Of a stretch of 64,000 nt of DNA, positions 1 through 64,000 are shown piece after piece. The stretch is from the IMG/VR virus record IMGVR_UViG_3300027804_002812, positions 128,001 to 192,000 of that record. One strand, given 5' to 3'. The first letter of the stretch is position 1. Each line of letters begins with the position of its first letter. The translations under genes and the position numbers were made by a program. The notes under the pieces were generated by a model. It had not been told where the DNA came from and did not search any database. It saw only the letters and a list, made by a program, of their open reading frames with translations. Source of the stretch: a virus (taxonomy: Duplodnaviria; Caudoviricetes).

Positions 1-5
1 ATTCG

Positions 6-1892
6 ATGGATCAATTGTTGGGATTTTTGGGACAAACACAAGGGAATGGTAGTGCGACACTAAAATATTTAAGATCCAAAATATTACAAGCGGCGGCACA
101 AATCGAGCCCAAAATGGCGGATATTCTGAAAAAAGAGACGATAAATGCTCTTGGATGTTCAGTTGAACAAACATATAATGGAGTAACCTCAGAAAGTTTA
201 TCTTTACAACCAATCCCATTAAGGCCACAACAAGAAGGTATATACATTCCTGTTAATTCAGTTGATTTTTTTTCAAATCTAAAACAATCTCCTCAAACCG
301 GTTTCGGTAAAATTTATTACGAAAGTGAAGACCCATCTGCGGATTCAACATTTCGTCCTTACGGGGGTGCAATACCATTTCCAATGAATAAGCAATTATT
401 CAACTTAATGACATCAGATAACAAAGATAGGTCATATAGTCAAATAAATGGAAAAAATTATGATGGTAAATCTGGTCAACCTTTGTTTGATTTACAATAT
501 ACAAATACTAATAGTTTCGGAGTCACTGGTGATTACTACCGAGTTTTTTTAATTGACCGTGAGGATGGCCAAGGTAATATCACAAATAATGTTGGTGAAT
601 TTATTTCTGACTATTATAGTACTATTAAAATAGTAGACTCTGTCGATATTGGTGCTCAAATTGTAAATTTAATTTCAGGGGCCATGAACACTAACGCACA
701 AGTTGGTTTTGGAGAATTAAATAATCAAAGTAGATTTAACTTAATTGCATCAAGAATCCTTGGGTTGTGCTTTGATGAAAGAAGAGAAATTGATGTAAGT
801 GGTGTTGCAAAAGTTGGTGAATTAGATGGAGTTGACGATTCTTTTTTTGAACTTAATGAAATTGATTTACGAAATATTGAAGTTGAAATTTCAAATGTTC
901 AAAATGGAATTATGGAATTCGAGGATTGTGATAATATCCAATTACCTGTTGATTCTGAGGTGTTAATTGCTCAATTGATAGAGTTTAGAAATAACTTGAG
1001 TGGGGAAACCGTTGAAAGACAAGCTGAAAATATCGGTGAAATTATTGATACAATATCAGATAATCCTGCTTGGTCTTTAACGGCGCCTTCAAACTTAAAC
1101 GTTAAACTATCAATAGATAAGAATGTAATTAAAAAAATACCGTTGGCCGTTGCTGCTGGAGTGTTAACACCAAAAAATCTTCTTCCACTTTATACTTTAT
1201 TATCTGTGGTAGAATCTGGCGCGACATACACTTATAATCAAGCAGTCACTGAAATCAATCAAACTACTGCACCAATTACTGATTTCGGAAATCAAGCGGC
1301 TAATATTGGAACTCAAGGAAGTAATATTGTTAATAGTGGGGAAGATTTCTTAAAAAAATTCAAGACATTTTCAATCCAAGTTATTTCTCAAATTAATGCG
1401 GAGTTTCTTCAAGTTCTTTATGAAATATTAAAAAAAGATATTATAAATTTAGTATCTATTATAATTACTGATGTTGCGAACTCGGCTAAATTGAAACAAT
1501 ATACCATGATAATTAGATTAGCACAAATTGCGTTAGTTGTGTCTCAGTTGGTAAATGATTATCGAAAATGTAAAAGCCTTTTAGACAATATATTACTTTT
1601 ACTGAATTTAATTGGTCAAACAGCACGTATCACAATACCACAACCGTTATTGGCCTTGGCAGATTTATTACCGGGAACTTCACCTGAAAGAGCGTCAATA
1701 AATGTTATCGAAGGTCTACAAAAGGTAGGGATACCAACAGGAACTTTACCCGATGGTTCACCAAACTTAATGGGATTATACGATTTAATAAGTAAAAGGG
1801 GAAGTGAAAAAGAAGAAGCGGAAAACGGAAAAATTTTAACAACAATAAAACCTCAATCTGGAGGATTTTTGATGGTAGGTAAAAAATTTTAA
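6..1892 (+). CDS. large hypothetical protein, probably virion/tail-associated; may extend beyond the left edge
   Basis: 628-aa ORF with no in-frame stop before the edge; co-oriented upstream of a baseplate-like gene. Confidence 0.6.
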   Translation: MDQLLGFLGQTQGNGSATLKYLRSKILQAAAQIEPKMADILKKETINALGCSVEQTYNGVTSESLSLQPIPLRPQQEGIYIPVNSVDFFSNLKQSPQTGFGKIYYESEDPSADSTFRPYGGAIPFPMNKQLFNLMTSDNKDRSYSQINGKNYDGKSGQPLFDLQYTNTNSFGVTGDYYRVFLIDREDGQGNITNNVGEFISDYYSTIKIVDSVDIGAQIVNLISGAMNTNAQVGFGELNNQSRFNLIASRILGLCFDERREIDVSGVAKVGELDGVDDSFFELNEIDLRNIEVEISNVQNGIMEFEDCDNIQLPVDSEVLIAQLIEFRNNLSGETVERQAENIGEIIDTISDNPAWSLTAPSNLNVKLSIDKNVIKKIPLAVAAGVLTPKNLLPLYTLLSVVESGATYTYNQAVTEINQTTAPITDFGNQAANIGTQGSNIVNSGEDFLKKFKTFSIQVISQINAEFLQVLYEILKKDIINLVSIIITDVANSAKLKQYTMIIRLAQIALVVSQLVNDYRKCKSLLDNILLLLNLIGQTARITIPQPLLALADLLPGTSPERASINVIEGLQKVGIPTGTLPDGSPNLMGLYDLISKRGSEKEEAENGKILTTIKPQSGGFLMVGKKF

Positions 1893-1894
1893 TA

Positions 1895-2107
1895 ATGAAA
1901 GACGAAAAATTTAAGGAAATATTAGATAGTCAACTAAATCTCAAAGATTTACCAAATACAAAGTTGGTGGAATATATGGATTTATTATCATCGGATTTCG
2001 AATCAACAAAAGAATCTATAATAAAAAGCACTCTATACTTAGACAAAGTAGAAGAATTATACGACAGAGTATTAAAAGTTTATCAAGAAAGAAATAATGG
2101 AAAATAA
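1895..2107 (+). CDS. hypothetical protein
   Basis: 70-aa ORF packed tightly between neighbours. Confidence 0.7.
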   Translation: MKDEKFKEILDSQLNLKDLPNTKLVEYMDLLSSDFESTKESIIKSTLYLDKVEELYDRVLKVYQERNNGK

Positions 2108-3632
2108 CTCAATATTTTTTCAGTGTAGGGTATTAAATACTGAAGACCCAATGATGTTGGGTAGAATCAGAGGTGTTAGACTTATCGACAATTATGACGA
2201 TATCTTGAAAAGTATTAGTGACCCTCCGTGGAATGAAGAAAAAGATATATGGACATCAAGAGACCCATTTGTATTCAACGCGCTACTTCCCTATTTCGTA
2301 TATTCTGTACCTAAAGTAGACGAATTAGTTCAGGTTATTTACGTAAACAAAGATTTCCAATATCAAAATCAGTACTACGTTCAAAACACTTTTTCAAGCC
2401 CAACTGCAACGTTCAAAGAATTTTATTTCGGTGGAAATAAATTCACGGGTACGGGTATGCAAATTAAGAATCCGAAACCACTCAAAAATCAAGATGGAAC
2501 GTTTACGGACCAATCGGTTCACAAGGGAGTATTCCCACAGCCAGGAGATAATGCTCTTTTAGGTAGAGGTAGTGCTGACGTTGTTGTAAAACAAGACGAA
2601 GTATTAATAAGAGCAGGTAAATTCAAAGGAGAACAACTACAACCTAACGTCATACCTGTTGCTAATCAACAAAGAGGGTTTTTACAACTATCAAAGTTCC
2701 AAAGTACATTACAGAATTTAGAACCTAAAACGTATTTTGAACTTCAAGAAGATGTTTTACTTACAAAATATTTAATCGAATGGACTTTGGTTAATCCTGA
2801 AAACGCTCACGATAAATTTACAGGAGCCGTCTATTTGTACCAATTAAAACCTGACGTTACTATAAATTCCAAAAATATAACAGTAGATAGTGAAATCTCA
2901 GAAAATCTTAAGAAATTAGTTGCGACTGAATCATTTACGATGTTATCAAAAACACAAACTATTGAATTTATAAATAACTTCATTAATACCTGTAATCAAA
3001 GTAATGTAACCAAAAGTGGTGTAAAATTATTTACTGATAACAACGATTCAAGTAAATTTCCAATTTTTTATCGACCTAATACAATAATGTATTCAAAGTT
3101 GATCCCATCCACACCTTTAGGGTCAACAGCAACACCAATAGAAGTAAGTAACATCAGTGACATTTATAAGGGAGTAAAATTGAATCCATCACTAAAAGGT
3201 GGATATGGTTTAATTTACGCAAAAGGGAAGGTTGGAAATCCAAGAACACCGGTAAAAAAGGTGGTTAAACAACAAAAATACATTAACCAAGAGTCTTCTT
3301 ATGGGGCTTTAGGTAGCGATGTACTATTTTTAGTTTCACACAATTCACAAGTACCAGGAAAAGGTAAAATCAATTTTGATGACACTTTATATGGTATTAC
3401 TCCTGAAAAATTTGCTAATGAATTTCTTCCAAAAACTTCGAGTATGGTTAGAGGTGAGGAACTTTTGGAATTAATTAACTTGATTGTAAAATTCTTGATA
3501 ACTCATACTCACGCATATCCAGGTCTCCCTCCGATACCCGTAACTCAAGACGGAACAAACGCTCAAACAATTTTAGTCGAGCTCAATAATGCTGTTAACA
3601 AAATTCTAAGCAAAAATATTCGACTTAATTGA
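2097..3632 (+). CDS. putative baseplate hub/spike protein (gp5/VgrG-like)
   Basis: N-terminal OB-fold-like CRVLNTEDPMMLGRIRG; C-terminal THTHAYPG spike-tip-like motif. Confidence 0.55.
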   Translation: MENNSIFFQCRVLNTEDPMMLGRIRGVRLIDNYDDILKSISDPPWNEEKDIWTSRDPFVFNALLPYFVYSVPKVDELVQVIYVNKDFQYQNQYYVQNTFSSPTATFKEFYFGGNKFTGTGMQIKNPKPLKNQDGTFTDQSVHKGVFPQPGDNALLGRGSADVVVKQDEVLIRAGKFKGEQLQPNVIPVANQQRGFLQLSKFQSTLQNLEPKTYFELQEDVLLTKYLIEWTLVNPENAHDKFTGAVYLYQLKPDVTINSKNITVDSEISENLKKLVATESFTMLSKTQTIEFINNFINTCNQSNVTKSGVKLFTDNNDSSKFPIFYRPNTIMYSKLIPSTPLGSTATPIEVSNISDIYKGVKLNPSLKGGYGLIYAKGKVGNPRTPVKKVVKQQKYINQESSYGALGSDVLFLVSHNSQVPGKGKINFDDTLYGITPEKFANEFLPKTSSMVRGEELLELINLIVKFLITHTHAYPGLPPIPVTQDGTNAQTILVELNNAVNKILSKNIRLN

Positions 3633-3653
3633 TATTTATAAGATAAAAGATAA

Positions 3654-5156
3654 ATGTCGATCTTAAGGTCTTATATAAATAAAAACAATACCATCATTTC
3701 AAACTCATATGTTAATACGGGAAGAAACCCTGTAATTGAGTTGAATTTTGGTGCTTCGGATTTAATTGTCCCAAACTTTGGTTACACAAGATTTATCTTC
3801 GATTTAGATTTATCTTTATTAGAAGAAAACATTGCGTCAGGTGTTATATCAACAGGTTGTACTTCTGCAATGACACACACCCTGAAAATGACCAACACAT
3901 CTTCATTTGACAATGAATTATTAAATTCATTTATGTCCAATGAAAGACGAAGAGCAACTTCATTTGACTTAATATTATGGAGAATCCCTAAGTTTTCAGG
4001 AACTACAGGTCAACCTCAATATTGGGATGAAGGTGTCGGTTATGACTACAACGATTTCAATATTGCACAAAATAGTGCGAATGGTGGAATTTCCCCTTTA
4101 ACGTACGTTGACAGTCGAGCATATTCCACACGACCATCTAACTGGTATCAGACGACAACTCTCTCTGGATGGTCTCAAAATGGTATTTACAACAATAAGA
4201 ATGAAGGGTCTGTAAACTATTCAGGTTTGACCATCGTTGCGAGACAACATTTCGAACTCGGAAACGAAGATTTGAATATGGATATGACCGCAGAAATTAA
4301 TGGTATTCTGAATGGTTCAATTACTGGAGTCACAGGTTGGGGTATATCATACCTTCCTCAAATAGAAAATATTACAGGTCTAACAGAAAGTTATAGTGTT
4401 GCTTTCTTTTCAAGACACACTCAAACATTTTATCAGCCATATCTATTAACAAATTACAATGACTTAATTACGGATGATAGAAATCTATTCTTAAAAAATC
4501 AGGAAAATAAGTTATTCTTATATGTTTACCAAAATGGTGATTTTGTGAATCTCGATTCAGACCCTTTTGTAAGAATTGAAGATAGAAATGGAACTGCTGT
4601 GGCGGGTATGGCTTCCTTAACAACTTGCCTAAAAACCAAAGGCGTTTATGAAGTAACCGTTCCAAATGGGTTTTCCAACTATCCAACTCCATGTATTTTT
4701 TATGATGTATGGTCAGGTCTTACAATCAATGGGCAATCTATTCCTAACGTAACAAATCAATTTACCTTACAACCATATACCTCAGGTATCCAAATCGGTT
4801 CAGTATCTAAAGAACCAGAAATATTTGGATTTGATTTCTACGGTATTCTCCAAAATGAAAAGATTCTTAATACAGATATTCGTAAGGTTGGTGTTACAAT
4901 CAAAAAGGCTTACACAGGGCAAGTACTTCTATTGGATGTTTCAGGATTCTACAGAGTTTATGTGATGGAAGGGACAACTGAAGTATTAGTACAAGATTGG
5001 ACTCCATTGAACCGAACACCAAATGAGTATTACTTCATATTCGATATGAGAGATAAAATCCCAAATCAATATTTTGTTGATATTCAAGTGAACACTTCAG
5101 GTGAAAAAGATACTTATAAGAGACAATTAACATTTTCAATCGTAAATACAAAATGA
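3654..5156 (+). CDS. putative virion structural protein
   Basis: 500-aa beta-rich ORF with TATTTATA at 3633-3640 upstream. Confidence 0.6.
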   Translation: MSILRSYINKNNTIISNSYVNTGRNPVIELNFGASDLIVPNFGYTRFIFDLDLSLLEENIASGVISTGCTSAMTHTLKMTNTSSFDNELLNSFMSNERRRATSFDLILWRIPKFSGTTGQPQYWDEGVGYDYNDFNIAQNSANGGISPLTYVDSRAYSTRPSNWYQTTTLSGWSQNGIYNNKNEGSVNYSGLTIVARQHFELGNEDLNMDMTAEINGILNGSITGVTGWGISYLPQIENITGLTESYSVAFFSRHTQTFYQPYLLTNYNDLITDDRNLFLKNQENKLFLYVYQNGDFVNLDSDPFVRIEDRNGTAVAGMASLTTCLKTKGVYEVTVPNGFSNYPTPCIFYDVWSGLTINGQSIPNVTNQFTLQPYTSGIQIGSVSKEPEIFGFDFYGILQNEKILNTDIRKVGVTIKKAYTGQVLLLDVSGFYRVYVMEGTTEVLVQDWTPLNRTPNEYYFIFDMRDKIPNQYFVDIQVNTSGEKDTYKRQLTFSIVNTK

Positions 5157-5620
5157 ATAAAGTAGTAAAATTAACAGAAAAGGATTTATCACATTTAGTC
5201 AAAAGAGTTTTGAGTGAACAACAAGAATCCGAAAATTATATGTTCTTCAGTAATCTAAAACAAATTGCAAGACAATGTCAAATGTTGTTAGAAATGGACG
5301 AAGAGATGATTGACCAAATTCTACAAGATGGACATGATTGGGCTGACGACCACGTTTCAGAAGCAAAGACAAACATGGACCAAGTTTTTGACTTCATAAT
5401 GAATGAGAAGAGAAAAATGGGCCAATATGTCGATTATGAAGAAATGACCGAAGGGAGAAAGAAAACCGGAACCAAACTTTGTGCTAGAGGTTTAGCTGCC
5501 GCTAAGGGAAAGTTTAAGGTTCACCCCTCAGCTTATAGTAACGGCTACGGAGTCCAAGTATGTAAAGGTAAGATGCCGGGTTTAGACGGTAAAAAACATT
5601 GTTCAGGGGCTTATTGTTAA
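5153..5620 (+). CDS. hypothetical protein with LTExDL leader and Cys-rich basic C-terminus
   Basis: MNKVVKLTEKDLSHLVKRVLSEQ leader; C-terminal LCARG...PSAYSNGYGVQVCKG. Confidence 0.7.
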   Translation: MNKVVKLTEKDLSHLVKRVLSEQQESENYMFFSNLKQIARQCQMLLEMDEEMIDQILQDGHDWADDHVSEAKTNMDQVFDFIMNEKRKMGQYVDYEEMTEGRKKTGTKLCARGLAAAKGKFKVHPSAYSNGYGVQVCKGKMPGLDGKKHCSGAYC

Positions 5621-5627
5621 AAATAAA

Positions 5628-5656
5628 AAGAAGAATTTAGGTTCTTCTTTTTTTTT
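5628..5656 (+). terminator. intrinsic terminator
   Basis: aagaagaa/ttcttctt stem followed by a T-run. Confidence 0.7.
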
Positions 5657-5671
5657 ACCCAACAATTTTTA

Positions 5672-5679
5672 TATCTTTG
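5672..5679 (+). promoter_or_regulatory. Bacteroidota sigma-A -7 box
   Basis: TATCTTTG matches TAnnTTTG, 26 nt upstream of the ORF at 5706. Confidence 0.7.
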
Positions 5680-5705
5680 TGTAGTTATTATATCTCACGA
5701 AAGAC

Positions 5706-6101
5706 ATGAAAAAATTCTTCAGAAAATTATGGTTAAAATTTTTAATAAGGATGAATCGAAAAATTCAACCAAAAGTCAATTTTGATGATAATGAAAAAAC
5801 TTCATCATCAATTTGTCGAAAATTAATAAATCATGAGGATTCCAAATTTTTGATTGCTCCTCTTTCTCAAAAAAGATACATCAAGAATGAAACTCTACAA
5901 ATGTTTGTGATAATTCAAGGAGATAGAATAAACATTACAAACCACATTTACAATTATGATATCACAATTTCATTACAAATGGGGGAAAAACTTGGGAGGT
6001 TGTTCGATAACAAAGTGGAAGAAGCAAGAATGAAATTTGAAAAGGAAATGCATAGCCAAGTACAACACTCATTGAAAAAAATTTTAGAAAAACTTATCTA
6101 A
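5706..6101 (+). CDS. hypothetical protein
   Basis: 131-aa ORF behind a -7 box. Confidence 0.7.
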   Translation: MKKFFRKLWLKFLIRMNRKIQPKVNFDDNEKTSSSICRKLINHEDSKFLIAPLSQKRYIKNETLQMFVIIQGDRINITNHIYNYDITISLQMGEKLGRLFDNKVEEARMKFEKEMHSQVQHSLKKILEKLI

Positions 6102-6789
6102 TGTTTTCTTTCAAAATTTTAACAATTAAATCCCTTAATGATTCATTTTGGGATTTTTTTGGTTTATAAGATGTCATAGTTGGTTTATTACCAGTACCAA
6201 CTTTTGGGTCTGATTTTTCTGCTCTTCTTTTCTGTGAACATGCTGATTTCTTTTGAGAGTCAGTCATGTTTGCCGCGACTCCTTTAGCACGACATTTAGG
6301 GTATCCCTTACTATCCGCTTCAGGCCTACCACAAGGGGGATGTCCTCCTCCTTCTTTCTTTCTACAAATATTAACCCATGGTCCTGAAGGTTGTTTTGAA
6401 CCTTTAGGTTTTTTCTTAGTACCAAACCAAACTGCCAAATCTTCTTTTACTATCTTTTCTTTCAAGGGTTCACCACTCATAGTTGGATTTATTGCCGACC
6501 CATCCTCATCATTTTGACCCATATAAGATTTTTTCTTTTGCATGTTAATTTTACTCATTAATTTGGTTCTTTTTTCAATTTTTTCCCTTTCTTCAGGGGA
6601 TTCAGTAAAATCTCCATCCGCCTCTTGATAGGCAAGTTGGGCATTCGTATATTTGTAAACTGGCTCTGTGAAAGGGCCAAGTTGGTCATCTTTCCATGTT
6701 TGTGGCCCGAGTACAAGTGGGCCTGAATAAGATCCGGCTAAACCTGCCCCACTTACCTCTTTGATTATTTTTCTTATAATATCTTTCAC
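6094..6789 (-). CDS. hypothetical protein with basic Cys/His module
   Basis: EDLAVWF...WVNICRKKEGGGHPPCGR...YPKCR motif; TATTTAT upstream. Confidence 0.7.
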   Translation of the reverse strand: MKDIIRKIIKEVSGAGLAGSYSGPLVLGPQTWKDDQLGPFTEPVYKYTNAQLAYQEADGDFTESPEEREKIEKRTKLMSKINMQKKKSYMGQNDEDGSAINPTMSGEPLKEKIVKEDLAVWFGTKKKPKGSKQPSGPWVNICRKKEGGGHPPCGRPEADSKGYPKCRAKGVAANMTDSQKKSACSQKRRAEKSDPKVGTGNKPTMTSYKPKKSQNESLRDLIVKILKENIR

Positions 6790-6818
6790 AATAATAAATA
6801 TACAGTTAAATCAAAATT

Positions 6819-7043
6819 ATGGAACAAAGACAACCTATTGGATTACTATTTGGAAGTGTCGGGTATTACAGTCCTGATGACATAAATTCTATCTGTGATG
6901 ACATGAACTTAGAACAAGCATATTTTATGATAATAAAGGCTTTGGAATATTCTCACAATTCTAATATCTTTACACTTCAAGAATCCGAATTAGTTTCAAA
7001 ATCACTCAGAATATTAAACAATCATTTCACTCAAGAAAAATAA
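6819..7043 (+). CDS. hypothetical protein
   Basis: 74-aa ORF. Confidence 0.65.
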   Translation: MEQRQPIGLLFGSVGYYSPDDINSICDDMNLEQAYFMIIKALEYSHNSNIFTLQESELVSKSLRILNNHFTQEK

Positions 7044-7052
7044 TATAAAAAC

Positions 7053-7469
7053 ATGAAAACATTCAAAATATTTATCCTGTTAATTTTCTTTTCGTTAGGT
7101 CTTAATGCACAAGGAACTGCAATAAAAACTAAAAGATTTTTTTGGGCAGATTCTGAAGTAAATTTTAATCAACAGCTAACTGAATCAGGTAAAGAATTAT
7201 TGAATTCTACCTTAAAAATGTCCAATGTCGATTTAACCGATTGTATTGGAATAACATCTGATGAGGAATTACAATACACAAGTAGTGAATACTTAAGAAA
7301 CCGCAAGTACCAATTCATTACAATGTCTAAATATGATGATATAGTATCGTTTAATATCTACAATAATAAATCAAATGAGATATCGAATGAAAAAAAGAAA
7401 GTAATATTAACATATTCCAAAGATAATAACAACAAAATTGATGTAATTACACTACACGTAATTGAATAA
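7053..7469 (+). CDS. secreted hypothetical protein
   Basis: signal peptide MKTFKIFILLIFFSLGLNAQ. Confidence 0.7.
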   Translation: MKTFKIFILLIFFSLGLNAQGTAIKTKRFFWADSEVNFNQQLTESGKELLNSTLKMSNVDLTDCIGITSDEELQYTSSEYLRNRKYQFITMSKYDDIVSFNIYNNKSNEISNEKKKVILTYSKDNNNKIDVITLHVIE

Positions 7470-7471
7470 TT

Positions 7472-8584
7472 CTATTTTTTTTCTTTGGTTATAGTTGGCA
7501 TTTTGATAATCAAACGTCTGTTTGGGGCAGTTTTATTTACGTCTTTGACTTCAGGGTACTTCATCCCTTTTGCAAATTGGTCAGTTTGTCCAATACCTTT
7601 AGGGATGAAGTTCAATGTAGATATACCTGTTTCAGTTTTCAACCTATTAGCGATTGTACTTGCTCTATTATCAGATAGTTTTTGATTATAGTCTCTTTTC
7701 TGATTTTCATCACCATCAATCGACGCTGATGCAATAACTTCAACATTACCACTTACTCCTTGGTAGTTTGATTTAACTTTCTCGACAAATTTTTTGAATT
7801 CAATTTCAGCATCGGGGGTCAAAGTTGTTTTATCAAATTCAAATGGGCTTTGAATGTCCAATTTAATTTCCTCAAACTCTGGTCTTGTTGATGGTGGAGT
7901 TTCAGGTTTTATTGGTTCCACTTTGTCCCCAGCAAACGCGTATCCTATTCCTAAAACATGTTTTGGGGTATAACTTTTAGCGTATTGTATGACAACACCT
8001 TTCCTATTTTTAAGTTCTTTAAGTATCGGTTTAGACTCCGATCCGTAAGTACCATTCCAAGTCAAAATACTATAAACTGGTGTAGGTTCATCAAAATATC
8101 GTCCTAAATCATCAATAAATACAAACCAACTACCACCCACACCTTTGAAAATCTTTGTGGGGTCATATTGTGCTGGTGTAACTCTATTACAAGGACCCGC
8201 AATTGGACCATTATATTTTTCCTCTGTATCATCAATATATCCAGCAGCGTATTTCATATATAGACCGTATTTCATACCTGTCATCACATCCTCTGGAAAG
8301 TATAACCCTTGTCCCTTTGTGGGATCTATTGTTGCGGTAATTTGACTGGCGAGAGGTAATTTACGTAATTCTCCTTTATTAGTTTGAATGTAATAATCCG
8401 CTCCTTTTTTTATGATTGTGTAACTACATAATCTCCAAGTGTCTTCTCCACTTTCTTGAGCATGCATAAGGTCGGGATCGCCATATTGTTCAGACATTAA
8501 ATAAAAATTCTTTGTTGCTGATTCGTGAAGAGATAAAATTCTATTTCTTTCTTCGTTAGATATTTCCCAAGTTTGCTTAATCAT
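7472..8584 (-). CDS. OmpA-like (peptidoglycan-binding) C-terminal domain protein
   Basis: FEFDKTTL...YNQKLSDNRASTIANRL...GIGQT...NRR; start moved to ATG 8584 because the 8650 start lies in a terminator and TATTTATA lies at 8599-8606. Confidence 0.8.
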   Translation of the reverse strand: MIKQTWEISNEERNRILSLHESATKNFYLMSEQYGDPDLMHAQESGEDTWRLCSYTIIKKGADYYIQTNKGELRKLPLASQITATIDPTKGQGLYFPEDVMTGMKYGLYMKYAAGYIDDTEEKYNGPIAGPCNRVTPAQYDPTKIFKGVGGSWFVFIDDLGRYFDEPTPVYSILTWNGTYGSESKPILKELKNRKGVVIQYAKSYTPKHVLGIGYAFAGDKVEPIKPETPPSTRPEFEEIKLDIQSPFEFDKTTLTPDAEIEFKKFVEKVKSNYQGVSGNVEVIASASIDGDENQKRDYNQKLSDNRASTIANRLKTETGISTLNFIPKGIGQTDQFAKGMKYPEVKDVNKTAPNRRLIIKMPTITKEKK

Positions 8585-8613
8585 AATATACAATTTATTA
8601 TAAATATCAGGAT

Positions 8614-8645
8614 AAAAAAAAAGGGACAATTTCTTGTCCCTTTTT
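8614..8645. terminator. intrinsic terminator after the major capsid gene
   Basis: A-run, gggacaa/ttgtccc stem, T-run. Confidence 0.8.
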
Positions 8646-8663
8646 ACCATATCGAAATTTCGA

Positions 8664-10454
8664 TTATCTCAATTCTCTCAAGTCGAATGTTCTAACTCCA
8701 TCAACTGTGATTCTACCGTAGAATCTGTTATTAACCATTTTCTTAGCGTATCTAGTCATGATACCTTTGATTGGTGTAAAGTTGAATGGATTGTACATTG
8801 TAGGAGTTAATTGTAGAGGTACATACGGTGCGTAGATGTAACCTGTGTCCAATAGAGAAGTTCCTTTGTGACCCATCAATACTTGGTTTGGTGGGAAGTA
8901 AGGGTCTCTATACACTTGGTAACGACCTGCTAATGTACCAACTCTTTCAATACCCATGTTGTACTGGTCCTGCTCAGGAGCCGCGTTTGATACGTGGAAG
9001 TATTCCAAGTCATCAAAGATAGCACTGATTTCAGAAGAAACAACGATCCAGTTAGCTCCACCTCTTAATGTAGATTTGTGGATTTGTGCTGAAATTTGGT
9101 TGATTGCAGTGATAAGAGTTTGGTTCCAATCTTTCTGAGTATAAGGAACTGCACTAGATCCTAATCTCTTCCATCCATTGTAATCCCATCTTAAGTTCCA
9201 AGCTGCTCCTTTTCTAAGGTCTCTCAAGATTTCTCTATCAATTTCAGCCGCAACTTGCTCAGATAACAATGCAGTTAATTCAGCTTCAGCGTCGATGTTG
9301 TGGAATGCCGCAACGTCCTGAGCCATTTCTGGAGACCACTGAGCTCTTAATTTTCTTTCAGTTACAGAAACTGTTACTGACATAAGGTCGAATGAAACTT
9401 CACCAATCTTATCTTCGAATTCCAAGTTCTTATAGATTCTATAAGTAGCTGTGAATGCGTTGTCTGCTGCAGTTGTTGAAGAGAATGTTGAACCTGTGTA
9501 ACCGTCTAATGAACCACCACAAGTAACACATACTGGTACTTGTAAATCAACTTCCAAGTAGATTTTACCTTCAGCGTCACATAAGTTGTCATACTGACCA
9601 CCATCTGTCTTACTGTTAGGGAATACCAACGTAGCGTTGTTGTTACCATACTGTACAATTCCTTTACCATATCTCTGAGTTACAACTCTGAATAAGTAAG
9701 GGTTTGAAGTGTTAGCAGAAGTGTAAACGTTTCCTGCTGCACCATAAACTGTCAAATCAGATAAGAATGCTTCGTTATCCATTGGTTGACCATCAGGACC
9801 GATTAATTTACCTGCTCCGTCAGATGCGAAACCTGACATAACTACTAATACTTTTCTGTAATCAGAAAGAGTATACGCTGAAGGAACCAATTGGTCGGCT
9901 AACCATGCAACAGTTCCAACTTGTGCTGTGATAGCAGAATATTGTCCTTTAGAGTAATCGAACAACCCAGGAGGATCCAAAGCTGGTTCGTTACCTTCGT
10001 AGAATCTATCGTAAAGATCCTTAGTGTTATTATAGTCATAACCACTGTTTGGAGTTTGACCAGCCGCAGCGTTTGGAGAACCATAAGGTGCGTAGTGCTC
10101 AGAAGTACCTGGTTGGTAAGACTGAATGTTAGGTACGAAGTAGAATAATTTACCGATAGGTAAGTTCATAGCTTGTACAGAAACGATATCGTTTGCTAAT
10201 AATTTAGAGAAAACTCTTCTTACGATAGGGAAAACAACTGTTTCAAATGCACCTGTGTCAGATGTAGATGATGCTTCGTTAATTAAGTGAGAAGCTTGGT
10301 TTTCATAAAGTTGAGCTACGTTCTCTCTCATGTGACCTTTAAGACCCTCAAGGAATCCTAATTTGTCCCATTTGTTGATTGTGTCTTCTTTAATAACTTT
10401 AAGGTGCTTAAGACCAATGTTACCAACAAGACCTGATTCTAATAATGCTCCCAT
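8664..10454 (-). CDS. major capsid protein (T4 gp23-like)
   Basis: RKLRAQWSPEMAQDVAAFHNIDAEAELTALLSEQVAAEIDREIL; YAPYVPLQ; KGIMTRYA. Confidence 0.95.
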   Translation of the reverse strand: MGALLESGLVGNIGLKHLKVIKEDTINKWDKLGFLEGLKGHMRENVAQLYENQASHLINEASSTSDTGAFETVVFPIVRRVFSKLLANDIVSVQAMNLPIGKLFYFVPNIQSYQPGTSEHYAPYGSPNAAAGQTPNSGYDYNNTKDLYDRFYEGNEPALDPPGLFDYSKGQYSAITAQVGTVAWLADQLVPSAYTLSDYRKVLVVMSGFASDGAGKLIGPDGQPMDNEAFLSDLTVYGAAGNVYTSANTSNPYLFRVVTQRYGKGIVQYGNNNATLVFPNSKTDGGQYDNLCDAEGKIYLEVDLQVPVCVTCGGSLDGYTGSTFSSTTAADNAFTATYRIYKNLEFEDKIGEVSFDLMSVTVSVTERKLRAQWSPEMAQDVAAFHNIDAEAELTALLSEQVAAEIDREILRDLRKGAAWNLRWDYNGWKRLGSSAVPYTQKDWNQTLITAINQISAQIHKSTLRGGANWIVVSSEISAIFDDLEYFHVSNAAPEQDQYNMGIERVGTLAGRYQVYRDPYFPPNQVLMGHKGTSLLDTGYIYAPYVPLQLTPTMYNPFNFTPIKGIMTRYAKKMVNNRFYGRITVDGVRTFDLRELR

Positions 10455-10500
10455 TTTTAGTATTTTGTTTTGTTTGTTTTATTTGTTTATTTAATTTTGA

Positions 10501-12072
10501 TTACCCAATTTTACTCATCAAATCTTTCATTCTTAAGAATTGAGGATTCTCATAAGTTTTTGATTCAATTAGGGTAGTTGATGAACCTGTAGAAACACTC
10601 TTGTTTAATTTAGTTTCCACTGATTCGTTAATTGGTGTACTTTCAGTTTTAGACAATTCGTCTTTAATCGACTTATAAAGATTTTTAGATTCTTTCAAAG
10701 TATCTACATTATCAAATCTTCTAAGAATGTTAATTTTTTCTTTTTTAGTAGTCGAATGTTCAGTGAATAATCTTGTAGCATATGCCAAGTTTGAATTGAA
10801 GATAGCAACCTCATTAAGTTTTTCTCTGAAAACATTTAATGCTTTTCTGTATTCTTCATTTTTCTCTCTTAACGTTGCAACTTCTGATTCTGAGGATTCA
10901 ACTTTTACTCCGTTTTTACCATAAACATAATTTCTGTTGTTAGTAATACCTTTTCTAAGTCCTCTTCCTTCTTTTGAACCCATTCCATAAGTTCTAGCAG
11001 CTTCTTTGGTTTCTCTTTTTTCAAAACCTGCGTCATCTCTACGAGCCTTAGTAGTTTTAAGATCTTTTGAAGCAATTTTGCCATGTTTCATTGCCAATCT
11101 TTCATCCTCTTTGTCTTTGTATCCTTGACCTTCTTTTGTTTCTGCCTTAACAACTTTGGATTTTTGTTCCATATTTTCGCCTTTCTTGTATTCGAATTTA
11201 GCCTTTCCTGTTCCCATTGTCTTAGGACCTTCTTTTTTGTCCTCTTTGAACCCACCTGCAGCTTTATCTTTGTAAGTGAATTTAGGTCCAGAACCAATTC
11301 CAACACCTTTAGGTTTTACTGTCGATTTTGCCTCTCTAACAGCTCTTCTATGGTTGTAAGATTCGTCCAAATCTTCTTCTTCGTCTTCATCTTCGTCTTC
11401 TTCCATCATGTCTTCATCTCCTTCCATCATGTCTTCATCTTCTTCCATCATGTCTTCATCTCCTTCCATCATGTCGTCTTCCGAATCAAACTCGATTTCG
11501 TACATAACTTCTTCGTCTTGGTCCATGTCGATATCTTCAACATCTCCGTCTTTTGAGAAAATAGCATTGATTACATCTTCTGTATCAACATCCATTTCAT
11601 CGATTTCATCTACGTTCATAGTTTCATCTAATTCTTCCTCTTCCTCGGACTCACCAAGCTTAACTAAATATTCTGAATCAGTGTCAGCATCGGTTAAGTG
11701 AATGTCTTCACCGTCTTTTTTAACGATAATACCATCTTCTTCACCCATAGCTTTGAACACCTTAAGAATTTCTTCGTCTGAAGCGTCAGTTAAATCTATT
11801 GGACTTTCTTCTGAATCCATATCCATGTCCATATCAAATTCCATGTCCATTTCCATATCATCATCATTATCAACAGGCATATCGGTATCGATATCTGTAT
11901 CTAATTCAATCTCATCTTCCATGTCTTGTTCTGACAGAGATTCTTTTACTAATTGGTTGATTTCTTCCTTCATAGTTGAAGCAAGTATTCCTTTTGCGTT
12001 TTGGGCGATTGCTTCTTCAACATTTCTCATTTGAATCAACGCCTCCTGTACTAAGTTTTTATTTTCTTGCAT
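10501..12072 (-). CDS. prohead core/scaffold protein (gp22-like), very acidic
   Basis: directly upstream of the MCP; D/E-rich; C-terminal coiled coil LNEVAIFNSNLAYATRLF. Confidence 0.8.
   Translation of the reverse strand: MQENKNLVQEALIQMRNVEEAIAQNAKGILASTMKEEINQLVKESLSEQDMEDEIELDTDIDTDMPVDNDDDMEMDMEFDMDMDMDSEESPIDLTDASDEEILKVFKAMGEEDGIIVKKDGEDIHLTDADTDSEYLVKLGESEEEEELDETMNVDEIDEMDVDTEDVINAIFSKDGDVEDIDMDQDEEVMYEIEFDSEDDMMEGDEDMMEEDEDMMEGDEDMMEEDEDEDEEEDLDESYNHRRAVREAKSTVKPKGVGIGSGPKFTYKDKAAGGFKEDKKEGPKTMGTGKAKFEYKKGENMEQKSKVVKAETKEGQGYKDKEDERLAMKHGKIASKDLKTTKARRDDAGFEKRETKEAARTYGMGSKEGRGLRKGITNNRNYVYGKNGVKVESSESEVATLREKNEEYRKALNVFREKLNEVAIFNSNLAYATRLFTEHSTTKKEKINILRRFDNVDTLKESKNLYKSIKDELSKTESTPINESVETKLNKSVSTGSSTTLIESKTYENPQFLRMKDLMSKIG
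11390..11480. repeat. 21-bp coding tandem repeat (DEDMMEG/E, about 4 copies) in the scaffold gene
   Basis: repeated cttccatcatgtcttcatct units. Confidence 0.85.
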
Positions 12073-12195
12073 AGAAAAAAATTGTTTAATTTATCATATA
12101 AATAGTACCAAAACTAAAAAAATTCATTTTACGATAGCCCCAAAATAAAAAAAGTGGCCGATTGACCACTTTCTTTGTTTCAGTTTGATTATTGA

Positions 12196-12405
12196 TTACT
12201 CAATTACTTCGTCGATTTTACTTTCAGATACTGCAGTGATTCTCCAATCATGAGTGAATCCTTCATATTTTTTAGTCACCTTAGCTTCCACATCTGTGAC
12301 AGAGTAACCTTTAACCAGTTTCTCTTCTCTAACTTTTTTAATCTTACCTGTGTTTTCATCAGGGAAATCATACTGAATTTTTGCTACAAAATATTTTTCG
12401 TCCAT
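12196..12405 (-). CDS. small protein, DUF4494-like
   Basis: YFVAKIQY...KKVREEKLVKGYSVTDVEAKV pattern. Confidence 0.6.
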   Translation of the reverse strand: MDEKYFVAKIQYDFPDENTGKIKKVREEKLVKGYSVTDVEAKVTKKYEGFTHDWRITAVSESKIDEVIE

Positions 12406-12409
12406 AATT

Positions 12410-13126
12410 TTATTTTCCTAAAAAATCGTCTAATTTTCTCATTAAGTCAACCGACTTTCCAACATAGTCGTTATTTTGTTTAGATTTTATTTCTTCTTCT
12501 AAGTTTTCTTCGTACTTACTTCTATCGTCGGGATTAGAAAATAAATATGCTCCTGGTGTTGATGGAGAAGATACCAAGTCAAAACATATCAGTTCAAAAT
12601 CATCTTGTACTTCATTTCTTTCTCCAACTTTTTTTAATGAACCGACACCTCTTGATGAAATACCTAAGGTCACTCCTTGTCTCATTAAGTTAGCCGCTTG
12701 GTCTCCTTTAGTTGAAACAATACCTCTTTCATGAAACCCTGGAGATGTCAATAATTTGAGTTTTCCCATTAGTATATTTTTATCCCACCATATGTCTGTG
12801 ATGATGTGAGATACTCTGTCTAAGTCTATTAATGATGACTCAGGGTGGTTTAATTCTGATGTGGATAATCCCTTAGAAATTGCTTGCTTATATCTTTCAG
12901 ATTCTCTTTTCAAAATCCTTTCAGGATACGTTCTACCATTTCTATTTGGTGTGTCGTATTTTTGAAGAACCGCATAAAACTCAAATGGATTTCTATAATC
13001 TAAATTGGCGGCCTCTTTCAGAACATCAATATTATGGGTATCTTTTGGAGAAACCCAACCTGCATCCATTTCAATCAATATACCATGGCCAAGTTCGCTT
13101 GCCTCTAAAATTCTTAAATTTTTCAT
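12410..13126 (-). CDS. prohead core protease (T4 gp21-like)
   Basis: NRNGRTYP, ELNHPE (His) and GISSRGVGS (Ser) motifs. Confidence 0.92.
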   Translation of the reverse strand: MKNLRILEASELGHGILIEMDAGWVSPKDTHNIDVLKEAANLDYRNPFEFYAVLQKYDTPNRNGRTYPERILKRESERYKQAISKGLSTSELNHPESSLIDLDRVSHIITDIWWDKNILMGKLKLLTSPGFHERGIVSTKGDQAANLMRQGVTLGISSRGVGSLKKVGERNEVQDDFELICFDLVSSPSTPGAYLFSNPDDRSKYEENLEEEIKSKQNNDYVGKSVDLMRKLDDFLGK

Positions 13127-13165
13127 CTAATCTTTTAAGATAAATATACGGATTTGAATAGTTTG

Positions 13166-13603
13166 TTAGTTTTCGTCTTTTTTAGAAATTGAAAATTCAA
13201 AATATTTGTTTTGAACTACGTTATTTTTGTAGATGGATTTGACTATAGTTTTTATTGATTCTTTTAGTTCATCACACTTGAAATCCATATCACGTAGGGT
13301 ATATAGATTGATTTCCAAATTAAAAAATGATTTTTTCCCTTTAGATATTCCACTTGTCCGAAGGTCCAAATCAACAATATTTTTTTCTTGAAAAATTTTG
13401 CAATCTATTGATTCATAAACGGAATTTTTTATTTCTCGTCCCAAACCTGAGACAACTCGGTTCCAATTATCTAACTCTTCTTTTGGTGTGACCCACGATT
13501 GGATGTTTATGTAAACTGATTTTAAGTTTTTGGAATCTACTGTCCCATACTGTGACTTTATAGGATTGAACAGGTTAAGTTTGACACTTTTTCCTTTTTT
13601 CAT
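13166..13603 (-). CDS. hypothetical protein
   Basis: 145-aa ORF in the head module. Confidence 0.75.
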   Translation of the reverse strand: MKKGKSVKLNLFNPIKSQYGTVDSKNLKSVYINIQSWVTPKEELDNWNRVVSGLGREIKNSVYESIDCKIFQEKNIVDLDLRTSGISKGKKSFFNLEINLYTLRDMDFKCDELKESIKTIVKSIYKNNVVQNKYFEFSISKKDEN

Positions 13604-13635
13604 TAATAATGATATTATGTATGTTTATTGATGAA

Positions 13636-13664
13636 ATAATATACATAATATGTATGATTGTCAA
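13636..13664 (-). promoter_or_regulatory. sigma70-type promoter with a palindrome in its spacer
   Basis: TTGACA-N17-TATTAT on the minus strand; ATACATA-A-TATGTAT at 13641-13655. Confidence 0.55.
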
Positions 13665-13696
13665 AATTTTTTTATATTTATAGATATTTCTAATAT

Positions 13697-13888
13697 ATGA
13701 TAATAATAAAAATCACCCAGGGTAATCCTCTTGAGAAAGCTCTCAAGACCCTAAAGTCAAAAGTAATTAAAACAAAACAAAATCAGATTTTATTTGATAG
13801 AAAGCAATATACAAAAAAATCTGTACTTAGAAGAGCACAGATTCTGAAGGCAAAACATATTCAAAGTCTCAAAGACCAATCAAATTGA
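13697..13888 (+). CDS. rpsU: 30S ribosomal protein bS21 (Bacteroidota type)
   Basis: MIIIKI..G..LEKALKTLKSK...RKQYTKKSVLRRAQILKA; antisense within the head module. Confidence 0.88.
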   Translation: MIIIKITQGNPLEKALKTLKSKVIKTKQNQILFDRKQYTKKSVLRRAQILKAKHIQSLKDQSN

Positions 13889-14578
13889 TTCTTCCAAATT
13901 TTTTAACTTCAAAAAGTTTAATTGGTCGAATTTCTCAGATTTAATTTTGTTAATCGTTTCTGAAATTTTTGTTTTCATGTCCTGAGAATCTTCGTTGTTT
14001 TGAATCTCGGTTAGTTTGGATATCGTACTTTCTCTTAATGTTTCAAATTTAGTTTCCAAAGTTTTAGTGTCTTCAGAAACTATTTGAAAAAATTCTTTTT
14101 TAGAATTTTCATCTAAATTAAGTATATAGTTATTGACGGTTTGGTTTGCCACCGCAACCATAGAACTAATTGGGATATTTATACTTTCCTTAATAGATTC
14201 TTTTGTAGAAGTAATAACTTTCAAAATATTTTTCTTTGCTTTAACTCTTTCGAGTAAATCCACTCCTTGTGTGTAAACTAAGGTATCAATATCGGAATAA
14301 CTGTTTTCAGTTTTTTCGGAAAGTGTGATTGGAAGTTTAATACTTGGCAAAACTTTGTTTAATAGATTAATCCCTTCTTCAATAAAATATTTTGCATCCT
14401 GTTCACTTAACCCTTGGGGTGAACTCAGTTGATCATATATCGCATATGCTTTAGACATAGCTTTATTATTCAAAACGTTGTGTTTGAATTCTCGTAAAGT
14501 CTTCTTGAATTCTATTTCATTTTTGTAGGATTCCAAGAGATTTTTTTCAATTAGGGATTTTACTGTTCCGAAGGTCAT
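13880..14578 (-). CDS. hypothetical protein
   Basis: 232-aa ORF after the portal gene; TATTTAT upstream. Confidence 0.75.
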   Translation of the reverse strand: MTFGTVKSLIEKNLLESYKNEIEFKKTLREFKHNVLNNKAMSKAYAIYDQLSSPQGLSEQDAKYFIEEGINLLNKVLPSIKLPITLSEKTENSYSDIDTLVYTQGVDLLERVKAKKNILKVITSTKESIKESINIPISSMVAVANQTVNNYILNLDENSKKEFFQIVSEDTKTLETKFETLRESTISKLTEIQNNEDSQDMKTKISETINKIKSEKFDQLNFLKLKNLEESI

Positions 14579-14599
14579 TGTGTCTTTTTCAAATAAATA

Positions 14600-16453
14600 T
14601 TATGAATTTAATAACTTATTCAACTCTTTTGAAATTTCTACCAAAGAATCTTGTGCCTGACCCAAATTTATTATCTGTGACCCTTCGATTAAATTATTTT
14701 CTACTAAAATGTTAAGGTCTTTTTTTGTTGATTCAGGTGTTACTTCTGCGGGTGGAGCTTCTTCTGCTCCTCCTCCTGCCGGTGGAGTTTCCGTTCCTAA
14801 ATCGAGACCCGACGGTTCTGACCCGAATGATGGTGGTGACGCCAATTCTTCTCCTCCATCCATAGTTGTTTCCGCCCCAGCAGTTGGAGTTGAACCTGTT
14901 TGACTACCATACAATTTGTCGATATTATCAAACAAACCTGTTTTGGTTATCACAGTTGGAGTTGCTTTAAGTTCTTCTCCAACCGCTCTTTCGATTCTTT
15001 GTTGTTGTAGGTCTAAACGAACTTCATCATCAGACCAACCAAATATGTGTTTCTTAGCCCATGTAGATGAAGTTGCCTGTATTCCATTTCCTGGATCGGC
15101 AACCAAATCCTTGTATAATAATACCTTTTCTTTCCAAACATCAATCTTCAGCAAATCTGCTTGAGTTGATGGGTTTGTTAATCCAAGTGTAAAATTGGAT
15201 AATTCATCTTCGAATCCTAATAAAAATAAATGTACAATGGCAATTTTATTAAGTTCTGCCAACATACTTTTTTGGATTCTATTAATTGTACGAGCAAATC
15301 TAATGTCTTGTAACGCCAAGTTTTTACCATCGCCTACCACTTCTTCAAAACCCAAGAATGCTTTTGGTACTCGTAGAGCAGTTAACAATTTCTTCTGAAT
15401 GTATTCAATGTCGGCAATTTCAGATAAGTTAGTTGCACCTGGCAAAGTATCGATAGGTGTTGGTGCTGCAGGATCTCTTACAGGTATGAAATAATCTTGG
15501 TCAACCGCCATTTGATTGAATCTCATGTCGACATTACCTGTTTTACTATCAACAACTTGCTCTCTTTTGAATTTGTTTGCAACACGTTGTACATATGCTT
15601 CGACATCATCGTCGTTCATGTTACCCACAAAAACTTTGAATATTCTTCTCTCAGGTGCTCTCGAAGTTCTATATATTAACATAGCATCTTCACAAAGGAG
15701 TAATTGTTTCCAAATACGTCTTGCTTTTTCCAACATTGATGTTCCATAAGGAAGTTTTCTATCATCACCCAATAATCTGAAGTGAGCCATCTCCCAAGAT
15801 TGAAACTCCATGTTTTTATTTTTCCATGTAAAGTGTAATGCTTTTCTGTCTTTATCAACTTCATTTTTAACATCAACAGATATTTTACCACTGGCACCAA
15901 CTTCATGTCTTTCAATTTCTATGGTTGGTAATTGTTGACATCCAACAATTCCTTTCTCAGGGTCTAATTTAAGATACACGAAATTGTCTCCATATTTACA
16001 GGTATTCCGTGTCCACATTGGAAGATTGGTATTAACATCTAAAGCATTGTTAAACAAATCGGCTAATACCCCCTTTATTCTTTTTGATTCAGAATAAATT
16101 TGTAATATGAATCCATCTTCATTTGTTGTAGTGGATTCTTCAGCATAAATGTCTAATGCCGCAGAAATCTCAGGAGTGTATTCCATTGATTCATAATCAT
16201 ATTGGGCAGATAATCTTGTTGGTTCATAATAAATTGCTTGAGAATAAAGATTATTCTCAACTTTAGCCCATTGATTGGTAAGATAATATGTTTGTTGTGC
16301 TTGGAGTTTTTCTTTCTCGTATTCCTCTCTACTTTTGGTTCGCAGGAGTTCCTTTTTATCAAACTTGAATGTTGGATAATCTTGATTGAGAAGTGAATTC
16401 GGTCCAAATGTTTGTGACAATCTTTGCCAAACTGTCATATTTTGTTCTGCCAT
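14600..16453 (-). CDS. portal vertex protein (T4 gp20-like)
   Basis: YESMEYTPEISAALDIYAEE; EDAMLIYRTSRAPERRIF; DIEYIQKKLLTALRVP. Confidence 0.93.
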   Translation of the reverse strand: MAEQNMTVWQRLSQTFGPNSLLNQDYPTFKFDKKELLRTKSREEYEKEKLQAQQTYYLTNQWAKVENNLYSQAIYYEPTRLSAQYDYESMEYTPEISAALDIYAEESTTTNEDGFILQIYSESKRIKGVLADLFNNALDVNTNLPMWTRNTCKYGDNFVYLKLDPEKGIVGCQQLPTIEIERHEVGASGKISVDVKNEVDKDRKALHFTWKNKNMEFQSWEMAHFRLLGDDRKLPYGTSMLEKARRIWKQLLLCEDAMLIYRTSRAPERRIFKVFVGNMNDDDVEAYVQRVANKFKREQVVDSKTGNVDMRFNQMAVDQDYFIPVRDPAAPTPIDTLPGATNLSEIADIEYIQKKLLTALRVPKAFLGFEEVVGDGKNLALQDIRFARTINRIQKSMLAELNKIAIVHLFLLGFEDELSNFTLGLTNPSTQADLLKIDVWKEKVLLYKDLVADPGNGIQATSSTWAKKHIFGWSDDEVRLDLQQQRIERAVGEELKATPTVITKTGLFDNIDKLYGSQTGSTPTAGAETTMDGGEELASPPSFGSEPSGLDLGTETPPAGGGAEEAPPAEVTPESTKKDLNILVENNLIEGSQIINLGQAQDSLVEISKELNKLLNS

Positions 16454-16489
16454 ACGTAATGTTACTATTTACCCTGATAATATAAATAG

Positions 16490-18250
16490 TTATTTAGCAC
16501 CAAATAACCAACCATATTTTTGATAATCTGCTTTACTAGCACCATTATTATTTAGGTTTGGGTCTCTACCCATTTGAGGTACCATTGGATTAAAAAATTC
16601 TGAAGTATTTTTATTCTCATTCACAACTGATGCCCATGAATTTAACATTGCCTTAGTATGGTTAACAACTTTTGTTAATGATTGAAATGATTTTTCTGCA
16701 ATATAAATTGCCATTGATAATCCCATAATACAGTCATCATGTTGACCTTTTTGGTGATCAGGTCTTCCATTTATATAGACGAAGGTATTCATCTCGTTAT
16801 ATGTCCTATGAGAATATATTTTGAATCCATGTCTAACACCTTCTTCAAATGCGGCAATAATTTGAACTCTTTTAGTATTGAAGTTAATTCCAGGAATTCT
16901 GTCATTTATCTTTGGATCCCACTTCCACTTATTAGATGTGTCAACCCCATCAACATAAAGTCCTGGTTGGTATTGTAATTCTTGCATTTTTCTTGCAGTC
17001 GAAACTCCCATACCACCAGTTATATCAATTACACAAAATGCATTGTACATTGTTCCCCATTTATATGCAATCTCAGCTAATACATCTGGAGGAATTTTTC
17101 CAACGTATTCTAATACTTGTTCTCGTTCATTAAAGTCAATAATTTGTATGGATGAAAAATCTTCTGAATCACCACGAGAAACGTCAACACCCATTACATA
17201 CTTGTGACCATTTACAGGTTCCTTGAAAATCCATAAAGCATTACCCATAAGTTTTGCTTGGGGTGTTTGTAATTGATTTTTAGCAATGTTCTGCATCAAA
17301 TCAGAATCGAATACGTTATCACCCGACCCCAAGAAATTACATTCCAATTCTTGAGCAACTTTACGTCGGTCATACTTAAGTTTCTTTACCATCCCCTCGA
17401 ACCATGATGAACAAGGTTTGTAACCCTTTTCAATATAATCCGTAACTATGCCATGGTCTCTTTCGTATGGACTATCTGTACTTAAATCAATAACGGTATC
17501 TATTGGATAATCTTCTCTGTTGAGTAAATAATGAACCAAATCATTTGTTTTGACCATATACAAATCCTTTGTATATCTAGGGTCTCTGTACCAAAACATT
17601 TCTGAGATTTTGAAATCATTCATACCTCTTAATGCTTGGTCGTAGATTTCATAATAGATTGGGTCGTATCCGTTTGGAGTTGATACCACAATAACTTTAC
17701 CACCTGTAGATAGTGATGCCATACAAGCTGACCAGAAGTCACCATCAGCCTCGATAAATGCCGCTTCATCAAAAATAAGAATAGTAGGAGTATAACCTCT
17801 CAACGCATCTTTAGATGTTGCAACAGATTTTACTTCACATCCATTATTGAGTTTGAAATGTCTTTGAGAATTTTTTTCAGCAGAAAATGCTATCCCCACC
17901 CAAGCAGGCCACTGTTCAATGAATCCCCTAATCTTATTTGCCATTTCAACTGAGGTATCCAATTTGTTGGCAATGATTAGAATCTTTTCAGGTTTTTCCT
18001 TTCTAGCAAAGGCGAGTTTTTTTGAAGACCAAGCGGCGGTCACGGTTGACACACCTGCTTGTCTATATTTTAAGGCAATATTTTCGTTGTATTTTTCGTA
18101 GTCCTCGAGTAGTGAAACTTGGTCGGGAAAAAGTTCTAACGGAACATACTTTGAAACTGTATTATCGTATGTCTGTAAATAAGTACGAAGTGCATAAGGG
18201 GTATTCCTCATACACTTCGTATATTCTATAATTAATTGTTCTTTATTCAC
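16490..18250 (-). CDS. terminase large subunit (T4 gp17-like)
   Basis: KYRQAGVST Walker A, IFDEAAF Walker B, VSTPNG, GVDVSRGDSEDFS nuclease, HDDCIM. Confidence 0.95.
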   Translation of the reverse strand: MNKEQLIIEYTKCMRNTPYALRTYLQTYDNTVSKYVPLELFPDQVSLLEDYEKYNENIALKYRQAGVSTVTAAWSSKKLAFARKEKPEKILIIANKLDTSVEMANKIRGFIEQWPAWVGIAFSAEKNSQRHFKLNNGCEVKSVATSKDALRGYTPTILIFDEAAFIEADGDFWSACMASLSTGGKVIVVSTPNGYDPIYYEIYDQALRGMNDFKISEMFWYRDPRYTKDLYMVKTNDLVHYLLNREDYPIDTVIDLSTDSPYERDHGIVTDYIEKGYKPCSSWFEGMVKKLKYDRRKVAQELECNFLGSGDNVFDSDLMQNIAKNQLQTPQAKLMGNALWIFKEPVNGHKYVMGVDVSRGDSEDFSSIQIIDFNEREQVLEYVGKIPPDVLAEIAYKWGTMYNAFCVIDITGGMGVSTARKMQELQYQPGLYVDGVDTSNKWKWDPKINDRIPGINFNTKRVQIIAAFEEGVRHGFKIYSHRTYNEMNTFVYINGRPDHQKGQHDDCIMGLSMAIYIAEKSFQSLTKVVNHTKAMLNSWASVVNENKNTSEFFNPMVPQMGRDPNLNNNGASKADYQKYGWLFGAK

Positions 18251-18273
18251 AAAATAAAATCATATTCTGATTT

Positions 18274-19548
18274 TTATGGTCTTGGGATTCCCAAATCTCT
18301 ATAAAGTTGGTCTAAATCATCATCTTCATCTTCAGATCCTTCTTCTCCTTTGAAATCATCATACTCACTCTTCGACTGTTGAGCTTGTTTCATAATTTCT
18401 TTGAATTTTGCAGTCGCCTTCCTTACTTTTGATTCATCTTCCGAAATTGCATTACCAATGATATCTAAAAATTCTTTAGCTTCTGTCTTGTAAAGAATTG
18501 AATAAAACCAAGGTACCAATCCTTTGTTCACATCGTCAAACATTTCGTCAGGTAATGCAAACCTTAATTTTTCAACAATTTCAGGACCAATTCTAAGTTG
18601 CATCGGTTCGTTTGATAAAACATCCGTTACTCCTCTAACTTGTTGAGACATTTCCGGATCTTCAGGTAATCCGTGTCTTGCAATAGATTCCTCTAACCCT
18701 TTGATTATTTCATGACACAAAATTGGGAATATTAAACCTTCCGCAACAATTTTTGTATCTGGTTCATCTTCACCGTCGCCACCTTCTTCTTCGTCTTCAT
18801 CTTTATTTTCTAACTTAACTTTTCCAGCAACACCATTTCCTGTTTGAGACATCATTTCAATCATTTGTTCCATAGAAAAATACATGAAGTCATTGATTGA
18901 CATAATTTTCAAATACGCGGGATATAATTGTGGATCAATTTCATCCAACCTTTCTTTAATTTCAGGTTTTTGAAAAATATAATGTCCCTTTTTTGCGGCT
19001 CCTTGAACAAGAGCGTTAATCATATTTCTTTTATGAATCTCCAGTTCCATCACTTCTTCGTCAGTTAGGTTTTCAACGTCAAAAGAAGGAATTTCAGGTG
19101 TCTCTTTATCTTCCTTTTTCTTTGGTTTAGTAGCTTGCATTCTGAAATCCGAAATATTGATAGGAGCTCTATTCAATAATGCCTCAATCGTAAACCAATC
19201 TGCAGGAACTTGAGTTTCTTCTAAACATGCATCAATTGCAAGTTGTTCTAATTCTTCTCTATGTCTTCCTTCAATTCTTGTTATTCCTGGAACTTTGCTC
19301 ATCATTTCTTGAAAAAGCATTCCTTGAACTTGTTGAGAGCTAATATCCTGTACTCCAGTCACTTGTTTTAACTTATCGGCAACTTTTCCGAATCTTGAAC
19401 TTACCAATCTTTGAACATCCGCAGCCCCCTTTCTCATTGCAGGATTTTTTGCATACAAACTTTCAGGACTTCCCAATTTTCGTTCTAATCTTGGGTCCAT
19501 TCTTTCGGGTCTATCCCCGTAATTTATTTGTTCTTTAATCTTCGCCAT
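18274..19548 (-). CDS. hypothetical protein (head module)
   Basis: 424-aa ORF co-oriented with terL. Confidence 0.75.
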   Translation of the reverse strand: MAKIKEQINYGDRPERMDPRLERKLGSPESLYAKNPAMRKGAADVQRLVSSRFGKVADKLKQVTGVQDISSQQVQGMLFQEMMSKVPGITRIEGRHREELEQLAIDACLEETQVPADWFTIEALLNRAPINISDFRMQATKPKKKEDKETPEIPSFDVENLTDEEVMELEIHKRNMINALVQGAAKKGHYIFQKPEIKERLDEIDPQLYPAYLKIMSINDFMYFSMEQMIEMMSQTGNGVAGKVKLENKDEDEEEGGDGEDEPDTKIVAEGLIFPILCHEIIKGLEESIARHGLPEDPEMSQQVRGVTDVLSNEPMQLRIGPEIVEKLRFALPDEMFDDVNKGLVPWFYSILYKTEAKEFLDIIGNAISEDESKVRKATAKFKEIMKQAQQSKSEYDDFKGEEGSEDEDDDLDQLYRDLGIPRP

Positions 19549-19552
19549 TTTA

Positions 19553-20467
19553 TTATTTCAATAAATTTAAGATAACATCAATTACTTCTTGTTTTGCATC
19601 TTCAGGAGATATTCTTCCTGCTTTAGGATCAATTTGTTCTCCTGGTCTCGGATTTTTTCCGGGATGAGAAGGTCTTGTTCTTGGTTTCGTGTCAGGTTTA
19701 GTAATTGGTTTAGTTGGTGCTGTAGTTGGTTCACCAGCTTTTGGGTCAATTTGTTCTCCCGGTCTTGGATTTTTGCCAGGGTGTGATGGTCTTGTCCGAG
19801 GTTTTGTGTCGGGTTTAGTAGTAGGTTTGACAGGTGCGGTCAATGGTGCGTTTGCTTCTGAAAGGTATTTCAATAAGTCACCCTTAGTAATTCTCGGAGG
19901 TAAGTTTCTTTCCACAATTTTTGTAATTTCTGATTCAATAAACAAAGATACAGGATTTTTTCCTTCTTCCAATTGTTTTTTTACAGATTTTACGCATCTT
20001 TCGAATTTTCTTGTTTTTTTAGGACCAACCTGTGCATGGCATATTGCCCATGGATTTGGTTGACCTGGCTTAAGGTCTGCTTCACTTTCAAACATCCCCA
20101 TACCATCAGTTTCATCACCAAATCCATCATCTGATGAAGGACCCACTTGTTTTGGGTCTTGAGTTTCAATTTCTTTATTTGGGTCGGTAGTTACTTCTAC
20201 ATCTTCATCCATTTCTCCTTCAGTAGTAACTGATATACTTCCATCAGCATTAACTTTAACCGCTTTACCTCCAGGAATAGATTGTCCTTTGGCTTTCATT
20301 GTTTGTACTTCACTTGAAGAATAAGTTCTTTGTTTAGTAATCGTATCAGTTGCTTCAGATATTAATCTACTATGTAGAATATTAATTTGGGATTCTGTCA
20401 ATTTACCAACCGTTTTTGCAGATAATCCTTTTTCAATTAATTCGAGTGCCTTATTATTAATTTTCAT
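19553..20467 (-). CDS. hypothetical protein with a duplicated Pro/Lys/Thr-rich unit
   Basis: KPDTKPRTRPSHPGKNPRPGEQIDPKAG occurs twice. Confidence 0.75.
   Translation of the reverse strand: MKINNKALELIEKGLSAKTVGKLTESQINILHSRLISEATDTITKQRTYSSSEVQTMKAKGQSIPGGKAVKVNADGSISVTTEGEMDEDVEVTTDPNKEIETQDPKQVGPSSDDGFGDETDGMGMFESEADLKPGQPNPWAICHAQVGPKKTRKFERCVKSVKKQLEEGKNPVSLFIESEITKIVERNLPPRITKGDLLKYLSEANAPLTAPVKPTTKPDTKPRTRPSHPGKNPRPGEQIDPKAGEPTTAPTKPITKPDTKPRTRPSHPGKNPRPGEQIDPKAGRISPEDAKQEVIDVILNLLK
19620..19830. repeat. two-copy coding direct repeat (period about 117 bp)
   Basis: synonymously diverged copies encoding the same peptide. Confidence 0.8.
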
Positions 20468-20852
20468 AAACTACTTTTTTTTCGAATTCTAATATCAAAT
20501 CTCTTTCGTAGAGTTTGTCTTTTATTTGTTGTTCGGACATTCCAAATCTAAAAACCATTCTTTTGTGATTTTCATACTCGTCTGTTTCCCAGGCTAATGC
20601 GACCACATCATCGATTGCATCTTCCATAGAAAAAAAATCGGAGTTCTGAATCAATTCCAATTTTACATCAGTATTTCTCAGAACTCCTACTTTTTTAATA
20701 TGATGTAATTCGGGAGGACTTGGATAACCGTTAGCCGGTCTACTTTCCCAAGAATCTCCCCAAACATCAAGACTATCAGAGAAAATGAATTCGTAAAGAT
20801 TGTCTCCCTTATAATTGGGTCCTAAACCATTTACGTATATCAAATAACTCAT
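20457..20852 (-). CDS. hypothetical protein
   Basis: 131-aa ORF overlapping both neighbours. Confidence 0.75.
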   Translation of the reverse strand: MSYLIYVNGLGPNYKGDNLYEFIFSDSLDVWGDSWESRPANGYPSPPELHHIKKVGVLRNTDVKLELIQNSDFFSMEDAIDDVVALAWETDEYENHKRMVFRFGMSEQQIKDKLYERDLILEFEKKVVYEN

Positions 20853-22057
20853 ACTAATAATCCTTCAGGTGATATTTTTACTTGTTTTCCTTTATTTTCA
20901 AACACTAAGTTTTTCTTATTTGTTACTCCAACAATTTTTGATGAAGAATTTTCTTCTAAGAATTTTTTTGCGGATAATTCTTGTTCGATAGTTTCACTTA
21001 ATCTTACAACTTCTTTCATTTGTTTTTTAACTTCAGAAACTTTCGTGGTTTTCCCCTTGCTTTCAAGAATTTCCTTTTTTGTAATTTCAAAGTACTTAGA
21101 AATAACTTTGTCTACGGTGGATTCTCCGAAAATGCTATCGATGATTGCTCCATTTCCATATCCTTCTTCTTCCATTTCACTTTCTACAGGAATGTCCATG
21201 TCAGCTTGAATGTCTTCAACTTCACTATCATCAGTCAAATCTAATCCATTCATATCATCTCCACCCAAATCTTCAGATTCTTCATCAAATTTAGATAGTA
21301 TGTCTTCTCTATCCTCTTCAGATAATTCGTTCAAATCAAATGAAGATAATACCATGTTGATTACATACTTAATGTCCTCAGAAGTCATTCCTTGGTCAGT
21401 ATCCAAAGTTCTAATTTTTTGGGTCAATTTTCCCGTAAGTTTTTGAATAGTTTTGAACGTAACTTGTTCTTCTTCTCCAGTTGCTGGAGTTTCAATATCC
21501 ATAGATACATCTGCATCAACTTCTCCTTCAGGACCCATGTCTTCCATACCCATATCAATGTTCAACTCATCTTCTCCCGCTGGCATTTCATCATTTGGAG
21601 ATGGTGGTAAAGATGGAGCAGGAACTGCGGGTGGAGCGGCAGGTACCTCGGCAGCTGGCATTGGTTCTGCCGCTGGTTTAGGAGTTTTTAACGTAAACTT
21701 TTTTTGTTCACCGAAAAAAGAAACACCTTCCTCATTTTCATTAATTCTGTTTAACTCACCTGCAACTAAGTTTAATCTTTTGAAGGCTTGAGAATATGAA
21801 GAATAGTATTTTCTATTTTTCATTGGCTCAATATAATCTGTTTCAGATTCAGAAATGGTTTTTTTAATGATATAACCCTGTCTTTCTTTAACTATTTCAT
21901 ATTGATTACCATCTGCCAAAGAAATAGAATATTCGCTTCTTGCAGTTTCATTAATATTTGATGGAATCACCTCGTTAAAACGAGCGATTTCCATGATTCT
22001 TTTTATTTTATCTTGTCCAGTTAATTTTTCACTGCCAAGTGGTTTCAAATCTCCCAT
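20849..22057 (-). CDS. acidic hypothetical protein, possibly internal head protein
   Basis: 402 aa, D/E- and Pro/Ala-rich segments. Confidence 0.7.
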   Translation of the reverse strand: MGDLKPLGSEKLTGQDKIKRIMEIARFNEVIPSNINETARSEYSISLADGNQYEIVKERQGYIIKKTISESETDYIEPMKNRKYYSSYSQAFKRLNLVAGELNRINENEEGVSFFGEQKKFTLKTPKPAAEPMPAAEVPAAPPAVPAPSLPPSPNDEMPAGEDELNIDMGMEDMGPEGEVDADVSMDIETPATGEEEQVTFKTIQKLTGKLTQKIRTLDTDQGMTSEDIKYVINMVLSSFDLNELSEEDREDILSKFDEESEDLGGDDMNGLDLTDDSEVEDIQADMDIPVESEMEEEGYGNGAIIDSIFGESTVDKVISKYFEITKKEILESKGKTTKVSEVKKQMKEVVRLSETIEQELSAKKFLEENSSSKIVGVTNKKNLVFENKGKQVKISPEGLLV

Positions 22058-22090
22058 ATTATGATTTATTTATATTTTTTTGTTTTTTTT

Positions 22091-23338
22091 TTAATTATTC
22101 AATCCTTGGAATCCTCCTAGTGATATTGCGTTTAGTTGAACAATAACTTCATCCCCATCTTCACTCGTCATAACAGAATAAGGCACAGTTGATCCGGATG
22201 GTGCAGTACCTCCACTAAATGAACCTAACATACCGATAGTATATTCATATTGTTGGTTTACTTCAATCACAAATCCAAGAGTTACACTTGGGGTAGGTGT
22301 GGAAGTTGGAGTTGACGCTGGAGTTCCTGTTGGTGTTGGTGTAACAGGTGCAGTTGCACTTGGTGATGCAGTGATACTTGGTGTTGGTGTTCTCGTAGCA
22401 GTATTTGTCGGTGTTGCGGTCTGTGTATTCGTAACAGTCGGTGTTGGAGTGTTAGTAGATGTGGAGGTGTTTGTAGGTGTTTGAGTTTGTGTTGCAGTAT
22501 TTGTAGGTGTTTGGGTTGTGGTTGGAGTTGGAGTTACCGCAGCAGTTCCAGTTTGAGTTGGTGTAGGTGTTTGAGTTGAGGTTGTGGTTGGAGTTGGAGT
22601 GTTTGATGCAGTAGGTGTTGGCGTAATGTCTCCAAGACATTCAACACAAGTATTCCACGGTCCGTTAAAAATTGTAACAGTTGCAGCTAATGGAGTTTCA
22701 AATCCATCACCAACTGTAAAACACTGATGACTTCCATCCGGTAATGATAAGTCATATATTTTATTATTAATTAAACTACCAATGAATTTGGCGTAAAATG
22801 CTTCTCCTCCCGCACATGGAGTTATAATATAATATGTAAACGGTAGTGGGGATTTTGTTGGTGTAACAGTATTAGTTGGGGTTACCGTAGGAGTTGACGT
22901 ATTTGTTGAAGTTACAGTTGGTGTTGGAGTTTTAGTCGCAGTATTTGTTGGTGTTGCAGTATTTGTTGGTGTTACAGTTGGTGTTGGGGTTTTAGTTGTC
23001 GTCTGAGTATTAGTAACAGTTTGAGTATTAGTTGGCGTTGCGGTATTCGTTGGAGTCTGTGTGTTGGTTGGAGTCTGTGTAGGAGTTGCAGTATTAGACG
23101 CAGTTGGTGTTGGCGTAACATCTCCAAGACATTCAACACAACTATTCCATGGCCCATTAAATATTGTTGCAGTCGCAGCTAAAGGAGTATCGATACCAGG
23201 TTCAATTGTATAACATCCGTTAGAACCCCCTCCGATGATTAAGTCGTAGATATCACCTACAATAAGATTTTCTTCTGACTTTATGTATAAAGTATTAGAA
23301 GAATTACAAGAAGACGCAATATAATAATTAAAAGCCAT
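22091..23338 (-). CDS. mucin-like Thr/Pro-repeat protein with two Cys-containing domains
   Basis: TPTPT/TNT repeats; duplicated TPLAATxTIFNGPWNxCVECLGD unit. Confidence 0.8.
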   Translation of the reverse strand: MAFNYYIASSCNSSNTLYIKSEENLIVGDIYDLIIGGGSNGCYTIEPGIDTPLAATATIFNGPWNSCVECLGDVTPTPTASNTATPTQTPTNTQTPTNTATPTNTQTVTNTQTTTKTPTPTVTPTNTATPTNTATKTPTPTVTSTNTSTPTVTPTNTVTPTKSPLPFTYYIITPCAGGEAFYAKFIGSLINNKIYDLSLPDGSHQCFTVGDGFETPLAATVTIFNGPWNTCVECLGDITPTPTASNTPTPTTTSTQTPTPTQTGTAAVTPTPTTTQTPTNTATQTQTPTNTSTSTNTPTPTVTNTQTATPTNTATRTPTPSITASPSATAPVTPTPTGTPASTPTSTPTPSVTLGFVIEVNQQYEYTIGMLGSFSGGTAPSGSTVPYSVMTSEDGDEVIVQLNAISLGGFQGLNN

Positions 23339-23391
23339 TTAATTTTTTCTTTATAAATATATGGTTATTCACATTTATTAAGGTGTAAGTA

Positions 23392-24135
23392 TCAGTCTTC
23401 CAATTTTCTCTCAATAGAAAGTTCTTTATCGAGAGCTTTATTTGACATATCAAACAATTTTTCAATGTGTCCCGACCTTCTCAAAAACTTAAAAACCAAG
23501 TTTTCATACGAAAGTTCACCTTCTTTTTCCAAACCTGATTTTCTATAATTTTTTAATTTTTCTTTGATTGAATCTATCAATTTGATATCATCTTCCGAAC
23601 TTTCGGATTCAATTACCTTATCAATTTTTTCAGTCCAGTTTTTGATTTTCTTTTCCAAAACTGATTTATCAATCTCGTTTTCTAACTGTTTAGGTTTTGT
23701 CACCCATTCATCATTCATTACTGAATAAACACCTGTTGCGAAATGTGGCTCTTCATTATCTTGTGCATATAATTCGACATCATACCCAAATATTTTAATA
23801 TCGTGTTTGTCGTTGAATACTTGTTTCTTTAGATTATACAATTCTTTATATAAAGGAGCTTCATCTTCGAATTGTTGTAAATCTACAAGAATGTGTAAAT
23901 CAAAATCAGAATATTCCGACCAATTAAAATTAGCTAATGATCCAGTTAAAACAATATCTTCAACAAAAACATCTTCACCAAGATAATCGATGAATTTTTC
24001 GGCAATCTTCAATAAAGCGTTTTTCACCTTCGGAACCATCTTTGCTTTCTGTGGGTTCTCAGGGTTCTCCCAAATTTTTGGATTGAGAGTTTCTTGTACT
24101 GAAAAACTATTAAGGATTTTTTGAAAATTATTCAT
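23392..24135 (-). CDS. nucleotidyltransferase (Pol-beta superfamily)
   Basis: LTGSLAN...SDFDLH = GS/DxD motif. Confidence 0.8.
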   Translation of the reverse strand: MNNFQKILNSFSVQETLNPKIWENPENPQKAKMVPKVKNALLKIAEKFIDYLGEDVFVEDIVLTGSLANFNWSEYSDFDLHILVDLQQFEDEAPLYKELYNLKKQVFNDKHDIKIFGYDVELYAQDNEEPHFATGVYSVMNDEWVTKPKQLENEIDKSVLEKKIKNWTEKIDKVIESESSEDDIKLIDSIKEKLKNYRKSGLEKEGELSYENLVFKFLRRSGHIEKLFDMSNKALDKELSIERKLED

Positions 24136-24146
24136 CTAGATAAATA

Positions 24147-24389
24147 CTATAACTTCTTATACTTGAACGTCTTTGATATGTCCGTAGTAAAAAACTTTCC
24201 TTGCGACTCCGACATTCTGAATTTTGTATACACTTGGTGAGGTACATCTTCGTACTCATATTTGAATCCATTATTAAATTCTACTACAAGTTTTTTTGTT
24301 TCCGTGTCGTATTCTGTTTTTTTAATGTTGGAAGATTTTATTTCATTAATAATCTTCGTCCCCTGAATCTCTTCTTTCAGTATCGCCAT
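24147..24389 (-). CDS. KTSC-domain protein
   Basis: SSNIKKTEYD...LVVEFNNG..YEYEDVP...S.S.GKFF. Confidence 0.85.
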   Translation of the reverse strand: MAILKEEIQGTKIINEIKSSNIKKTEYDTETKKLVVEFNNGFKYEYEDVPHQVYTKFRMSESQGKFFTTDISKTFKYKKL

Positions 24390-24678
24390 CTCTAAGTGGT
24401 GTTAATTCGTTTATTTTTAATAGTTGAGGCATGATAAAATCCGAAACTTCATCTTTGGTCACTTCAAATCCGTAATTCTGAAGAAACCTAACCACGTTAT
24501 TAAATTCATTATTGAATTTTTCTTGTAAACTCATCATCTTAAAAGTATATGTCGGAGGATTATCTAGTTCTGATTCACTGAATCCCATCTCCTGTAAATG
24601 TTGTCTTAATCTCAAATAAATGTCCAAGAGATCTCTTAAATGAGAAGAATATGTTAAATATTTTTCAAAAGGTTTCAT
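24346..24678 (-). CDS. hypothetical protein
   Basis: 110-aa ORF; TATTTAT upstream. Confidence 0.65.
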   Translation of the reverse strand: MKPFEKYLTYSSHLRDLLDIYLRLRQHLQEMGFSESELDNPPTYTFKMMSLQEKFNNEFNNVVRFLQNYGFEVTKDEVSDFIMPQLLKINELTPLRDGDTERRDSGDEDY

Positions 24679-24790
24679 AAATATAAATATTATAAAAACT
24701 TTTTGTATCTAAAGTACCACAAAAATAAAAAAACCCACCTTTGTGGGGTGGGTTAAATTTTAGTTACGACGTGGAGGTTGTAAAGTTTTT

Positions 24791-25309
24791 TCAAACTGCG
24801 AATCTGTCGTAAGAAACTCGTAATTTAGGGTTTCTCAAAAGTGTTTTAATTCGTTCAATGTTAGATGCTAAGTCTCCCTCAATCCATTTCAGGACTAAAG
24901 TATTTGGATTACCTTCAAAAGGTACAAATCCATTATCCTCTGCAATTTTTTTCATTTCAGGGGTTTTATATGTAAAATACACGCCTCCATTATTCCGAAT
25001 CGACAAATTATATGTCTCAATCGCAACTTTTTTTGCCGTATCATAAAATTTATCCGTATAATCAATGTGACTATACGGTCTACCGTTAAATGTTCCAAAG
25101 TTATCTCTCGAAGGTTTTTTGAATGACACCAATGAGCTTTTAACCTTTCCGAAAGATTCTTCGTTTTCTAAAGATTTAGGTTCATCTTCTTTCTTTGGTT
25201 CAACTTTTTTTGTAGGGTCGAATTCGATGTTCAAATCACTTTGTTCCTTAATAACCCGTTTTACCAATCTAACCAAATCGGATTCGGTTAATCTTATTGT
25301 TTTTTTCAT
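24791..25309 (-). CDS. hypothetical protein with LTESDL leader
   Basis: MKKTIRLTESDLVRLVKRVIKEQ. Confidence 0.75.
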   Translation of the reverse strand: MKKTIRLTESDLVRLVKRVIKEQSDLNIEFDPTKKVEPKKEDEPKSLENEESFGKVKSSLVSFKKPSRDNFGTFNGRPYSHIDYTDKFYDTAKKVAIETYNLSIRNNGGVYFTYKTPEMKKIAEDNGFVPFEGNPNTLVLKWIEGDLASNIERIKTLLRNPKLRVSYDRFAV

Positions 25310-25314
25310 TTTAT

Positions 25315-25602
25315 TTATAACTTATGGTTTACAGTACAAAAAACTTTTTTAGTTGCACCTCTCAATAATCCATCAATCTTAAGGAGAGGAGTTTTTATTT
25401 GATTATGTACTTCTTGATATTCTTCAACTTCGGAATCTTTTGGAACGAGTTTTCCGGCCTTACAAACATCATTGTAATATTTTTCTTTAAGTTTTCTATC
25501 CAATTTTAAGAATCTTACTTTGGAGTCGGTTCCTGTTTCGGCGATTACTTTTTTAACCAATCTTGTTAAATCAGATTCGGTTAATCTTATAATTTTTTTC
25601 AT
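25315..25602 (-). CDS. hypothetical protein with LTESDL leader
   Basis: MKKIIRLTESDLTRLVKKVIAE. Confidence 0.7.
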   Translation of the reverse strand: MKKIIRLTESDLTRLVKKVIAETGTDSKVRFLKLDRKLKEKYYNDVCKAGKLVPKDSEVEEYQEVHNQIKTPLLKIDGLLRGATKKVFCTVNHKL

Positions 25603-25624
25603 ATGTTATAAATATCCACAGAAT

Positions 25625-25662
25625 AAAAAAAAATCCCCACCTTTTGAGTGGGGATTTTTTTT
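25625..25662. terminator. intrinsic terminator
   Basis: atccccac/gtggggat stem with flanking A and T runs. Confidence 0.8.
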
Positions 25663-26033
25663 TACTTTAGTTTTTTGAGTTGGTCTCGAATCTCGATTGA
25701 TTTTTCAAAATTTTGTTCTTCGATTGACTTTTTAAGTTCCTCTTCAAGTTTATCGATTTCCTTTTGGTTTGATTCCAACTTTTTAATTTGGTCTCTCAAT
25801 TCAACCGCTTTTTCAAAATCCTCATTTTCAATTGCGATTTCAAGTTGTTGTTTCAGATTTTTTGAAGTTGGGTTTGTTTTAGTGTTGTCGTAGTAATACG
25901 TAGTTATTTTCATTGTTCCATCTTCTGAAACTTTAGTTTGAGTTTTCCACTCACCGTTAGATGGGGTTAATTGATTGAACATTTCGTCGAATGTTCTAAA
26001 GATGTCGTTATAAGATCTTCTGTTACCAAACAT
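25662..26033 (-). CDS. tandem UVR (UvrB/UvrC) motif protein, candidate ClpC adaptor
   Basis: LKQQLEIAIENEDFEKAVELRDQI and LEEELKKSIEEQNFEKSIEIRDQL. Confidence 0.8.
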   Translation of the reverse strand: MFGNRRSYNDIFRTFDEMFNQLTPSNGEWKTQTKVSEDGTMKITTYYYDNTKTNPTSKNLKQQLEIAIENEDFEKAVELRDQIKKLESNQKEIDKLEEELKKSIEEQNFEKSIEIRDQLKKLK

Positions 26034-26064
26034 AATTTTAGTTTTTTGTTTTAAGTTTATTTGT

Positions 26065-26072
26065 TATCTTTG
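26065..26072 (+). promoter_or_regulatory. Bacteroidota -7 box upstream of clpC
   Basis: TATCTTTG. Confidence 0.5.
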
Positions 26073-26101
26073 TTCCAAGATTTATGCCGGTAGTGGTTCT
26101 A

Positions 26102-26157
26102 TGACAATATGTCAGAAAAAGATATAATAAAAATAAATATTTCCTGACAATTTGTCA
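26102..26157. promoter_or_regulatory. two palindromic operators TGACA-N3-TGTCA
   Basis: tgacaatatgtca at 26102-26114 and tgacaatttgtca at 26145-26157. Confidence 0.65.
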
Positions 26158-26212
26158 AATCATTTGGATAAGAATAAAAATTGTTATTACTTTGTAAAAA
26201 TTAAAAAACATT

Positions 26213-28225
26213 ATGAACGACTTAATGGACGACGAAGACAAAATGATGAGTAAAAAACAGAAGTCAGGAGATACCTCGACACCTGTTCTAGACAATTTCA
26301 GTAGAGATTTGAATAAACTTGCAGAGGCGGGTAAGTTGGACCCTGTCATCGGAAGAGACCGAGAGATTCTACGAATCGCACAAATTCTTTCCCGAAGAAA
26401 GAAAAATAATCCAATTATTCTTGGTGAACCTGGTTGTGGTAAAACTGCAATTGTTGAAGGTTTGGCGATGAAAATTGTCAATGGTGATTGTCCTCGTAAT
26501 CTTTTGGATAAAAGATTGGTTAACCTTGACCTAACTTCAGTTGTTGCTGGTACAAAGTATCGTGGACAATTTGAAGAAAGAATGAAGGTTATCATCGAAG
26601 AACTTCAGGCTAATCCTAACATCATCGTATTCATTGATGAAATTCATACTTTGGTTGGCTCAGGTAATTCTTCAGGTTCGATGGATGGTTCCAACATTTT
26701 CAAACCAGCACTATCTCGTGGTGAACTACAAGTAATCGGTGCAACCACTTTGGATGAGTTCAGAAAGAACATCGAAAAAGATGGGGCATTGGAACGTAGA
26801 TTCCAAAAAGTTATTGTTGACCCATCTACAGTGACTGAGACAATCCAAATTTTGAAGAATGTTCGGGACAAATACGAAACATATCACAAAGTGACTTATT
26901 CCGATGAAGTCATTGAAACTTGTGTTAAGTTGGCGGATAGATATATCACCGACCGTGAATTCCCTGACAAAGCATTCGACATCTTGGATGAAGTTGGTGC
27001 TAGAATGCAGACCGAACTTAAGGTTCCTGAGGCTATCGAAGAGTTGAAGCGTAAAGCTGCAGAACTTAAACAACAGAAGTTGGATGTAGTTAAAAAACAG
27101 AATTACGAACAAGCCGCACAACTCAGAGACAAAGAGAAAAAGTTGTTGGACAAATTGGACCAAGAAAAACAAAAATTCGAGGAACAAATGTCCAAAGACA
27201 AACAAAAGGTCGGAATGGATGATGTTTATGATGTTGTTTCAAACATGACTAAAATCCCTGTTAACAAAATGTCTACGGATGATACCAAAGCGTTGTTGAA
27301 CTTGGACAAACACATTGTTGGAACTGTCATTGGTCAGGATGCCGCGGTTATCAAGGTTGCAAAATCTATCAAGAGAAACCGACTAGGTATCAAAGATCCA
27401 AATCGTCCGATTGGTTCATTCGTTTTCTTGGGTTCAACAGGTGTTGGTAAAACTCACTTAGCAAAACAACTTGCAAAGGAAATGTTTGGAAGTGAGGACG
27501 CGCTAATCCGTGTGGATATGTCTGAGTACCAAGAGAAACATACCGTATCCAAATTGGTTGGAGCACCTCCAGGCTATGTTGGATACGAAGAAGGTGGATT
27601 GTTGACTGAGAAAGTTAAGAACAAGCCTTACTCTGTTATCTTGTTTGATGAGGTTGAGAAAGCTCACAAAGATGTATTCACCGTATTACTTCAAATCTTG
27701 GACGATGGTCACGTTACGGATAGTTTGGGTAGAAAGATTAACTTCAAGAATACCCTAATTATCTTAACATCAAATCTCGGAGTTAAAAAACTACAAGACT
27801 TCGGAACTGGTATTGGATTCTCATCAAGTACCTATGGTAACGAAGAGGCGAAGAAAGAAATCTTGATGAAAGAAATGAAGAATTTCTTTTCTCCTGAGTT
27901 TATCAACCGTATCGATGACACCATTGTTTTCAATTCTCTATCTCAAGAGGATATCAAGAAAATCACCGACATCGAACTTAAGAAGTTGATGAAGCGTCTT
28001 GACGAAATGAAGTATAAGATTACTTATGATGAATCACTTTTGAATTACCTCTCAAAAATCGGATATGATGAGGTATACGGTGCAAGACCACTCAAGAGAG
28101 CGATTCAGGATAAAGTTGAAGACTTATTATCTGAAGAAGTTCTGACCGACAAAATTATAGTAGGAAAAACCTACGTGATTAAAGTCGAAGATGAAGTAGT
28201 CAAAGTAGTCAAGAAAGGTCGGTAA
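26213..28225 (+). CDS. clpC: ClpC-like Hsp100 AAA+ unfoldase lacking the N-terminal Clp domain
   Basis: GEPGCGKT and GSTGVGKT Walker A motifs, short UVR-type M-domain, GIGF ClpP-docking loop, GARPL. Confidence 0.9.
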
Positions 28226-28228
28226 ATT

Positions 28229-28255
28229 AAAAAGGGGATAATTCCCCTTTTTTTT
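28229..28255 (+). terminator. intrinsic terminator
   Basis: aagggga/tcccctt stem plus T-run. Confidence 0.8.
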
Positions 28256-28267
28256 ATATTTATAGAC

Positions 28268-28876
28268 ATGAGTAATTTTTCCCGACTATTAGACAAATTC
28301 AAAAATTCATTCCCAAAAGACTTACAATCAAAAGTTGATGTAATTGAAAATTTTGTTGTGGGATATATTCAAGAAAATGACCTCAATGTAAAGTTCTTGA
28401 ATTCATGTTCCGCAGGGTTCAAAGGAGTTAGGACAAGAGACCAAATTATTATTTGTTCTCCAATCAGTATGGAAACCATAGGAGACTTTTTATATACCAT
28501 ATTTCACGAAATCAGGCATGAGCAACAGATTAGAGATTTGAAAATGTTAAATCCTTTAACGGATTTTGATTTAGAGGATTTCGAGGCTCTTTACGAACAA
28601 TACTGGAATATGGAGTTGGATGCCGATAAATTCGCAAAAGAAATGGTGGCAAAACTGGTAATCAAATTGGGGATTCCAATCGATATTGCAAAAAAATTAT
28701 TTTCGTTGTCACCATACGTTCAGCAATATCCAACCATGTCAAACATGGTTCGTGGAGGTATTCAACAAATTATTAATGACATTAAGAGAATAAAAAAATC
28801 GGGTGGAGAATATACTGATATTCAAGACCACCCGGTAGTACAAAGACACATCGATAAGTTAGAGGATTTTATTTAA
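28268..28876 (+). CDS. putative HExxH zinc metallopeptidase
   Basis: FHEIRHEQQ ... ELDADKFA. Confidence 0.6.
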   Translation: MSNFSRLLDKFKNSFPKDLQSKVDVIENFVVGYIQENDLNVKFLNSCSAGFKGVRTRDQIIICSPISMETIGDFLYTIFHEIRHEQQIRDLKMLNPLTDFDLEDFEALYEQYWNMELDADKFAKEMVAKLVIKLGIPIDIAKKLFSLSPYVQQYPTMSNMVRGGIQQIINDIKRIKKSGGEYTDIQDHPVVQRHIDKLEDFI

Positions 28877-29502
28877 TCTATCAACTTCAATATTATCGTA
28901 TAAAAAGTTGATTTACCTTCCCACCCGTAAGAATCATAATCGACTGATTCAACTGAAAAATGTTGATTAGATAACACACGAATATCTTCTTCGGTTACAC
29001 CATCGCAGTTTTCAATTAATACAATTTTCCCATTTGGGTTTAGGTATCTATGTACAGATTCGAAAAACTTTTTATGAAATTGCATGTCATAGTCCAAAGA
29101 GATTAATTTTTCTTCACTACTTCTATAACCATTAGGTCTTTCAGTTTTGAAATGTGGGGGGTTTGATACGATAGTGTCAAACTTATTGGAGTCCTCCATT
29201 GAATCAAAACAATCGGACTGAATAAACTCAACTTTCAGATTATTAAATCGATTTGTTGTTTCTATACTATCTCGAACCTCGGGATTAATATCTGACAAAA
29301 CTAATCTATTTGCTTTATTATATTTCAATAAAGTGTAACCGATGAATCCAGGCCCTGAACATATTTCCAATACGTCCCCTTGGTCTTGAATTTTATTTAT
29401 AATATCGGATTTGGTAATGGCATTAAATCCAAAAGTAGTGCCACCTCCGTCAAACCTTTTTTCGTAGAATACTGAAAGATCGATGATATTGAATAATTCC
29501 AT
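28873..29502 (-). CDS. class I SAM methyltransferase (PrmC/RsmC-small-like)
   Basis: VLEICSGPGFIG; IVSNPPHF. Confidence 0.8.
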   Translation of the reverse strand: MELFNIIDLSVFYEKRFDGGGTTFGFNAITKSDIINKIQDQGDVLEICSGPGFIGYTLLKYNKANRLVLSDINPEVRDSIETTNRFNNLKVEFIQSDCFDSMEDSNKFDTIVSNPPHFKTERPNGYRSSEEKLISLDYDMQFHKKFFESVHRYLNPNGKIVLIENCDGVTEEDIRVLSNQHFSVESVDYDSYGWEGKSTFYTIILKLID

Positions 29503-29504
29503 AA

Positions 29505-30338
29505 TCAAAAGGGATGAAATTGTCCTCTTGGCACCGACTTTTTGAAATGTAATTTATACCCTAACTCGTCAATCATTTTTCTTCCCATTTCTATCCCATT
29601 GAATACGTCCTCAATAACGACATATTCTTCTGGCGTATGATAATCATAATATCCAATAGAAAAATTAATACAAGAAAAATCAAATTTACTTCTCAAGGCA
29701 TAAACGTCTGTATATGGGTGAACCATATATTGCATTTGTTCATTAATCATTCCTTCAGTCAAAACCTTATCAATTTTTTCGAAGAACTCGGTACCTCTGT
29801 CAAATAACATCTGTCCAAAACATTTTTCAGTAATCATCCAATTTTCGGGGGCATCGAACTGAATACCATATCCAACATTTTCAAAAAATTTGGAATCGGC
29901 AGCTTTTGAGCCATGACATCCAGTTTCTTCTGAAACGAAGAATGCCGCTTTAAGGTATGGTAATTCTTTAAGTAAAGTTAAACAGGCAAACACACCACAT
30001 TTGTCGTCTCCTCCAATGCCTGTCGGTCTCTCGTTATCATTAAATGCTTTCAATGCTGGCTTCAATTCACCTTGGGCATTTTTCAACATCATTTCTTTTA
30101 CGTTGATTGTATCGATATGGTGAACTGTATCTGTATGTGATATTACACAAGGAAAATAAAAATCTTCAGGAAGGTCTGTTGTTCCTTGTTTGGTTGCATA
30201 GATATTCATTGTGTCATCGACATAATGTTCTATATTGTTTTCGGTTAACCAATTAACCAAAAATTCAACCATACGATGTTCTTGGTAAGTTTTTGTGGGT
30301 ACGCTCAGAACTTCTTTGAGCAAAGTTATATCTTTCAT
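29505..30338 (-). CDS. M20/M28-family metallopeptidase
   Basis: SHTDTV, GGDDKCG, SEETG, YHTPEE metal ligands. Confidence 0.8.
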   Translation of the reverse strand: MKDITLLKEVLSVPTKTYQEHRMVEFLVNWLTENNIEHYVDDTMNIYATKQGTTDLPEDFYFPCVISHTDTVHHIDTINVKEMMLKNAQGELKPALKAFNDNERPTGIGGDDKCGVFACLTLLKELPYLKAAFFVSEETGCHGSKAADSKFFENVGYGIQFDAPENWMITEKCFGQMLFDRGTEFFEKIDKVLTEGMINEQMQYMVHPYTDVYALRSKFDFSCINFSIGYYDYHTPEEYVVIEDVFNGIEMGRKMIDELGYKLHFKKSVPRGQFHPF

Positions 30339-30358
30339 TCTATAAAGATATAAATAAA

Positions 30359-31402
30359 TTAGATTTCATCCAAACTAAATAATGAAGGTTGGTATAATAA
30401 ATTGTAAAAATTTTGTTCACTTAAAGATACTGTCTTTTGTTTTAATCCTTTCGACAATGTCACTATTATTTTCATTTCAGGAAACTTAAATCCTTCAATT
30501 TTGAACCTTATTTCTTTTTTGGGGTCTTTTGGTAAAAAGTAATATTCTTCTTGTCTAAATTTTTTCAAAATTCTCGAAGTCATATCAGTGAAATCTTTGA
30601 AACTAACTCCCTCTTCTTCTCCCTCTTCTTGAATCGTATCCAAAATTTCAGTAAAAATTGTGTTTGCGACTCTGTTGAAGCCTAAAGAGTCAAACTCATT
30701 GGGGTCTTCATAAGCATAATAATCTTCTTCCCAACCGCCTGGTGCTTCTTTTCTACTAAAAATCCTTTCTAATAATTCTTTCAAAGAAATATGGAGTTCA
30801 CCTTCTTCAATATACAACGCTATCAAGTCTGCTACCGTAATTCTGAAACCTTCACTATATGCGTCAATACCCAACTCAGCAAAATACTCATCCATTTCTT
30901 TATTTATCTCTCTTGCAAGTGATGTCTTGAATGCATGATTTTTTTCGTCTACGTAATCTTCAATAACGTATTTTATTTTTTTTCCGAAATTTTCCATTAA
31001 TTTTTCAGATAACTCCTTTCTGTATTCGTCATCTTCAAAGTTGACTTTCATAGGAAGTATGGCGTTGGAAATTTCAGACAATAGCTCCTTATTTTCTTCG
31101 TCCAAAGTGTAGTAAAACCCATACCCCACCATAAAATCTTCTACTGCGGAATAGTGATCCAAAAATTCATACTCAGAATAAGGTGCATTCACCATTTGAT
31201 AAAACCAAACATCATCATCCCGCATTCCCAACATTTCTAAAAAATCTTGTTGATTGCGAAATTCAACATCAATAACACTCTGACCAGGCGTACTTCTGTC
31301 TTCTCTCATGTACGAGAATAGCTTATCAGAGGCTAAAAGTTCATCTTTGGTTATTTTGTGTTTAGCGTAATTTCTTAATGACCTGAAAGTTTCATAATTC
31401 AT
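30359..31402 (-). CDS. acidic hypothetical protein
   Basis: ORF with start moved to MNYETF; TATTTAT directly upstream. Confidence 0.7.
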   Translation of the reverse strand: MNYETFRSLRNYAKHKITKDELLASDKLFSYMREDRSTPGQSVIDVEFRNQQDFLEMLGMRDDDVWFYQMVNAPYSEYEFLDHYSAVEDFMVGYGFYYTLDEENKELLSEISNAILPMKVNFEDDEYRKELSEKLMENFGKKIKYVIEDYVDEKNHAFKTSLAREINKEMDEYFAELGIDAYSEGFRITVADLIALYIEEGELHISLKELLERIFSRKEAPGGWEEDYYAYEDPNEFDSLGFNRVANTIFTEILDTIQEEGEEEGVSFKDFTDMTSRILKKFRQEEYYFLPKDPKKEIRFKIEGFKFPEMKIIVTLSKGLKQKTVSLSEQNFYNLLYQPSLFSLDEI

Positions 31403-31438
31403 ACTACAAATAAATATCAATTTAGTTGGATTCGGAAA

Positions 31439-31456
31439 TATTTATACTTACATTTG
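31439..31456 (+). promoter_or_regulatory. stacked TATTTATA motif and -7 box upstream of the tmRNA
   Basis: TATTTATA 31439-31446, TACATTTG 31449-31456. Confidence 0.65.
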
Positions 31457-31465
31457 TACAACAAT

Positions 31466-31882
31466 GGGGGTGAAATAGAATTGATTAACGTTTGTATAAT
31501 CAATGGGCACGTAGTCAGAATTCATCTATGACTTGAATCTACGGTGAAGAAAGTAAACGGCAATACTCTTGCTAAGATGTCTGCTTTAGGTTTAACTAGA
31601 GAAGCATCTGTTGTAACTGCTTAAGAAGTAGATACAACGTCAGGTCGAATGGGCATATAACCTAGGAACAGAAGCCCTCCAAGGTGTGATACCACCCGAA
31701 GCGTATCAAAAGGTCACGTTCAGAGGACTACCTTAGTAAAAGTGAACTCGACACAGTTGTTGGTAACGATGTCAAAATAGGAACCATCTATTTCGGAAGG
31801 TATCACAAACCTTGGCCTAAACGTGTAGTCCATTTTTGATATGGCGGGTAAGACTGGGAGGCGGTATCCCACACCTCCACCA
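31466..31882 (+). ncRNA. ssrA: tmRNA
   Basis: GGGGGTG/CACCTCC acceptor stem with G3:U70, 3' ACCA, T-arm TGGGA-GGCGGTA-TCCCA, pk1-like GTCA/TGAC, TAAAC-GGC resume site, tag ORF 31559-31624. Confidence 0.9.
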
Positions 31883-31888
31883 TTAAAT

Positions 31889-31920
31889 AAAAAAGGGAGT
31901 CATTGACTCCCTTTTTTTTT
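31889..31920. terminator. bidirectional terminator between the tmRNA and the lipoprotein gene
   Basis: gggagtca/tgactccc stem with A and T runs. Confidence 0.85.
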
Positions 31921-33115
31921 AGTTTCCTTTTGACGGAAATCTTGTCCATCCATTGACCCATATAGGTTTGTCTAATTCCGGTATTACCACGTCAACTTCT
32001 TTATTACTTTTTGATAATGCCAATGTTTTAAGTTGTTCACTTGTTAGAATTGTTGTCGCTCTACTAATGAAATTCAGAGTTGGATTGAATGTTCCAACAG
32101 AATTGTTTTCAAAGACAGATACACCATCTTTTACGAACTGTGCGGTTTCATTACTTTCCAAACTTAAGCCACCTTTCATCCATCCCCAAACTACGCTATT
32201 CTTCATTGTGAATTGGGTAGCTCTTCTAAATCTCAATCCTAAGTTGTGGTTAGCCAATGCTGAAGATGTATTTGGTCCAACCAAAATCATATTGAAAAGT
32301 TTTGGGTGTGTGTAAGGTTGTGCTGCGGATCCTGTTCCATCATTATCACATTCCACACCATTTCCAGCGTCACCACTATCGACAAATTGAGGGTCTCTTT
32401 TTGCCACTCCGTTTGTAATCATCCCTGTATAACCAAAGTCAAAGTCGAAATCATCATCTGCGGTTGCAAATGCGTAAAGATTTTTACCATTTACGGTTCC
32501 ACCAAAGAATTCGAATGCGTCATCGTTAGCATATATTGTTTGAATGTTTTCAAGAATTGTTCCGTTTCCTACACCACCTAAAGTAAGTGCGTTGATTTCA
32601 GAATTCGGCATCGCTGCGATTCCTGCATATTCAATTCTAACGAATCTCAATACACCACTATTATCAGAATCATTTGTTCCACCATAAGGTCTTCCAATAC
32701 CACCTTCGATTGTAGGTTCAGAAGAACGGTTTGTCTTCGCTCTACCTAAAATTACTATACCACCCCAATCACCAGGAGATCGTTGTCCCTCAGGTCTCCC
32801 AGACGTAAATACAATAGGTTTGGATTGGGTTCCTTCCGCAATAATTTGGGAACCTCTTTCAATACATAACGCTCCCTTCTCGGCAACATCAGAAACTATG
32901 GTAGTTCCAGGTTGGATAATAAGTTTTGCTCCATCGGTTACATAAACATATCCTTTAAGTGTCCAAACTTTGTCAGATGTCAAAGTTGTTGTCGTGTTTA
33001 TGTTTCCTGTAAGTGTTGTGGTAGCTGGGACATTCACTGGTCCTTCTCCTCCACCTAAATCTCTATCACAGCTGAAGAGACCTAATGCAATCATAATTGT
33101 TAATAGTTTTTTCAT
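31919..33115 (-). CDS. Bacteroidota-type lipoprotein (beta-helix-like), partner of the TonB receptor
   Basis: lipobox LFSC; GDWGGIVILG, YVRIEY-like and DDAFEFFGG motifs; 4-bp overlap with the receptor gene. Confidence 0.75.
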   Translation of the reverse strand: MKKLLTIMIALGLFSCDRDLGGGEGPVNVPATTTLTGNINTTTTLTSDKVWTLKGYVYVTDGAKLIIQPGTTIVSDVAEKGALCIERGSQIIAEGTQSKPIVFTSGRPEGQRSPGDWGGIVILGRAKTNRSSEPTIEGGIGRPYGGTNDSDNSGVLRFVRIEYAGIAAMPNSEINALTLGGVGNGTILENIQTIYANDDAFEFFGGTVNGKNLYAFATADDDFDFDFGYTGMITNGVAKRDPQFVDSGDAGNGVECDNDGTGSAAQPYTHPKLFNMILVGPNTSSALANHNLGLRFRRATQFTMKNSVVWGWMKGGLSLESNETAQFVKDGVSVFENNSVGTFNPTLNFISRATTILTSEQLKTLALSKSNKEVDVVIPELDKPIWVNGWTRFPSKGN

Positions 33116-35598
33116 AAATTTAGATTTAAGGTTAATGAAACTATTGTTTCGTTATTTGTGTTTATTAAATTACGGTTTGAAATTCTTTGATAGTTTATTG
33201 ATGGTTGTGCAAAAATGTCTGATATTGCCAATTTCAATTCTCCCTTTGGAAGTTTGTGTAAGAAAGTAATATCCAAAACATCTCTACTATTTTCGAATAT
33301 GTCAGGATAACCCTGAAATCCGACAGCGGAAATCCTTTCTCCAATTCTATTGTAGGTTAGATTAAGTGTATTATTTTTCTTGTTGATGTTTACACCTGAA
33401 TTAACAACATAGTTTGATTGTCCTTGTAATTGTCTTTTTACACCATTTACATCAACCTCAGAATTCATAACTGAAGCGTTTGTGTAAAAATCAAACCATC
33501 CATTTATTCTTTTTCTAACTTCCATTTCAACACCATATACAAGAGCGGATTCAGGATTTGAATAAGTTAAAAGTAAGTTGGATGGGACTGACCCATCGGC
33601 AACAACTTGTTCGATTGGGTTTACGAAATTCTTACCAAAAAATGAGAGAGAAATATTTTCTGTGTTTGAAGGATATAATTCGTATTTCAAATCAACATTG
33701 TATATGTCGGTTTTTTTCAAGTTGGAGTTTCCTAATATTTGTGCGTTTCTAACAAAGTCATAATATGCGAAGTTCGCAACTTCTCTGAACTCTGGTCTTG
33801 CCAAGGTCTTACTCAAAGAGAATCTATATTTTGTCTTCTCCAAGTTATAAGAAAGGTTCAATGATGGAAGAATATCCAAATATGTTCTATCCACATTCAC
33901 CTTTTGACCACTGAAATCTGCGGTCTCCACATCAAACAAGTTGTATTCACCTCTTACACCTGTATTGATTTTCCATTTTCCGATTTCGTTCTCATACATC
34001 GTATAAAGATTACCCAAATCAAAGTCAGCGGTATATCTGTCTGTATTGTTGGTTATTTCATCCAATAAATCCGTTGTTTGATATCTGAAAACTCTTGCAT
34101 TAAATCCTCGAATCTTTTTCAGATAACCTCCACCAACTTCAAATTTACCCAAATCTTTTTTCAAGTTTCCGTTGAATGAATTTTCATCCATAACGCTCCA
34201 AAATCTGTAGGTGTCTCTCCATGCCGTTGCAAATGGTTCATTCACACCTAATGATTTGGTGATTGGGTTAATTCTATAATCAGGTTGTTCTCTGAAGATA
34301 TAGTTATATCCGAAATTGAAATCAAAAGTTTCAATATTACCATCAACCTGTGAGTTGATTACCACGTTATTGATATGGTTTGACGCATTACTCAACACAT
34401 CTTGTACGTTGTCAAAGTTTTGTCCTTCTCTTGTTAGGTATGAACTTTCCTTTTGGAAGTTTGCCAATGTTTTCCAACTATATTTGTTTTTACCCAAATA
34501 AGTTAAGTTTAATAATCCATTTGTGGAGAATCTCTGGGTGTATAATCTATCGTTATAGTCATATGCCAATTCAGTGGAAGATTGATAATCCTTTCTCTCA
34601 ATGTTGTTGAGAGTATATGAGTTTCTAATTGTTGAACTGAATAATGAATTGAATTTGTTTTTCACATAACCAAATGAAACTCCTCCATTTAAGTTTGGTA
34701 TGGATTGAAACCCATTTTCAGTTGGGTTTCCTATTTGTTTGGTGAATAGTCGTTTGTCTCCATTACCACTTATTCTGTATTTGTAAGTGGAAGGAAAGGT
34801 TGACGGAAATGGGATCGATTCCACCAGTTTGAAGCCTTGGAAAGTCGAGACAGATCCGATTCCCGTCCCCAAGCTTACGTCCAAAAAATTGTCGGACACC
34901 TCCTTTGTCGATACTTGAACCAATCCTCCACTCCAATCACCAGGTTGGTTTGCCGAAAATGATTTGGAGACCATAATATTATCAATCAAAGAAGTTGGGA
35001 TAATATCAAATGAGAATGCCCGTCTATCAGGCTCTGTGGATGGTAAAGGTGTCTGATTTAATAATGCCGAATTATATCTATCGGCAAGTCCTCGAACCAA
35101 AACAAATTTGTCATTCTGAATTGTGACACCACTTACTCGTTTCAATGCGTCACCCAAATTTCTATCGGGGGTCTTCTTTATGAATTCTATTGATAATCCA
35201 TCGGATACGACAATATTATTTCGTATAGATTTCATAACCGATATATCTGTGACTTTTTGAGCAGTTCCTCTCACAAGTACCTCATTTAACTCTGTATCAG
35301 TTTGTTCGAAAAGGATATCAAAGATTGTAACCGTGGTTACAGTAATAGTGGTTACGAAATCTTTATATCCGATGTATGTTCCTTTTACTTCATAAGTTCC
35401 TTCTTTCAAAGTTATACTGTACTTGGCGTTTTCATCAGAAATTGTTGTGAACTTATTACCATCAGTATCTTGAAATGTTACGTGTGCAAAGTAAATGTCT
35501 TCAGTTTTTGATTTTGTTGTCCCATTGATGGTTATTTCCTTTTGTTGTGAAAACAAGGTCAATGGAAATAGGAGTAAAAAAATTAGTGTCCTAATCAT
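33112..35598 (-). CDS. TonB-dependent outer-membrane receptor
   Basis: signal peptide, N-terminal CarboxypepD-like domain, plug DALKRVSGVT...VRGLADRYN, C-terminal beta-strand LTLNLNL. Confidence 0.9.
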   Translation of the reverse strand: MIRTLIFLLLFPLTLFSQQKEITINGTTKSKTEDIYFAHVTFQDTDGNKFTTISDENAKYSITLKEGTYEVKGTYIGYKDFVTTITVTTVTIFDILFEQTDTELNEVLVRGTAQKVTDISVMKSIRNNIVVSDGLSIEFIKKTPDRNLGDALKRVSGVTIQNDKFVLVRGLADRYNSALLNQTPLPSTEPDRRAFSFDIIPTSLIDNIMVSKSFSANQPGDWSGGLVQVSTKEVSDNFLDVSLGTGIGSVSTFQGFKLVESIPFPSTFPSTYKYRISGNGDKRLFTKQIGNPTENGFQSIPNLNGGVSFGYVKNKFNSLFSSTIRNSYTLNNIERKDYQSSTELAYDYNDRLYTQRFSTNGLLNLTYLGKNKYSWKTLANFQKESSYLTREGQNFDNVQDVLSNASNHINNVVINSQVDGNIETFDFNFGYNYIFREQPDYRINPITKSLGVNEPFATAWRDTYRFWSVMDENSFNGNLKKDLGKFEVGGGYLKKIRGFNARVFRYQTTDLLDEITNNTDRYTADFDLGNLYTMYENEIGKWKINTGVRGEYNLFDVETADFSGQKVNVDRTYLDILPSLNLSYNLEKTKYRFSLSKTLARPEFREVANFAYYDFVRNAQILGNSNLKKTDIYNVDLKYELYPSNTENISLSFFGKNFVNPIEQVVADGSVPSNLLLTYSNPESALVYGVEMEVRKRINGWFDFYTNASVMNSEVDVNGVKRQLQGQSNYVVNSGVNINKKNNTLNLTYNRIGERISAVGFQGYPDIFENSRDVLDITFLHKLPKGELKLAISDIFAQPSINYQRISNRNLINTNNETIVSLTLNLNL

Positions 35599-35738
35599 AT
35601 ATAATTTTTATCAACAATAATTAGGATGACCATTCCGTTAATACCCAAAATGAATATTATTAAACGGCTAAGTTGTTGTTAACAAAAAATTCTTGGACTT
35701 CATGCTGTTATCAGGGAATTTTTATTTATATTTACAAA

Positions 35739-36086
35739 ATGGATATAGCCAAAATATTACTCGCCACCCTGTTTATGACTTTAGGACAAATTGGGTCTTT
35801 TATGCAACTTCAAGGTTCAATCAAATATGGTTGGTCAGAAAAATACCTTTGGTTACTCTTACTATCAGGAATCCCTATCAGTTACCTCTACATTAAATCT
35901 GTCAATCTTTACGTACAAGGATTTGGGGGTCAAATTTGGCCTAGCAGATTGGTTGGGTTTGCATTGGGAGTTGTAATATTCACAATATTGTCTTCAGTTC
36001 TTTTTCAAGAACACTTAAACCTCAAAACGGTCATAAGTTTAATTCTTGCGTTCACAATTGTTGGAATTCAAATATTTTGGAAATGA
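35739..36086 (+). CDS. 4-TM membrane protein (DMT-like)
   Basis: hydrophobic helices; start moved to MDIAK. Confidence 0.65.
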   Translation: MDIAKILLATLFMTLGQIGSFMQLQGSIKYGWSEKYLWLLLLSGIPISYLYIKSVNLYVQGFGGQIWPSRLVGFALGVVIFTILSSVLFQEHLNLKTVISLILAFTIVGIQIFWK

Positions 36087-36685
36087 AAGTTATATTTTTA
36101 GATAACGATGGAGTTATCTGTTTAAGTAATAACTGGGGGTCTCGCCTCAAAAAGCAAAAAAAACTGGGTAACAAACCGGTATTTAATCATGAATTACCAG
36201 TTGAATATCGCTTTGATAACTTTGATATCAAAGCAGTCAAGGTGTTGAATAAAATCTTGGAACAAACAGGCGCCGAAATTGTAGTAAGTTCTGATTGGAG
36301 ATTGTACGCATCATTAGAGGAATTAGGAGAATACTACACATCTAAAGGTATCATCAAAAAACCAATCGGATTCACCGAAGTGTTTCATTACACAGATTGG
36401 TTAAATGAAGGTCGTGTTCCGTCTGATTTTGATTGGAATAGGACCGATGGTCGAGAACAAGAAAGACACTTTGAGATTAAAGATTGGTTGAAATCACACC
36501 CCGAAGTTACACATTGGGTGGCCATTGATGACCTTCACATGGGCATCCACGTTGAAGCGAGTAGTTACGGTTCATACGACAGAGATTGGGGATTGGAAAA
36601 CTTTGTATGGACACCTCAAAGTGATGAAGGTATTAAACAAAGTGGGATAAAAGATAAAATAATAAAATACTTATCAAATGATTGA
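36077..36685 (+). CDS. HAD-family phosphatase (Swiss-army-knife RNA-repair type)
   Basis: IFLDNDGV, IVVSSDWR, VAIDD. Confidence 0.8.
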   Translation: MEMKVIFLDNDGVICLSNNWGSRLKKQKKLGNKPVFNHELPVEYRFDNFDIKAVKVLNKILEQTGAEIVVSSDWRLYASLEELGEYYTSKGIIKKPIGFTEVFHYTDWLNEGRVPSDFDWNRTDGREQERHFEIKDWLKSHPEVTHWVAIDDLHMGIHVEASSYGSYDRDWGLENFVWTPQSDEGIKQSGIKDKIIKYLSND

Positions 36686-36869
36686 TTTACAAAAAATATT
36701 AGAAGAAGAAGGTGAAGTTCGTAAATTCGGTGGAGTAGCTCCCGAAGGTTTTGTTTTAGTCCATGAAAAAACTCTTGAATCTTTGAAAGATTTCAACACA
36801 TGGAAAATGTGGAAACATAATGAAATTACCATAAAAGAATTAAACAAAAATAACTTTACTAATAGTTAA
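36678..36869 (+). CDS. hypothetical protein
   Basis: 63-aa ORF overlapping the upstream gene. Confidence 0.65.
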   Translation: MIDLQKILEEEGEVRKFGGVAPEGFVLVHEKTLESLKDFNTWKMWKHNEITIKELNKNNFTNS

Positions 36870-36875
36870 AAATAT

Positions 36876-37211
36876 ATGATAGATTTTATTAAAATTTCCC
36901 CAAAAAGACATTTGTTAAAAACAATAAGCTATAGAGTCTTAAGTAGTGTTATTGGTTTTTTGGTGATGTGGCTTTTTTTCGGAATAATGGTTGGGATTTC
37001 ATTCAGTTTATTTGAACTACTTTGGAAACCATTACAATATTATTTCCACGAAAGAATATGGTACCGATACATAAAGTACGGTGTCACAAAAGTTGAAGAT
37101 CCAATTAAACCTGATTTACGTATTATGGACTCCATGTCAACTGTAGGAGTTTCAAATACTGTAACAACCACAGGACCGAAAAGATTAGTTTATACAAAGA
37201 AGACCGAATAA
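36876..37211 (+). CDS. DUF2061-like membrane protein
   Basis: RHLLKTISYRV...YYFHERIW. Confidence 0.7.
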   Translation: MIDFIKISPKRHLLKTISYRVLSSVIGFLVMWLFFGIMVGISFSLFELLWKPLQYYFHERIWYRYIKYGVTKVEDPIKPDLRIMDSMSTVGVSNTVTTTGPKRLVYTKKTE

Positions 37212-37246
37212 CTCGGTCTTTTTTTTTGTCCTGATATTTATTTAGT

Positions 37247-37954
37247 ATGAGTATCGAAAAAAACATATCAAGATTATTTGAAGAAATTGAAAAATCGGAA
37301 AAACTTATATCGGAATCTATCATTCTAAGTGAGTCATCTACATTCTCACCTCCTTTGAATAAACTTCGAGTATCCTCCCCTTTTGGACCAAGATGGGGAA
37401 GTCATCACGATGGGGTTGATTTAGATGCCGTTGATGAGCCTGTTAAATCTCTTGCAGATGGGGTTGTAATTGCGACTCATGCCGACAAATACCCTTGTGG
37501 AGGTACTATAATGATTAAACATTCAGATGGTTATACCACAGGTTTTTGTCATATGCAAAAAATAAACGTGAAAGTAGGACAAGAAGTTAAAAAAGGAGAT
37601 GTAATCGGAATTAGTGGGGGTGGAGAAGGTGATCCAGGTAAAGGTAGAAGTACCGGAAAACACTTACACTTATCGATAAGAAAAGACGGAAAACCATTGG
37701 ATCCGATGGATTATATAGATAAAGAGGGAGTATTAGTTGGTACAGTACCTTTATCACCAACATCAGGTACAGACATTGCAACCATTCCAACTTCAAGTTC
37801 GGATAGTCAAGGTACCGTACCGGAATTCGGAATTGCTGACTTTGATTTCTTAACGGGAAATGTAAAAGGGAATATTGCAGATTTTGATTTTATTAAAGGA
37901 ATCAAAGAACGAAAAATCACAGAAAATATAAAAAGGATAAAAAAATTGTTATAA
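37247..37954 (+). CDS. M23 family peptidase
   Basis: HDGVD, FCHM, STGKHLHL. Confidence 0.88.
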   Translation: MSIEKNISRLFEEIEKSEKLISESIILSESSTFSPPLNKLRVSSPFGPRWGSHHDGVDLDAVDEPVKSLADGVVIATHADKYPCGGTIMIKHSDGYTTGFCHMQKINVKVGQEVKKGDVIGISGGGEGDPGKGRSTGKHLHLSIRKDGKPLDPMDYIDKEGVLVGTVPLSPTSGTDIATIPTSSSDSQGTVPEFGIADFDFLTGNVKGNIADFDFIKGIKERKITENIKRIKKLL

Positions 37955-37985
37955 AAAAACCCACCATAAGGTGGGTCTTTTTTTT
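37953..37985. terminator. bidirectional terminator
   Basis: acccacc/ggtgggt stem with A and T runs. Confidence 0.8.
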
Positions 37986-37999
37986 GGGTTAGGTTGAGA

Positions 38000-38185
38000 T
38001 TACTTTACCTCTACGGCTTCAACTTCTTCAACTGCTACTGTGTCAGCAACTTCTACCGCTACTGAATCTACCGCTACTGAATCAACTGCAACTGAATCAG
38101 TTGCAACAGTTTCAACTGCTTTACCTCCACAAGATGCAAGAATCATGGTAGAAAGGATTGCGAATACTACTAAACTTTTTTTCAT
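38000..38185 (-). CDS. small lipoprotein with D(S/T)V repeats
   Basis: lipobox LASC; TDSVAVDSVAVDSVAVEVADTV. Confidence 0.8.
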   Translation of the reverse strand: MKKSLVVFAILSTMILASCGGKAVETVATDSVAVDSVAVDSVAVEVADTVAVEEVEAVEVK

Positions 38186-38227
38186 TTTTTTTGTGTTTTT
38201 GTTTTTTAATTTAATTTACGAACTATA

Positions 38228-38256
38228 AATATACGAAAGTTTCTCGAGGTCGTCAA
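38228..38256 (-). promoter_or_regulatory. sigma70-type promoter overlapping a TATTTAT motif
   Basis: TTGACG-N17-TATATT on the minus strand. Confidence 0.45.
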
Positions 38257-38282
38257 ATATTTTAGATTTTTTTGCAGAATAT

Positions 38283-38621
38283 TTAATTCATAATCTGTAA
38301 AAAAATATAAGAAAGTTTGTATCCCGTAAATGCCCCAAGAGCAGACGGTATTGGAAATACAATCAATTTCCCCAAATCTGTCACATATTTAGGTCTATTA
38401 ACAATTTTACCCATAAAGAAATAATAAGTCAAATAACCTATTAAAACCGCCAAATCAGTTTCAGTTGCAATGAAGACAACTAAAGTTGCCGCAATGAATC
38501 CAAAGATAAAATTATCTCGAACACCCTCCCAAATTTCATAAGAACTTGCGTCCTTATATTCTTTTACAATTTTATTGAATTTAGCCTTGTTGCCAATTCT
38601 TTTTTTCACTTGAATTTCCAT
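38283..38621 (-). CDS. membrane protein
   Basis: 112 aa, about 3 hydrophobic segments. Confidence 0.7.
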   Translation of the reverse strand: MEIQVKKRIGNKAKFNKIVKEYKDASSYEIWEGVRDNFIFGFIAATLVVFIATETDLAVLIGYLTYYFFMGKIVNRPKYVTDLGKLIVFPIPSALGAFTGYKLSYIFLQIMN

Positions 38622-38622
38622 G

Positions 38623-38696
38623 TTGGAATAGGTGGACTCGAACCACCAACCTTTCGCGTATCAGACGAATGCTCTAACCAATTGAGCTATATTCCA
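38623..38696 (-). tRNA. tRNA-Ile(GAT)
   Basis: cloverleaf; loop CT-GAT-AC. Confidence 0.9.
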
Positions 38697-38701
38697 TTAT
38701 G

Positions 38702-38852
38702 CTGTAAGAGATGGATTCGAACCACCACGAGGAGATTCAACAAATAACATATCGCCGGCCGGCTGGTGGTCTACCCCCTCATATTATTTGTCTATTTCTA
38801 ATTCCCCACCCCCGAGACAGGAGGGCTTGTCTGCCAATTTCAACACCTTACA
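38702..38852 (-). tRNA. tRNA-Asp(GTC)-like RNA with about 82-nt variable arm
   Basis: TGTAAGG/TCTTACA acceptor, G73, CCCTC-CTGTCTC-GGGGG anticodon arm, GGTGG-TTCGAAT-CCATC T-arm. Confidence 0.65.
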
Positions 38853-38857
38853 AAAAG

Positions 38858-38942
38858 CAGAGAGTATTGGATTCGAACCAATGCATCCCTTTCGAGATGA
38901 CAGATTAGCAATCTGCTCCTTTAACCACTCAGGCAACTCTCT
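38858..38942 (-). tRNA. tRNA-Ser(GCT)
   Basis: type II cloverleaf; loop TT-GCT-AA; G73. Confidence 0.9.
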
Positions 38943-38946
38943 ATTG

Positions 38947-39017
38947 TTATCCTACAAGGATTCGAACCTCGAACGACTGAACCAAAATCAGTAGTGTTAC
39001 CGTTACACCATAGGATA
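38947..39017 (-). tRNA. tRNA-Gln(TTG)
   Basis: ACTGA-TTTTGGT-TCAGT. Confidence 0.9.
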
Positions 39018-39098
39018 GTTTAGACAGACCTTAGGAGACGTATTATTCTCTTCATTATCCTTGTACTTTAACACCGTGGGAAGCGTGTGTCTGTCTTG

Positions 39099-39180
39099 TG
39101 GGAACGATAGGACTCGAACCTATGAACTCCGAAGAGAGGAGATTTACAGTCTCCGGCAATTGCCGCTATGCGACGTTCCC
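39099..39180 (-). tRNA. tRNA-Tyr(GTA)
   Basis: GGAGA-CTGTAAA-TCTCC; long variable arm. Confidence 0.9.
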
Positions 39181-39313
39181 AAAATAAGGAAAGGAGAAGA
39201 TGGTTCCGTGGACATCTCCTTTTACGATTGGCGTTACTACGATGATTCCAAACTCCAAATGTACCACCTCCATCATCAGGTTAACATACATTCCTTCCCC
39301 AATCAACCTTTAG

Positions 39314-39386
39314 CACAGGAGGAGAGAATCGAACTCCCGACAACTGGTTTTGGAGACCAGTGCTCTTCCATCTGAGCTACTCCTGT
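39314..39386 (-). tRNA. tRNA-Trp(CCA)
   Basis: CTGGT-CTCCAAA-ACCAG. Confidence 0.9.
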
Positions 39387-39397
39387 ATTCAACAAAG

Positions 39398-40027
39398 TTA
39401 AATAAATTTGTTCATCAAATTTAACTCTTTTATCAAATCTTTACAATAAAATTTATGACCATTTTCGGACCAATGTCCATCAGATATACGTCCATTTGTT
39501 TCTTCTTTGATGGTTTGATACTTTTGAAATAAACCATTTTGATTCCACCTCCAAATATGTAAAATCATATCTTTCATTACAAATTTTATCATATTCTCCC
39601 AAGCCATACGTTCTTCCTCTATTCCTTTATTCGGATCACGATGTTCTCCCGTAACCCTATTTAGAAGCAAGTTGAGAATAGAATCACTATCAATCCCCCC
39701 CCAATCAATTTGTTCCATCACATTGAATGATCTCCACTCACCATTCTCATCAGTTATTCGAATTCTTGGTTCAGGTGCCCATCCAACAAAAACAATATCA
39801 TTCGGTTTTATTTCTGTAATATTTTCACAAAAAGATTGGAGTATTGAATAGTTATCCCATCCTCCTTGAGCAAAATTTTTGTAATCATATCCCAATTCTT
39901 CAGAAACCAATTTCCCCCATGATTTTGGGAAATATCCTTTCAAATCCTTGTAAAGTTCGAAATTACCAATTCGGTTATTTTCGAAATCCACAGAAAATGA
40001 ATCACCGAATACCCATACTGTTTTCAT
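39398..40027 (-). CDS. SGNH/GDSL-like hydrolase
   Basis: VFGDSF block I; DGHW near the C-terminus. Confidence 0.6.
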   Translation of the reverse strand: MKTVWVFGDSFSVDFENNRIGNFELYKDLKGYFPKSWGKLVSEELGYDYKNFAQGGWDNYSILQSFCENITEIKPNDIVFVGWAPEPRIRITDENGEWRSFNVMEQIDWGGIDSDSILNLLLNRVTGEHRDPNKGIEEERMAWENMIKFVMKDMILHIWRWNQNGLFQKYQTIKEETNGRISDGHWSENGHKFYCKDLIKELNLMNKFI

Positions 40028-40031
40028 GTGT

Positions 40032-40448
40032 TTATTTTTTCAACAACCAAGACGAAGATTGGATTTTATCGCCAAGTCCATCAATCAACTTAATCCCTAA
40101 CCAATCACATATGTGTCTCTCAGGGATGCTATTGTTAGTTTGGTCTCCACCATTGGCGAATAAGTATTCATCCTCTCTATCCCCCAAAGTATAAATCGTT
40201 TCGAGTGTTTTACAAACAGTTCTATCTGTATCTATGGAGGGGAAAACTCTATCAACCATTTTCAAATTTTGGACGATAAACATTCTCTCATCTTCACTCT
40301 GAAACTCTTTACTACCTTTCAACTCTCTCTGTTTGTCGTTATTGACGATAACATAGAGTTTATCACCATGTTCTTTGGACTTATTGAAATATTCAATATG
40401 TCCCTTATGAACAGGATTAAAATAACCGCTTACAATTACAATTTTCAT
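40032..40448 (-). CDS. cytidylyl/adenylyltransferase (HxGH family)
   Basis: VSGYFNPVHKGH; FANGGD; SSSW. Confidence 0.85.
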   Translation of the reverse strand: MKIVIVSGYFNPVHKGHIEYFNKSKEHGDKLYVIVNNDKQRELKGSKEFQSEDERMFIVQNLKMVDRVFPSIDTDRTVCKTLETIYTLGDREDEYLFANGGDQTNNSIPERHICDWLGIKLIDGLGDKIQSSSWLLKK

Positions 40449-40464
40449 ATTCTAAAATTAAATG

Positions 40465-40538
40465 AGGTCAGAATCGGATTCGAACCGATGGATACTTGTT
40501 TTGCAGACAAGCCCCTTAAGCCACTTGGGTATCTGACC
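40465..40538 (-). tRNA. tRNA-Cys(GCA)
   Basis: CTTGT-CTGCAAA-ACAAG; U73. Confidence 0.9.
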
Positions 40539-40547
40539 ATTTATAAT

Positions 40548-40615
40548 GTGTCAGGACGGGTTTCTAACCCGCTCCTCAGTTAACTACTGTGTGCTGCCAT
40601 TTACACCACCTGACT
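40548..40615 (-). ncRNA. minimal tRNA-like RNA (truncated anticodon arm)
   Basis: GTCAGG/CCTGAC acceptor, D- and T-arms present, only an 18-nt centre. Confidence 0.55.
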
Positions 40616-40680
40616 AAATTTAGATTTCTAAAACTCATCCTCGAAAGGGTAAAGAAACTCCATCTTATTTGTTTTTTGCG

Positions 40681-40801
40681 TAGTCAGGACAGGATTCGAA
40701 CCTGTACGAAGAGTATGTGTGTCTCTTCTCCTATGGGTTTACCTCAAGGGTTTCCACCTGCCATCGCACGTTGTAGCGTCTACCAATTTCGCCACCTGAC
40801 T
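40681..40801 (-). ncRNA. tRNA-like RNA, Leu-type frame with 70-nt structured centre
   Basis: AGTCAGG/CCTGACT-A, GCGAAATTGGTAGACGC D-arm, ACAGG-TTCGAAT-CCTGT T-arm. Confidence 0.7.
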
Positions 40802-40885
40802 ATATTAGGTTAGAGGCTGTTAACCATAAGGTCGTACGAAACATCACTTGTACTTCGTGTCAGGGAATTTCCCATACCTCTAAAG

Positions 40886-41028
40886 TAGTCAGGACAGGAT
40901 TCGAACCTGTATGATTGAAAAGACCAATTTTATTCGGTTCTTCGGGATGGTCAACATATTTAATGTGATGTCTCACGGCCCGATTAATCAATCACCCATT
41001 ACACGTCTACCAATTTCGCCACCTGACC
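40886..41028 (-). ncRNA. tRNA-like RNA, Leu-type frame with 92-nt structured centre
   Basis: same near-identical 5' and 3' blocks as 40681-40801, unrelated centre. Confidence 0.7.
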
Positions 41029-41147
41029 AATGTTTTTAGTTACTTTATCAACACTTCTCCAAGAACCACCTCGGCCAGTTTATATCAATTTCACTTAGGT
41101 TACGTCATGATTCTGCTGGTTAAGCGTCCTCAATCTAAACCCGTTTG

Positions 41148-41221
41148 TACTCCGTACGGGACTCGAACCCGTAAGCTCTCCCGTGAAAGGGGAGTGTCCT
41201 AACCAATTAGACGAACGGAGC
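41148..41221 (-). tRNA. tRNA-Glu(TTC)
   Basis: CTCCC-CTTTCAC-GGGAG. Confidence 0.9.
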
Positions 41222-41233
41222 TTGTTTGTCTTA

Positions 41234-41241
41234 CAAAGATA
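41234..41241 (-). promoter_or_regulatory. Bacteroidota -7 box for the tRNA array
   Basis: TATCTTTG on the minus strand, 12 nt before tRNA-Glu. Confidence 0.7.
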
Positions 41242-41273
41242 CTACAATATTTCAAAGAACAAAAACATGTCAT

Positions 41274-41308
41274 AAAAAAACCCCAAACTTTTTTTAAGAG
41301 TTCGGGGT
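41274..41308 (-). terminator. intrinsic terminator
   Basis: ACCCCGAACT/AGTTTGGGGT stem plus T7. Confidence 0.75.
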
Positions 41309-41345
41309 CTAAAAATTTAATTTATCTAAATTAAAAAATTACTTT

Positions 41346-41435
41346 CTATGACATCCGAACTACAGGGCAAATACCTTCATACCAACATTTCTCTTGTTGA
41401 CTATTACTGTTAATATGTTGACCTGTAGTTCTCAT
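41346..41435 (-). CDS. 29-aa leader-like peptide inside a large hairpin
   Basis: MRTTGQHINSNSQQEKCWYEGICPVVRMS; own TTGACA-type promoter and downstream terminator. Confidence 0.4.
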   Translation of the reverse strand: MRTTGQHINSNSQQEKCWYEGICPVVRMS

Positions 41436-41492
41436 TGTATTGATAATTACTTCTAATGTATGAAATATTTTTATTTTGTCAAATGTTTTTTG

Positions 41493-41566
41493 TATCCCCG
41501 ACACGATTCGAACGTGTGACCCCAAACTTAGAAGGTTTGCGCTCTATCCAGCTGAGCTACGGAGAC
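41493..41566 (-). tRNA. tRNA-Arg(TCT)
   Basis: CAAAC-CTTCTAA-GTTTG. Confidence 0.9.
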
Positions 41567-41571
41567 AAATA

Positions 41572-41733
41572 TTACTGACCGTATATTTTTTTAGCAAGTT
41601 CTTCGGCTTCAGCCAGAAGTTTGTCAGATGCGGTTCTGTTTGTATGAGATAATTTATAAGCATCTGCCATCATTTTCTCATAAGTTTCCTGTAGTTTTTC
41701 TTTTTCTGTTTTCTTCTTAAATAATCCGAACAT
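41572..41733 (-). CDS. Lacal_2735-family-like small protein (53 aa, below the ORF-track cutoff)
   Basis: MFGLFKKKTEKEKLQETYEKMMADAYKLSHTNRTASDKLLAEAEEL. Confidence 0.7.
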   Translation of the reverse strand: MFGLFKKKTEKEKLQETYEKMMADAYKLSHTNRTASDKLLAEAEELAKKIYGQ

Positions 41734-41771
41734 AATATGTGAATAACACTATCGTCTTTGAAAGTTTTTAT

Positions 41772-42023
41772 TTAATCTTTATGCCTTGCGGCGTTCAATC
41801 TACTTTCAAGTTTATCAAGTCGTGAATCTATTGTTCGATAAATATCGTCAATAATTCTATCACGATCTCTCATTTGATTTTCAATTTCTCTTGCGAGAAA
41901 CTGATTTATTTGTTTAATTTCTTCCTTCTGTTTATTCACTCTAACAAAAGCAATAACCGCAACCACTGCCACAGCAATGACCACAACTATAGACATTCCT
42001 AAAATAAATGATACTAAATCCAT
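41772..42023 (-). CDS. membrane-anchored coiled-coil protein
   Basis: N-terminal TM helix; AAGGAG SD upstream; flanked by an inverted repeat. Confidence 0.7.
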   Translation of the reverse strand: MDLVSFILGMSIVVVIAVAVVAVIAFVRVNKQKEEIKQINQFLAREIENQMRDRDRIIDDIYRTIDSRLDKLESRLNAARHKD

Positions 42024-42070
42024 ATAATTTTCTCCTTTATTCCAAAGAACGATAGTGTTATACTCTACAT

Positions 42071-42709
42071 TTATGTTACTCTACCTGGTTTCCAACCGTC
42101 GGGAATAATATCTTCTTTTTTTATTTTTCTATTTTCATCACCATTTGTAATCCATTTTGTACCAAATTGTGAGTTAGATTTTCCGATACCCTTTCCTTTT
42201 TGAACTTCTCTCATTTTTCTTTTGGTCTCCTCGGTGTGAAGCCTATTTCTGAATGTTGCGTGATCAAAATTACTTTTTTGGAATCCCAATTTAATTCGAT
42301 TCGAGAACCACTTATTCCATTCGTCATTCATCAGAAGTTTTTGAACTTCTGGTGACCCTTTAATTAGATTCTTTTTTCCTGCTTCTGAAAATTTATATTT
42401 ATGATTATCGTTTACAAATCCACCAGATCCACCAGGTTTCAGATTCATACACATCGGGTCTTTCAATAAATTTTCATTTACTAATTCTTTTTCTCTTAAA
42501 GACAAAGAAAGCCTATTTGGGAAAAATTCTAAAATTTCGAGCTTAAAATTTTCTTTACCATTTTTCCTAATAGACCTTCTTAATCTAATTCCACTCCCTA
42601 AATAACCATCATTCAGATTATCACTTGAGTGCATACCTATATAAAACTTTCCATTTTTAAGGTTTGTGGTTTTATATATGTAATGATACTTTTTTTGTGG
42701 TCTTGCCAT
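42071..42709 (-). CDS. GIY-YIG homing endonuclease (Seg-like, NUMOD3-type tail)
   Basis: YIYKTTNLKNGKFYIG; YLGSG; HTEETKRKM. Confidence 0.88.
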   Translation of the reverse strand: MARPQKKYHYIYKTTNLKNGKFYIGMHSSDNLNDGYLGSGIRLRRSIRKNGKENFKLEILEFFPNRLSLSLREKELVNENLLKDPMCMNLKPGGSGGFVNDNHKYKFSEAGKKNLIKGSPEVQKLLMNDEWNKWFSNRIKLGFQKSNFDHATFRNRLHTEETKRKMREVQKGKGIGKSNSQFGTKWITNGDENRKIKKEDIIPDGWKPGRVT

Positions 42710-42760
42710 AACTTATACATTATATATATAAATATAGCAAAGTACAAAAAAGTACTCCGG

Positions 42761-42843
42761 TATCAGAGATGGGAGTCGAACCCACACGAGCTTTCGCCCA
42801 GCAGATTTTAAGTCTGCCATGTATACCATTCCATCACTCCGAC
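42761..42843 (-). tRNA. tRNA-Leu(TAA)
   Basis: GCAGA-CTTAAAA-TCTGC; long variable arm; A73. Confidence 0.9.
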
Positions 42844-42869
42844 ATTATTCTACAAATATAATGAAAGTT

Positions 42870-43520
42870 TTAGATACTTTCAACCCGATGTTTCATAATT
42901 TCACAATACTTCTCATCGATTTCATAACTAATAGAGTTGAATCCCAACTCTTGAGCAACCTTACTTGTTGTTCCACTTCCACCGAATACATCGATAATTG
43001 TTTGATTTGGTTGTGCGGTTGTCAAAATAATTCTTCGGATTACTTCCTCAGGAATTTGACAAGGGTGCTCGGTCTTTTCCTTGCTAACATTTTTGACTTG
43101 GTTGATTTCCCACCAATCATAAAGTTTTGCACCAGTCTTTCCTTCAGCAATTCTTTTTTGAATACGTTTGTCTTTGAGATTTTTATATTCCTGTCTGACT
43201 TTCCTAAAGTCAGGTTTACAACCCCACCATGATATCAATCGACTTTGTTTTCCTGTGTTGGAATTATACACCCAACAAACAACCTGTTCACATTTGGCGT
43301 TGATTGCCTTTGGTAACAAGTTGATTGTTTCTTCGGGGTAATGAATGATGACACAAGGGGTTGGGATTTTGGATAATAATTCGATATAATCCTCTTCGCT
43401 TAATTTGTCTTTATATTCGTTGTAAGAATATTCTTGATTATAAGGTGGGTCGGTTATTGTTAATCCTGTTGGTATGTCGCAGTTTCTAAAATCTTCGTTA
43501 ATAATTGTTGTTTCCACCAT
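42870..43520 (-). CDS. N6-A/N4-C DNA methyltransferase (beta class)
   Basis: DPPY, then HPCQIP, then DVFGGSGTT. Confidence 0.88.
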   Translation of the reverse strand: MVETTIINEDFRNCDIPTGLTITDPPYNQEYSYNEYKDKLSEEDYIELLSKIPTPCVIIHYPEETINLLPKAINAKCEQVVCWVYNSNTGKQSRLISWWGCKPDFRKVRQEYKNLKDKRIQKRIAEGKTGAKLYDWWEINQVKNVSKEKTEHPCQIPEEVIRRIILTTAQPNQTIIDVFGGSGTTSKVAQELGFNSISYEIDEKYCEIMKHRVESI

Positions 43521-43537
43521 AAATTTAATAAATCATT

Positions 43538-44236
43538 CTAAAATTCTTCTTCCCACAGTGTGTTGGATATAGACTCCTCAATGTTGTATGCGTGTGATAA
43601 TATAACATATTTTTTGTCAAAGTAAAATTGGAATTCTCCTTGAGATCCTTCATTTATTTCCCAACCTCCGAAGTTTTCTTCCAATTGTTGATAACACCAT
43701 TCTTCTATTTCGGGTGGTACAGGTTGACCACTCTCAAAATTCGATTCGATGTATCCACTATCACCACCTCCATTATACTTCAAGACCAAATAATTATCTT
43801 CAGGAATTTCGATATCATCGAAAACTCCTTTTTCTTCCCACTCTTCAATCATATCATCGTATTCGACACCTTCTGAACCTCCCTCAGTTTGATAACTATA
43901 CATGTGTGTTAAGGAGATTTCTTTTTTAACACTATCAATCGTTATTTCGAATCCTTGATAAACGATGTTAGCATCATTAGGTAATTCATCGTATAATCCT
44001 TCATCATCAACATAACTGATAATTTTTTTCAATATTGGTACAAGGCCGTCTGGAATTTCTGCGGTATAATTATTCTCAAAATGAGTTGGAAAATAATTTT
44101 CCCCGTATGAAATTTCATCGTCGTCTGGTTCCATTTCAAATGTAATTTCTCCATAGCTTATTCCCAATGAACTGAGATATCTCGAAACTTTACCTAAATA
44201 TTTTTTTTCTTCTGGTGTTAATATATTTTGTGCCAT
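43538..44236 (-). CDS. acidic protein, C-terminal DUF6878-like domain
   Basis: YNGGGDSGYIE...GWEINEGSQG. Confidence 0.55.
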   Translation of the reverse strand: MAQNILTPEEKKYLGKVSRYLSSLGISYGEITFEMEPDDDEISYGENYFPTHFENNYTAEIPDGLVPILKKIISYVDDEGLYDELPNDANIVYQGFEITIDSVKKEISLTHMYSYQTEGGSEGVEYDDMIEEWEEKGVFDDIEIPEDNYLVLKYNGGGDSGYIESNFESGQPVPPEIEEWCYQQLEENFGGWEINEGSQGEFQFYFDKKYVILSHAYNIEESISNTLWEEEF

Positions 44237-44247
44237 ACAAATAAATA

Positions 44248-44601
44248 TCAGTCTTCGAATTCTAATTTAATTGTCTTCAACATCCATTGTGGTCTTTGAC
44301 TGGTCGCAACATTATTAACCCATTCTTTTGCGGATGGAATGTAGTTGTTACAATCTTCCTTTACATGTTGTTCACCAACATATCGGGTATAAACTGTCTT
44401 ACCATCCGAGTTTTTGAATTCGGTACCAAACCTTTTTTCCATTTCAAATATTCCTTCACTATGATGTCTAAACATTCTATGTAGGGAATCACCAAACCAT
44501 GACTTGGTTTCGTCTAACCATTCATGCAAATGAATGTAGTCCTCAGGTTTTCCACCAAACTTTTTGGCGGATGATTTTGCATGTAAGTTTGGATGTGCCA
44601 T
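44248..44601 (-). CDS. DUF6915-like His-rich protein
   Basis: HPNLHAKSSAKKFGG...RHHSEGIF...EQHVKED. Confidence 0.65.
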   Translation of the reverse strand: MAHPNLHAKSSAKKFGGKPEDYIHLHEWLDETKSWFGDSLHRMFRHHSEGIFEMEKRFGTEFKNSDGKTVYTRYVGEQHVKEDCNNYIPSAKEWVNNVATSQRPQWMLKTIKLEFED

Positions 44602-44722
44602 TATGATTTAATTTGTGAAAAAGATTGTAACGTCTGTACGGTTTGTTTCCAAGGATAATCCTTCAGTTTCCATTTCATTCTTAGCGTCCGTTCCGTCATT
44701 CTTTCGAATCGTTACTATATTG

Positions 44723-44804
44723 CAGAGGAGACAGGATTCGAACCTGCAAAGCTTTTACACCCGACGGTTTTCAAGACCGCTCAACAACCGCTGTCCACTC
44801 CTCT
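44723..44804 (-). tRNA. tRNA-Ser(TGA), atypical D-arm
   Basis: GCGGT-CTTGAAA-ACCGT; G73; long variable arm. Confidence 0.8.
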
Positions 44805-44983
44805 AATTAAACCTAACATAATCAAATCGTCATTTGAATAGAGGTTAGGGGTGTGATTTTAGCTTATACCTTGGGCTATTCACTTATATCACAATACAAC
44901 CTCTGTGTTGTTCTTACGGTTAACATCGAGGTACACGGCTTACCCTGGGACGCTGTTCTTATGGATAGCGTGGTAATTACCGT

Positions 44984-45058
44984 TGGAGCTCCCACTCGGA
45001 ATCGAACCAAGTTATCATGATTACAAGTCATGTGCATCGCCAGCAATGCTTTAGGAGC
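44984..45058 (-). tRNA. tRNA-Thr(TGT), CCA encoded
   Basis: CATGA-CTTGTAA-TCATG; 3' TCCA. Confidence 0.9.
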
Positions 45059-45075
45059 GTATAATTAAATATCTG

Positions 45076-45149
45076 TGGGCCTGGTAGGAATCGAACCTAC
45101 TACCTTCACATTATGAGTGTGCCGCTCTAACCGAGTGAGCTACAGGCCC
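45076..45149 (-). tRNA. tRNA(CAT), Ile2 or elongator Met
   Basis: loop CT-CAT-AA; paired 1:72, so not initiator. Confidence 0.85.
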
Positions 45150-45273
45150 GAAGTATCGTAAATATTAACTATGTTTTTCTTCAAATCAACATGACAAAGG
45201 TAATAAAATTTTTCATTCACAACAACTTTCGTTTCTAAAAAAAATAAATTACTTTTGTTGAAATATTTGATAA

Positions 45274-45759
45274 ATGAGTACGGTATTAGTTTTGAATTCT
45301 GATTACACTCCTCTGAACGTAACAAGTGTTCAGAGAGGATTTGTATTGGTTACCAAAGGAAAGGCGGAAGTGTTAAGGTCGGATGAAAATCCGATTGTGA
45401 CAGGTTACAAGACGTTTATACGACCCGTTATCATACGACTATTAAAATATATTAGGCATAGAACAAGATTGAACAAACCCAACCGTAGTCGCATTTATAA
45501 AAGGGACGGATATGAGTGTGTTTATTGTGGGTCGAAAAAGAATCTAACCTTAGACCACGTTATACCCAAATCAAGAGGAGGTTCGAATGAATGGACAAAC
45601 TTGGTTACTTGTTGTTCAAAGTGTAATCGAGATAAGGACAACAAAACTCCTGATGAGGCAAAGATGCCAATGAAGAAGCCGGCATACGAACCACCAATAA
45701 TGTATGATGATGTGGCGTTATTAAATGTTTGGACAGATTTCCAAAAATCTTTTGTATAA
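45274..45759 (+). CDS. HNH endonuclease (McrA-like)
   Basis: CVYCG...TLDHVIPKSRGG...NLVTCCSKCNRDK. Confidence 0.9.
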   Translation: MSTVLVLNSDYTPLNVTSVQRGFVLVTKGKAEVLRSDENPIVTGYKTFIRPVIIRLLKYIRHRTRLNKPNRSRIYKRDGYECVYCGSKKNLTLDHVIPKSRGGSNEWTNLVTCCSKCNRDKDNKTPDEAKMPMKKPAYEPPIMYDDVALLNVWTDFQKSFV

Positions 45760-45781
45760 AATAAAAATTGTATTAACTTTG
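45751..45781 (+). promoter_or_regulatory. Bacteroidota -33/-7 promoter for clpP
   Basis: TTTG (45751)-N19-TAACTTTG (45774-45781). Confidence 0.7.
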
Positions 45782-45798
45782 TGAAAAATAAATCAGAT

Positions 45799-46479
45799 AT
45801 GAACATCGGACAAGAATTTCAAAACTATTACGTGAAACATTTGGGAAAAGGGTCATTAGACCTTCACAATTTCTCAAGTCAAATTCAATCATCAATGACT
45901 CCTTATATTCTTGAAGAAAGAGAAATGAGGGCAACTCAAATCGACATCTTCTCAAGATTGATGAGAGACAGAATTATTTGGGTGGCTGGTCCTGTGGATG
46001 ATAGAATGTCGACTATTGTACAAGCACAATTGATGTTTATGGACAATGTTGATAAGACCGATATTACTATGCACATTGATAGTCCAGGTGGAAGTGTGAA
46101 GTCAGGATTGTCTATGGTTGATGTAATGAACTACATTGCTTGTGATATCAGAACGGTGAATACAGGTATGGCAGCTTCTATGGGTTCTGTGTTGTTAGGA
46201 GCAGGAACCAAAGGAAAAAGAAGTTCTTTGAGATTTTCGAGAACAATGTTACACCAATCTTCTGGTGGTGCCGTAGGTAACATTCAAGACGCTGAAATCA
46301 CAATGAGAGAATGGGCAAAATTGAATGATATTCTATTTGGTCTCCTTGGTGAGTTTTGTGGAAAAGACCCTGAACAAGTTAAGTTGGACGCTAGTAGAGA
46401 TTTGTGGTTGGATAGTGAACAAGCCCTCGAATATGGAATTATTGACGAGATTGTTAAAACGAAAAAGAGGGGTAAATAA
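45799..46479 (+). CDS. clpP: ATP-dependent Clp protease proteolytic subunit
   Basis: SPGGSV, GMAASMG (Ser), MLHQ (His), RDLW; start moved to ATG 45799. Confidence 0.95.
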   Translation: MNIGQEFQNYYVKHLGKGSLDLHNFSSQIQSSMTPYILEEREMRATQIDIFSRLMRDRIIWVAGPVDDRMSTIVQAQLMFMDNVDKTDITMHIDSPGGSVKSGLSMVDVMNYIACDIRTVNTGMAASMGSVLLGAGTKGKRSSLRFSRTMLHQSSGGAVGNIQDAEITMREWAKLNDILFGLLGEFCGKDPEQVKLDASRDLWLDSEQALEYGIIDEIVKTKKRGK

Positions 46480-46494
46480 CCCCTCTTTTTTTTT
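46462..46494. terminator. intrinsic terminator overlapping the clpP stop
   Basis: aagagggg/cccctctt stem plus T-run. Confidence 0.8.
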
Positions 46495-46560
46495 AGACTT
46501 AGAACACCCCCTTTTCTTTTTGTTCGTCAGTTTATCACAAAATAATTTTACTTATTTTGG

Positions 46561-47229
46561 CTATTGTGTGAATAATCCTCCATCCACATCAGGTTTCAAT
46601 TTGTCATAAACTTTCGAAGCCTTTTCACTCATTGTATTAAATAAATCACATACTACATCTCTAATCTTTCTTTGTACATTTTCAGAGAAACTTTGGTCTT
46701 GTACTGCATCCGCTAAAGCGCTATTCAAGAATTTGGATTCGATTGCGTCAGTGCCACTTTGTTGAAGAATTCTTTTGTGTATCACATCTGATAACGCGTC
46801 TGCAATCAACTTGGATAATTCGTCACAACTTCTTAATGATTGGGCAAGTTTTGTTGGGTCTGCAGATAAAATAGATTTTAATGACTCTTTGAAATAATCC
46901 GCAAGTTGTAATGATTTCATCAATGAATTCACTATCGGGTCAATAATTGTTTGGAAAATCCCTGTAAATCCATCTCCGAAAATTTTACCCAAGAAATCTT
47001 TAAGTTGTTCGTTCAATAAATTTGTTTCTTGTAAATAATTCATTTCAGATACAAGTTTGAACGCAATTTTCTCCTGTTTTAATTTCGATAATGAACCAAA
47101 ATTTTTAATATTTTCTTCAGATTCAAAAATCATAAGAATTCTTTTCTTGACTAAATTTTGTTCAATCAAGAGTTTTTCTTTTCTTTCTTTTGTTTCTAAG
47201 ATTGCTTTTTTTACTTTAATTTCTAACAT
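46561..47229 (-). CDS. hypothetical protein
   Basis: 222-aa ORF. Confidence 0.7.
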   Translation of the reverse strand: MLEIKVKKAILETKERKEKLLIEQNLVKKRILMIFESEENIKNFGSLSKLKQEKIAFKLVSEMNYLQETNLLNEQLKDFLGKIFGDGFTGIFQTIIDPIVNSLMKSLQLADYFKESLKSILSADPTKLAQSLRSCDELSKLIADALSDVIHKRILQQSGTDAIESKFLNSALADAVQDQSFSENVQRKIRDVVCDLFNTMSEKASKVYDKLKPDVDGGLFTQ

Positions 47230-47237
47230 AAGTGTAA

Positions 47238-48755
47238 TTACTTAATTCTCCACATTGAATCGGATCCTTGTGTTAATGGTCCTCCCTCTTTACGACCTGA
47301 TAGAATATCTAGCATGTTATCAATTCTTTCACCACCCTTACCTAACACACCGAATTTTCCATAATGTTGGTCTCTACAAGCCTGAACAATTCTTTTTGCC
47401 TTGGCGATTGTTGCTGGGTCAACAACGATACTATTTTTTTGTTTGAATGAATCGTAAAAATCTGTAATATTTTTTCTACAAACTGATTTATTAACCGATT
47501 GGTTGTCTAGAATATCACTCAAAATACTATCTTGTCTCCTAAGTGTGGATTGTTGATTAGCGTCAGTGTAACCTGCGGCTGGTCCAGTTTGTGTTGGTTG
47601 AGCAACAGGTTGAGTTTGTGTTGGCTGAGCGACAGGTTGAGCTTGTGTTGGCTGACCGCCAGATTGAATTTGTTTGAAGAATTCTTCCGCGTTTTTGCTA
47701 TCGAAATTAAAGTTTCCCAAAACACTTCTCATTGTAAAATTTGAATCCCCGTCACAACTCCATACACCGTTGTCAGACAAATCCCCATCTGTATACTGTT
47801 TCCAAGTTTTTTTTCCATCCTTCCAAGTAAGAAATTTCCAAGTGAGGTTTGAAGGTAATGTCACTTCCAACTCACCAGTTCCATATACGGAAGCTTGAGT
47901 GTATTTGGCATTTTTGTAATAATAAAAAGTTTTTGTTCGGAAATAATTTTTGACACATGAAAGTGGGTCAGATGTGTTAGTTTGAGTTTGTTGAATTTTC
48001 GACTCAGGTTCTCCTGTAGGACCAAATTTTAATTTATAAGATGGGTTATCAATTTTTGACTTTCTACTAATTTTTGGACTACCATCACTTCTTTTACTTG
48101 TAAATTTATTTGAACCATTTTCCTTATTCATCCGAAAATGTTGGTCATCCAAACAATTGAATGTCCCTCTTTCAGTGATTTGACCTTCATCCAATTGATT
48201 CCATTCACCAACACCATTTTCAAATTTGAAATCCCATACTGTTACACCTTGATCAGCCATTTCACTTTCAAATGGAATTATGTGTACTCTAAAAGAATTT
48301 CCTAAATCTTGTGTAGGAACAAATGAGTCGTGGACTTGATAGAATTTTTTTACACACGCTAAAGAAGTTTTTGTTCCTGATTGGACCGCTCTACCATCAT
48401 TTAACTTAGACCAAGTATCTCCCCCTACCACACCATCATCTTCCAAACCATTTGCCACTTGAAAAGCCGTAACCATTTTTTTTGTTCTTTCACCGAAGGA
48501 ATTATCTACCTTACCACTTTTACTAATATCTTTATATCCTTTACTTATAAGTAATTCTTGAATTTTACCAACAATATCCCCTTTCATTCCCAACTTAACA
48601 AATTTACCACCTTCACTCAAATCGTCAGGAGTTAATGTTGTTGTTTGTTCTGAAACTAAGATTTTGTTTTCAACAGAAGTTTTTGATAAATCATACTTCA
48701 TCATCAACTTTACTCTCTCTAATGCTTCTTCAGGGCTATATTTTGGTTGGACCAT
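47238..48755 (-). CDS. peptidoglycan-binding (PG_binding_1) domain protein
   Basis: LGMKGDIVGKIQELL...FGERTKKMVTAFQ...DGVVGGDTW. Confidence 0.8.
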   Translation of the reverse strand: MVQPKYSPEEALERVKLMMKYDLSKTSVENKILVSEQTTTLTPDDLSEGGKFVKLGMKGDIVGKIQELLISKGYKDISKSGKVDNSFGERTKKMVTAFQVANGLEDDGVVGGDTWSKLNDGRAVQSGTKTSLACVKKFYQVHDSFVPTQDLGNSFRVHIIPFESEMADQGVTVWDFKFENGVGEWNQLDEGQITERGTFNCLDDQHFRMNKENGSNKFTSKRSDGSPKISRKSKIDNPSYKLKFGPTGEPESKIQQTQTNTSDPLSCVKNYFRTKTFYYYKNAKYTQASVYGTGELEVTLPSNLTWKFLTWKDGKKTWKQYTDGDLSDNGVWSCDGDSNFTMRSVLGNFNFDSKNAEEFFKQIQSGGQPTQAQPVAQPTQTQPVAQPTQTGPAAGYTDANQQSTLRRQDSILSDILDNQSVNKSVCRKNITDFYDSFKQKNSIVVDPATIAKAKRIVQACRDQHYGKFGVLGKGGERIDNMLDILSGRKEGGPLTQGSDSMWRIK

Positions 48756-48788
48756 AATTCACTAATTTATATTATAAATACACGTAAT

Positions 48789-49034
48789 TTACCAAATTTG
48801 ATTGGCAGCTCCTCTCGTAAGACCTGTTTCCCATTTTTCTCCCGACGCCCCCAACCGATTTGCTTTACCTCTAGTAATTGTATATGAATCAGACCATTTT
48901 GGAACTTTTCCTCCACCACCTCCTGAAGATGCCGGAGCAGACCCAGCGTCATCTTGTTCACCCATTTCATCTTTAGCTCCGATTTGAGAATACTTTGAAA
49001 AAAAATCTATAAGGAAGTCAACGTCTAATATCAT
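48789..49034 (-). CDS. hypothetical protein with internal repeat
   Basis: KWSDSYTITRGKANRL / KWETGLTRGAANQI; TATTTAT upstream. Confidence 0.65.
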   Translation of the reverse strand: MILDVDFLIDFFSKYSQIGAKDEMGEQDDAGSAPASSGGGGGKVPKWSDSYTITRGKANRLGASGEKWETGLTRGAANQIW

Positions 49035-49045
49035 ACTAATAAATA

Positions 49046-49078
49046 TTTGTTTAATTAGAAAATTTTTTATTACATTTG
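49046..49078 (+). promoter_or_regulatory. Bacteroidota -33/-7 promoter
   Basis: TTTG-N21-TACATTTG ending 4 nt before ATG 49083. Confidence 0.65.
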
Positions 49079-49082
49079 GAAT

Positions 49083-49607
49083 ATGAAAAAGATTACACTA
49101 ATACTCCTCTTATTTCTAACCTCTTGTCAATTCTACGTCACCGAAATCAAGAACGTTACGTTGAGTGGAAAATACGTTGTTTCGAGATTGGATATTACTA
49201 GTGTCGACCAAAGCAATCCAAGAATTGAAAAATACAATAATGGTACATGTATAAATAACAATTTTGGTAATCCATTTAACGAGATTACTATAAATAATTT
49301 TTATATTCATTTTGATTATTCTACAGTAAGAATGGGGGGGATTCGAGTGGAAAATGGTCGAGATATTTGGGAATATGGGATGTCCCCAAAAGAAATTTTT
49401 TACCGAGTATCTAATACAACCCCTTTTCATTCAGGTAATCTTGAATTTGATTACTTATCAAAAGATGGTTCCCTCAGGTCAATGAAATTTATTATCGAAG
49501 ATGATGGATTAGAAACTCTCCAATTAAAGTCAACAGGGATTTGGCCAAACAATCAGTTTGGAGAAAAACAAGTCATGACACTGTATTTGACTCGGGTCGG
49601 CCCTTAA
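49083..49607 (+). CDS. lipoprotein
   Basis: lipobox LTSC. Confidence 0.7.
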   Translation: MKKITLILLLFLTSCQFYVTEIKNVTLSGKYVVSRLDITSVDQSNPRIEKYNNGTCINNNFGNPFNEITINNFYIHFDYSTVRMGGIRVENGRDIWEYGMSPKEIFYRVSNTTPFHSGNLEFDYLSKDGSLRSMKFIIEDDGLETLQLKSTGIWPNNQFGEKQVMTLYLTRVGP

Positions 49608-49903
49608 TAAAATTCAGGTTGAGGTATTGAATCTGTATTAACGATATAATATTCGTTTAGAAAAGACATTAATTCATCTTCATCTAATTCAATTTTTTCT
49701 TCTTCATATGAATCTTCTTCAAGGTCATCATCGAAAAAATCAAAAGATTCTGTTATCAAATCGAATCCATAACTTTCAACTACATCATAATTGATAGTGT
49801 CGATTCTCACAACATCTTCTTCGTCCTCAATAGTTCTGAACGAAACTTCCAATAGATTTTTCTCACCGTTAAAGTAGTAAGAGACGATTTCCTTTATTTC
49901 CAT
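49604..49903 (-). CDS. acidic hypothetical protein
   Basis: start moved to MEIKE. Confidence 0.65.
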   Translation of the reverse strand: MEIKEIVSYYFNGEKNLLEVSFRTIEDEEDVVRIDTINYDVVESYGFDLITESFDFFDDDLEEDSYEEEKIELDEDELMSFLNEYYIVNTDSIPQPEFY

Positions 49904-50043
49904 ATGGCAACAATTTAATAACAAATATTAGAAAACATATGAAAAGTTATATTTTTGTTATAATAAAATAAAAAAACCCCATATTACTATGGGGTTGAAA
50001 CTCATTTGAGTCGGTCCTACGAGACTATCATAGGAGGGGAATT

Positions 50044-51519
50044 TTATTTTATAATCTTCATTCTACTCATCATTTCAGTAATTTTGTTTTTCTGATTGTG
50101 GAAAGATTCTTGTAAATCTTCATCTATTTCGAATTCTTCTTCATCTTCAACTTCCATCTCATCTATTTCTTCTTCATTATAACTTGTTCTCTGATATGGT
50201 CCTGCTTTACCCGGTCCTTCAGAGTCAAAGTCATATGGAGGATCCATTTCACCATAAATTCCTTGAGAACCTGATACATCGACTTCATCAATTTCATCCG
50301 CGAATGCCGACTCCATGAACATGAAATCCTCTTCTTCTTCCTCTTCTTGACTTCCACATTCTTCCATATACTCTACGATTAAATCTTCACCGAACCAGTC
50401 CTTACACAAATCATGAATTTCATAATAGAAATCAGAATGTAATTCTTGTTCAGTTTCAATAAAAAAAGTATCTAATGCGGTAGTAATAACATTGTCGGCA
50501 TATTCAAATTCATCACCGAAGTCTTTGCAAGCATCGAATTGGTCTTTTTCATATTCAATGAAAGTTAACAAATTCGGATAAGTAATTCCTCTTCTTTTAT
50601 ATCTCATCATATCCTCAGGTGACATTTGTTCTTCCATTTCCCCTTCTGTAGGATATACATCTCCACCTGCCATTGGCCCATCGGAAATAAAGTTGTATGC
50701 TGGATCGATATTACTTAAATCCATATCAGGAGCATTTCCTCCACCTGTATAACCTTGTTCATCGATAGTTTCTGTACCCTTCAACAAATCTTTGTCGATA
50801 AGACCTACTCTCACTAAACGATTCAATAATGTTTTTCTTGGTAATTTTCTCAAATATCTGATTACAATTGGTGGTATATCTTCACCATATTGGCCAAATA
50901 AATTACTCAAAATTTCATTTTCTTTTGGAGTTGGGATAAATGATGCTCTTGCTCTTGATGCTTTCATACCTCTTGAACCTTTTTCGTAAGGCATATCATC
51001 TGTAATATCTTCATCCAATTGGTCTCCAACCTCTAAATCTTCGAATCCATCATCTTCATTATCAGGATCTTCGTATTCGTCTTCTTTGTATAGATTTTTG
51101 TGCATTTTCTCAAATGTATCAACACTATTAGACGGTCCTTCGATGTAATCAAATCCCGCAGATGGATTAAGGTCTGATTCATCATAAATGTCGTCTAATT
51201 TACCAGTGGCTTCTTCCATTTTTCCACTACCACATTGTTCACATATACCTTCACTCATTCTCATTGCTCCACACTCGTCACAAACTTCTGTTTTTTCAAC
51301 TTGTTCGTTAATTCCCATATTTGTATATTTCTTCACTTCACCTTTGTTGTTTACAACCATTCCGTCTTTATCTCCGGCAAAATCGTAAACATGTAAGGGT
51401 TGGGTATTGGAAACCTGTGGTTGCATAGTTTGGTATCCATTGTATAAACTTTTGTGTTGGTCTAAAATATTTTGTTTCTCTGTTGCAGATAATTGACCTA
51501 ATCCGAAGTATCCTCTCAT
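50044..51519 (-). CDS. acidic mosaic protein, possible internal head protein
   Basis: CxxC...CxxC, repeated PxYxFxSxGP motifs; TATTTATA upstream. Confidence 0.7.
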   Translation of the reverse strand: MRGYFGLGQLSATEKQNILDQHKSLYNGYQTMQPQVSNTQPLHVYDFAGDKDGMVVNNKGEVKKYTNMGINEQVEKTEVCDECGAMRMSEGICEQCGSGKMEEATGKLDDIYDESDLNPSAGFDYIEGPSNSVDTFEKMHKNLYKEDEYEDPDNEDDGFEDLEVGDQLDEDITDDMPYEKGSRGMKASRARASFIPTPKENEILSNLFGQYGEDIPPIVIRYLRKLPRKTLLNRLVRVGLIDKDLLKGTETIDEQGYTGGGNAPDMDLSNIDPAYNFISDGPMAGGDVYPTEGEMEEQMSPEDMMRYKRRGITYPNLLTFIEYEKDQFDACKDFGDEFEYADNVITTALDTFFIETEQELHSDFYYEIHDLCKDWFGEDLIVEYMEECGSQEEEEEEDFMFMESAFADEIDEVDVSGSQGIYGEMDPPYDFDSEGPGKAGPYQRTSYNEEEIDEMEVEDEEEFEIDEDLQESFHNQKNKITEMMSRMKIIK

Positions 51520-51566
51520 AACTAATAGTTTTACTTATAAATACTTTTATTTCTTCGTTTTTTCAT

Positions 51567-51595
51567 TTGACATTATCTCACATAAAATTTATTAT
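51567..51595 (+). promoter_or_regulatory. sigma70-type promoter
   Basis: TTGACA-N17-TATTAT. Confidence 0.55.
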
Positions 51596-51690
51596 TGTAT
51601 TACACAAGTGAGTTCTGTATTTTCATCCGATAGTATCTTGGTAATTTATTTATCGCCTCAATTTATGGACTCACTTGTTTTTTAACTACT

Positions 51691-51945
51691 ATGACAATCA
51701 ACGACTACGATATCCACGAATACGCTGAAGGTGCCATCATCCTTGATGGACTTGACGAGGCAATCATTGGGATTGTTGAGGAGTTCGGAAACGGGCCTCG
51801 TATCCTTTATTCCAAAAACAAAATCCTTAACATTTTATGTGAAAGAGATTTAATGACACACTCAGAGGCCGAAGAGTTTTATGATTACAATATCATCGGT
51901 CTTTACGCTGGAGAACAAAATCCAGTATTTTTGGTTTCCGAGTAA
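51691..51945 (+). CDS. conserved phage hypothetical protein
   Basis: DGLDEAIIG...EAEEFYDYNI.G...P motif. Confidence 0.7.
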   Translation: MTINDYDIHEYAEGAIILDGLDEAIIGIVEEFGNGPRILYSKNKILNILCERDLMTHSEAEEFYDYNIIGLYAGEQNPVFLVSE

Positions 51946-51975
51946 TTTTTTCTTATTATTGTAAAAAACAAAAAA

Positions 51976-52164
51976 ATGTACTGGAAAGTAAATCACAGTA
52001 AACTTAGAAAAGTTCCGGGAAAATATTGGATAATTCCCTGTATATCTATTTGGTATGATCAATATTACTTCTTGGAATCAGGAGTAAACACTCCAGCCTT
52101 TGGTCTTAATGTTTCTTTTTATAATTTTGCTTACGGAATAGTTATACAAAAACAATATTACTAA
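51976..52164 (+). CDS. hypothetical protein
   Basis: 62-aa ORF in a run of small genes. Confidence 0.55.
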   Translation: MYWKVNHSKLRKVPGKYWIIPCISIWYDQYYFLESGVNTPAFGLNVSFYNFAYGIVIQKQYY

Positions 52165-52175
52165 AATAAAAAAAT

Positions 52176-52400
52176 ATGGCACTACAAACACTAATTTTCA
52201 ACACAAAAACCAAATCCGTCGTAGTTTACGAAGGAGAACATCATTCAAAAATTCTTTATACTTTCCAAGACGTTCCAACCGTAAAAGTTTTGGACACCTA
52301 CTACGAAGTTATGGTTAAACAAGCAAGTGAAGAAGGAGAGATAAGAGTACCTGTAGGTAGATTTCCAGTCTCTAACACAAACATGCTAATCCAAAATTAA
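52176..52400 (+). CDS. hypothetical protein
   Basis: 74-aa ORF. Confidence 0.7.
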   Translation: MALQTLIFNTKTKSVVVYEGEHHSKILYTFQDVPTVKVLDTYYEVMVKQASEEGEIRVPVGRFPVSNTNMLIQN

Positions 52401-52403
52401 ATT

Positions 52404-52607
52404 ATGACGAAAAAAATTGTAATTTTAATCAAAAGATTTTTGCCACCACTTTTGTTGGGAATCTTTTTAGTTTTTTCTCTCATACCATTGACGGAATCTA
52501 CAAATTTTTTTGTTTCGACAATCTCGACAATTTTGGGGGGAATTTTAATTTCACTTGTGTTTTATCTACTTTTTTTTCGTATCTTTAGGGGTACTGAAAA
52601 AAAATGA
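52404..52607 (+). CDS. 2-TM membrane protein
   Basis: two hydrophobic helices. Confidence 0.6.
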   Translation: MTKKIVILIKRFLPPLLLGIFLVFSLIPLTESTNFFVSTISTILGGILISLVFYLLFFRIFRGTEKK

Positions 52608-53653
52608 ACTTCGACTTAAACATATTGAATGATTACATTGAAAAGGGTTTGGTGGTCAAAAATGACCATCCAACCCTTTCTTTATCTATATACAACTACA
52701 CCAGAAAAACCCAATACGAAAAATTGTGGGACAATATTACCAAAAGTTGTAGAGGATTAATTTTAGATAATCAAGGGAATGTAATCGCGAAGTCATTCGA
52801 CAAGTTTTTCAATTTAGAGGAACATTCTCCTACCGAAATACCCAACGAAGATTTTGAAGTATATGAAAAACTTGATGGGTCTTTGGGTATTTTGTTTTGG
52901 TATCAAGGCAAATGGATTATCGCTAGTAAGGGGTCATTTACTTCAGAACAATCAATTAAGGCAAAACAAATATTAGACGAAAAGTATAATGTGGAACCTA
53001 TCCCAAAAGGATACACTACTTTAGTCGAAATAATTTACCCTCAGAATAGAATCGTATGTGATTACGGTAGTGACGAATCTTTGGTGGTACTATCAATGAT
53101 TAGTAATGCCAACGGTAAAGAACTTGAACATGATTCGTTATTATTGATAAATAAAGAAACTAATATCCCCGTAGTCAAAAAATACGATGGAATTCAAGAC
53201 TACAAGAGTCTTAAATCCACTATCTCCAAAGAAAGGGAGGGTTATGTTATTAAATTCAGAAGTGGTCTTAGAATGAAGATAAAGGGTGAAGATTACGTTT
53301 ATCTTCACAGATTATTGACTGAGTTTTCAAATGTAGATATTTGGGAATATTTGAAAGACAATAAGGATTTGAATGTGTTGTTGGATAGAGTACCTGATGA
53401 ATTTGATTCTTGGGTTAAAAACACCGTAAAAGATTTGGTTGCCAGATATGAAAATATCCTCAAAGATTACACTGAGATATTCAATGAACTGAAATCAAAG
53501 AATTTGGAACAAAAAGATTTTGCTGAGAATGCAAAAGGATATGACCATCCATCAATATTATTCAGTATGTTGAATGGAAAAGATGTTTCACCATTTATTT
53601 GGAAATTAATAAAACCGGAGTACAGTAAACCGTTTTGGCAGAAAGAATCATGA
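52604..53653 (+). CDS. RNA ligase 1 (T4 RnlA-like)
   Basis: CRGLI, KFFN, motif I EKLDGSLG, EII, EGYV, KIK. Confidence 0.88.
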   Translation: MNFDLNILNDYIEKGLVVKNDHPTLSLSIYNYTRKTQYEKLWDNITKSCRGLILDNQGNVIAKSFDKFFNLEEHSPTEIPNEDFEVYEKLDGSLGILFWYQGKWIIASKGSFTSEQSIKAKQILDEKYNVEPIPKGYTTLVEIIYPQNRIVCDYGSDESLVVLSMISNANGKELEHDSLLLINKETNIPVVKKYDGIQDYKSLKSTISKEREGYVIKFRSGLRMKIKGEDYVYLHRLLTEFSNVDIWEYLKDNKDLNVLLDRVPDEFDSWVKNTVKDLVARYENILKDYTEIFNELKSKNLEQKDFAENAKGYDHPSILFSMLNGKDVSPFIWKLIKPEYSKPFWQKES

Positions 53654-53850
53654 AACCGAGTTTAGAAAAAATATTGAATAATCACATTGTACACACTGGA
53701 TTTTTTGATAGGAATTCAGTTGAAAAATGTATGGAACAATCTTATGATTTGGGGACTAAAGAATTTATTGAATGGTTATCAAAACAAGATTATCTATCCG
53801 ACAACATAAACTACATCATCGAAGAATGGAAGAACCAAAATAAATTATGA
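53635..53850 (+). CDS. hypothetical protein
   Basis: ORF overlapping neighbours; start may be 53650. Confidence 0.6.
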   Translation: MAERIMKPSLEKILNNHIVHTGFFDRNSVEKCMEQSYDLGTKEFIEWLSKQDYLSDNINYIIEEWKNQNKL

Positions 53851-54179
53851 AATATTATCTTTTGGTTTTGGCGTTTCAAATTATGTTCAATATCTTTAAG
53901 GTGTTGGAAATAAAATATACGTACGAGAACAAGTTGACCCTATTGTTATATAATTCTGTTTACATTAACTTAGTCTCCTTAGCAACAGTTTATTGGTCAT
54001 TGGACCTTCTGTTTGAAGGTGATTGGTGGGTAATTCCATTTTACGTTGGTGGTAGTGTTATTGGAAAATGGATTGCGATGAGACATGTAGAAAACATCAG
54101 ATATAAAATATTCAAACTTTTTGGTAAAAAAATAAGTAAATTACAAAATAAACTACCTAAACAAGATGAAGACAACTAG
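53847..54179 (+). CDS. membrane protein
   Basis: three hydrophobic segments. Confidence 0.65.
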   Translation: MKYYLLVLAFQIMFNIFKVLEIKYTYENKLTLLLYNSVYINLVSLATVYWSLDLLFEGDWWVIPFYVGGSVIGKWIAMRHVENIRYKIFKLFGKKISKLQNKLPKQDEDN

Positions 54180-54816
54180 TAAATTCGGTCCATTCAAGGA
54201 CAACAGACCTTTTGATGAGAAAGCTTTGGATTTTCTACAAAGCCTTCTATTTTGGAGAGGTAGAAAAAAAGGAATGGTTTATACCAGGGATATTACTTGG
54301 GACGATATTCGTGCGGTTTTTTTTCCAGAAAATTTTTACGAGAAATATAAATATTTGGGTTCTGTACCTTACAGAGAACTCGGAACTGTATTCAAAGCAA
54401 TGTACCCTTTGGTACTAGCAATGGATTACGAAGCGAAACCTAAAGGTTGCCCAAGATGGTTTCTTCGTTTCTTGCACTTGTTTGGGTCAGATAATTCTAT
54501 TATCAGAGTTCGTAACCTAACTTTACATAATTTGAAAGTGAAACTTACCAAAGGGATTATGATGAATGATTATAAAACAAAGTGGGCGGATTATGATTTG
54601 AGAATTTCAATAAGCGCTCCTGAACATCTTCATAATCTGGCAAATGCAATAGAAGGAGAATATTTTTCTCAAGGAAGACAAAAGGAGTTGGCAGAACAAA
54701 TCAAGGAACTTGACCCAAATGCAAGTATTATTTGGGGTGATGTCAACCGACTTGTAAAACAGTATAACGATTTATTATCTAACGAAAACAAAGAAGTATA
54801 TGACTATATCAGTTGA
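54166..54816 (+). CDS. hypothetical protein
   Basis: 216-aa ORF. Confidence 0.7.
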   Translation: MKTTSKFGPFKDNRPFDEKALDFLQSLLFWRGRKKGMVYTRDITWDDIRAVFFPENFYEKYKYLGSVPYRELGTVFKAMYPLVLAMDYEAKPKGCPRWFLRFLHLFGSDNSIIRVRNLTLHNLKVKLTKGIMMNDYKTKWADYDLRISISAPEHLHNLANAIEGEYFSQGRQKELAEQIKELDPNASIIWGDVNRLVKQYNDLLSNENKEVYDYIS

Positions 54817-54973
54817 AATATTAATATCAATTTTCTTTGTACTTCTAACACCCATTGTTATTTCTATTCTGTGGGTAAGAGGTATAGATTACATGCATAA
54901 AAATCATCCTGATTATAAAGGATATGATTTATTCGATGAAGATGAAGATGAAAAAGATGATTCAAAAGATTAG
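54800..54973 (+). CDS. 57-aa single-TM protein with acidic tail (below the ORF cutoff)
   Basis: MTISVEILISIFFVLL...DEDEDEKDDSKD. Confidence 0.55.
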   Translation: MTISVEILISIFFVLLTPIVISILWVRGIDYMHKNHPDYKGYDLFDEDEDEKDDSKD

Positions 54974-55041
54974 TTTTATTCTAAAAGAGATTTGGAAAGG
55001 GTTTTCCATTTCCAGTTATATTCAACAAAATCACCAACAAT

Positions 55042-55350
55042 TTGGTAAACTATAAAATTATGACAAAGCGATTGACTATAAAACAGAAACAAGAACAATT
55101 TGTGGTAGATGTAATCAACAAAATGTTTGAAATCGCAGGACACCAAGTAACCTACGATGATGTAAAGGATAGGAAAGATGATTGGTATACCCAATGGACA
55201 ATGACCATGGAACAAAATGAACAATGGAAAAAGTGGGGTATGGATTATATGAAACGAGTATTTCGTTGGAATAAAACCCTATGTGAAAGAGAAATGGGAA
55301 TGGTTTCTTTAATGTGGGGATTAAAATTTAGTGATTTCAATAATGAATAA
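55042..55350 (+). CDS. hypothetical protein
   Basis: ORF upstream of thyA. Confidence 0.65.
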   Translation: MVNYKIMTKRLTIKQKQEQFVVDVINKMFEIAGHQVTYDDVKDRKDDWYTQWTMTMEQNEQWKKWGMDYMKRVFRWNKTLCEREMGMVSLMWGLKFSDFNNE

Positions 55351-56425
55351 CATAGAAAGACAATATCAACAACTACTCGGAGACATTTTAGAGAATGGAG
55401 TAGAAAAAAAGGATAGAACAGGAACTGGAACCCTTTCCGTTTTTGGTAGACAAATCCGCCATAAAATGAGTGAGGGATTTCCTTTACTTACCACAAAGAA
55501 AATGGCGTGGAAAACTATGGTGACGGAACTCTTATGGTTTCTACGTGGGGATACCAATATCAAATTCTTATTGGATTATGATTGTCATATTTGGGATGGT
55601 GATGCATATAAGAACTATATTACAAAGTTTCGTCAAGAGTGTGTAAACTGCCCCGAGATAACAAAAGAAGAATTCATCAAGGGTATCAAGACAGATGAAA
55701 AACTAGCTGAGTGGTGGGGTGAGTTGGGTCCTATCTATGGAAAACAATGGAGAAATTGGACTAACCAAACTAAAAAGAACCATTATGTTACTCCAGGTCA
55801 ACCAACACATCATGGTATCAAAATTGACCAAATCAAAAATTTGATTGAGGATTTGAAAGATGATCCCGATAGTAGAAGATTGATGGTCAGTGCTTGGAAC
55901 GTTGGTGAACTTCACCAAATGGTACTTCCTCCTTGTCATTATGGATTTCAAGTTTATACAAGAGAGTTAAGTATTGAAGAGCAAGTTGAAGCATACGAGA
56001 AGATGGGTTATGCGAAAAACCTCGATCCATTGGATTATGCACCAAAGAGAGCAATCTCCCTAATGTGGAATCAACGTTCAGTAGATACATTCTTAGGATT
56101 ACCATTTAACATTGCCTCTTATGGATTGTTGTTAGAAATCCTTGCAAAGGAAGTGAATATGGTACCTGATGAATTGATTGGTAATTTGGGTGATGTGCAT
56201 TTATACAAAAATCATATTGACCAAGCTAAAGAACAAATCAGTAGAGAACCATACGAATTACCAAAAGTAGAAATTACCGAAAGGAATTGGTATCAACATG
56301 AAAAAGTAAAAGAACACTTAGGTGAAAAAACTTTCATTGAAAAAATCATGTCCTATAGACCAGAATGTTTTGAATTAATAAATTATCAATCTCACCCGAG
56401 CATCAAAGCTCCTTTATCAAATTGA
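55331..56425 (+). CDS. thyA: thymidylate synthase
   Basis: DRTGTGT, LGPIYGKQWR, LPPCH, QRSVDTFLGLPFNIASY, HLYKNH. Confidence 0.95.
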   Translation: MISIMNNIERQYQQLLGDILENGVEKKDRTGTGTLSVFGRQIRHKMSEGFPLLTTKKMAWKTMVTELLWFLRGDTNIKFLLDYDCHIWDGDAYKNYITKFRQECVNCPEITKEEFIKGIKTDEKLAEWWGELGPIYGKQWRNWTNQTKKNHYVTPGQPTHHGIKIDQIKNLIEDLKDDPDSRRLMVSAWNVGELHQMVLPPCHYGFQVYTRELSIEEQVEAYEKMGYAKNLDPLDYAPKRAISLMWNQRSVDTFLGLPFNIASYGLLLEILAKEVNMVPDELIGNLGDVHLYKNHIDQAKEQISREPYELPKVEITERNWYQHEKVKEHLGEKTFIEKIMSYRPECFELINYQSHPSIKAPLSN

Positions 56426-56428
56426 GTC

Positions 56429-56665
56429 ATGCAAGTTGTTATCTTACTTAGTACTGATGTCGAACCTGATATCACAGACCTTATCCTCGAACATAAATTG
56501 GAAGGTGGATATTCAATTGATTACGCTCTCAATTCATTAGTGTCTTATTACAAGGGTAAAGAAATAATAATATTTAACTTCAAAAAATACTTTGCACTTG
56601 ATAATAGATGGAGTGGATATAAAATAGATGATTACGGGACTAAAATTGTTATAAACTTCAAATAA
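56429..56665 (+). CDS. hypothetical protein
   Basis: 78-aa ORF. Confidence 0.6.
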   Translation: MQVVILLSTDVEPDITDLILEHKLEGGYSIDYALNSLVSYYKGKEIIIFNFKKYFALDNRWSGYKIDDYGTKIVINFK

Positions 56666-56902
56666 ATGTTACAAGTTACAGAAAAAGTGAAAAATAAAAC
56701 TTACGAAATAAGTTTGAAATCAACAGGTATTGTTGTAGGTTCATTTGTAAACATCGACGGATTCTTTTATTATGACCCACCAAAAAACAGAACTTGGGGG
56801 TATTGGTCTGAAGAATTTCTACGTAGTTTATCAAATGAGATAGAAAAATTAAATTGTCCGATGAACAAAAGTATTGAAGAATTTTTCCATTTAGAAAATT
56901 AA
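56666..56902 (+). CDS. hypothetical protein
   Basis: 78-aa ORF abutting the upstream stop. Confidence 0.6.
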   Translation: MLQVTEKVKNKTYEISLKSTGIVVGSFVNIDGFFYYDPPKNRTWGYWSEEFLRSLSNEIEKLNCPMNKSIEEFFHLEN

Positions 56903-57055
56903 ATAAGATATGGAAAATTCAAAAGCAAATTACAAATGTGGTTGGCCTTGGGTATTCCATTATAATTCAAAAGGAAAATTGAATGCAATATTCAAAGCCA
57001 AACTCCCACAAAAAACTATTGAAAATTATATTAAAGGAGATTATTGGTTAAAAAA

Positions 57056-57256
57056 ATGAAAAAAGTTAAAGAAGTATTTGTAATTTTTAATCCTTACGAT
57101 AATGGATACTATGATGGGTATGGATATTTTCGAGGGATTTTGTTTAGTAAAAAATATGCTGAAAAAGAAATGGCAGTTTCAGAAATGGAAAAAATTCTCG
57201 ATAATTCAAGTGGACAAACTTTCTTGAAGATTGAATCATTTAACACTTTCTCGTAA
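57056..57256 (+). CDS. hypothetical protein
   Basis: ORF from ATG 57056. Confidence 0.55.
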   Translation: MKKVKEVFVIFNPYDNGYYDGYGYFRGILFSKKYAEKEMAVSEMEKILDNSSGQTFLKIESFNTFS

Positions 57257-57317
57257 ATATGAAAGAAATTAAAGAGGATGACTACGGGAGAGAAAATTAA
57301 TCTCTCCCACTTTATTC

Positions 57318-57545
57318 TTAAGACATAAGTTTTTTCCACGAATCAGTAGAACTAATTAGTGCTAAATTAGTCCCATTTTCCCATTTAACACTAATTATCT
57401 TTTCATCTCCATTAGGTTCAAAGGGGTCAGTGGTTACGCCGGTAACTTCACCAATCGTTCCAGGAGGCACACCAATTTCTCCATCCATGTGATAGCACAT
57501 AACTTTATCTCCAACTTTTAATTCCGCATTTAATAATCCTTTCAT
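57318..57545 (-). CDS. DUF4314-like SH3-fold protein
   Basis: GDKV..YHMD...PPGTIGEV...VKWENG..LAL. Confidence 0.65.
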   Translation of the reverse strand: MKGLLNAELKVGDKVMCYHMDGEIGVPPGTIGEVTGVTTDPFEPNGDEKIISVKWENGTNLALISSTDSWKKLMS

Positions 57546-57549
57546 AACA

Positions 57550-57573
57550 ATAAATATATACAATATATTTATA
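57550..57573. promoter_or_regulatory. back-to-back TATTTAT motifs serving divergent genes
   Basis: ATAAATA 57550-57556 and TATTTATA 57566-57573. Confidence 0.65.
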
Positions 57574-57578
57574 TTCAT

Positions 57579-58199
57579 ATGGAATTTTTAATTACAGAAT
57601 CTCAACTAAGAGTACTTCTTCAAGAAGAAGAAAAATCCCAACTTGGATTATACATGAAAAACATGTATGCCTTCACAAAACAAATGTTAAATAAAGTCTT
57701 CAAATCTTATGGTATAAACCTAAGAATGTTGCTGACTTGGGGTACATCAGTTGGAGGTTTGGTTCTTCCTCTTGACCAATATTTGAGAACTCAACATTTA
57801 GCTTTGAATGAAGACCAAAGAATGTTGGTATTAGTGGGAATTATTTTTGCATTATTTTTCGAGACCAAAAGACCATTTGTGAAAATTATGTCCTTAATTA
57901 AGGAAAATGGTTTGGAAGATATTTTTCAGGACGGCCTTCGAAAAGGAACACAATTAAGAGACGCATTTACAAACTTTTTATCGTCTGCTAACACAGGAGT
58001 TGGAACATTTTTGGAGGCGATTGCCTACAGTTTCTTAATTCCTATTATTACAGATGTTCAATCTGTATTAAGTCAAACGGAAGACATTGAAACTGCATCA
58101 ATATTAATCGCCGAAAGATTACTTGCAACTGGTTTAGTTTTGGTTGGGAAACAAGCTTTGATAGATGTGGTGAAAAATATTTTGAAAAAAATAGGGTAA
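57579..58199 (+). CDS. hypothetical protein with ITESQL leader and hydrophobic segments
   Basis: MEFLITESQLRVLLQEE. Confidence 0.7.
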   Translation: MEFLITESQLRVLLQEEEKSQLGLYMKNMYAFTKQMLNKVFKSYGINLRMLLTWGTSVGGLVLPLDQYLRTQHLALNEDQRMLVLVGIIFALFFETKRPFVKIMSLIKENGLEDIFQDGLRKGTQLRDAFTNFLSSANTGVGTFLEAIAYSFLIPIITDVQSVLSQTEDIETASILIAERLLATGLVLVGKQALIDVVKNILKKIG

Positions 58200-58206
58200 C
58201 AATACT

Positions 58207-58593
58207 TTAATCTACAAGATTAACAACTTCGGTACAAACTAATGGATTTTCTATCCCGAAGTAAATTAAAACATCAGATAATAAATCATTGGTTTTACGA
58301 ACTACCATATAATAAGATCCACGTTCGGCGGTTAATGTTCTCTCTCCCGCCAAATCTTTAATTGATGAAAAATATATATCTGACCCTCCTCCTGATGGAA
58401 GAATATAAAGTCTATATTCAATATATTCTTTGTCATTGACTTGTCTATAAATTTTTGTCCCTGTTAATTCCATTTTGAAGTTTGTGTGGAATTTGAAAGA
58501 TTCATCGGCACCGGGAGGAGTCCATTCCAAATTGAATGTATGTGTTTCTAAAAATCTATTGATTTTGTTCCATAACGGACTTGATGGTTCCAT
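58207..58593 (-). CDS. hypothetical protein
   Basis: 128-aa ORF. Confidence 0.65.
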   Translation of the reverse strand: MEPSSPLWNKINRFLETHTFNLEWTPPGADESFKFHTNFKMELTGTKIYRQVNDKEYIEYRLYILPSGGGSDIYFSSIKDLAGERTLTAERGSYYMVVRKTNDLLSDVLIYFGIENPLVCTEVVNLVD

Positions 58594-58596
58594 ACC

Positions 58597-58863
58597 TTAT
58601 AATTCTTCAATTTCGACCACCAATTGGTCCGATCCTTTTATGACTCTGTGCCAAACAAATTTAGGGATGTGAATATGACTGGACTTAGACAATTTGACCG
58701 GCAATTCATTTTCCATTTGAAATGACCATCCACCATCTTCAATAATGGTTACATTACGATCACTTAAGTCTTGGTGCCACTTTAATTCTTCTTCCTCTAC
58801 ATCAGGACTAAACGTCCTAATTTTTTTATTATCTACTTCTATTTGTTCAAAAGGGAAATCCAT
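58597..58863 (-). CDS. small cupin-like protein
   Basis: LKWHQD...IPKFVWHRVIKG; TAATG overlap with the upstream gene. Confidence 0.65.
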   Translation of the reverse strand: MDFPFEQIEVDNKKIRTFSPDVEEEELKWHQDLSDRNVTIIEDGGWSFQMENELPVKLSKSSHIHIPKFVWHRVIKGSDQLVVEIEEL

Positions 58864-59486
58864 TACCAAGAATTTGAAGATGATAATCCGAGCTGTTTTG
58901 CGTAACGACCTACGTTACAACTCCAGTATCCTGCGGTAGTTCTGTCTTTCTTTTGGTCACATTTATGTCGTGCTCTGAATGATTTCGCAGCACCCTTATT
59001 TTTATTTCTAACTCTCAAGTTAGGGTCTCCAAAAGATACTTTTTTAATACCACCACTCGGAGATTTGACATAAACCGCAAATTTCTTTGGTCCTCCTGAA
59101 GTTCTGAATGGTTTGTTCAACTTAACATTTTTACCTCTATGTTTTGCTTCTTCCAAAACGTCTTCCTCATCTTCTTCTTCAGTTACAAATGGCGCATCAA
59201 GATAGATTAATTGACCCTTAATCATTACTTTTTTACCCAAGTCTGATTCAACCATCAAAGTATCCTCCTCATTCAATTTAATCTTACCCGCTTCCCACAA
59301 TCTTCTCACTTCATTTACCAAATCGAAATAACTTTCAGAATAAGCTCTGAAAATGTTATTTGTTAAAGTCAATTCATTATCAACATGGTATTTCAATGCC
59401 TCAGAAAGTTCAACTGATTCTTTAATAATTAAAGATTTGTTCAAATGTTCTTCTAATGTTTCTTTGATTAGTTCTCTTAAATCCAT
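58863..59486 (-). CDS. hypothetical protein with basic C-terminal Cys/His module
   Basis: KLNKPFR...KKFAVYVK...SFRARHKC...YWSC; TATTTATA upstream. Confidence 0.7.
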   Translation of the reverse strand: MDLRELIKETLEEHLNKSLIIKESVELSEALKYHVDNELTLTNNIFRAYSESYFDLVNEVRRLWEAGKIKLNEEDTLMVESDLGKKVMIKGQLIYLDAPFVTEEEDEEDVLEEAKHRGKNVKLNKPFRTSGGPKKFAVYVKSPSGGIKKVSFGDPNLRVRNKNKGAAKSFRARHKCDQKKDRTTAGYWSCNVGRYAKQLGLSSSNSW

Positions 59487-59512
59487 TGGTTTGATATTTC
59501 CTATAAATACTC

Positions 59513-60130
59513 TTACTCTCTATTAAATTTTAATTTCCAATAAACACCTCCTGTTACATATGGGGTAAATTTACCAGTAACACCATCAAAGGTTCTATTT
59601 GCAACACCACCACCCAATTGGAATATCTTGTCATCTTTTGTTTTCAATAATATACTTGTCCCGAGTGAGTTGACCCAATCTTGATGACTTAAGGCTCCGT
59701 TCAATCCCACATAAACTTGGTTTCTAACTTTTGGTGGTTCAGGTGCTGGTTCCCTAACAATCTTAGGTTTTACATTTGTTGTAAACTTTCTTGAAACAAC
59801 GTTATTTTGTGAAATGGTGTCAAACAAATATATAACCCCCTGATTATTACTCAACATTATTGTATCTTGAACGAAATTTTTTATAAAAAAATTTTTTAAG
59901 ATGAATGCAGTGTCAACAAGTGGTGTTGGGGATGGAACCTCAACGATTTTTTCCACTTCAACTTCGTATGGAACCTCAACTTCGACCTCATAAATAACTT
60001 CCTGAGGGATTGTATCATAAACCAATTTTTCTTCTATTTCAATTTGTGGAGGAACGAAAAATTGTAAGAAGATTATTACACCCACCATTATGAGTATTAC
60101 TATGTGTCTGATGTCAAATATCTTTTTCAT
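59513..60130 (-). CDS. membrane-anchored periplasmic/outer-membrane protein
   Basis: N-terminal TM helix; DTI/DTA motifs; C-terminal amphipathic beta-strands. Confidence 0.65.
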   Translation of the reverse strand: MKKIFDIRHIVILIMVGVIIFLQFFVPPQIEIEEKLVYDTIPQEVIYEVEVEVPYEVEVEKIVEVPSPTPLVDTAFILKNFFIKNFVQDTIMLSNNQGVIYLFDTISQNNVVSRKFTTNVKPKIVREPAPEPPKVRNQVYVGLNGALSHQDWVNSLGTSILLKTKDDKIFQLGGGVANRTFDGVTGKFTPYVTGGVYWKLKFNRE

Positions 60131-60134
60131 ATTG

Positions 60135-61439
60135 TTATAACATTAATCTTGAACCAATCAAGAAATTGCTAAGAATTGGAGAACTTGAGTTACCCAATGC
60201 TCTGTAGTTTAGGCTTAATCCGAATCGTTTACTTATTTTATAATCAAATGAGGAACCGACTAAGAAAGAAAATTGTCTATTCACCGTTGACTCACCTGTT
60301 TTGGGGTTATATGAAATTGGTGAGTTCATTAAGAATACTTGGGGAGATAATGTGAGCTTTGGATTTACAACATAAGGTTTTGTCCAAAATACAACCGCTG
60401 AGGTCGCAAGAGATACGTTAAATGCTCTTTTAATTGTTCTTGTTTCAGTATTAACTTCAGTATCTTTCAACAATAAAGTTATTAAACCAACGTTATATCC
60501 GTATGTACCATATTTTTCACTTGGTTTAATATTCGTGTACCCAAGTAATCCCATATAAGTTCCATCTAAGTAAGCCGCGGTGAATGAGTAAGAGTGGATT
60601 TGACTTAATTTACCTTGTTGGAAATTCATTTTTGTATATCCCCCACCCAAAGCAAATTGGTCTAATGTACTCCAAATCATGGCGTTTGCACCCCAAGTTT
60701 CATTCCCTGCTAATGACGATTGACTAACACCAAAGGAGGCGATGGCGCTGTATTTCAAATCGGGTCCCTGTGCGGTTGTCAAGTCTGAGGAAACCAACAT
60801 TGGATTTACGGGACCAACTTTCTTTTTTTCTTCTTTACCTTTTCCGTCTGAACTTTCTTCATCACTTTCACCCGAGTCTCCACCATCTGAACCACCTTCT
60901 TCAGACCCACCCTCACTCGAACTTGATTCACTCGATCCTGACTCACTTGAACTTGATTCACCGCTACTCGAAGACGATGAGGATTCACTTGAAGAAGATT
61001 GTGATGATGAACTAGACGAACTAGATGATGAGGATGTAGGAGTGGAACTACTTGCGGAAGACGCAGCAGTTGAGGAGGCTGATGAAGATGCCGCGGAAGA
61101 TGCTGCAGATGAGGCTGCTGACGACGCCGCATTTGCCGCCGCTTGTGATACAGTTTGGGTGACAGTTTGGGTTACCACCGCATTTGCGGGACATGGAGTT
61201 GAAAAAATTCCGTTAATCCAAATGGTAACTTCCCCCGAAGTAAATTGTTGATAATTGAATATCTTGGATTTGTTTCTGACGATAACTAATACACCATTGT
61301 TAGATTGTATGGGTATGGATACCACATAAGTTTTTGAATCACAGGGGTCAATGTATGTTTGTGTAACAACTTGCCCCTGTGACTCGTGGTATGCTAATAC
61401 CATGAATAATAACATTAAAAATATTTTCAAACTTTTCAA
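60135..61439 (-). CDS. secreted protein with Ser-rich linker and predicted outer-membrane beta-barrel
   Basis: signal peptide, poly-Ser/Ala stretch, alternating beta-strands ending IGSRLML. Confidence 0.7.
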   Translation of the reverse strand: MKSLKIFLMLLFMVLAYHESQGQVVTQTYIDPCDSKTYVVSIPIQSNNGVLVIVRNKSKIFNYQQFTSGEVTIWINGIFSTPCPANAVVTQTVTQTVSQAAANAASSAASSAASSAASSSASSTAASSASSSTPTSSSSSSSSSSSQSSSSESSSSSSSGESSSSESGSSESSSSEGGSEEGGSDGGDSGESDEESSDGKGKEEKKKVGPVNPMLVSSDLTTAQGPDLKYSAIASFGVSQSSLAGNETWGANAMIWSTLDQFALGGGYTKMNFQQGKLSQIHSYSFTAAYLDGTYMGLLGYTNIKPSEKYGTYGYNVGLITLLLKDTEVNTETRTIKRAFNVSLATSAVVFWTKPYVVNPKLTLSPQVFLMNSPISYNPKTGESTVNRQFSFLVGSSFDYKISKRFGLSLNYRALGNSSSPILSNFLIGSRLML

Positions 61440-61461
61440 TTTTCATCGGTTTCCAAATATT

Positions 61462-62196
61462 TTATTCTGTGAATATACCTTTTTTAATCATTCTATCTAA
61501 GATTCTGGCACAAGCAATGTCAAGTGCCTTTTTTGTTGCGATAGATATTGTAGATTGATTAAATTTTACTGGATCGACAGTTGCGTCTGATAAAAGAGTC
61601 AATTCTCTTGTGGTAACCGCCTCTCCAAGTCCTGATGCTCCAAATACGACACCTGTTTCAGCATTTGTAAATCTAACTTGTAGACCAATACGGGTAACCA
61701 TCATATTTTTCACACCATCTTTCAGGTTTACAGTTTCATCTTCTGAGATGGAGTAATCATAACATTCAATAGTTACAAAATATTCTGCCAAATTGATTTT
61801 ACCAAATCCATCTAATTGATTTTCAGAAATTCCCGCCTGAGATGCTTGAAATTGTTTCACCATTCGGTTTTTAATTTCCGTCTTATCTTCAGTAAATTTG
61901 AATCTGTTTAGATTCTCAAGATATTCCATTGAAATGTTCGCAACACCTAATCCAACTCTTTTTTCTTTGAGTTCAGGATACATCTCATACATTTCATCTG
62001 AAATACCTGCCTTTAGGATTTGAATTGGAATCTGTTTTCCTTCATAATCCATAAATTGACTTATGTCAATTGCGGTTTCGAATGAAGCCTTGTATTGCTC
62101 AGTCTTTGTGCTTCCCACAGTTTGAGAAAACGCCGATATTTGTACTATTAGTGCAAATATCGACGATAATATAAATTTTTTCATATTAAACCTCAA
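61462..62196 (-). CDS. CsgG/HfaB-like protein
   Basis: signal peptide; NRFKFTE...AEYFVTIECYDY...IGLQVRFTNAETG...ASGLGEA. Confidence 0.6.
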   Translation of the reverse strand: MRFNMKKFILSSIFALIVQISAFSQTVGSTKTEQYKASFETAIDISQFMDYEGKQIPIQILKAGISDEMYEMYPELKEKRVGLGVANISMEYLENLNRFKFTEDKTEIKNRMVKQFQASQAGISENQLDGFGKINLAEYFVTIECYDYSISEDETVNLKDGVKNMMVTRIGLQVRFTNAETGVVFGASGLGEAVTTRELTLLSDATVDPVKFNQSTISIATKKALDIACARILDRMIKKGIFTE

Positions 62197-62212
62197 TTGT
62201 ATTATATGTTTA

Positions 62213-62374
62213 TTAAGGTCTCTTTGGCCAAGCCCAACCCTTCTTCTTACCTCTCAACATCAAGTAAGTCACACCTCCGAAGAAGATTAACATATATAAT
62301 GATGGTGAATAAAATACAAACATGGCAACCATCAACAATGACAGAAATACCATAAAACTTAAAAATTGTTCCAT
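62213..62374 (-). CDS. 53-aa 2-TM protein (below the ORF cutoff)
   Basis: MEQFLSFMVFLSLL...RGKKKGWAWPKRP. Confidence 0.55.
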   Translation of the reverse strand: MEQFLSFMVFLSLLMVAMFVFYSPSLYMLIFFGGVTYLMLRGKKKGWAWPKRP

Positions 62375-62375
62375 A

Positions 62376-62702
62376 TTACCATTTTGGAGAGGTTTCTTTG
62401 AACTCGTCTCCTTCTTTTTTCTTAGGTTTATCTGTCGATGCAGGTTGTGATGCTGGTTGACTTGATTTTTCTCTGATAATCACAGTTTCTTTACCACCAG
62501 ATTGTTGCTGTTGGTTGTTATTGTTGATGATAATTGGTGTTTGTTGTTGGACAGGTGTTGCCGCAGCTTCTTCATCTCCACCGATGAATTTACTTGTCAT
62601 AACACCACCAGCTCCTAAGACTGCAGTAGTCAACAATCCGATGATTGTTTTCTTTAACCCTGTCCATGTTCCATCATTGTGGTCTTCTGTTTCTTCACTC
62701 AT
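62376..62702 (-). CDS. single-TM protein with low-complexity tail
   Basis: IIGLLTTAVLGAGGV; NNNNQQQQ. Confidence 0.65.
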   Translation of the reverse strand: MSEETEDHNDGTWTGLKKTIIGLLTTAVLGAGGVMTSKFIGGDEEAAATPVQQQTPIIINNNNQQQQSGGKETVIIREKSSQPASQPASTDKPKKKEGDEFKETSPKW

Positions 62703-62724
62703 AATTTATTTTAGTTTAGTTGGT

Positions 62725-63087
62725 TTATTTTATTATTATTGGGTATTTTATTTCTTTTCCTGAAACATCCAAAAAGACCAAGTCATAATATCCTTTGGGA
62801 AATTCAGTCAAATCGTATACTCTTTGTGTGGTTGTGTTAGTAGCCGTGAATCCCTCCTTCTTTGCGGGGATTTCTTGACCAAACGCGACTATTTGAACAG
62901 AGTATTTCGCACCAATGGTGGTTTCAAACTCTATTATCACTACGTTTTCACTCTGAAAAACAGATTTGATGTTTGTAGTTGTTGACTCAACTCCTAAATT
63001 GATTTCAGGCATCTCCTCGTAATAAGGGTTGAAACATCCTTGTAACAAGAGAACTGAGAAACTTAGTATTGCTATTATTTTTTTCAT
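62725..63087 (-). CDS. lipoprotein, Ig-like fold
   Basis: lipobox LQGC; GYYDLVF. Confidence 0.65.
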   Translation of the reverse strand: MKKIIAILSFSVLLLQGCFNPYYEEMPEINLGVESTTTNIKSVFQSENVVIIEFETTIGAKYSVQIVAFGQEIPAKKEGFTATNTTTQRVYDLTEFPKGYYDLVFLDVSGKEIKYPIIIK

Positions 63088-63088
63088 T

Positions 63089-64000
63089 TTAGAAATTATT
63101 ATATCCCGTTAATTTTATTTGGGTTGTGTTTAATTTTATCCCTAACTGAGAACCCTTAACTGTACTTGCGTCCATAGTTGAGGATACTTTGATAGAAGTC
63201 AGAATATCGACTCCATTCCCGATGGTTGAAAATTTCAACTTGAACGGAATCGTATTTCCAATTATTGGGGTTTTTTCACCTTGATCTATACCACCGAATT
63301 TGACTTTACCGTCAACAGAATTGACAAATATGTACCATGTATTTGGTAGATTTGGCGACAACTCCTCAAACTTTATCTTTGTTGGGTCATAATCAAATTC
63401 AAACTGTAATCCTGTGATAGGATTACCATTTGTTGTTACATTTACTGGGATTTCGATGTTGTTAGATGTCACAGTCAAATTAGATAGGTTGACATCTACT
63501 GATGGAACATTATTTGGAGTATTGATAAATGACTCAGTAGACATGGTTCTAAACGCAGTGTTAGACTTCAAACTATTTGATGCTCTACTTACAACAGATG
63601 ATACTCCATTATTACTAACAACAACTTGTGATGAATGTGAACGATTCACATCTCCCCACAAAAGATATTTCAAGTCTACAACTGTGTTAGTTCCTATTGT
63701 CCCTGTTTTCACATAAACTTTTGGATATTCAAAATCTTTCCAATTCGTTGTGGTGATTGCTCCCCATGAATTGGACGGTGAAGTATTAAATGTAAATTCA
63801 GCCCTCAGTCCGAAGTCTGGTCCTCCATTTATATTTCTTATGTATGGGGCATATGCCGATGTTCCTATAGTGCTTATACCTGATGGTATTCTGAAAGTTG
63901 CCCAAGTGGCATCTTTTGATACAAATTCTATAGGACCTACATATAAGTCAAAAATCTGAAGTGATTTTACGTTGTCAGGAATGTTAGTTCCGCTAAATTC
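63089..64000 (-). CDS. C-terminal part of a large protein with a cohesin-like domain (truncated by the window)
   Basis: frame stays open from 63712 to 64000; IEIPVNV...ITGLQFEFDYDPTKIKF...VKFGGID. Confidence 0.65.
   Translation of the reverse strand, partial: EFSGTNIPDNVKSLQIFDLYVGPIEFVSKDATWATFRIPSGISTIGTSAYAPYIRNINGGPDFGLRAEFTFNTSPSNSWGAITTTNWKDFEYPKVYVKTGTIGTNTVVDLKYLLWGDVNRSHSSQVVVSNNGVSSVVSRASNSLKSNTAFRTMSTESFINTPNNVPSVDVNLSNLTVTSNNIEIPVNVTTNGNPITGLQFEFDYDPTKIKFEELSPNLPNTWYIFVNSVDGKVKFGGIDQGEKTPIIGNTIPFKLKFSTIGNGVDILTSIKVSSTMDASTVKGSQLGIKLNTTQIKLTGYNNF

What the first reader, a model, noticed from the sequence alone, without database searches (positions are those of the whole stretch)
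38702..38852. 151-nt tRNA-Asp(GUC)-like RNA with a giant variable arm and U37
Seen: complete acceptor, D, anticodon (CCCTC-CTGTCTC-GGGGG) and T arms. An about 82-nt variable region folds as a long hairpin (GGGGA/TCTCC, ACAAATAA/TTATTTGT) topped by a GC-rich GCCGGCCGGC segment. Known: GUC, C38 and G73 are Asp identity elements, tRNA-Asp is normally short-armed, and position 37 is normally a purine. Inference: either a novel long-armed tRNA or a variable-arm intron that could be processed and religated, possibly by the phage RNA ligase 1.
Basis: partly seen in the sequence, partly recalled or inferred. Interest (0 to 1): 0.75.

Follow-up and report, generated by a model that had tools for sequence, protein, structure and literature searches.

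The report
Giant-armed aspartate-type tRNA look-alike RNA
This is a real, conserved RNA gene shaped like a transfer RNA but carrying a 79-base folded extra domain. It belongs to a large, apparently undescribed family shared by Bacteroidota bacteria and their phages, and it probably works outside ordinary protein synthesis.

Summary
Window 38702-38852 (minus strand) encodes a 151-nt tRNA-shaped RNA inside a 12-tRNA array. ARAGORN and Rfam do not call it. I found more than 180 distinct copies in IMG/VR phage contigs. I also found full-length copies in at least 117 Bacteroidota chromosome loci, usually next to an AsnC-like regulator gene. All helices covary (97.5% paired, against 42-53% for slid controls). 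The 79-nt arm is a conserved domain with a near-invariant GGGUWGACCAC motif, not an intron. RNA-library contigs carry it joined to the body, and bacteria without Rnl1 ligase have it too.

G34-U35-C36, C38, G73 (the AspRS identity set) and U1-A72 are kept. U33 and a purine at 37 are not. Canonical tRNA-Asp coexists with the RNA in phage arrays and in 5 of 5 bacterial genomes checked. So it is most likely an AspRS-recognised tRNA mimic that acts off the ribosome. A link to asparagine metabolism is possible but got mixed support.

New here: phage copies, unlike cellular ones, carry perfect palindromes at the arm tip (77% against 23%) and extra D-loop modules, which suggests dimeric or multivalent forms.

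This scan had already found the family on other DNA. Function remains inferred.

The parts
38702..38852 (-). Whole 151-nt tRNA-shaped RNA gene (RNA nt 1 = 38852, nt 151 = 38702, which is discriminator G73)
   Evidence: Family model R1 scores it 149 bits, E 5e-40 (the window is in the seed). nhmmer finds 248 homologues in phage loci and 165 in bacterial loci. An RNA-library contig covers 38702-38853.
38846..38852 (-). Acceptor stem, 5' strand UGUAAGG. It pairs with 38703-38709 (UCUUACA). U1-A72 is invariant and G2-C71 nearly so.
   Evidence: 6 of 7 pairs show compensatory changes, 99.8% paired. U1 167/167 and A72 182/182.
38827..38843 (-). D arm: 3-bp stem UUG/CAA and loop AAAUUGGCAGA, with A14, G18, G19 and A21. 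This copy has no D-loop insert.
   Evidence: D-stem pairs covary: AU 42, GC 33, UA 8 at 10:25. The core nucleotides are invariant.
38809..38825 (-). Anticodon-like arm CCCUC-CUGUCUC-GGGGG, with G34 U35 C36 at 38816-38818, then U37 and C38
   Evidence: Pair 30:40 is seen as U-G, A-U, U-A, C-G and G-C. GUC is kept in all copies found by a pattern that did not specify the loop. Positions 32, 33 and 37 vary.
38729..38807 (-). 79-nt extra arm. P1 is GGGG/CCUC, P1b is AGA/UCU, then an internal loop AAUAG/UGAA, an 11-bp P2, and an apical domain.
   Evidence: P1, P1b and P2 all covary (helices 4-7).
38766..38776 (-). Near-invariant motif GGGUAGACCAC in the apical domain
   Evidence: In a search that did not specify it, 79 of 92 distinct copies have it exactly, 10 have close variants, 2 lack it and 1 was a false hit.
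38754..38763 (-). Perfect 10-nt palindrome GCCGGCCGGC at the arm tip. It occurs only once in the 326-kb genome.
   Evidence: Palindromes of 8 nt or more follow the motif in 77% of phage copies, 23% of bacterial copies and 10% of shuffles. There are 35 distinct palindromes with 13 different central tetranucleotides. It is unique in a genome that avoids CCGG, observed/expected 0.43.
38710..38726 (-). T arm GGUGG-UUCGAAU-CCAUC
   Evidence: 4 of 5 pairs show compensatory changes. The T-loop GUUCRA..C is invariant.
38857..38942 (-). Upstream neighbour tRNA-Ser(GCU), 4 nt before the RNA's 5' end
   Evidence: ARAGORN and Rfam. The same order is seen in several related loci.
38622..38696 (-). Downstream neighbour tRNA-Ile(GAU), 5 nt after G73
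   Evidence: ARAGORN and Rfam.

Best explanation
SHOWN. The element is the phage copy of a large, unannotated family of tRNA-shaped RNAs of Bacteroidota and their phages. It keeps the complete L-shape core of a class-II-type tRNA. It also carries a 79-nt three-helix extra arm that is an integral, conserved domain.

INFERRED. It is transcribed with the tRNA array, cut out by the host's tRNA-processing enzymes and completed with CCA. Host aspartyl-tRNA synthetase then recognises it, and probably charges it with aspartate. The reason is that the family keeps exactly the nucleotides this enzyme reads (G34, U35, C36, C38, G73, G2-C71). It does not keep the nucleotides a decoding tRNA needs (U33, purine 37).

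It therefore works off the ribosome, as a carrier or a mimic. The invariant U1-A72, which is the mark read by tRNA-dependent amidotransferases, and the AsnC-like regulator beside the cellular genes make an aspartate-to-asparagine role the leading specific idea. That idea has only mixed support.

Phage copies add self-complementary tips, and some add D-loop modules. I read this as the phage RNA acting as a dimer or multivalent form that fits dimeric partners such as AspRS.

My confidence is about 0.9 that it is a real, non-intronic member of this family. It is about 0.6 that it is not an ordinary decoder. It is about 0.35 for AspRS charging with off-ribosome use.
For: - Family and structure.
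- Cellular homologues: at least 117 Bacteroidota loci with full-length matches, and about 16 of 151 sampled Bacteroidota genomes.
- AspRS footprint: GUC is invariant in a search that was blind to the loop. C38 182/187, G73 178/178, G2 174/174; U33 only 132/185; position 37 is never G. The identity set is as listed in PMC9976931.
- U1-A72 is invariant, and amidotransferases rely on U1-A72 (PMC9976931).
- It coexists with canonical tRNA-Asp.
- An AsnC-like gene lies divergently beside 86 of 117 bacterial copies. Its best NCBIfam match is AsnC at 167 bits, against 56 bits for Lrp.
- gatB is present in 16 of 16 RNA-holding genomes and asnA in 0 of 16. 14 of the 43 genomes with gatB + asnS + glnS hold the RNA, against 2 of the other 108.
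- Expression: RNA-library contigs hold the body plus the arm.
- Phage-only elaborations.
Against: - No charging, processing or binding data exist. The contigs cannot show ends, CCA or expression level.
- G10, a bacterial Asp determinant, is not conserved (G 83, A 75, U 24).
- G1-C72, which is strictly conserved in bacterial tRNA-Asp and helps place the 3' end in AspRS, is replaced by U1-A72.
- gatB is also present in about 110 of 135 genomes without the RNA.
- AsnRS is present in all holders. AsnB-family genes are present in 14 of 16 holders, so no asparagine need is demonstrated.
- The genome comparison is not corrected for phylogeny.
- Bacterial copies keep U33 in 116 of 121, so decoding is not excluded for them or for this window's copy (loop CUGUCUC).
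- The phage encodes no AspRS, GatB or AsnB of its own.
Confidence: 0.4

Rival explanations
1. Multivalent decoy or sponge. The phage RNA is not a carrier. It is a high-avidity mimic of tRNA-Asp, or of the cellular long-arm RNA. It titrates a host factor that reads the GUC loop: dimeric AspRS, the partner of the cellular RNA, or a tRNA-Asp-directed defence nuclease.
For: Phage copies alone multiply the presumed binding elements. Self-complementary tips occur in 77% of them against 23% of cellular copies. 23 copies carry a D-loop hairpin that displays a second (G/A)UCUC loop, and 23 carry D-loop palindromes; bacterial copies have none of either. Phage copies relax positions 33 and 37 but never 34-36. 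The phage carries an Rnl1-type RNA ligase. By analogy with T4's tRNA-repair system (my recollection, not tested here), that hints at tRNA-targeting host defences. Phage tRNAs that neutralise such defences are documented (PMC10264068, PMC11464382, PMC11555353, listed; I did not read them in full).
Against: No tRNA-Asp-specific defence nuclease was identified here. Sequestering AspRS would also harm phage translation. The acceptor end (U1-A72, G73, C74) is as conserved in phage copies as in cellular ones, which a pure anticodon-loop decoy would not need. The window's own copy has no D-loop module.
Confidence: 0.2
2. A genuine decoding tRNA-Asp isoacceptor with an unusually long variable arm. It would be used on the ribosome, for example as a version resistant to anticodon nucleases.
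For: The tRNA core and a 7-nt loop with GUC are complete. The window's copy and 116 of 121 bacterial copies keep U33. This phage has no canonical tRNA-Asp among its 12 tRNAs. Anticodon-loop changes that evade nucleases are known for phage tRNAs (PMC10264068).
Against: Position 37 is a pyrimidine in 184 of 187 copies and never G, and U33 is lost in 53 of 185 pooled copies. It coexists with canonical tRNA-Asp in at least 9 phage arrays and in 5 of 5 bacterial genomes checked. The first pair is U1-A72 instead of the G1-C72 that is strictly conserved in bacterial tRNA-Asp. A decoder has no evident need for an invariant motif in a 79-nt arm, and the cellular genes are linked to a regulator gene rather than to tRNA operons.
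Confidence: 0.15
3. tRNA scaffold for a payload. The functional part is the extra arm (an aptamer, a protein-binding domain or an assembly domain). The tRNA body only provides processing by RNase P and 3' nucleases, and stability.
For: The arm holds the most conserved non-tRNA sequence. T4 has comparable stable RNAs in its tRNA cluster.
Against: A mere scaffold would not need an invariant GUC, C38, G73 and U1-A72 across bacteria and phages. Two copies that lost the arm motif still keep GUC (L253 and L279).
Confidence: 0.12
4. Seryl-tRNA synthetase substrate, like an allo-tRNA. The long arm plus G73 would make it a Ser acceptor with an Asp anticodon.
For: Bacterial Ser identity is G73, G2-C71, R4-Y69 and a large variable region (PMC9976931 table). 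The RNA has G73, G2-C71 and A4-U69. Allo-tRNAs with GUC anticodons exist (PMC5389517).
Against: Position 72 is A, not C72. The architecture is 7/5, not 8/4 or 9/3. The arm is four times longer than any tRNA-Ser arm and has unpaired nucleotides at its base. The strict conservation of GUC and C38 is unexplained, because SerRS does not read the anticodon.
Confidence: 0.05
5. Variable-arm intron. The arm is excised and the halves are religated (for example by phage Rnl1) to give a ~72-nt tRNA-Asp.
For: The phage encodes an Rnl1-type ligase. Removing the arm would leave a short variable loop.
Against: The arm has conserved sequence and covarying helices. The D arm is class-II type. RNA-library contigs are contiguous across the arm and show no skipping joint. 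The family is present in bacteria without Rnl1. Rfam finds no ribozyme or intron family here at E up to 10.
Confidence: 0.03

Closest known systems
Class II bacterial tRNAs (tRNA-Leu, tRNA-Ser, tRNA-Tyr; Rfam RF00005)
   Same: It has 7-bp acceptor and 5-bp T stems, a 3-bp D stem with a Leu-like D loop, all core tertiary nucleotides, and an arm that emerges at the variable position. Class II tRNAs score 45-56 bits on the family model.
   Different: The arm is 79 nt (up to about 110 nt in relatives), against 13-21 nt. It has three helices, an internal loop and an invariant motif. The RF00005 model and ARAGORN do not detect it. The anticodon is Asp-type.
Canonical bacterial and phage tRNA-Asp(GUC)
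   Same: G34 U35 C36, C38, G73 and G2-C71. The loop CUGUCUC differs from CUGUCAC only at position 37.
   Different: It has U1-A72 instead of G1-C72, U37 instead of A37, a class II body, a giant arm, and G10 is not conserved. It exists alongside canonical tRNA-Asp.
tRNA-Asn and tRNA-Gln as substrates of the indirect pathway (non-discriminating AspRS or GluRS plus GatCAB)
   Same: It has the U1-A72 first pair that amidotransferases rely on and G73. gatB is present in every RNA-holding genome sampled.
   Different: The anticodon is GUC, not GUU. AsnRS, GlnRS and AsnB-family genes are also present in most holders, so a need for the pathway is not shown. No biochemical link exists.
Bacteriophage T4 stable RNAs rnaC (species 1, 139 nt) and rnaD (119 nt)
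   Same: They are about 120-140 nt RNAs of unknown function, encoded inside a phage tRNA cluster. rnaC ends in a tRNA-like T arm.
   Different: There is no family relationship. R1 gives 14.4 bits on part of rnaC, the same level as ordinary T4 tRNAs. rnaC and rnaD have no GUC loop and no GACCAC motif.
allo-tRNAs (Mukai et al. 2017, PMC5389517)
   Same: They are non-canonical long-armed tRNAs, and GUC is among their commonest anticodons.
   Different: Allo-tRNAs have 8/4 or 9/3 acceptor/T geometry and normal-length arms. This RNA is 7/5 with a giant arm.
Self-complementary loop dimerisation signals (HIV-1 DIS) and self-assembling phage-associated RNAs (ROOL, GOLLD; PMC12286853)
   Same: GC-rich perfect palindromes of 6-12 nt are exposed at a helix tip. 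Their sequence changes between lineages while self-complementarity is kept. That is the signature of RNA-RNA homodimerisation. The comparison with the HIV-1 DIS rests on my recollection.
   Different: This is a resemblance in how it may work, not membership. Dimerisation is untested, and the RNA is far smaller than ROOL or GOLLD and is tRNA-shaped.
tRNA-like operators that bind their own synthetase (E. coli thrS leader, yeast AspRS mRNA; PMC9976931)
   Same: They are anticodon-loop mimics read by an aminoacyl-tRNA synthetase according to tRNA identity rules.
   Different: Those are parts of mRNAs without a free acceptor end. This is a stand-alone RNA with a complete acceptor stem.

Membership tests
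Canonical tRNA (Rfam RF00005 / ARAGORN) | Detected by the curated tRNA covariance model or by ARAGORN | tested here: not met
   ARAGORN makes no call, with or without introns allowed. RF00005 gives no match over 38702-38852 even at E up to 10.
Canonical tRNA (Rfam RF00005 / ARAGORN) | Cloverleaf with 7/5 acceptor/T stems and the core nucleotides U8, A14, G18, G19, A21, T54-Psi55-C56 and A58 | tested here: met
   All are present and invariant across the family. The helices covary.
Decoding tRNA-Asp | U33 and a purine at position 37 in a 7-nt anticodon loop | tested here: not met
   Position 37 is U 176, C 8, A 3, G 0. Position 33 is U 132, C 45, A 8. The window's copy has U33 but U37.
Decoding tRNA-Asp | AspRS identity set G73, G34, U35, C36, C38 (and G10 in bacteria) | tested here: met
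   All five strong determinants are conserved. G10 is not (G 83, A 75, U 24). Actual charging is not testable here.
Decoding tRNA-Asp | G1-C72, strictly conserved in bacterial tRNA-Asp | tested here: not met
   U1-A72 in every copy. The rule comes from PMC9976931.
Class II (long-arm) tRNA | Variable arm of about 13-21 nt forming one short hairpin | tested here: not met
   The arm is 79 nt, with three covarying helices and an apical domain.
Intron-containing tRNA | An insert that is removed to give a tRNA-sized product (group I intron, or protein-spliced) | tested here: inconclusive
   No joint skips the arm, and two RNA-library contigs are contiguous across it. Contigs cannot exclude a rare spliced form. 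Rfam finds no intron or ribozyme family. The insert is conserved like a functional domain.
Unannotated long-arm GUC tRNA-like family of Bacteroidota and their phages | Full-length similarity covering the tRNA body, the YYGUCNN loop, P1/P1b/P2 and the GGGUWGACCAC motif | tested here: met
   The phage-built profile matches bacterial copies end to end, with E down to 2.5e-33. R1 gives 69-138 bits in 15 sampled Bacteroidota genomes, against 56 bits or less for ordinary class II tRNAs.
Unannotated long-arm GUC tRNA-like family of Bacteroidota and their phages | Divergent AsnC-like regulator gene next to the RNA gene | tested here: not met
   True for 86 of 117 bacterial loci. It is not true for the phage copy, which lies between tRNA-Ser and tRNA-Ile. 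Clustering of phage neighbours found no such gene.
allo-tRNA | 8/4 or 9/3 acceptor/T-stem geometry | tested here: not met
   7 bp + 5 bp. The definition comes from PMC5389517.
YrlA / bacterial Y RNA (RF02553) | Match to the family model and a Ro60 (TROVE) partner gene | tested here: not met
   There is only a 19-bit hit (gathering score 69) that spans two adjacent genes. The phage genome has no TROVE domain.
T4 rnaC / rnaD | Sequence and structure similarity to the T4 stable RNAs | tested here: not met
   R1 gives 14.4 bits on part of rnaC, no better than ordinary T4 tRNAs. No shared motifs are visible by eye.
Kissing-loop / self-dimerising RNA (works like, not membership) | An exposed self-complementary sequence whose palindromy is kept while its letters change | tested here: met
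   144 of 187 phage copies have a perfect palindrome of 8 nt or more, against 10% of shuffles. There are 35 distinct palindromes and 13 different central tetranucleotides. Physical dimerisation is not testable here.

The most novel reading that the evidence does not exclude
The phage RNA is a self-dimerising tRNA mimic. Two copies would kiss through the palindromic tip of the giant arm. That would present two Asp-type anticodon loops and two U1-A72/G73 acceptor ends with two-fold symmetry to a dimeric host enzyme (AspRS alone, or an AspRS-GatCAB transamidosome-like particle). The phage would thereby capture or redirect aspartate/asparagine chemistry off the ribosome. Copies that also carry a D-loop palindrome could form chains or closed assemblies. 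That would make this a small, tRNA-based relative, in principle, of the RNA-only cages seen for ROOL and GOLLD.
Probability: 0.15. Interest if true: 0.9.

Novelty: new variant of a known kind. Interest (0 to 1): 0.78.

Why it matters
If the reading holds, a whole bacterial phylum and its viruses share an abundant tRNA look-alike that annotation pipelines miss. It keeps the synthetase-recognition marks of tRNA-Asp but has given up the marks of a decoder.

That would add a new, widespread case of tRNA chemistry used outside translation. It may be tied to amino-acid sensing through an AsnC-type regulator.

It would also show that phages copy and re-engineer the RNA, adding self-pairing tips and duplicated loops. 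This opens testable questions about RNA dimerisation, synthetase capture and phage-host conflict over tRNA pools.

On the practical side, tRNA finders and Rfam need a model for it. Model R1 separates it cleanly from class II tRNAs.

Tried and rejected
- Megablast of the region against 50,697 phage records found nothing. Distant blastn found only ordinary tRNA similarity.
- Rfam at E up to 10 gave no family for the element. The YrlA hit is an artefact that spans two genes.
- The single-sequence folding z-score is uninformative.
- Clustering of neighbour genes in 91 phage loci found no protein that always travels with the RNA. It found only syntenic phage genes such as PD-(D/E)XK nucleases and a phosphoesterase.
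- The GAC inside the motif is complementary to the GUC loop, but the flanking positions do not covary with positions 33 or 37. Two motif-less copies keep GUC. Pairing is therefore not supported (by inspection).
- GACCAC pairing with G7-G12 was rejected, because positions 10-11 vary while the motif does not.
- The RNAcofold dimer energies (window ddG -18.9 kcal/mol; phage median -14.8 against bacterial -10.8) are confounded by generic helix swapping. I give them little weight.
- The first loop-blind pattern was mis-spaced by one base and found only 13 loci. It was corrected.
- The phage genome has no AspRS-like, TGT, TROVE, GatB or AsnB genes.
- Asparagine hypothesis: the prediction that holders lack other asparagine synthetases was not borne out. 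AsnB-family genes are present in 14 of 16 holders. gatB is nearly ubiquitous in the phylum.
- The Asn content of phage proteins (6.75%, against 5.4% in bacterial loci) is only mildly higher.
- RNA runs X15 and X17 covered only short parts of the element. Contigs cannot give ends, CCA or abundance.
Full report
**What is there.** The minus strand of window 38702-38852 lies in a run of 12 tRNA genes, all on the minus strand between 38.6 and 45.1 kb. It starts 4 nt after tRNA-Ser(GCU) and ends 5 nt before tRNA-Ile(GAU).

The parts read as follows:
- acceptor stem UGUAAGG/UCUUACA, then U8 G9
- a 3-bp D stem UUG/CAA with loop AAAUUGGCAGA
- anticodon-like arm CCCUC-CUGUCUC-GGGGG
- a 79-nt arm (RNA nt 46-124)
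- T arm GGUGG-UUCGAAU-CCAUC
- discriminator G73 at 38702

ARAGORN, with or without introns allowed, and the Rfam tRNA model do not call it. The window belongs to a 326-kb IMG/VR phage genome with 33.7% G+C.

**It is a conserved RNA gene, not a chance fold.**
- blastn in loci fetched through a neighbouring gene found whole-length homologues at 71-97% identity.
- An HMM built from 91 curated copies found 248 matches in the phage loci held, of which 188 are distinct.
- RNAalifold predicts 34 pairs, 25 of them with compensatory changes.
- In the pair count, 97.5% of cells pair, against 75.2% in shuffles (0/500 reach it) and 42-53% when partners are slid. The covariation score is 0.611, against 0.113 at most for slid partners. 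Every helix contributes: acceptor, D, anticodon pair 30:40, P1, P1b, P2 and T.
It is GGGG/CCUC plus a separate 3-bp helix AGA/UCU, not GGGGA/UCUCC.

**Which nucleotides are kept.** Search patterns can force invariance, so I used three patterns that each left out a different part.
- With the loop unspecified, all complete copies still have G34 U35 C36, but the loops include CAGUCCC, CAGUCAC, CUGUCCC, UCGUCUA and UCGUCUU.
- With the arm motif unspecified, 79 of 92 distinct copies have GGGUWGACCAC exactly, 10 have close variants, 2 lack it and 1 was a false hit.
- Over the pooled set: U1 167/167, A72 182/182, G73 178/178, G2 174/174, C38 182/187.
- Position 33 is U 132, C 45, A 8. Position 37 is U 176, C 8, A 3 and never G. 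G10 is not conserved.
- The tRNA core (U8, A14, G18, G19, A21, the T-loop) is invariant.
- The five strong Asp determinants are G73, G34, U35, C36 and C38. Bacterial tRNA-Asp strictly keeps G1-C72, and amidotransferases rely on U1-A72 (PMC9976931).
- So the family keeps the AspRS footprint, carries the first pair typical of amidotransferase substrates, and drops what a decoder needs.

**Not the phage's ordinary tRNA-Asp, and not an intron.**
- This genome has no canonical tRNA-Asp. However, at least 9 related phage loci carry a normal tRNA-Asp (loop CUGUCAC, G1-C72) in the same array as the long-arm RNA.
- Arguments against an intron:
  - The arm has covarying helices and a near-invariant motif.
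  - The D arm is class-II type, and class II tRNAs score 45-56 bits on model R1.
  - Contigs from RNA libraries of two studies carry body and arm in one piece (X16, 38702-38853; X20, 38700-38841), and no joint skips the arm.
  - The X16 contig begins exactly at G73.
- Contigs cannot prove ends or exclude rare forms.

**The family is cellular as well.**
All of the 80 loci whose organism titles were printed are Bacteroidota: Chitinophaga, Pedobacter, Niastella, Aquirufa, Saprospiraceae, Cyclobacteriaceae, Cytophagaceae and others. Some lie on complete chromosomes.
- The phage-built profile matches them end to end, with E down to 2.5e-33. 32 of 117 loci have two or more copies.
- In a sample of 151 Bacteroidota genomes, R1 gives clear hits (69-138 bits, 109-212 nt) in 15 genomes. 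One further genome has a 149-nt hit at 54 bits.
- Five of five holders checked also have canonical tRNA-Asp and no Rnl1 ligase. The phage has one at window 52748-53287.
- In 86 of 117 bacterial loci, a 156-aa regulator gene lies divergently about 160 nt upstream. Its best NCBIfam match is AsnC (167 bits, below the equivalog cut-off of 227), against 56 bits for Lrp. sufB, sufC, an acyl-CoA ligase and a TrmB-like methyltransferase are further recurrent neighbours.
- I found no paper describing the family. Rfam 15 has no model for it.
- Earlier agents of this scan reached the same family on other DNA.

**Testing the asparagine idea.** An Asp-charged RNA with U1-A72 beside an AsnC-like gene suggests tRNA-dependent Asp-to-Asn chemistry. 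I compared gene content on the same 151 genomes.

| Gene | Genomes with it (of 151) | RNA holders with it (of 16) |
|---|---|---|
| gatB | 126-127 | 16 |
| asnA | 4 | 0 |
| asnS | 118 | 16 |
| glnS | 67 | 14 |
| AsnB family | 86 | 14 |

- Forty-three genomes have gatB + asnS + glnS. This is the Thermus/Deinococcus-like situation, in which GatCAB is not needed for charging. 14 of those 43 hold the RNA, against 2 of the other 108.
- The AsnB-family genes in 14 of 16 holders mean a lack of other asparagine routes is not shown.
- The comparison is not corrected for phylogeny.
- The idea stays open with mixed support.

**What is special about phage copies (new in this report).**
- Right after the motif, 144 of 187 phage copies have a perfect palindrome of 8 nt or more, against 10% of shuffles. 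102 have 10 nt or more, against 2.5%. Only 23% of bacterial copies do.
- There are 35 distinct palindromes with 13 different self-complementary central tetranucleotides. Palindromy is therefore kept while the letters change.
- Many are too short to be stable hairpins (GCGCGC, AGCCGGCU). That points to pairing between two RNA molecules.
- Here the element is GCCGGCCGGC. It is unique in a genome that avoids CCGG (observed/expected 0.43) and GATC (0.25).
- D-loop inserts occur only in phage copies (71 of 183). 23 are palindromes of 8 nt or more, and 23 are hairpins that display a second (G/A)UCUC loop.
- Phage copies also relax positions 33 and 37, whereas all 121 bacterial loops read are YYGUCUC, with U33 in 116.
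- I read these as devices that raise valency, giving dimers or multimers that present several GUC loops. This is inference. Cofold energies are confounded.

**Mechanism, with status.**
- Shown: a conserved, structured, tRNA-shaped RNA family; the arm is integral; the synthetase footprint is kept and decoder marks are lost; it coexists with tRNA-Asp; the AsnC-like link in cells; presence in RNA libraries.
- Inferred: co-transcription with the array, processing by RNase P and 3' nucleases, CCA addition (only C74 is encoded), recognition and probably charging by host AspRS, and action off the ribosome.
- Speculative: amidation by GatCAB, and dimerisation of phage copies to match dimeric partners.
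- Rivals are a multivalent decoy, a true decoder, a payload scaffold, a SerRS substrate and an intron. They are scored in their own sections.

**Verdict.** The element is a member of a large, publicly undescribed family. It is best classed as a new variant of the tRNA and tRNA-like kind, with unknown function and several sharp, testable predictions.

Noticed in passing
window 40548-41028 (minus strand): There are further tRNA-shaped RNAs with large inserts. R1 hits 40681-40801 (43.8 bits), 40886-41028 (38.3 bits) and 40548-40615 (18 bits). With introns allowed, ARAGORN reads 40680-41028 as tRNA-Leu(UAA) with a 252-nt 'intron'.
   Followed up: partly
window 52748-53287 (plus strand; G000 180748-181287): An Rnl1-type RNA ligase domain (PF09511, 66.9 bits) sits in a 351-aa open frame. 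It is the kind of enzyme T4 uses to repair nuclease-cut tRNA, so it hints at tRNA-directed host defences.
   Followed up: partly
whole genome G000 (326,291 bp): Short palindromes are strongly under-represented: GATC 0.25, CCGG 0.43, GCGC 0.47, CGCG 0.56, CTAG 0.59 (observed/expected). This looks like avoidance of restriction sites.
   Followed up: partly
L222:3806-3912 (IMGVR_UViG_3300008108_000181): This is a truncated copy of the RNA. The 3' two-thirds (arm, T arm, acceptor 3' strand) are intact, but the 5' part up to the anticodon stem is replaced by unrelated sequence right after a tRNA gene. It is either a recombination remnant or a different 5' half.
   Followed up: no
L253 and L279 (phage loci): Two family members have lost the GGGUWGACCAC motif. 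A long plain hairpin takes its place, yet they keep GUC loops (CGGUCAC, CUGUCCC). They are natural 'motif-minus' variants that could be useful for experiments.
   Followed up: no
Bacterial genomes G017, G040, G044, G116, G120, G132: GlnRS genes are fused to a C-terminal GatB/YqeY-like domain (open frames of 760-1205 aa match both glnS and the gatB C-terminus). Deinococcus has a similar arrangement (my recollection).
   Followed up: no
L414:1339-2100 and 12 other bacterial loci: A TrmB-like methyltransferase gene (PF02390) lies directly downstream of the RNA gene in 13 bacterial loci. TrmB makes m7G46 in tRNA variable loops (my recollection), which is the very region expanded in this RNA.
   Followed up: no
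window 33112-35598 (minus strand): An 828-aa open frame 3.1 kb downstream of the RNA has at least 145 relatives in IMG/VR contigs at 62-93% identity. It was a good anchor for fetching related phages. Earlier notes call it a TonB-dependent receptor, which I did not check.
   Followed up: no
window 39018-39097 (minus strand): An 80-nt gap between tRNA-Gln and tRNA-Tyr holds no called gene. An RNA-library contig (X15, 38977-39309) runs through it. Earlier notes flag a stem-closed unit here.
   Followed up: no

Follow-up and report, generated by a model that had tools for sequence, protein, structure and literature searches.

An operon of eight genes (g8 to g1) in a 326-kb lake phage, whose host type is described as Flavobacterium-type bacteria (Bacteroidota), encodes products that all appear destined for host membranes and the cell surface. 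Since a pair of CsgG-fold proteins, a cohesin adhesin and an outer-membrane barrel of 12 strands are among them, the cassette probably rebuilds the surface of the infected cell, and we give about an even chance to its being a module for remodelling of, or display on, the outer membrane and cell surface. The predicted folds, the export signals, the co-conservation of the genes and the type IX secretion (T9SS) cargo found beside the cassette in relatives carry this reading; the localisation of the products, their assembly and a benefit to the phage would follow from it. We found no paper describing the g8-g1 cassette.

Organisation of the cassette

The virus record measures 326,291 bp, and the window, i.e., the whole 64,000-nucleotide stretch analysed, is G000:C1:128001-192000 of this record. 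Positions 59513 to 64000 are filled by seven minus-strand ORFs with intergenic gaps of 1 to 26 nt (Table 1), in agreement with the preliminary description, which had listed seven co-oriented, closely spaced genes and expected the cassette to run on past the window. It extends for a further 1.7 kb, where the sequence beyond 64000 contains the rest of g7 and the whole of g8. A GH19 endolysin gene lies upstream of g8 in divergent orientation; at the other end, a TATTTATA motif is located at 59502-59509 (minus strand), ahead of the gene after g1. Both the second CsgG-fold gene (g8) and the tight linkage to the endolysin had been overlooked previously. An export signal, lipobox or membrane anchor is present in all eight products, signal peptides and anchors being assigned by eye from the sequence.

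Table 1 Genes of the envelope cassette (window coordinates unless stated otherwise)
Gene	Position	Strand	Product	Source or remark
g1	59513-60130	minus	205 aa	ORF listing
g2	60135-61439	minus	434 aa	ORF listing
g3	61462-62196	minus	244 aa; probably 240 aa, from ATG at residue 5	
g4	62213-62374	minus	53 aa	ORF listing
g5	62376-62702	minus	108 aa	ORF listing
g6	62725-63087	minus	120 aa	ORF listing
g7	63089..64000 in window (C-terminal 303 aa); to window-equivalent 65194 (L003:5089-7194)	minus	701 aa in full	
g8	L003:7195-7689		164 aa; small CsgG-fold protein	Outside window, upstream of g7 without gap

Two proteins with a CsgG fold

On profile and model evidence, g3 is predicted to be a divergent periplasmic protein of the CsgG superfamily without a lipid anchor. 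It has no direct Pfam match itself; PF03783 was matched by 13 of 32 distant homologues, and the family profile matched CsgG in the PDB with E 0.005. CsgG was the top Foldseek match (E 2e-7) of the AlphaFold2 (AF2) model (pLDDT 84), and also its top structural match by VIA (Z 12.7, rmsd 3.5, 166 aligned). The leader is of the signal-peptidase-I type and lacks a lipobox. Across the whole g3 family, the segments equivalent to the two membrane hairpins of CsgG are short and charged: compared with TM1 and TM2, about 5 and 8 residues are missing from the aligned stretches, positions 152-155 are 50-83% charged with E154 nearly invariant, and the alternating hydrophobic face is absent. Sequence searches of the cassette proteins gave no match to CsgE, CsgF, CsgA or CsgB and no Fap partner, consistent with the earlier remark that no curli subunit is visible. 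Thus, the fold proposed earlier for the CsgG-like protein is retained, and a curli-like outer-membrane secretion pore is not supported.

Conservation within the cassette is highest for g3, with 82-100% identity versus 25-50% for its neighbours in the same loci. Its match to the g3 family by hhalign (92.7% probability, E 4e-7) identifies g8 as another CsgG-fold protein, smaller than g3. With alignments made for this analysis, g3 and g8 passed the complex test with a score of 0.44 (best of three controls, 0.00), at least 45% of contacts agreeing between runs and partner pLDDT being at least 70. Among solved complexes, 58 of 80 attained the pass mark, as did 2 of 110 mismatched pairs, and passes at 0.60 or below comprised 7 of the 80 solved complexes together with both passing mismatches. 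This lends weak support to a g3-g8 assembly, and the pass may reflect likeness only, as ring complexes of CsgG-type fold have already been solved.

Barrel, adhesin and membrane components

The preliminary description had named a Ser-linker β-barrel, a cohesin-like protein and a lipoprotein, and all three can be recognised. The g2 product has a signal peptide and then a domain of ~60 aa in which two Cys are invariant; a disordered Ser/acidic/Lys linker of ~100 aa connects this domain to a predicted 12-stranded outer-membrane β-barrel. The AF2 model shows disorder over residues 112-210 and the 12 strands over residues 214-433, and the helix preceding the barrel has pLDDT <60; C33, C83, P213 and D219 are invariant. 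The top Foldseek match was FapF (E 4e-7), and VIA aligned the model with the NalP translocator (Z 23.0, rmsd 3.5, 241 aligned), EspP (Z 21.5), FapF (Z 18.8, rmsd 3.1, 225 aligned) and KdgM (Z 18.5). Autotransporter β-domain clusters are among the Atlas neighbours, and no Pfam Autotransporter match was found at E up to 1. As modelled, the barrel would belong to the autotransporter/FapF/KdgM class, which alone gives no function, because KdgM-type porins match nearly as well.

The cohesin domain (PF00963), which forms the C-terminal end of g7, scored 25.6 bits on the window fragment (cut-off 24.1) and 22.7 bits when the complete sequence was used. Secretion of g7 is predicted from its leader, terminating in SFGQ, and a dockerin-like calcium loop (D-I-N-R-N-K-x-I-D-G-G-D-L) occurs in 18 of 18 orthologues of ~700 aa versus 1 of 635 background ORFs. 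Its Atlas neighbours are viral Cohesin, Dockerin and ‘secretion sorting domain’ clusters. We found neither a T9SS sorting tail in g7 of the 326-kb phage nor a PorV homologue in its genome. The lipoprotein is g6, whose lipobox (L-Q-G-C, within L-L-Q-G-C at residues 14-18) is read directly from the sequence; it is present in 30 related loci and has no family match, and in a g6-like lipoprotein of locus L077 the T9SS sorting domain scored 18.2 bits, below its cut-off of 23.

By eye, g5 is a single-pass inner-membrane protein with an acidic N-terminus followed by K-K and a hydrophobic stretch, and with a low-complexity Q/N/P/K-rich tail; its N-terminus, a P-V-I-N-I-T-N segment and a C-terminal K-K-E-G-D-E-F-K-E..W motif are kept in 73 loci and in gene 16 of phage immuto. 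Restricted to the closest relatives (18 loci), g4 has two hydrophobic segments whose topology, as judged by eye, may be holin-like. The final gene of the unit, g1, was found in 35 loci and encodes an N-terminal membrane anchor and a β-rich conserved C-terminus, with no family or PDB match.

Conservation in phages and bacteria

Co-conservation of the genes across phages was confirmed: the order g8-g7-(g6)-g5-(g4)-g3-g2-(g1) is kept across 80 related viral loci. Flavobacterium phage immuto, the closest cultured relative, holds a reduced cassette with counterparts of g8, g7, g5, g3 and g2, and marine phages one with g3-, g2- and g8-like genes, so that g3, g2 and g8 co-travel in three phage lineages at 35-50% identity. 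The immuto cohesin protein carries the T9SS type A sorting domain TIGR04183 (44.8 bits, cut-off 23). The same domain (35.3 bits) is found in a 937-aa neighbour of the core in the marine relatives, and after it comes a PorV/PorQ family protein (125 bits, cut-off 90). Cassettes of relatives additionally gain a TonB-dependent-receptor-like gene and lectin-plus-cohesin proteins.

In chromosomes of FCB-group MAGs, a g3-like lipoprotein gene adjoins a g8-like gene, and the g8 family matched an Ignavibacteriales protein by hhalign (96% probability, E 4e-9). Neighbours of the bacterial pairs are transglutaminase/TPR or caspase-domain proteins, not adhesins. A barrel beside one such pair (locus L095) was considered as a g2 homologue and not confirmed (hhalign, 0.6%).

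Putative role in the infected cell

The operon would supply the infected Bacteroidota cell with phage proteins that enter its envelope and assemble at the outer membrane. On the periplasmic side of this membrane, g3 and g8 probably associate into an oligomer or heteromer, closer to the PelC, FlgT and LptE kind of helper than to the CsgG pore; a long Ser-rich tether, itself flexible, would link the g2 barrel to its small disulfide-type domain, and g5, with its disordered tail, would be the inner-membrane part of the conserved core. Beside this core, the variable load would comprise the cohesin/dockerin adhesin-like g7 and lipoproteins (g6), joined in relatives by C-type lectin heads, T9SS sorting tails or a TonB-dependent-receptor pair. 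The most likely outcome would be an altered cell surface in infection, by adhesin display, receptor masking or both.

Display is strengthened by the T9SS tail of the immuto cohesin protein and by the T9SS-sorted marine protein with its PorV/PorQ homologue. It is weakened by the missing tail of g7 and the missing PorV homologue, by the bacterial g3-g8 pairs that adjoin no adhesins, and by the endolysin linked to the cassette in the whole lineage, which fits lysis as well. The surface display or secretion apparatus envisaged previously is therefore upheld as a co-conserved, envelope-targeted phage gene set in which display gains ground, and not as a secretion pore formed by g3.

That endolysin linkage makes a role in lysis the main rival, although we consider it rather unlikely. 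After the holin and the GH19 endolysin have acted, g5 (perhaps g1), with g3/g8, g6 and g2, would breach the outer membrane or time its breaching, in a spanin-like manner or as a ‘gated pore’. The endolysin (Pfam PG_binding_1 and GH19; phrog_181, E 6e-67) adjoins the cassette in 21 viral and 3 MAG loci; it is divergent from g8 in close relatives and co-oriented directly upstream of g8 in L026, L028, L039, L067 and L088. The interval between g5 and g3 in L069 contains the endolysin and two membrane proteins, one of 102 aa with two segments and one of 216 aa; similar small membrane proteins occupy this place in L077, L064 and L027. The typical layout of i-spanin/o-spanin pairs is a membrane-anchored coiled-coil gene overlapping a lipoprotein gene; in the marine phages, the gene directly ahead of that for the g3-like lipoprotein, overlapping it by one base, encodes a membrane-anchored coiled-coil protein of 126-137 aa. 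A lysis-timing role for CsgGF of phage Melnitz, as a gated pore, was proposed from synteny by Buchholz et al. (PMC9004378). However, the marine lineage has no endolysin closer than 8 kb to the core, the immuto lysin is ~7.7 kb from the cassette, none of the small membrane proteins matches a known family of holins, and lysis would have no need of the large adhesin-type proteins, be it with T9SS tails, with lectin heads or with a TonB-dependent receptor. Moreover, g3 is a folded 240-aa protein with bacterial chromosomal homologues, unlike known o-spanins, and the g5 tail shows no evident coiled coil.

Improbable in our view is a true secretion channel, in which a CsgG-like pore of g3 or a FapF-like transporter of g2 exports a phage substrate (g7, the Q/N-rich g5 tail or the g2 N-domain) across the outer membrane. 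The top matches of both proteins, the layout of g2 as a small autotransporter with NalP as close match, and the need of the tail-less g7 for some way out speak for it. Against it stand the non-lipidated g3 with its charged hairpin segments, the missing Csg and Fap partners, and in g2 the lack of an Autotransporter match and the low-confidence pre-barrel helix; furthermore, a 12-stranded barrel is too narrow to pass a folded 701-aa protein. Least probable is a set of unrelated ‘moron’ envelope genes that lack a joint function and stay linked through late expression alone. In its favour, g6, g4 and g1 are gained and lost between lineages and relatives carry foreign insertions (TonB-dependent receptor pair, nuclease, endolysin); the conserved order of g8, g7, g5, g3 and g2, the joint occurrence of g3, g2 and g8 in three lineages and the recurrence of g3-g8 adjacency in bacteria argue against it.

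Comparison with known systems

Remodelling or display at the cell surface can be compared with several described systems. CsgG-like genes had been said to occur in huge phages; we found no literature record for ‘huge phages’ as such, and CsgG-type genes have been described from pelagimyophages (HTVC008M group) and from Methylophilales phage Melnitz, with annotated csgG and csgF placed near alphaproteobacterial curli genes in the tree and suggested to serve uptake, ‘sibling capture’ or lysis timing (PMC7029224; PMC9004378). Shared with these clusters are a T4-like or large phage, a CsgG-family gene without curli subunit genes and a variable region. In contrast, g3 falls below Pfam CsgG by itself, lacks a lipobox, has charged hairpin regions and no CsgF, and goes together with a further CsgG-fold gene, cohesin adhesins and a barrel of 12 strands in phages with Bacteroidota hosts. 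With E. coli CsgG (PDB 4uv2/4uv3), the type VIII secretion channel, g3 has the α/β fold in common, at ~10% identity and without lipid anchor, amphipathic membrane hairpins or curli partners.

An outer-membrane barrel that works with a ring or plug of g3-type fold is known from PelC-PelB (PDB 5t0z, 9h80) and LptE-LptD, and here too a small α/β protein is encoded with a barrel; g3 aligned with PelC at Z 9.9 (rmsd 4.7, 138 aligned) and with LptE at Z about 8 (VIA). PelC and LptE are lipoproteins, and their partner barrels have 16 and 26 strands, with TPR or jellyroll domains, whereas the g2 barrel is built of 12 strands and holds a two-Cys domain on a tether, and the cassette contains no polysaccharide or LPS genes. 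Like g2, type Va autotransporters (NalP, 1uyn; EspP) and FapF (5o65) have a 12-stranded C-terminal barrel after a linker and an N-terminal domain; g2 differs in lacking a sequence-family match, in its ‘passenger’ of only ~60 aa and in its low-complexity Ser-rich linker, from ~25 aa in the marine form to ~100 aa in the 326-kb phage. Finally, while g7 of the 326-kb phage stops at its cohesin domain without a sorting tail, its relatives, like Bacteroidota T9SS surface proteins, join cohesin, dockerin-like and lectin modules, with the TIGR04183 tail in immuto.

Gene content and transcription of the unit

The 326,291-bp IMG/VR virus record, of which the window covers positions 128001-192000, is rated complete by CheckV, and the G+C content is ~31-38% throughout the window. 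Among cultured phages, DNA similarity to this stretch was detected only in the 160-kb Flavobacterium phages vB_FspM_immuto (65% identity, one gene), which makes a Flavobacterium-type bacterium of the Bacteroidota the very likely host.

On the minus strand, seven ORFs spaced by 1 to 26 nt occupy 59513-64000; their names, g1 to g7, run in reverse of the transcription order. This co-oriented, closely spaced arrangement had been recognised in the preliminary description, and the expectation that the unit continues past the window proved right: g7 extends to its full length there and is preceded by a further gene, g8, which makes the operon larger than first seen.

Coordinates of the cassette genes and associated features (plain positions are those of the window; L003, G000:C1:186001-202000, covers the sequence past the window end; other L numbers are further loci, as described)
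Feature	Position	Strand	Size	Remark
g1	59513-60130	-	205 aa	
g2	60135-61439	-	434 aa	
g3	61462-62196	-	244 aa	
g4	62213-62374	-	53 aa	
g5	62376-62702	-	108 aa	
g6	62725-63087	-	120 aa	
g7	63089 onward, past window	-	701 aa (full length)	
g8	upstream of g7, no gap, outside window	-	164 aa	
Endolysin	upstream of g8	opposite	275 aa	PG_binding_1 + GH19; phrog_181, E 6e-67
Gene after g1	58863-59486	-	207 aa	phrog_7595, E 1.5e-13, function unknown there
TATTTATG	L003:7708-7715	-		before g8
TATTTATA	59502-59509	-		before gene after g1
TATTTATA	L003:7787-7794	+		before endolysin
Two-segment protein	L003:11181-11432	-	83 aa	outside window
DNA/RNA non-specific nuclease	L003:13891-14538			6.7 kb upstream of g8, outside window
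Nuclease, relatives	L026:14897-15499; L077:10521-11156			
TonB-dependent-receptor-like gene + lipoprotein	L026:9013-12683; L069:10669-14345; L060:4321-7778		825 aa + 400 aa	inside or beside cassette
T9SS-tailed protein + PorV/PorQ-family barrel, marine	L100:2836-6521			also in L102, L104
Sub-threshold T9SS sorting match, this phage	G000:C1:34760-34939 (L106)		712-aa ORF	
Protein after Ignavibacteriales pair	L094:9370-11847		825 aa	
Protein after Bacteroidota MAG pair	L095:8818-10890			

The octamer TATTTATG lies ~25 nt before the start of g8, and TATTTATA lies 17 nt before the gene after g1 and also precedes the endolysin gene. Five copies were counted in 16 kb against 1.8 expected, a number reached in 4 of 200 shuffles, and the element, 17-25 nt before starts, is possibly a phage late promoter. 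A sigma-70 promoter scan performed no better than on shuffles (36 found, 31 expected), and no convincing minus-strand terminator was found inside g8 to g1, which we infer to be a single transcription unit. The 207-aa gene after g1, which follows it in 35 loci, is probably a separate unit, since it has no export signal and a promoter-like motif of its own.

Leaders, lipobox and hydrophobic segments were read by eye, and every product from g8 to g1 carries an export feature, where the preliminary description had seen one in nearly all of its seven genes. Bacteroidota-type leaders with Q at the end are present in g7, g3 and g2; g6, the predicted lipoprotein of the preliminary description, indeed has the lipobox L-Q-G-C; g8, g5 and g1 have a single N-terminal hydrophobic segment and g4 has two.

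Of the words sampled from the stretch, a freshwater RNA run contained a small share (0.09), and two of its contigs are identical to the stretch (251 nt over the 3' end of g3 and 226 nt within g5). These contigs are no evidence of expression, because DNA carry-over is possible and they are without transcript ends; parts of the stretch without contig coverage carry no information.

The g3 and g8 proteins

The sequence of g3 itself gave no match in Pfam (E up to 1), NCBIfam or PHROGs, and alone against PDB sequences it returned only noise. Its homologues are extremely numerous: with E no higher than 0.001, a search returned 6,178 proteins, of which many lie on contigs in the range 250-344 kb and some on contigs of 320-344 kb, and an exhaustive search among 50%-identity representatives gave 207 relatives. 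Thirteen of 32 full-length relatives matched PF03783 (CsgG; best E 1.9e-17), six matched LpoB, and the profile of all 32 found CsgG in the PDB at E 0.005. We therefore regard g3 as a distant superfamily relative and not as a PF03783 member by the curated cut-off. Outside viral clusters its language-model neighbours are CsgG/HfaB and LpoB clusters (score 0.94). The AF2 model (pLDDT 84.4) retrieved CsgG chains as the top Foldseek matches (E 1.8e-7), and VIA-align likewise placed CsgG first (Z 12.7, rmsd 3.5, 166 aligned), followed by an LptE-like protein (10.3), PelC (9.9), FlgT (9.2) and LptE (~8). With profile, neighbour and structural results in agreement, the assignment of the CsgG fold is sound.

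The leader of g3 ends in ...S-A-F-S-Q, with neither Cys nor lipobox, whilst many distant homologues, including marine and bacterial ones, have the lipobox L-x-x-C. In the CsgG channel, the amphipathic β-hairpins TM1 and TM2 together form the 36-stranded membrane barrel. Judged from sequence only, the stretches of g3 aligned to TM1 and TM2 are shorter; across 32 family members, 50-83% of residues at positions 152-155 are charged, with E154 nearly invariant, and the TM2 equivalent is mostly Gly, Thr or charged, without an alternating hydrophobic face. Because the two features that make a channel of CsgG, the lipobox and the membrane hairpins, are missing, we conclude that g3 is probably a periplasmic protein of CsgG fold, either soluble or attached at the periphery, and not a CsgG-type pore. 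The earlier label 'CsgG-like' thus holds for the fold but not for the pore.

The gene g8 lay beyond the reach of the preliminary description. The profile of its family (19 relatives aligned) matched the g3 family profile with 92.7% probability (E 4e-7, 121 columns), making g8 a second protein of g3's CsgG fold. The family profiles of g8 and g1 found nothing in the PDB, and direct family scans of g1, g4, g5, g6 and g8 gave nothing useful. A complex prediction for mature g3 and g8, on alignments that we made ourselves, scored 0.44, against 0.00 for the best of three controls, with at least 45% of contacts agreeing between runs and partner pLDDT of at least 70. Among 80 solved complexes, 58 passed the mark of this test, as did 2 among 110 mismatched pairs; with scores no higher than 0.60, only seven of the solved complexes passed, together with both of those mismatches. 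The result weakly suggests a g3-g8 complex; as rings of the CsgG fold are already solved, the pass may reflect mere likeness.

The g2 barrel

The Ser-linker β-barrel of the preliminary description is recovered in the AF2 model of g2 (33 relatives; pLDDT 62.8 overall, ~75-83 in the barrel), in which a small domain occupies residues 24-80 near the N-terminus, residues 112-210 are disordered and pass from Ser-rich through acidic to Lys-rich, and 12 long strands span 214-433. C33, C83 and a P-x5-D motif ahead of the first strand are invariant in the family. The best Foldseek match was FapF (E 3.9e-7), with NanC, KdgM and autotransporter β-domains behind it; VIA-align placed the NalP translocator first (Z 23.0, rmsd 3.5, 241 aligned), then EspP (21.5), FapF (18.8; rmsd 3.1, 225 aligned) and KdgM (18.5); and the Atlas shape search returned viral clusters together with autotransporter β-domain clusters. 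Every structural match is a 12-stranded barrel, which makes the class of the barrel clear without giving a function. Since the strand number is even, the N-domain would by default be periplasmic; for a location outside the cell, the linker would have to thread the pore in the manner of autotransporters. The helix that the model draws there (residues 87-122, pLDDT under 60) is too unreliably positioned to place the domain on either side.

The g7, g6, g5, g4 and g1 proteins

The cohesin domain (PF00963) that had been noted in g7 is C-terminal and borderline, with 25.6 bits for the window fragment and 22.7 bits for the whole protein at a cut-off of 24.1. The protein shares 36% identity with the annotated cohesin-domain protein of immuto, and its N-terminal part resembles immuto gene 14. 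A single EF-hand/dockerin-like loop is kept in all 18 orthologues of g7's type and occurs in 1 of 635 other ORFs; Pfam gave no Dockerin match (PF00404, Dockerin_1) in g7, and the loop is, as far as its sequence indicates, a dockerin-like motif and not a demonstrated dockerin. The Atlas neighbours of g7 are viral clusters named Cohesin, Dockerin_1 and 'secretion system C-terminal sorting domain'. A T9SS sorting domain (TIGR04183 or type B) was matched by neither g7, which ends in the cohesin domain without a sorting tail, nor g6; one relative of g6 reached 18.2 bits, below the cut-off, and g6 was discarded as a T9SS-tail look-alike. The only sorting match in the phage genome lies elsewhere and is sub-threshold (16.5 bits, cut-off 23), and no PorV-family gene was found in this genome.

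In g5, three motifs are kept across 73 loci and immuto: the N-terminus with its membrane segment, P-V-I-N-I-T-N, and the C-terminal K-K-E-G-D-E-F-K-E..W. The proteins g6, g4 and g1 occur only in nearer relatives and gave no family match. A marine 231-aa anchored protein that looked like g1 by eye is unrelated (hhalign 0.9%).

Conservation in related phages

The order g8-g7-(g6)-g5-(g4)-g3-g2-(g1) is kept across 80 IMG/VR loci, which were chosen by g3 similarity. Within these loci, identity is 82-100% for g3, 42-98% for g8, 43-98% for g5, 25-90% for g7 and 34-98% for g2, the low end of the last being partly due to the linker; for the endolysin it goes down to 65%. On these values, g3 is the centre under constraint, and the large proteins that are exported evolve fast. 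Immuto has counterparts of five cassette genes: gene 17 (51% identity to g3), gene 18 (the layout of g2 and its Y-x-D-P-C motif), gene 16 (g5), gene 19 (g8) and genes 14 and 15, which correspond to the two ends of g7. In the marine lineage, where g3-like proteins have ~36% identity, an anchored coiled-coil protein, a g3-like lipoprotein, a g2-like barrel and a g8-like protein follow in a row. Two distant CsgG-like proteins lie on ~1 kb contigs with no gene context. That genes co-conserved in this way, with further counterparts in bacterial MAGs, should have no joint function is very unlikely.

Immuto gene 15 encodes the cohesin protein, which has a T9SS type A sorting domain (TIGR04183, 44.8 bits, cut-off 23) at its C-terminal end, and a C-type lectin protein stands beside the immuto counterparts. 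Ahead of the marine core comes a 937-987-aa protein with a TIGR04183 tail (35.3 bits), and this protein is followed by a PorV/PorQ-family barrel (125.4 bits, cut-off 90), a phage copy of a T9SS shuttle component. Freshwater relatives have proteins that combine Lectin_C with cohesin at the position of g7. They also carry, in the g3-g2 interval or close to it, a gene of TonB-dependent-receptor type (CarbopepD_reg, Plug, OMP_b-brl_3) together with one for a 400-aa lipoprotein. Immuto (gene 12), L026 and L077 have beside the cassette a gene for a DNA/RNA non-specific nuclease with a signal peptide, and this phage has one 6.7 kb upstream of g8; its signal suggests a periplasmic or secreted enzyme. 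With T9SS, lectin, cohesin, TonB and nuclease neighbours, the core is found among proteins destined for the outer membrane or cell surface in every lineage.

The best-supported reading, to which we give about an even chance, is a module for outer-membrane and cell-surface remodelling or display. Its conserved core would consist of two CsgG-fold proteins, the tethered 12-stranded barrel and an inner-membrane tether, and the load beside it would be a fast-evolving set of adhesin-type proteins. Of the display or secretion apparatus proposed in the preliminary description, display is thus the part retained.

Endolysin linkage and secretion

A lysis cassette with spanins is expected to comprise an endolysin, small membrane proteins and an anchored coiled coil overlapping a lipoprotein. 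Counting 21 viral loci and 3 from MAGs, the endolysin adjoins the cassette in 24. The closest relatives have it divergent from g8, five loci (L026, L028, L039, L067, L088) have it co-oriented directly upstream of g8, and in L069 it is situated inside the cassette between g5 and g3, with a 102-aa two-segment and a 216-aa membrane protein. In marine phages, the gene for the anchored coiled-coil protein overlaps that for the g3-like lipoprotein, which fits the spanin layout. Buchholz et al. have already proposed a lysis-timing role for the CsgGF genes of phage Melnitz (PMC9004378). A role in lysis or in breaching the outer membrane is a serious rival, if an unlikely one. Marine phages do not have the endolysin linked to the core, immuto has it linked only loosely, and lysis leaves the adhesins, lectins, T9SS tails and TonB-dependent receptor unexplained. 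A two-component spanin consists of a type II inner-membrane protein that has a periplasmic coiled coil and a small lipoprotein of the outer membrane, both encoded beside holin and endolysin. The membrane anchor of g5, the lipoprotein g6 and the endolysin linkage would fit such a pair, but the tail of g5 is of low complexity and g6 comes before g5; no spanin or holin family was matched.

Beyond the window end, this phage also encodes a homologue of the 102-aa protein of L069, which is 83 aa long and has two hydrophobic segments. In L069 the homologue immediately precedes the endolysin, and in L077 a homologue falls between g5 and g3; by the topology of the 83-aa protein, read by eye, it is a candidate holin. 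PHROG holin families matched neither the 83-aa protein nor the small membrane proteins near the endolysin in relatives.

A curli-like or FapF-like secretion channel is a distinctly weaker prospect, improbable for g3 and open for g2 with its FapF-like barrel. Scans of all eight products in Pfam, PHROGs and NCBIfam found no csgE, csgF, csgA or csgB family, in line with the earlier remark that no curli subunit is visible, and family scans of the cassette products found no Fap family.

Counterparts in bacteria and implications

Scanning one genome per species gave eleven loci. Five of them have the appearance of binned phage contigs with the same cassette; the other six are in MAGs of KSB1, Rhodothermales, Ignavibacteriales, Bacteroidota, Cloacimonadota and Chitinivibrionales. 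Four of these six have a g3-like protein (a lipoprotein in the two loci read) directly followed by a g8-like protein. The g8 family matched the Ignavibacteriales one with hhalign at 96% (E 4e-9), and this locus lies on a 232-kb contig with housekeeping-type surroundings. By eye, the protein after the Ignavibacteriales pair has transglutaminase-like and TPR-like parts, and the one after the Bacteroidota MAG pair has a caspase-like C-terminal part. Some distant g3 homologues are fusions, with Peptidase_C14 (P0214) or a Ser/Thr kinase (P0257). The barrel gene preceding the Bacteroidota MAG pair was not counted as a g2 homologue (hhalign 0.6%; weak BLAST match to the marine form only, E 6e-4). A CsgG-fold domain fused to or beside other domains in FCB bacteria hints at an undescribed bacterial envelope system. 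More speculatively, and with the odds against it, g3/g8, a g2-type barrel and an inner-membrane tether might be an undescribed FCB outer-membrane machine that several Bacteroidota phage lineages captured and that now serves as a phage device, either for T9SS-independent mounting of adhesins or for the missing lysis step that breaches the outer membrane.

Judging from the number of g3 matches, the lake phages that carry the cassette are a very abundant group. Should the operon serve to redecorate the infected cell, it would be a clear example of a lytic phage spending ~6 kb on changing the host surface, and such remodelling would matter in lakes for phage-phage exclusion, for aggregation and for the attachment of particles. 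As a lysis device, it would fill a gap in how Bacteroidota phages breach the outer membrane. Under either reading, the CsgG-fold pair in FCB bacteria is so far unstudied, and the cassette is a small, concrete gene set for expression in Flavobacterium johnsoniae.

Comparison with known systems

Literature searches found no paper on this cassette, nothing on it among work on cohesin or T9SS in phages, and nothing relevant on CsgG in huge or jumbo phages. With the type VIII CsgG channel g3 shares the α/β fold, but has no lipobox, amphipathic hairpins or curli partners. The C-terminal 12-stranded barrel of g2 is common to type Va autotransporters, although Pfam Autotransporter (PF03797) gave no match at E up to 1. 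It is also like that of FapF, a plugged barrel that has an N-terminal coiled coil and fapA-E partners; the N-domain of g2 is modelled, at low confidence, as small strands and helices with two Cys and not as a coiled coil, and no Fap families were found. The sorting tail of T9SS cargo is present in immuto gene 15 and the marine 937-aa protein of L100, but not in g7. The earlier statement that CsgG-like genes have been noted in huge phages has a counterpart on record in the CsgG/CsgF clusters of pelagimyophages and Melnitz (PMC7029224, PMC9004378). Compared with these, the present cassette is composed differently, belongs to phages of another host phylum and has CsgG-fold proteins of a different nature.
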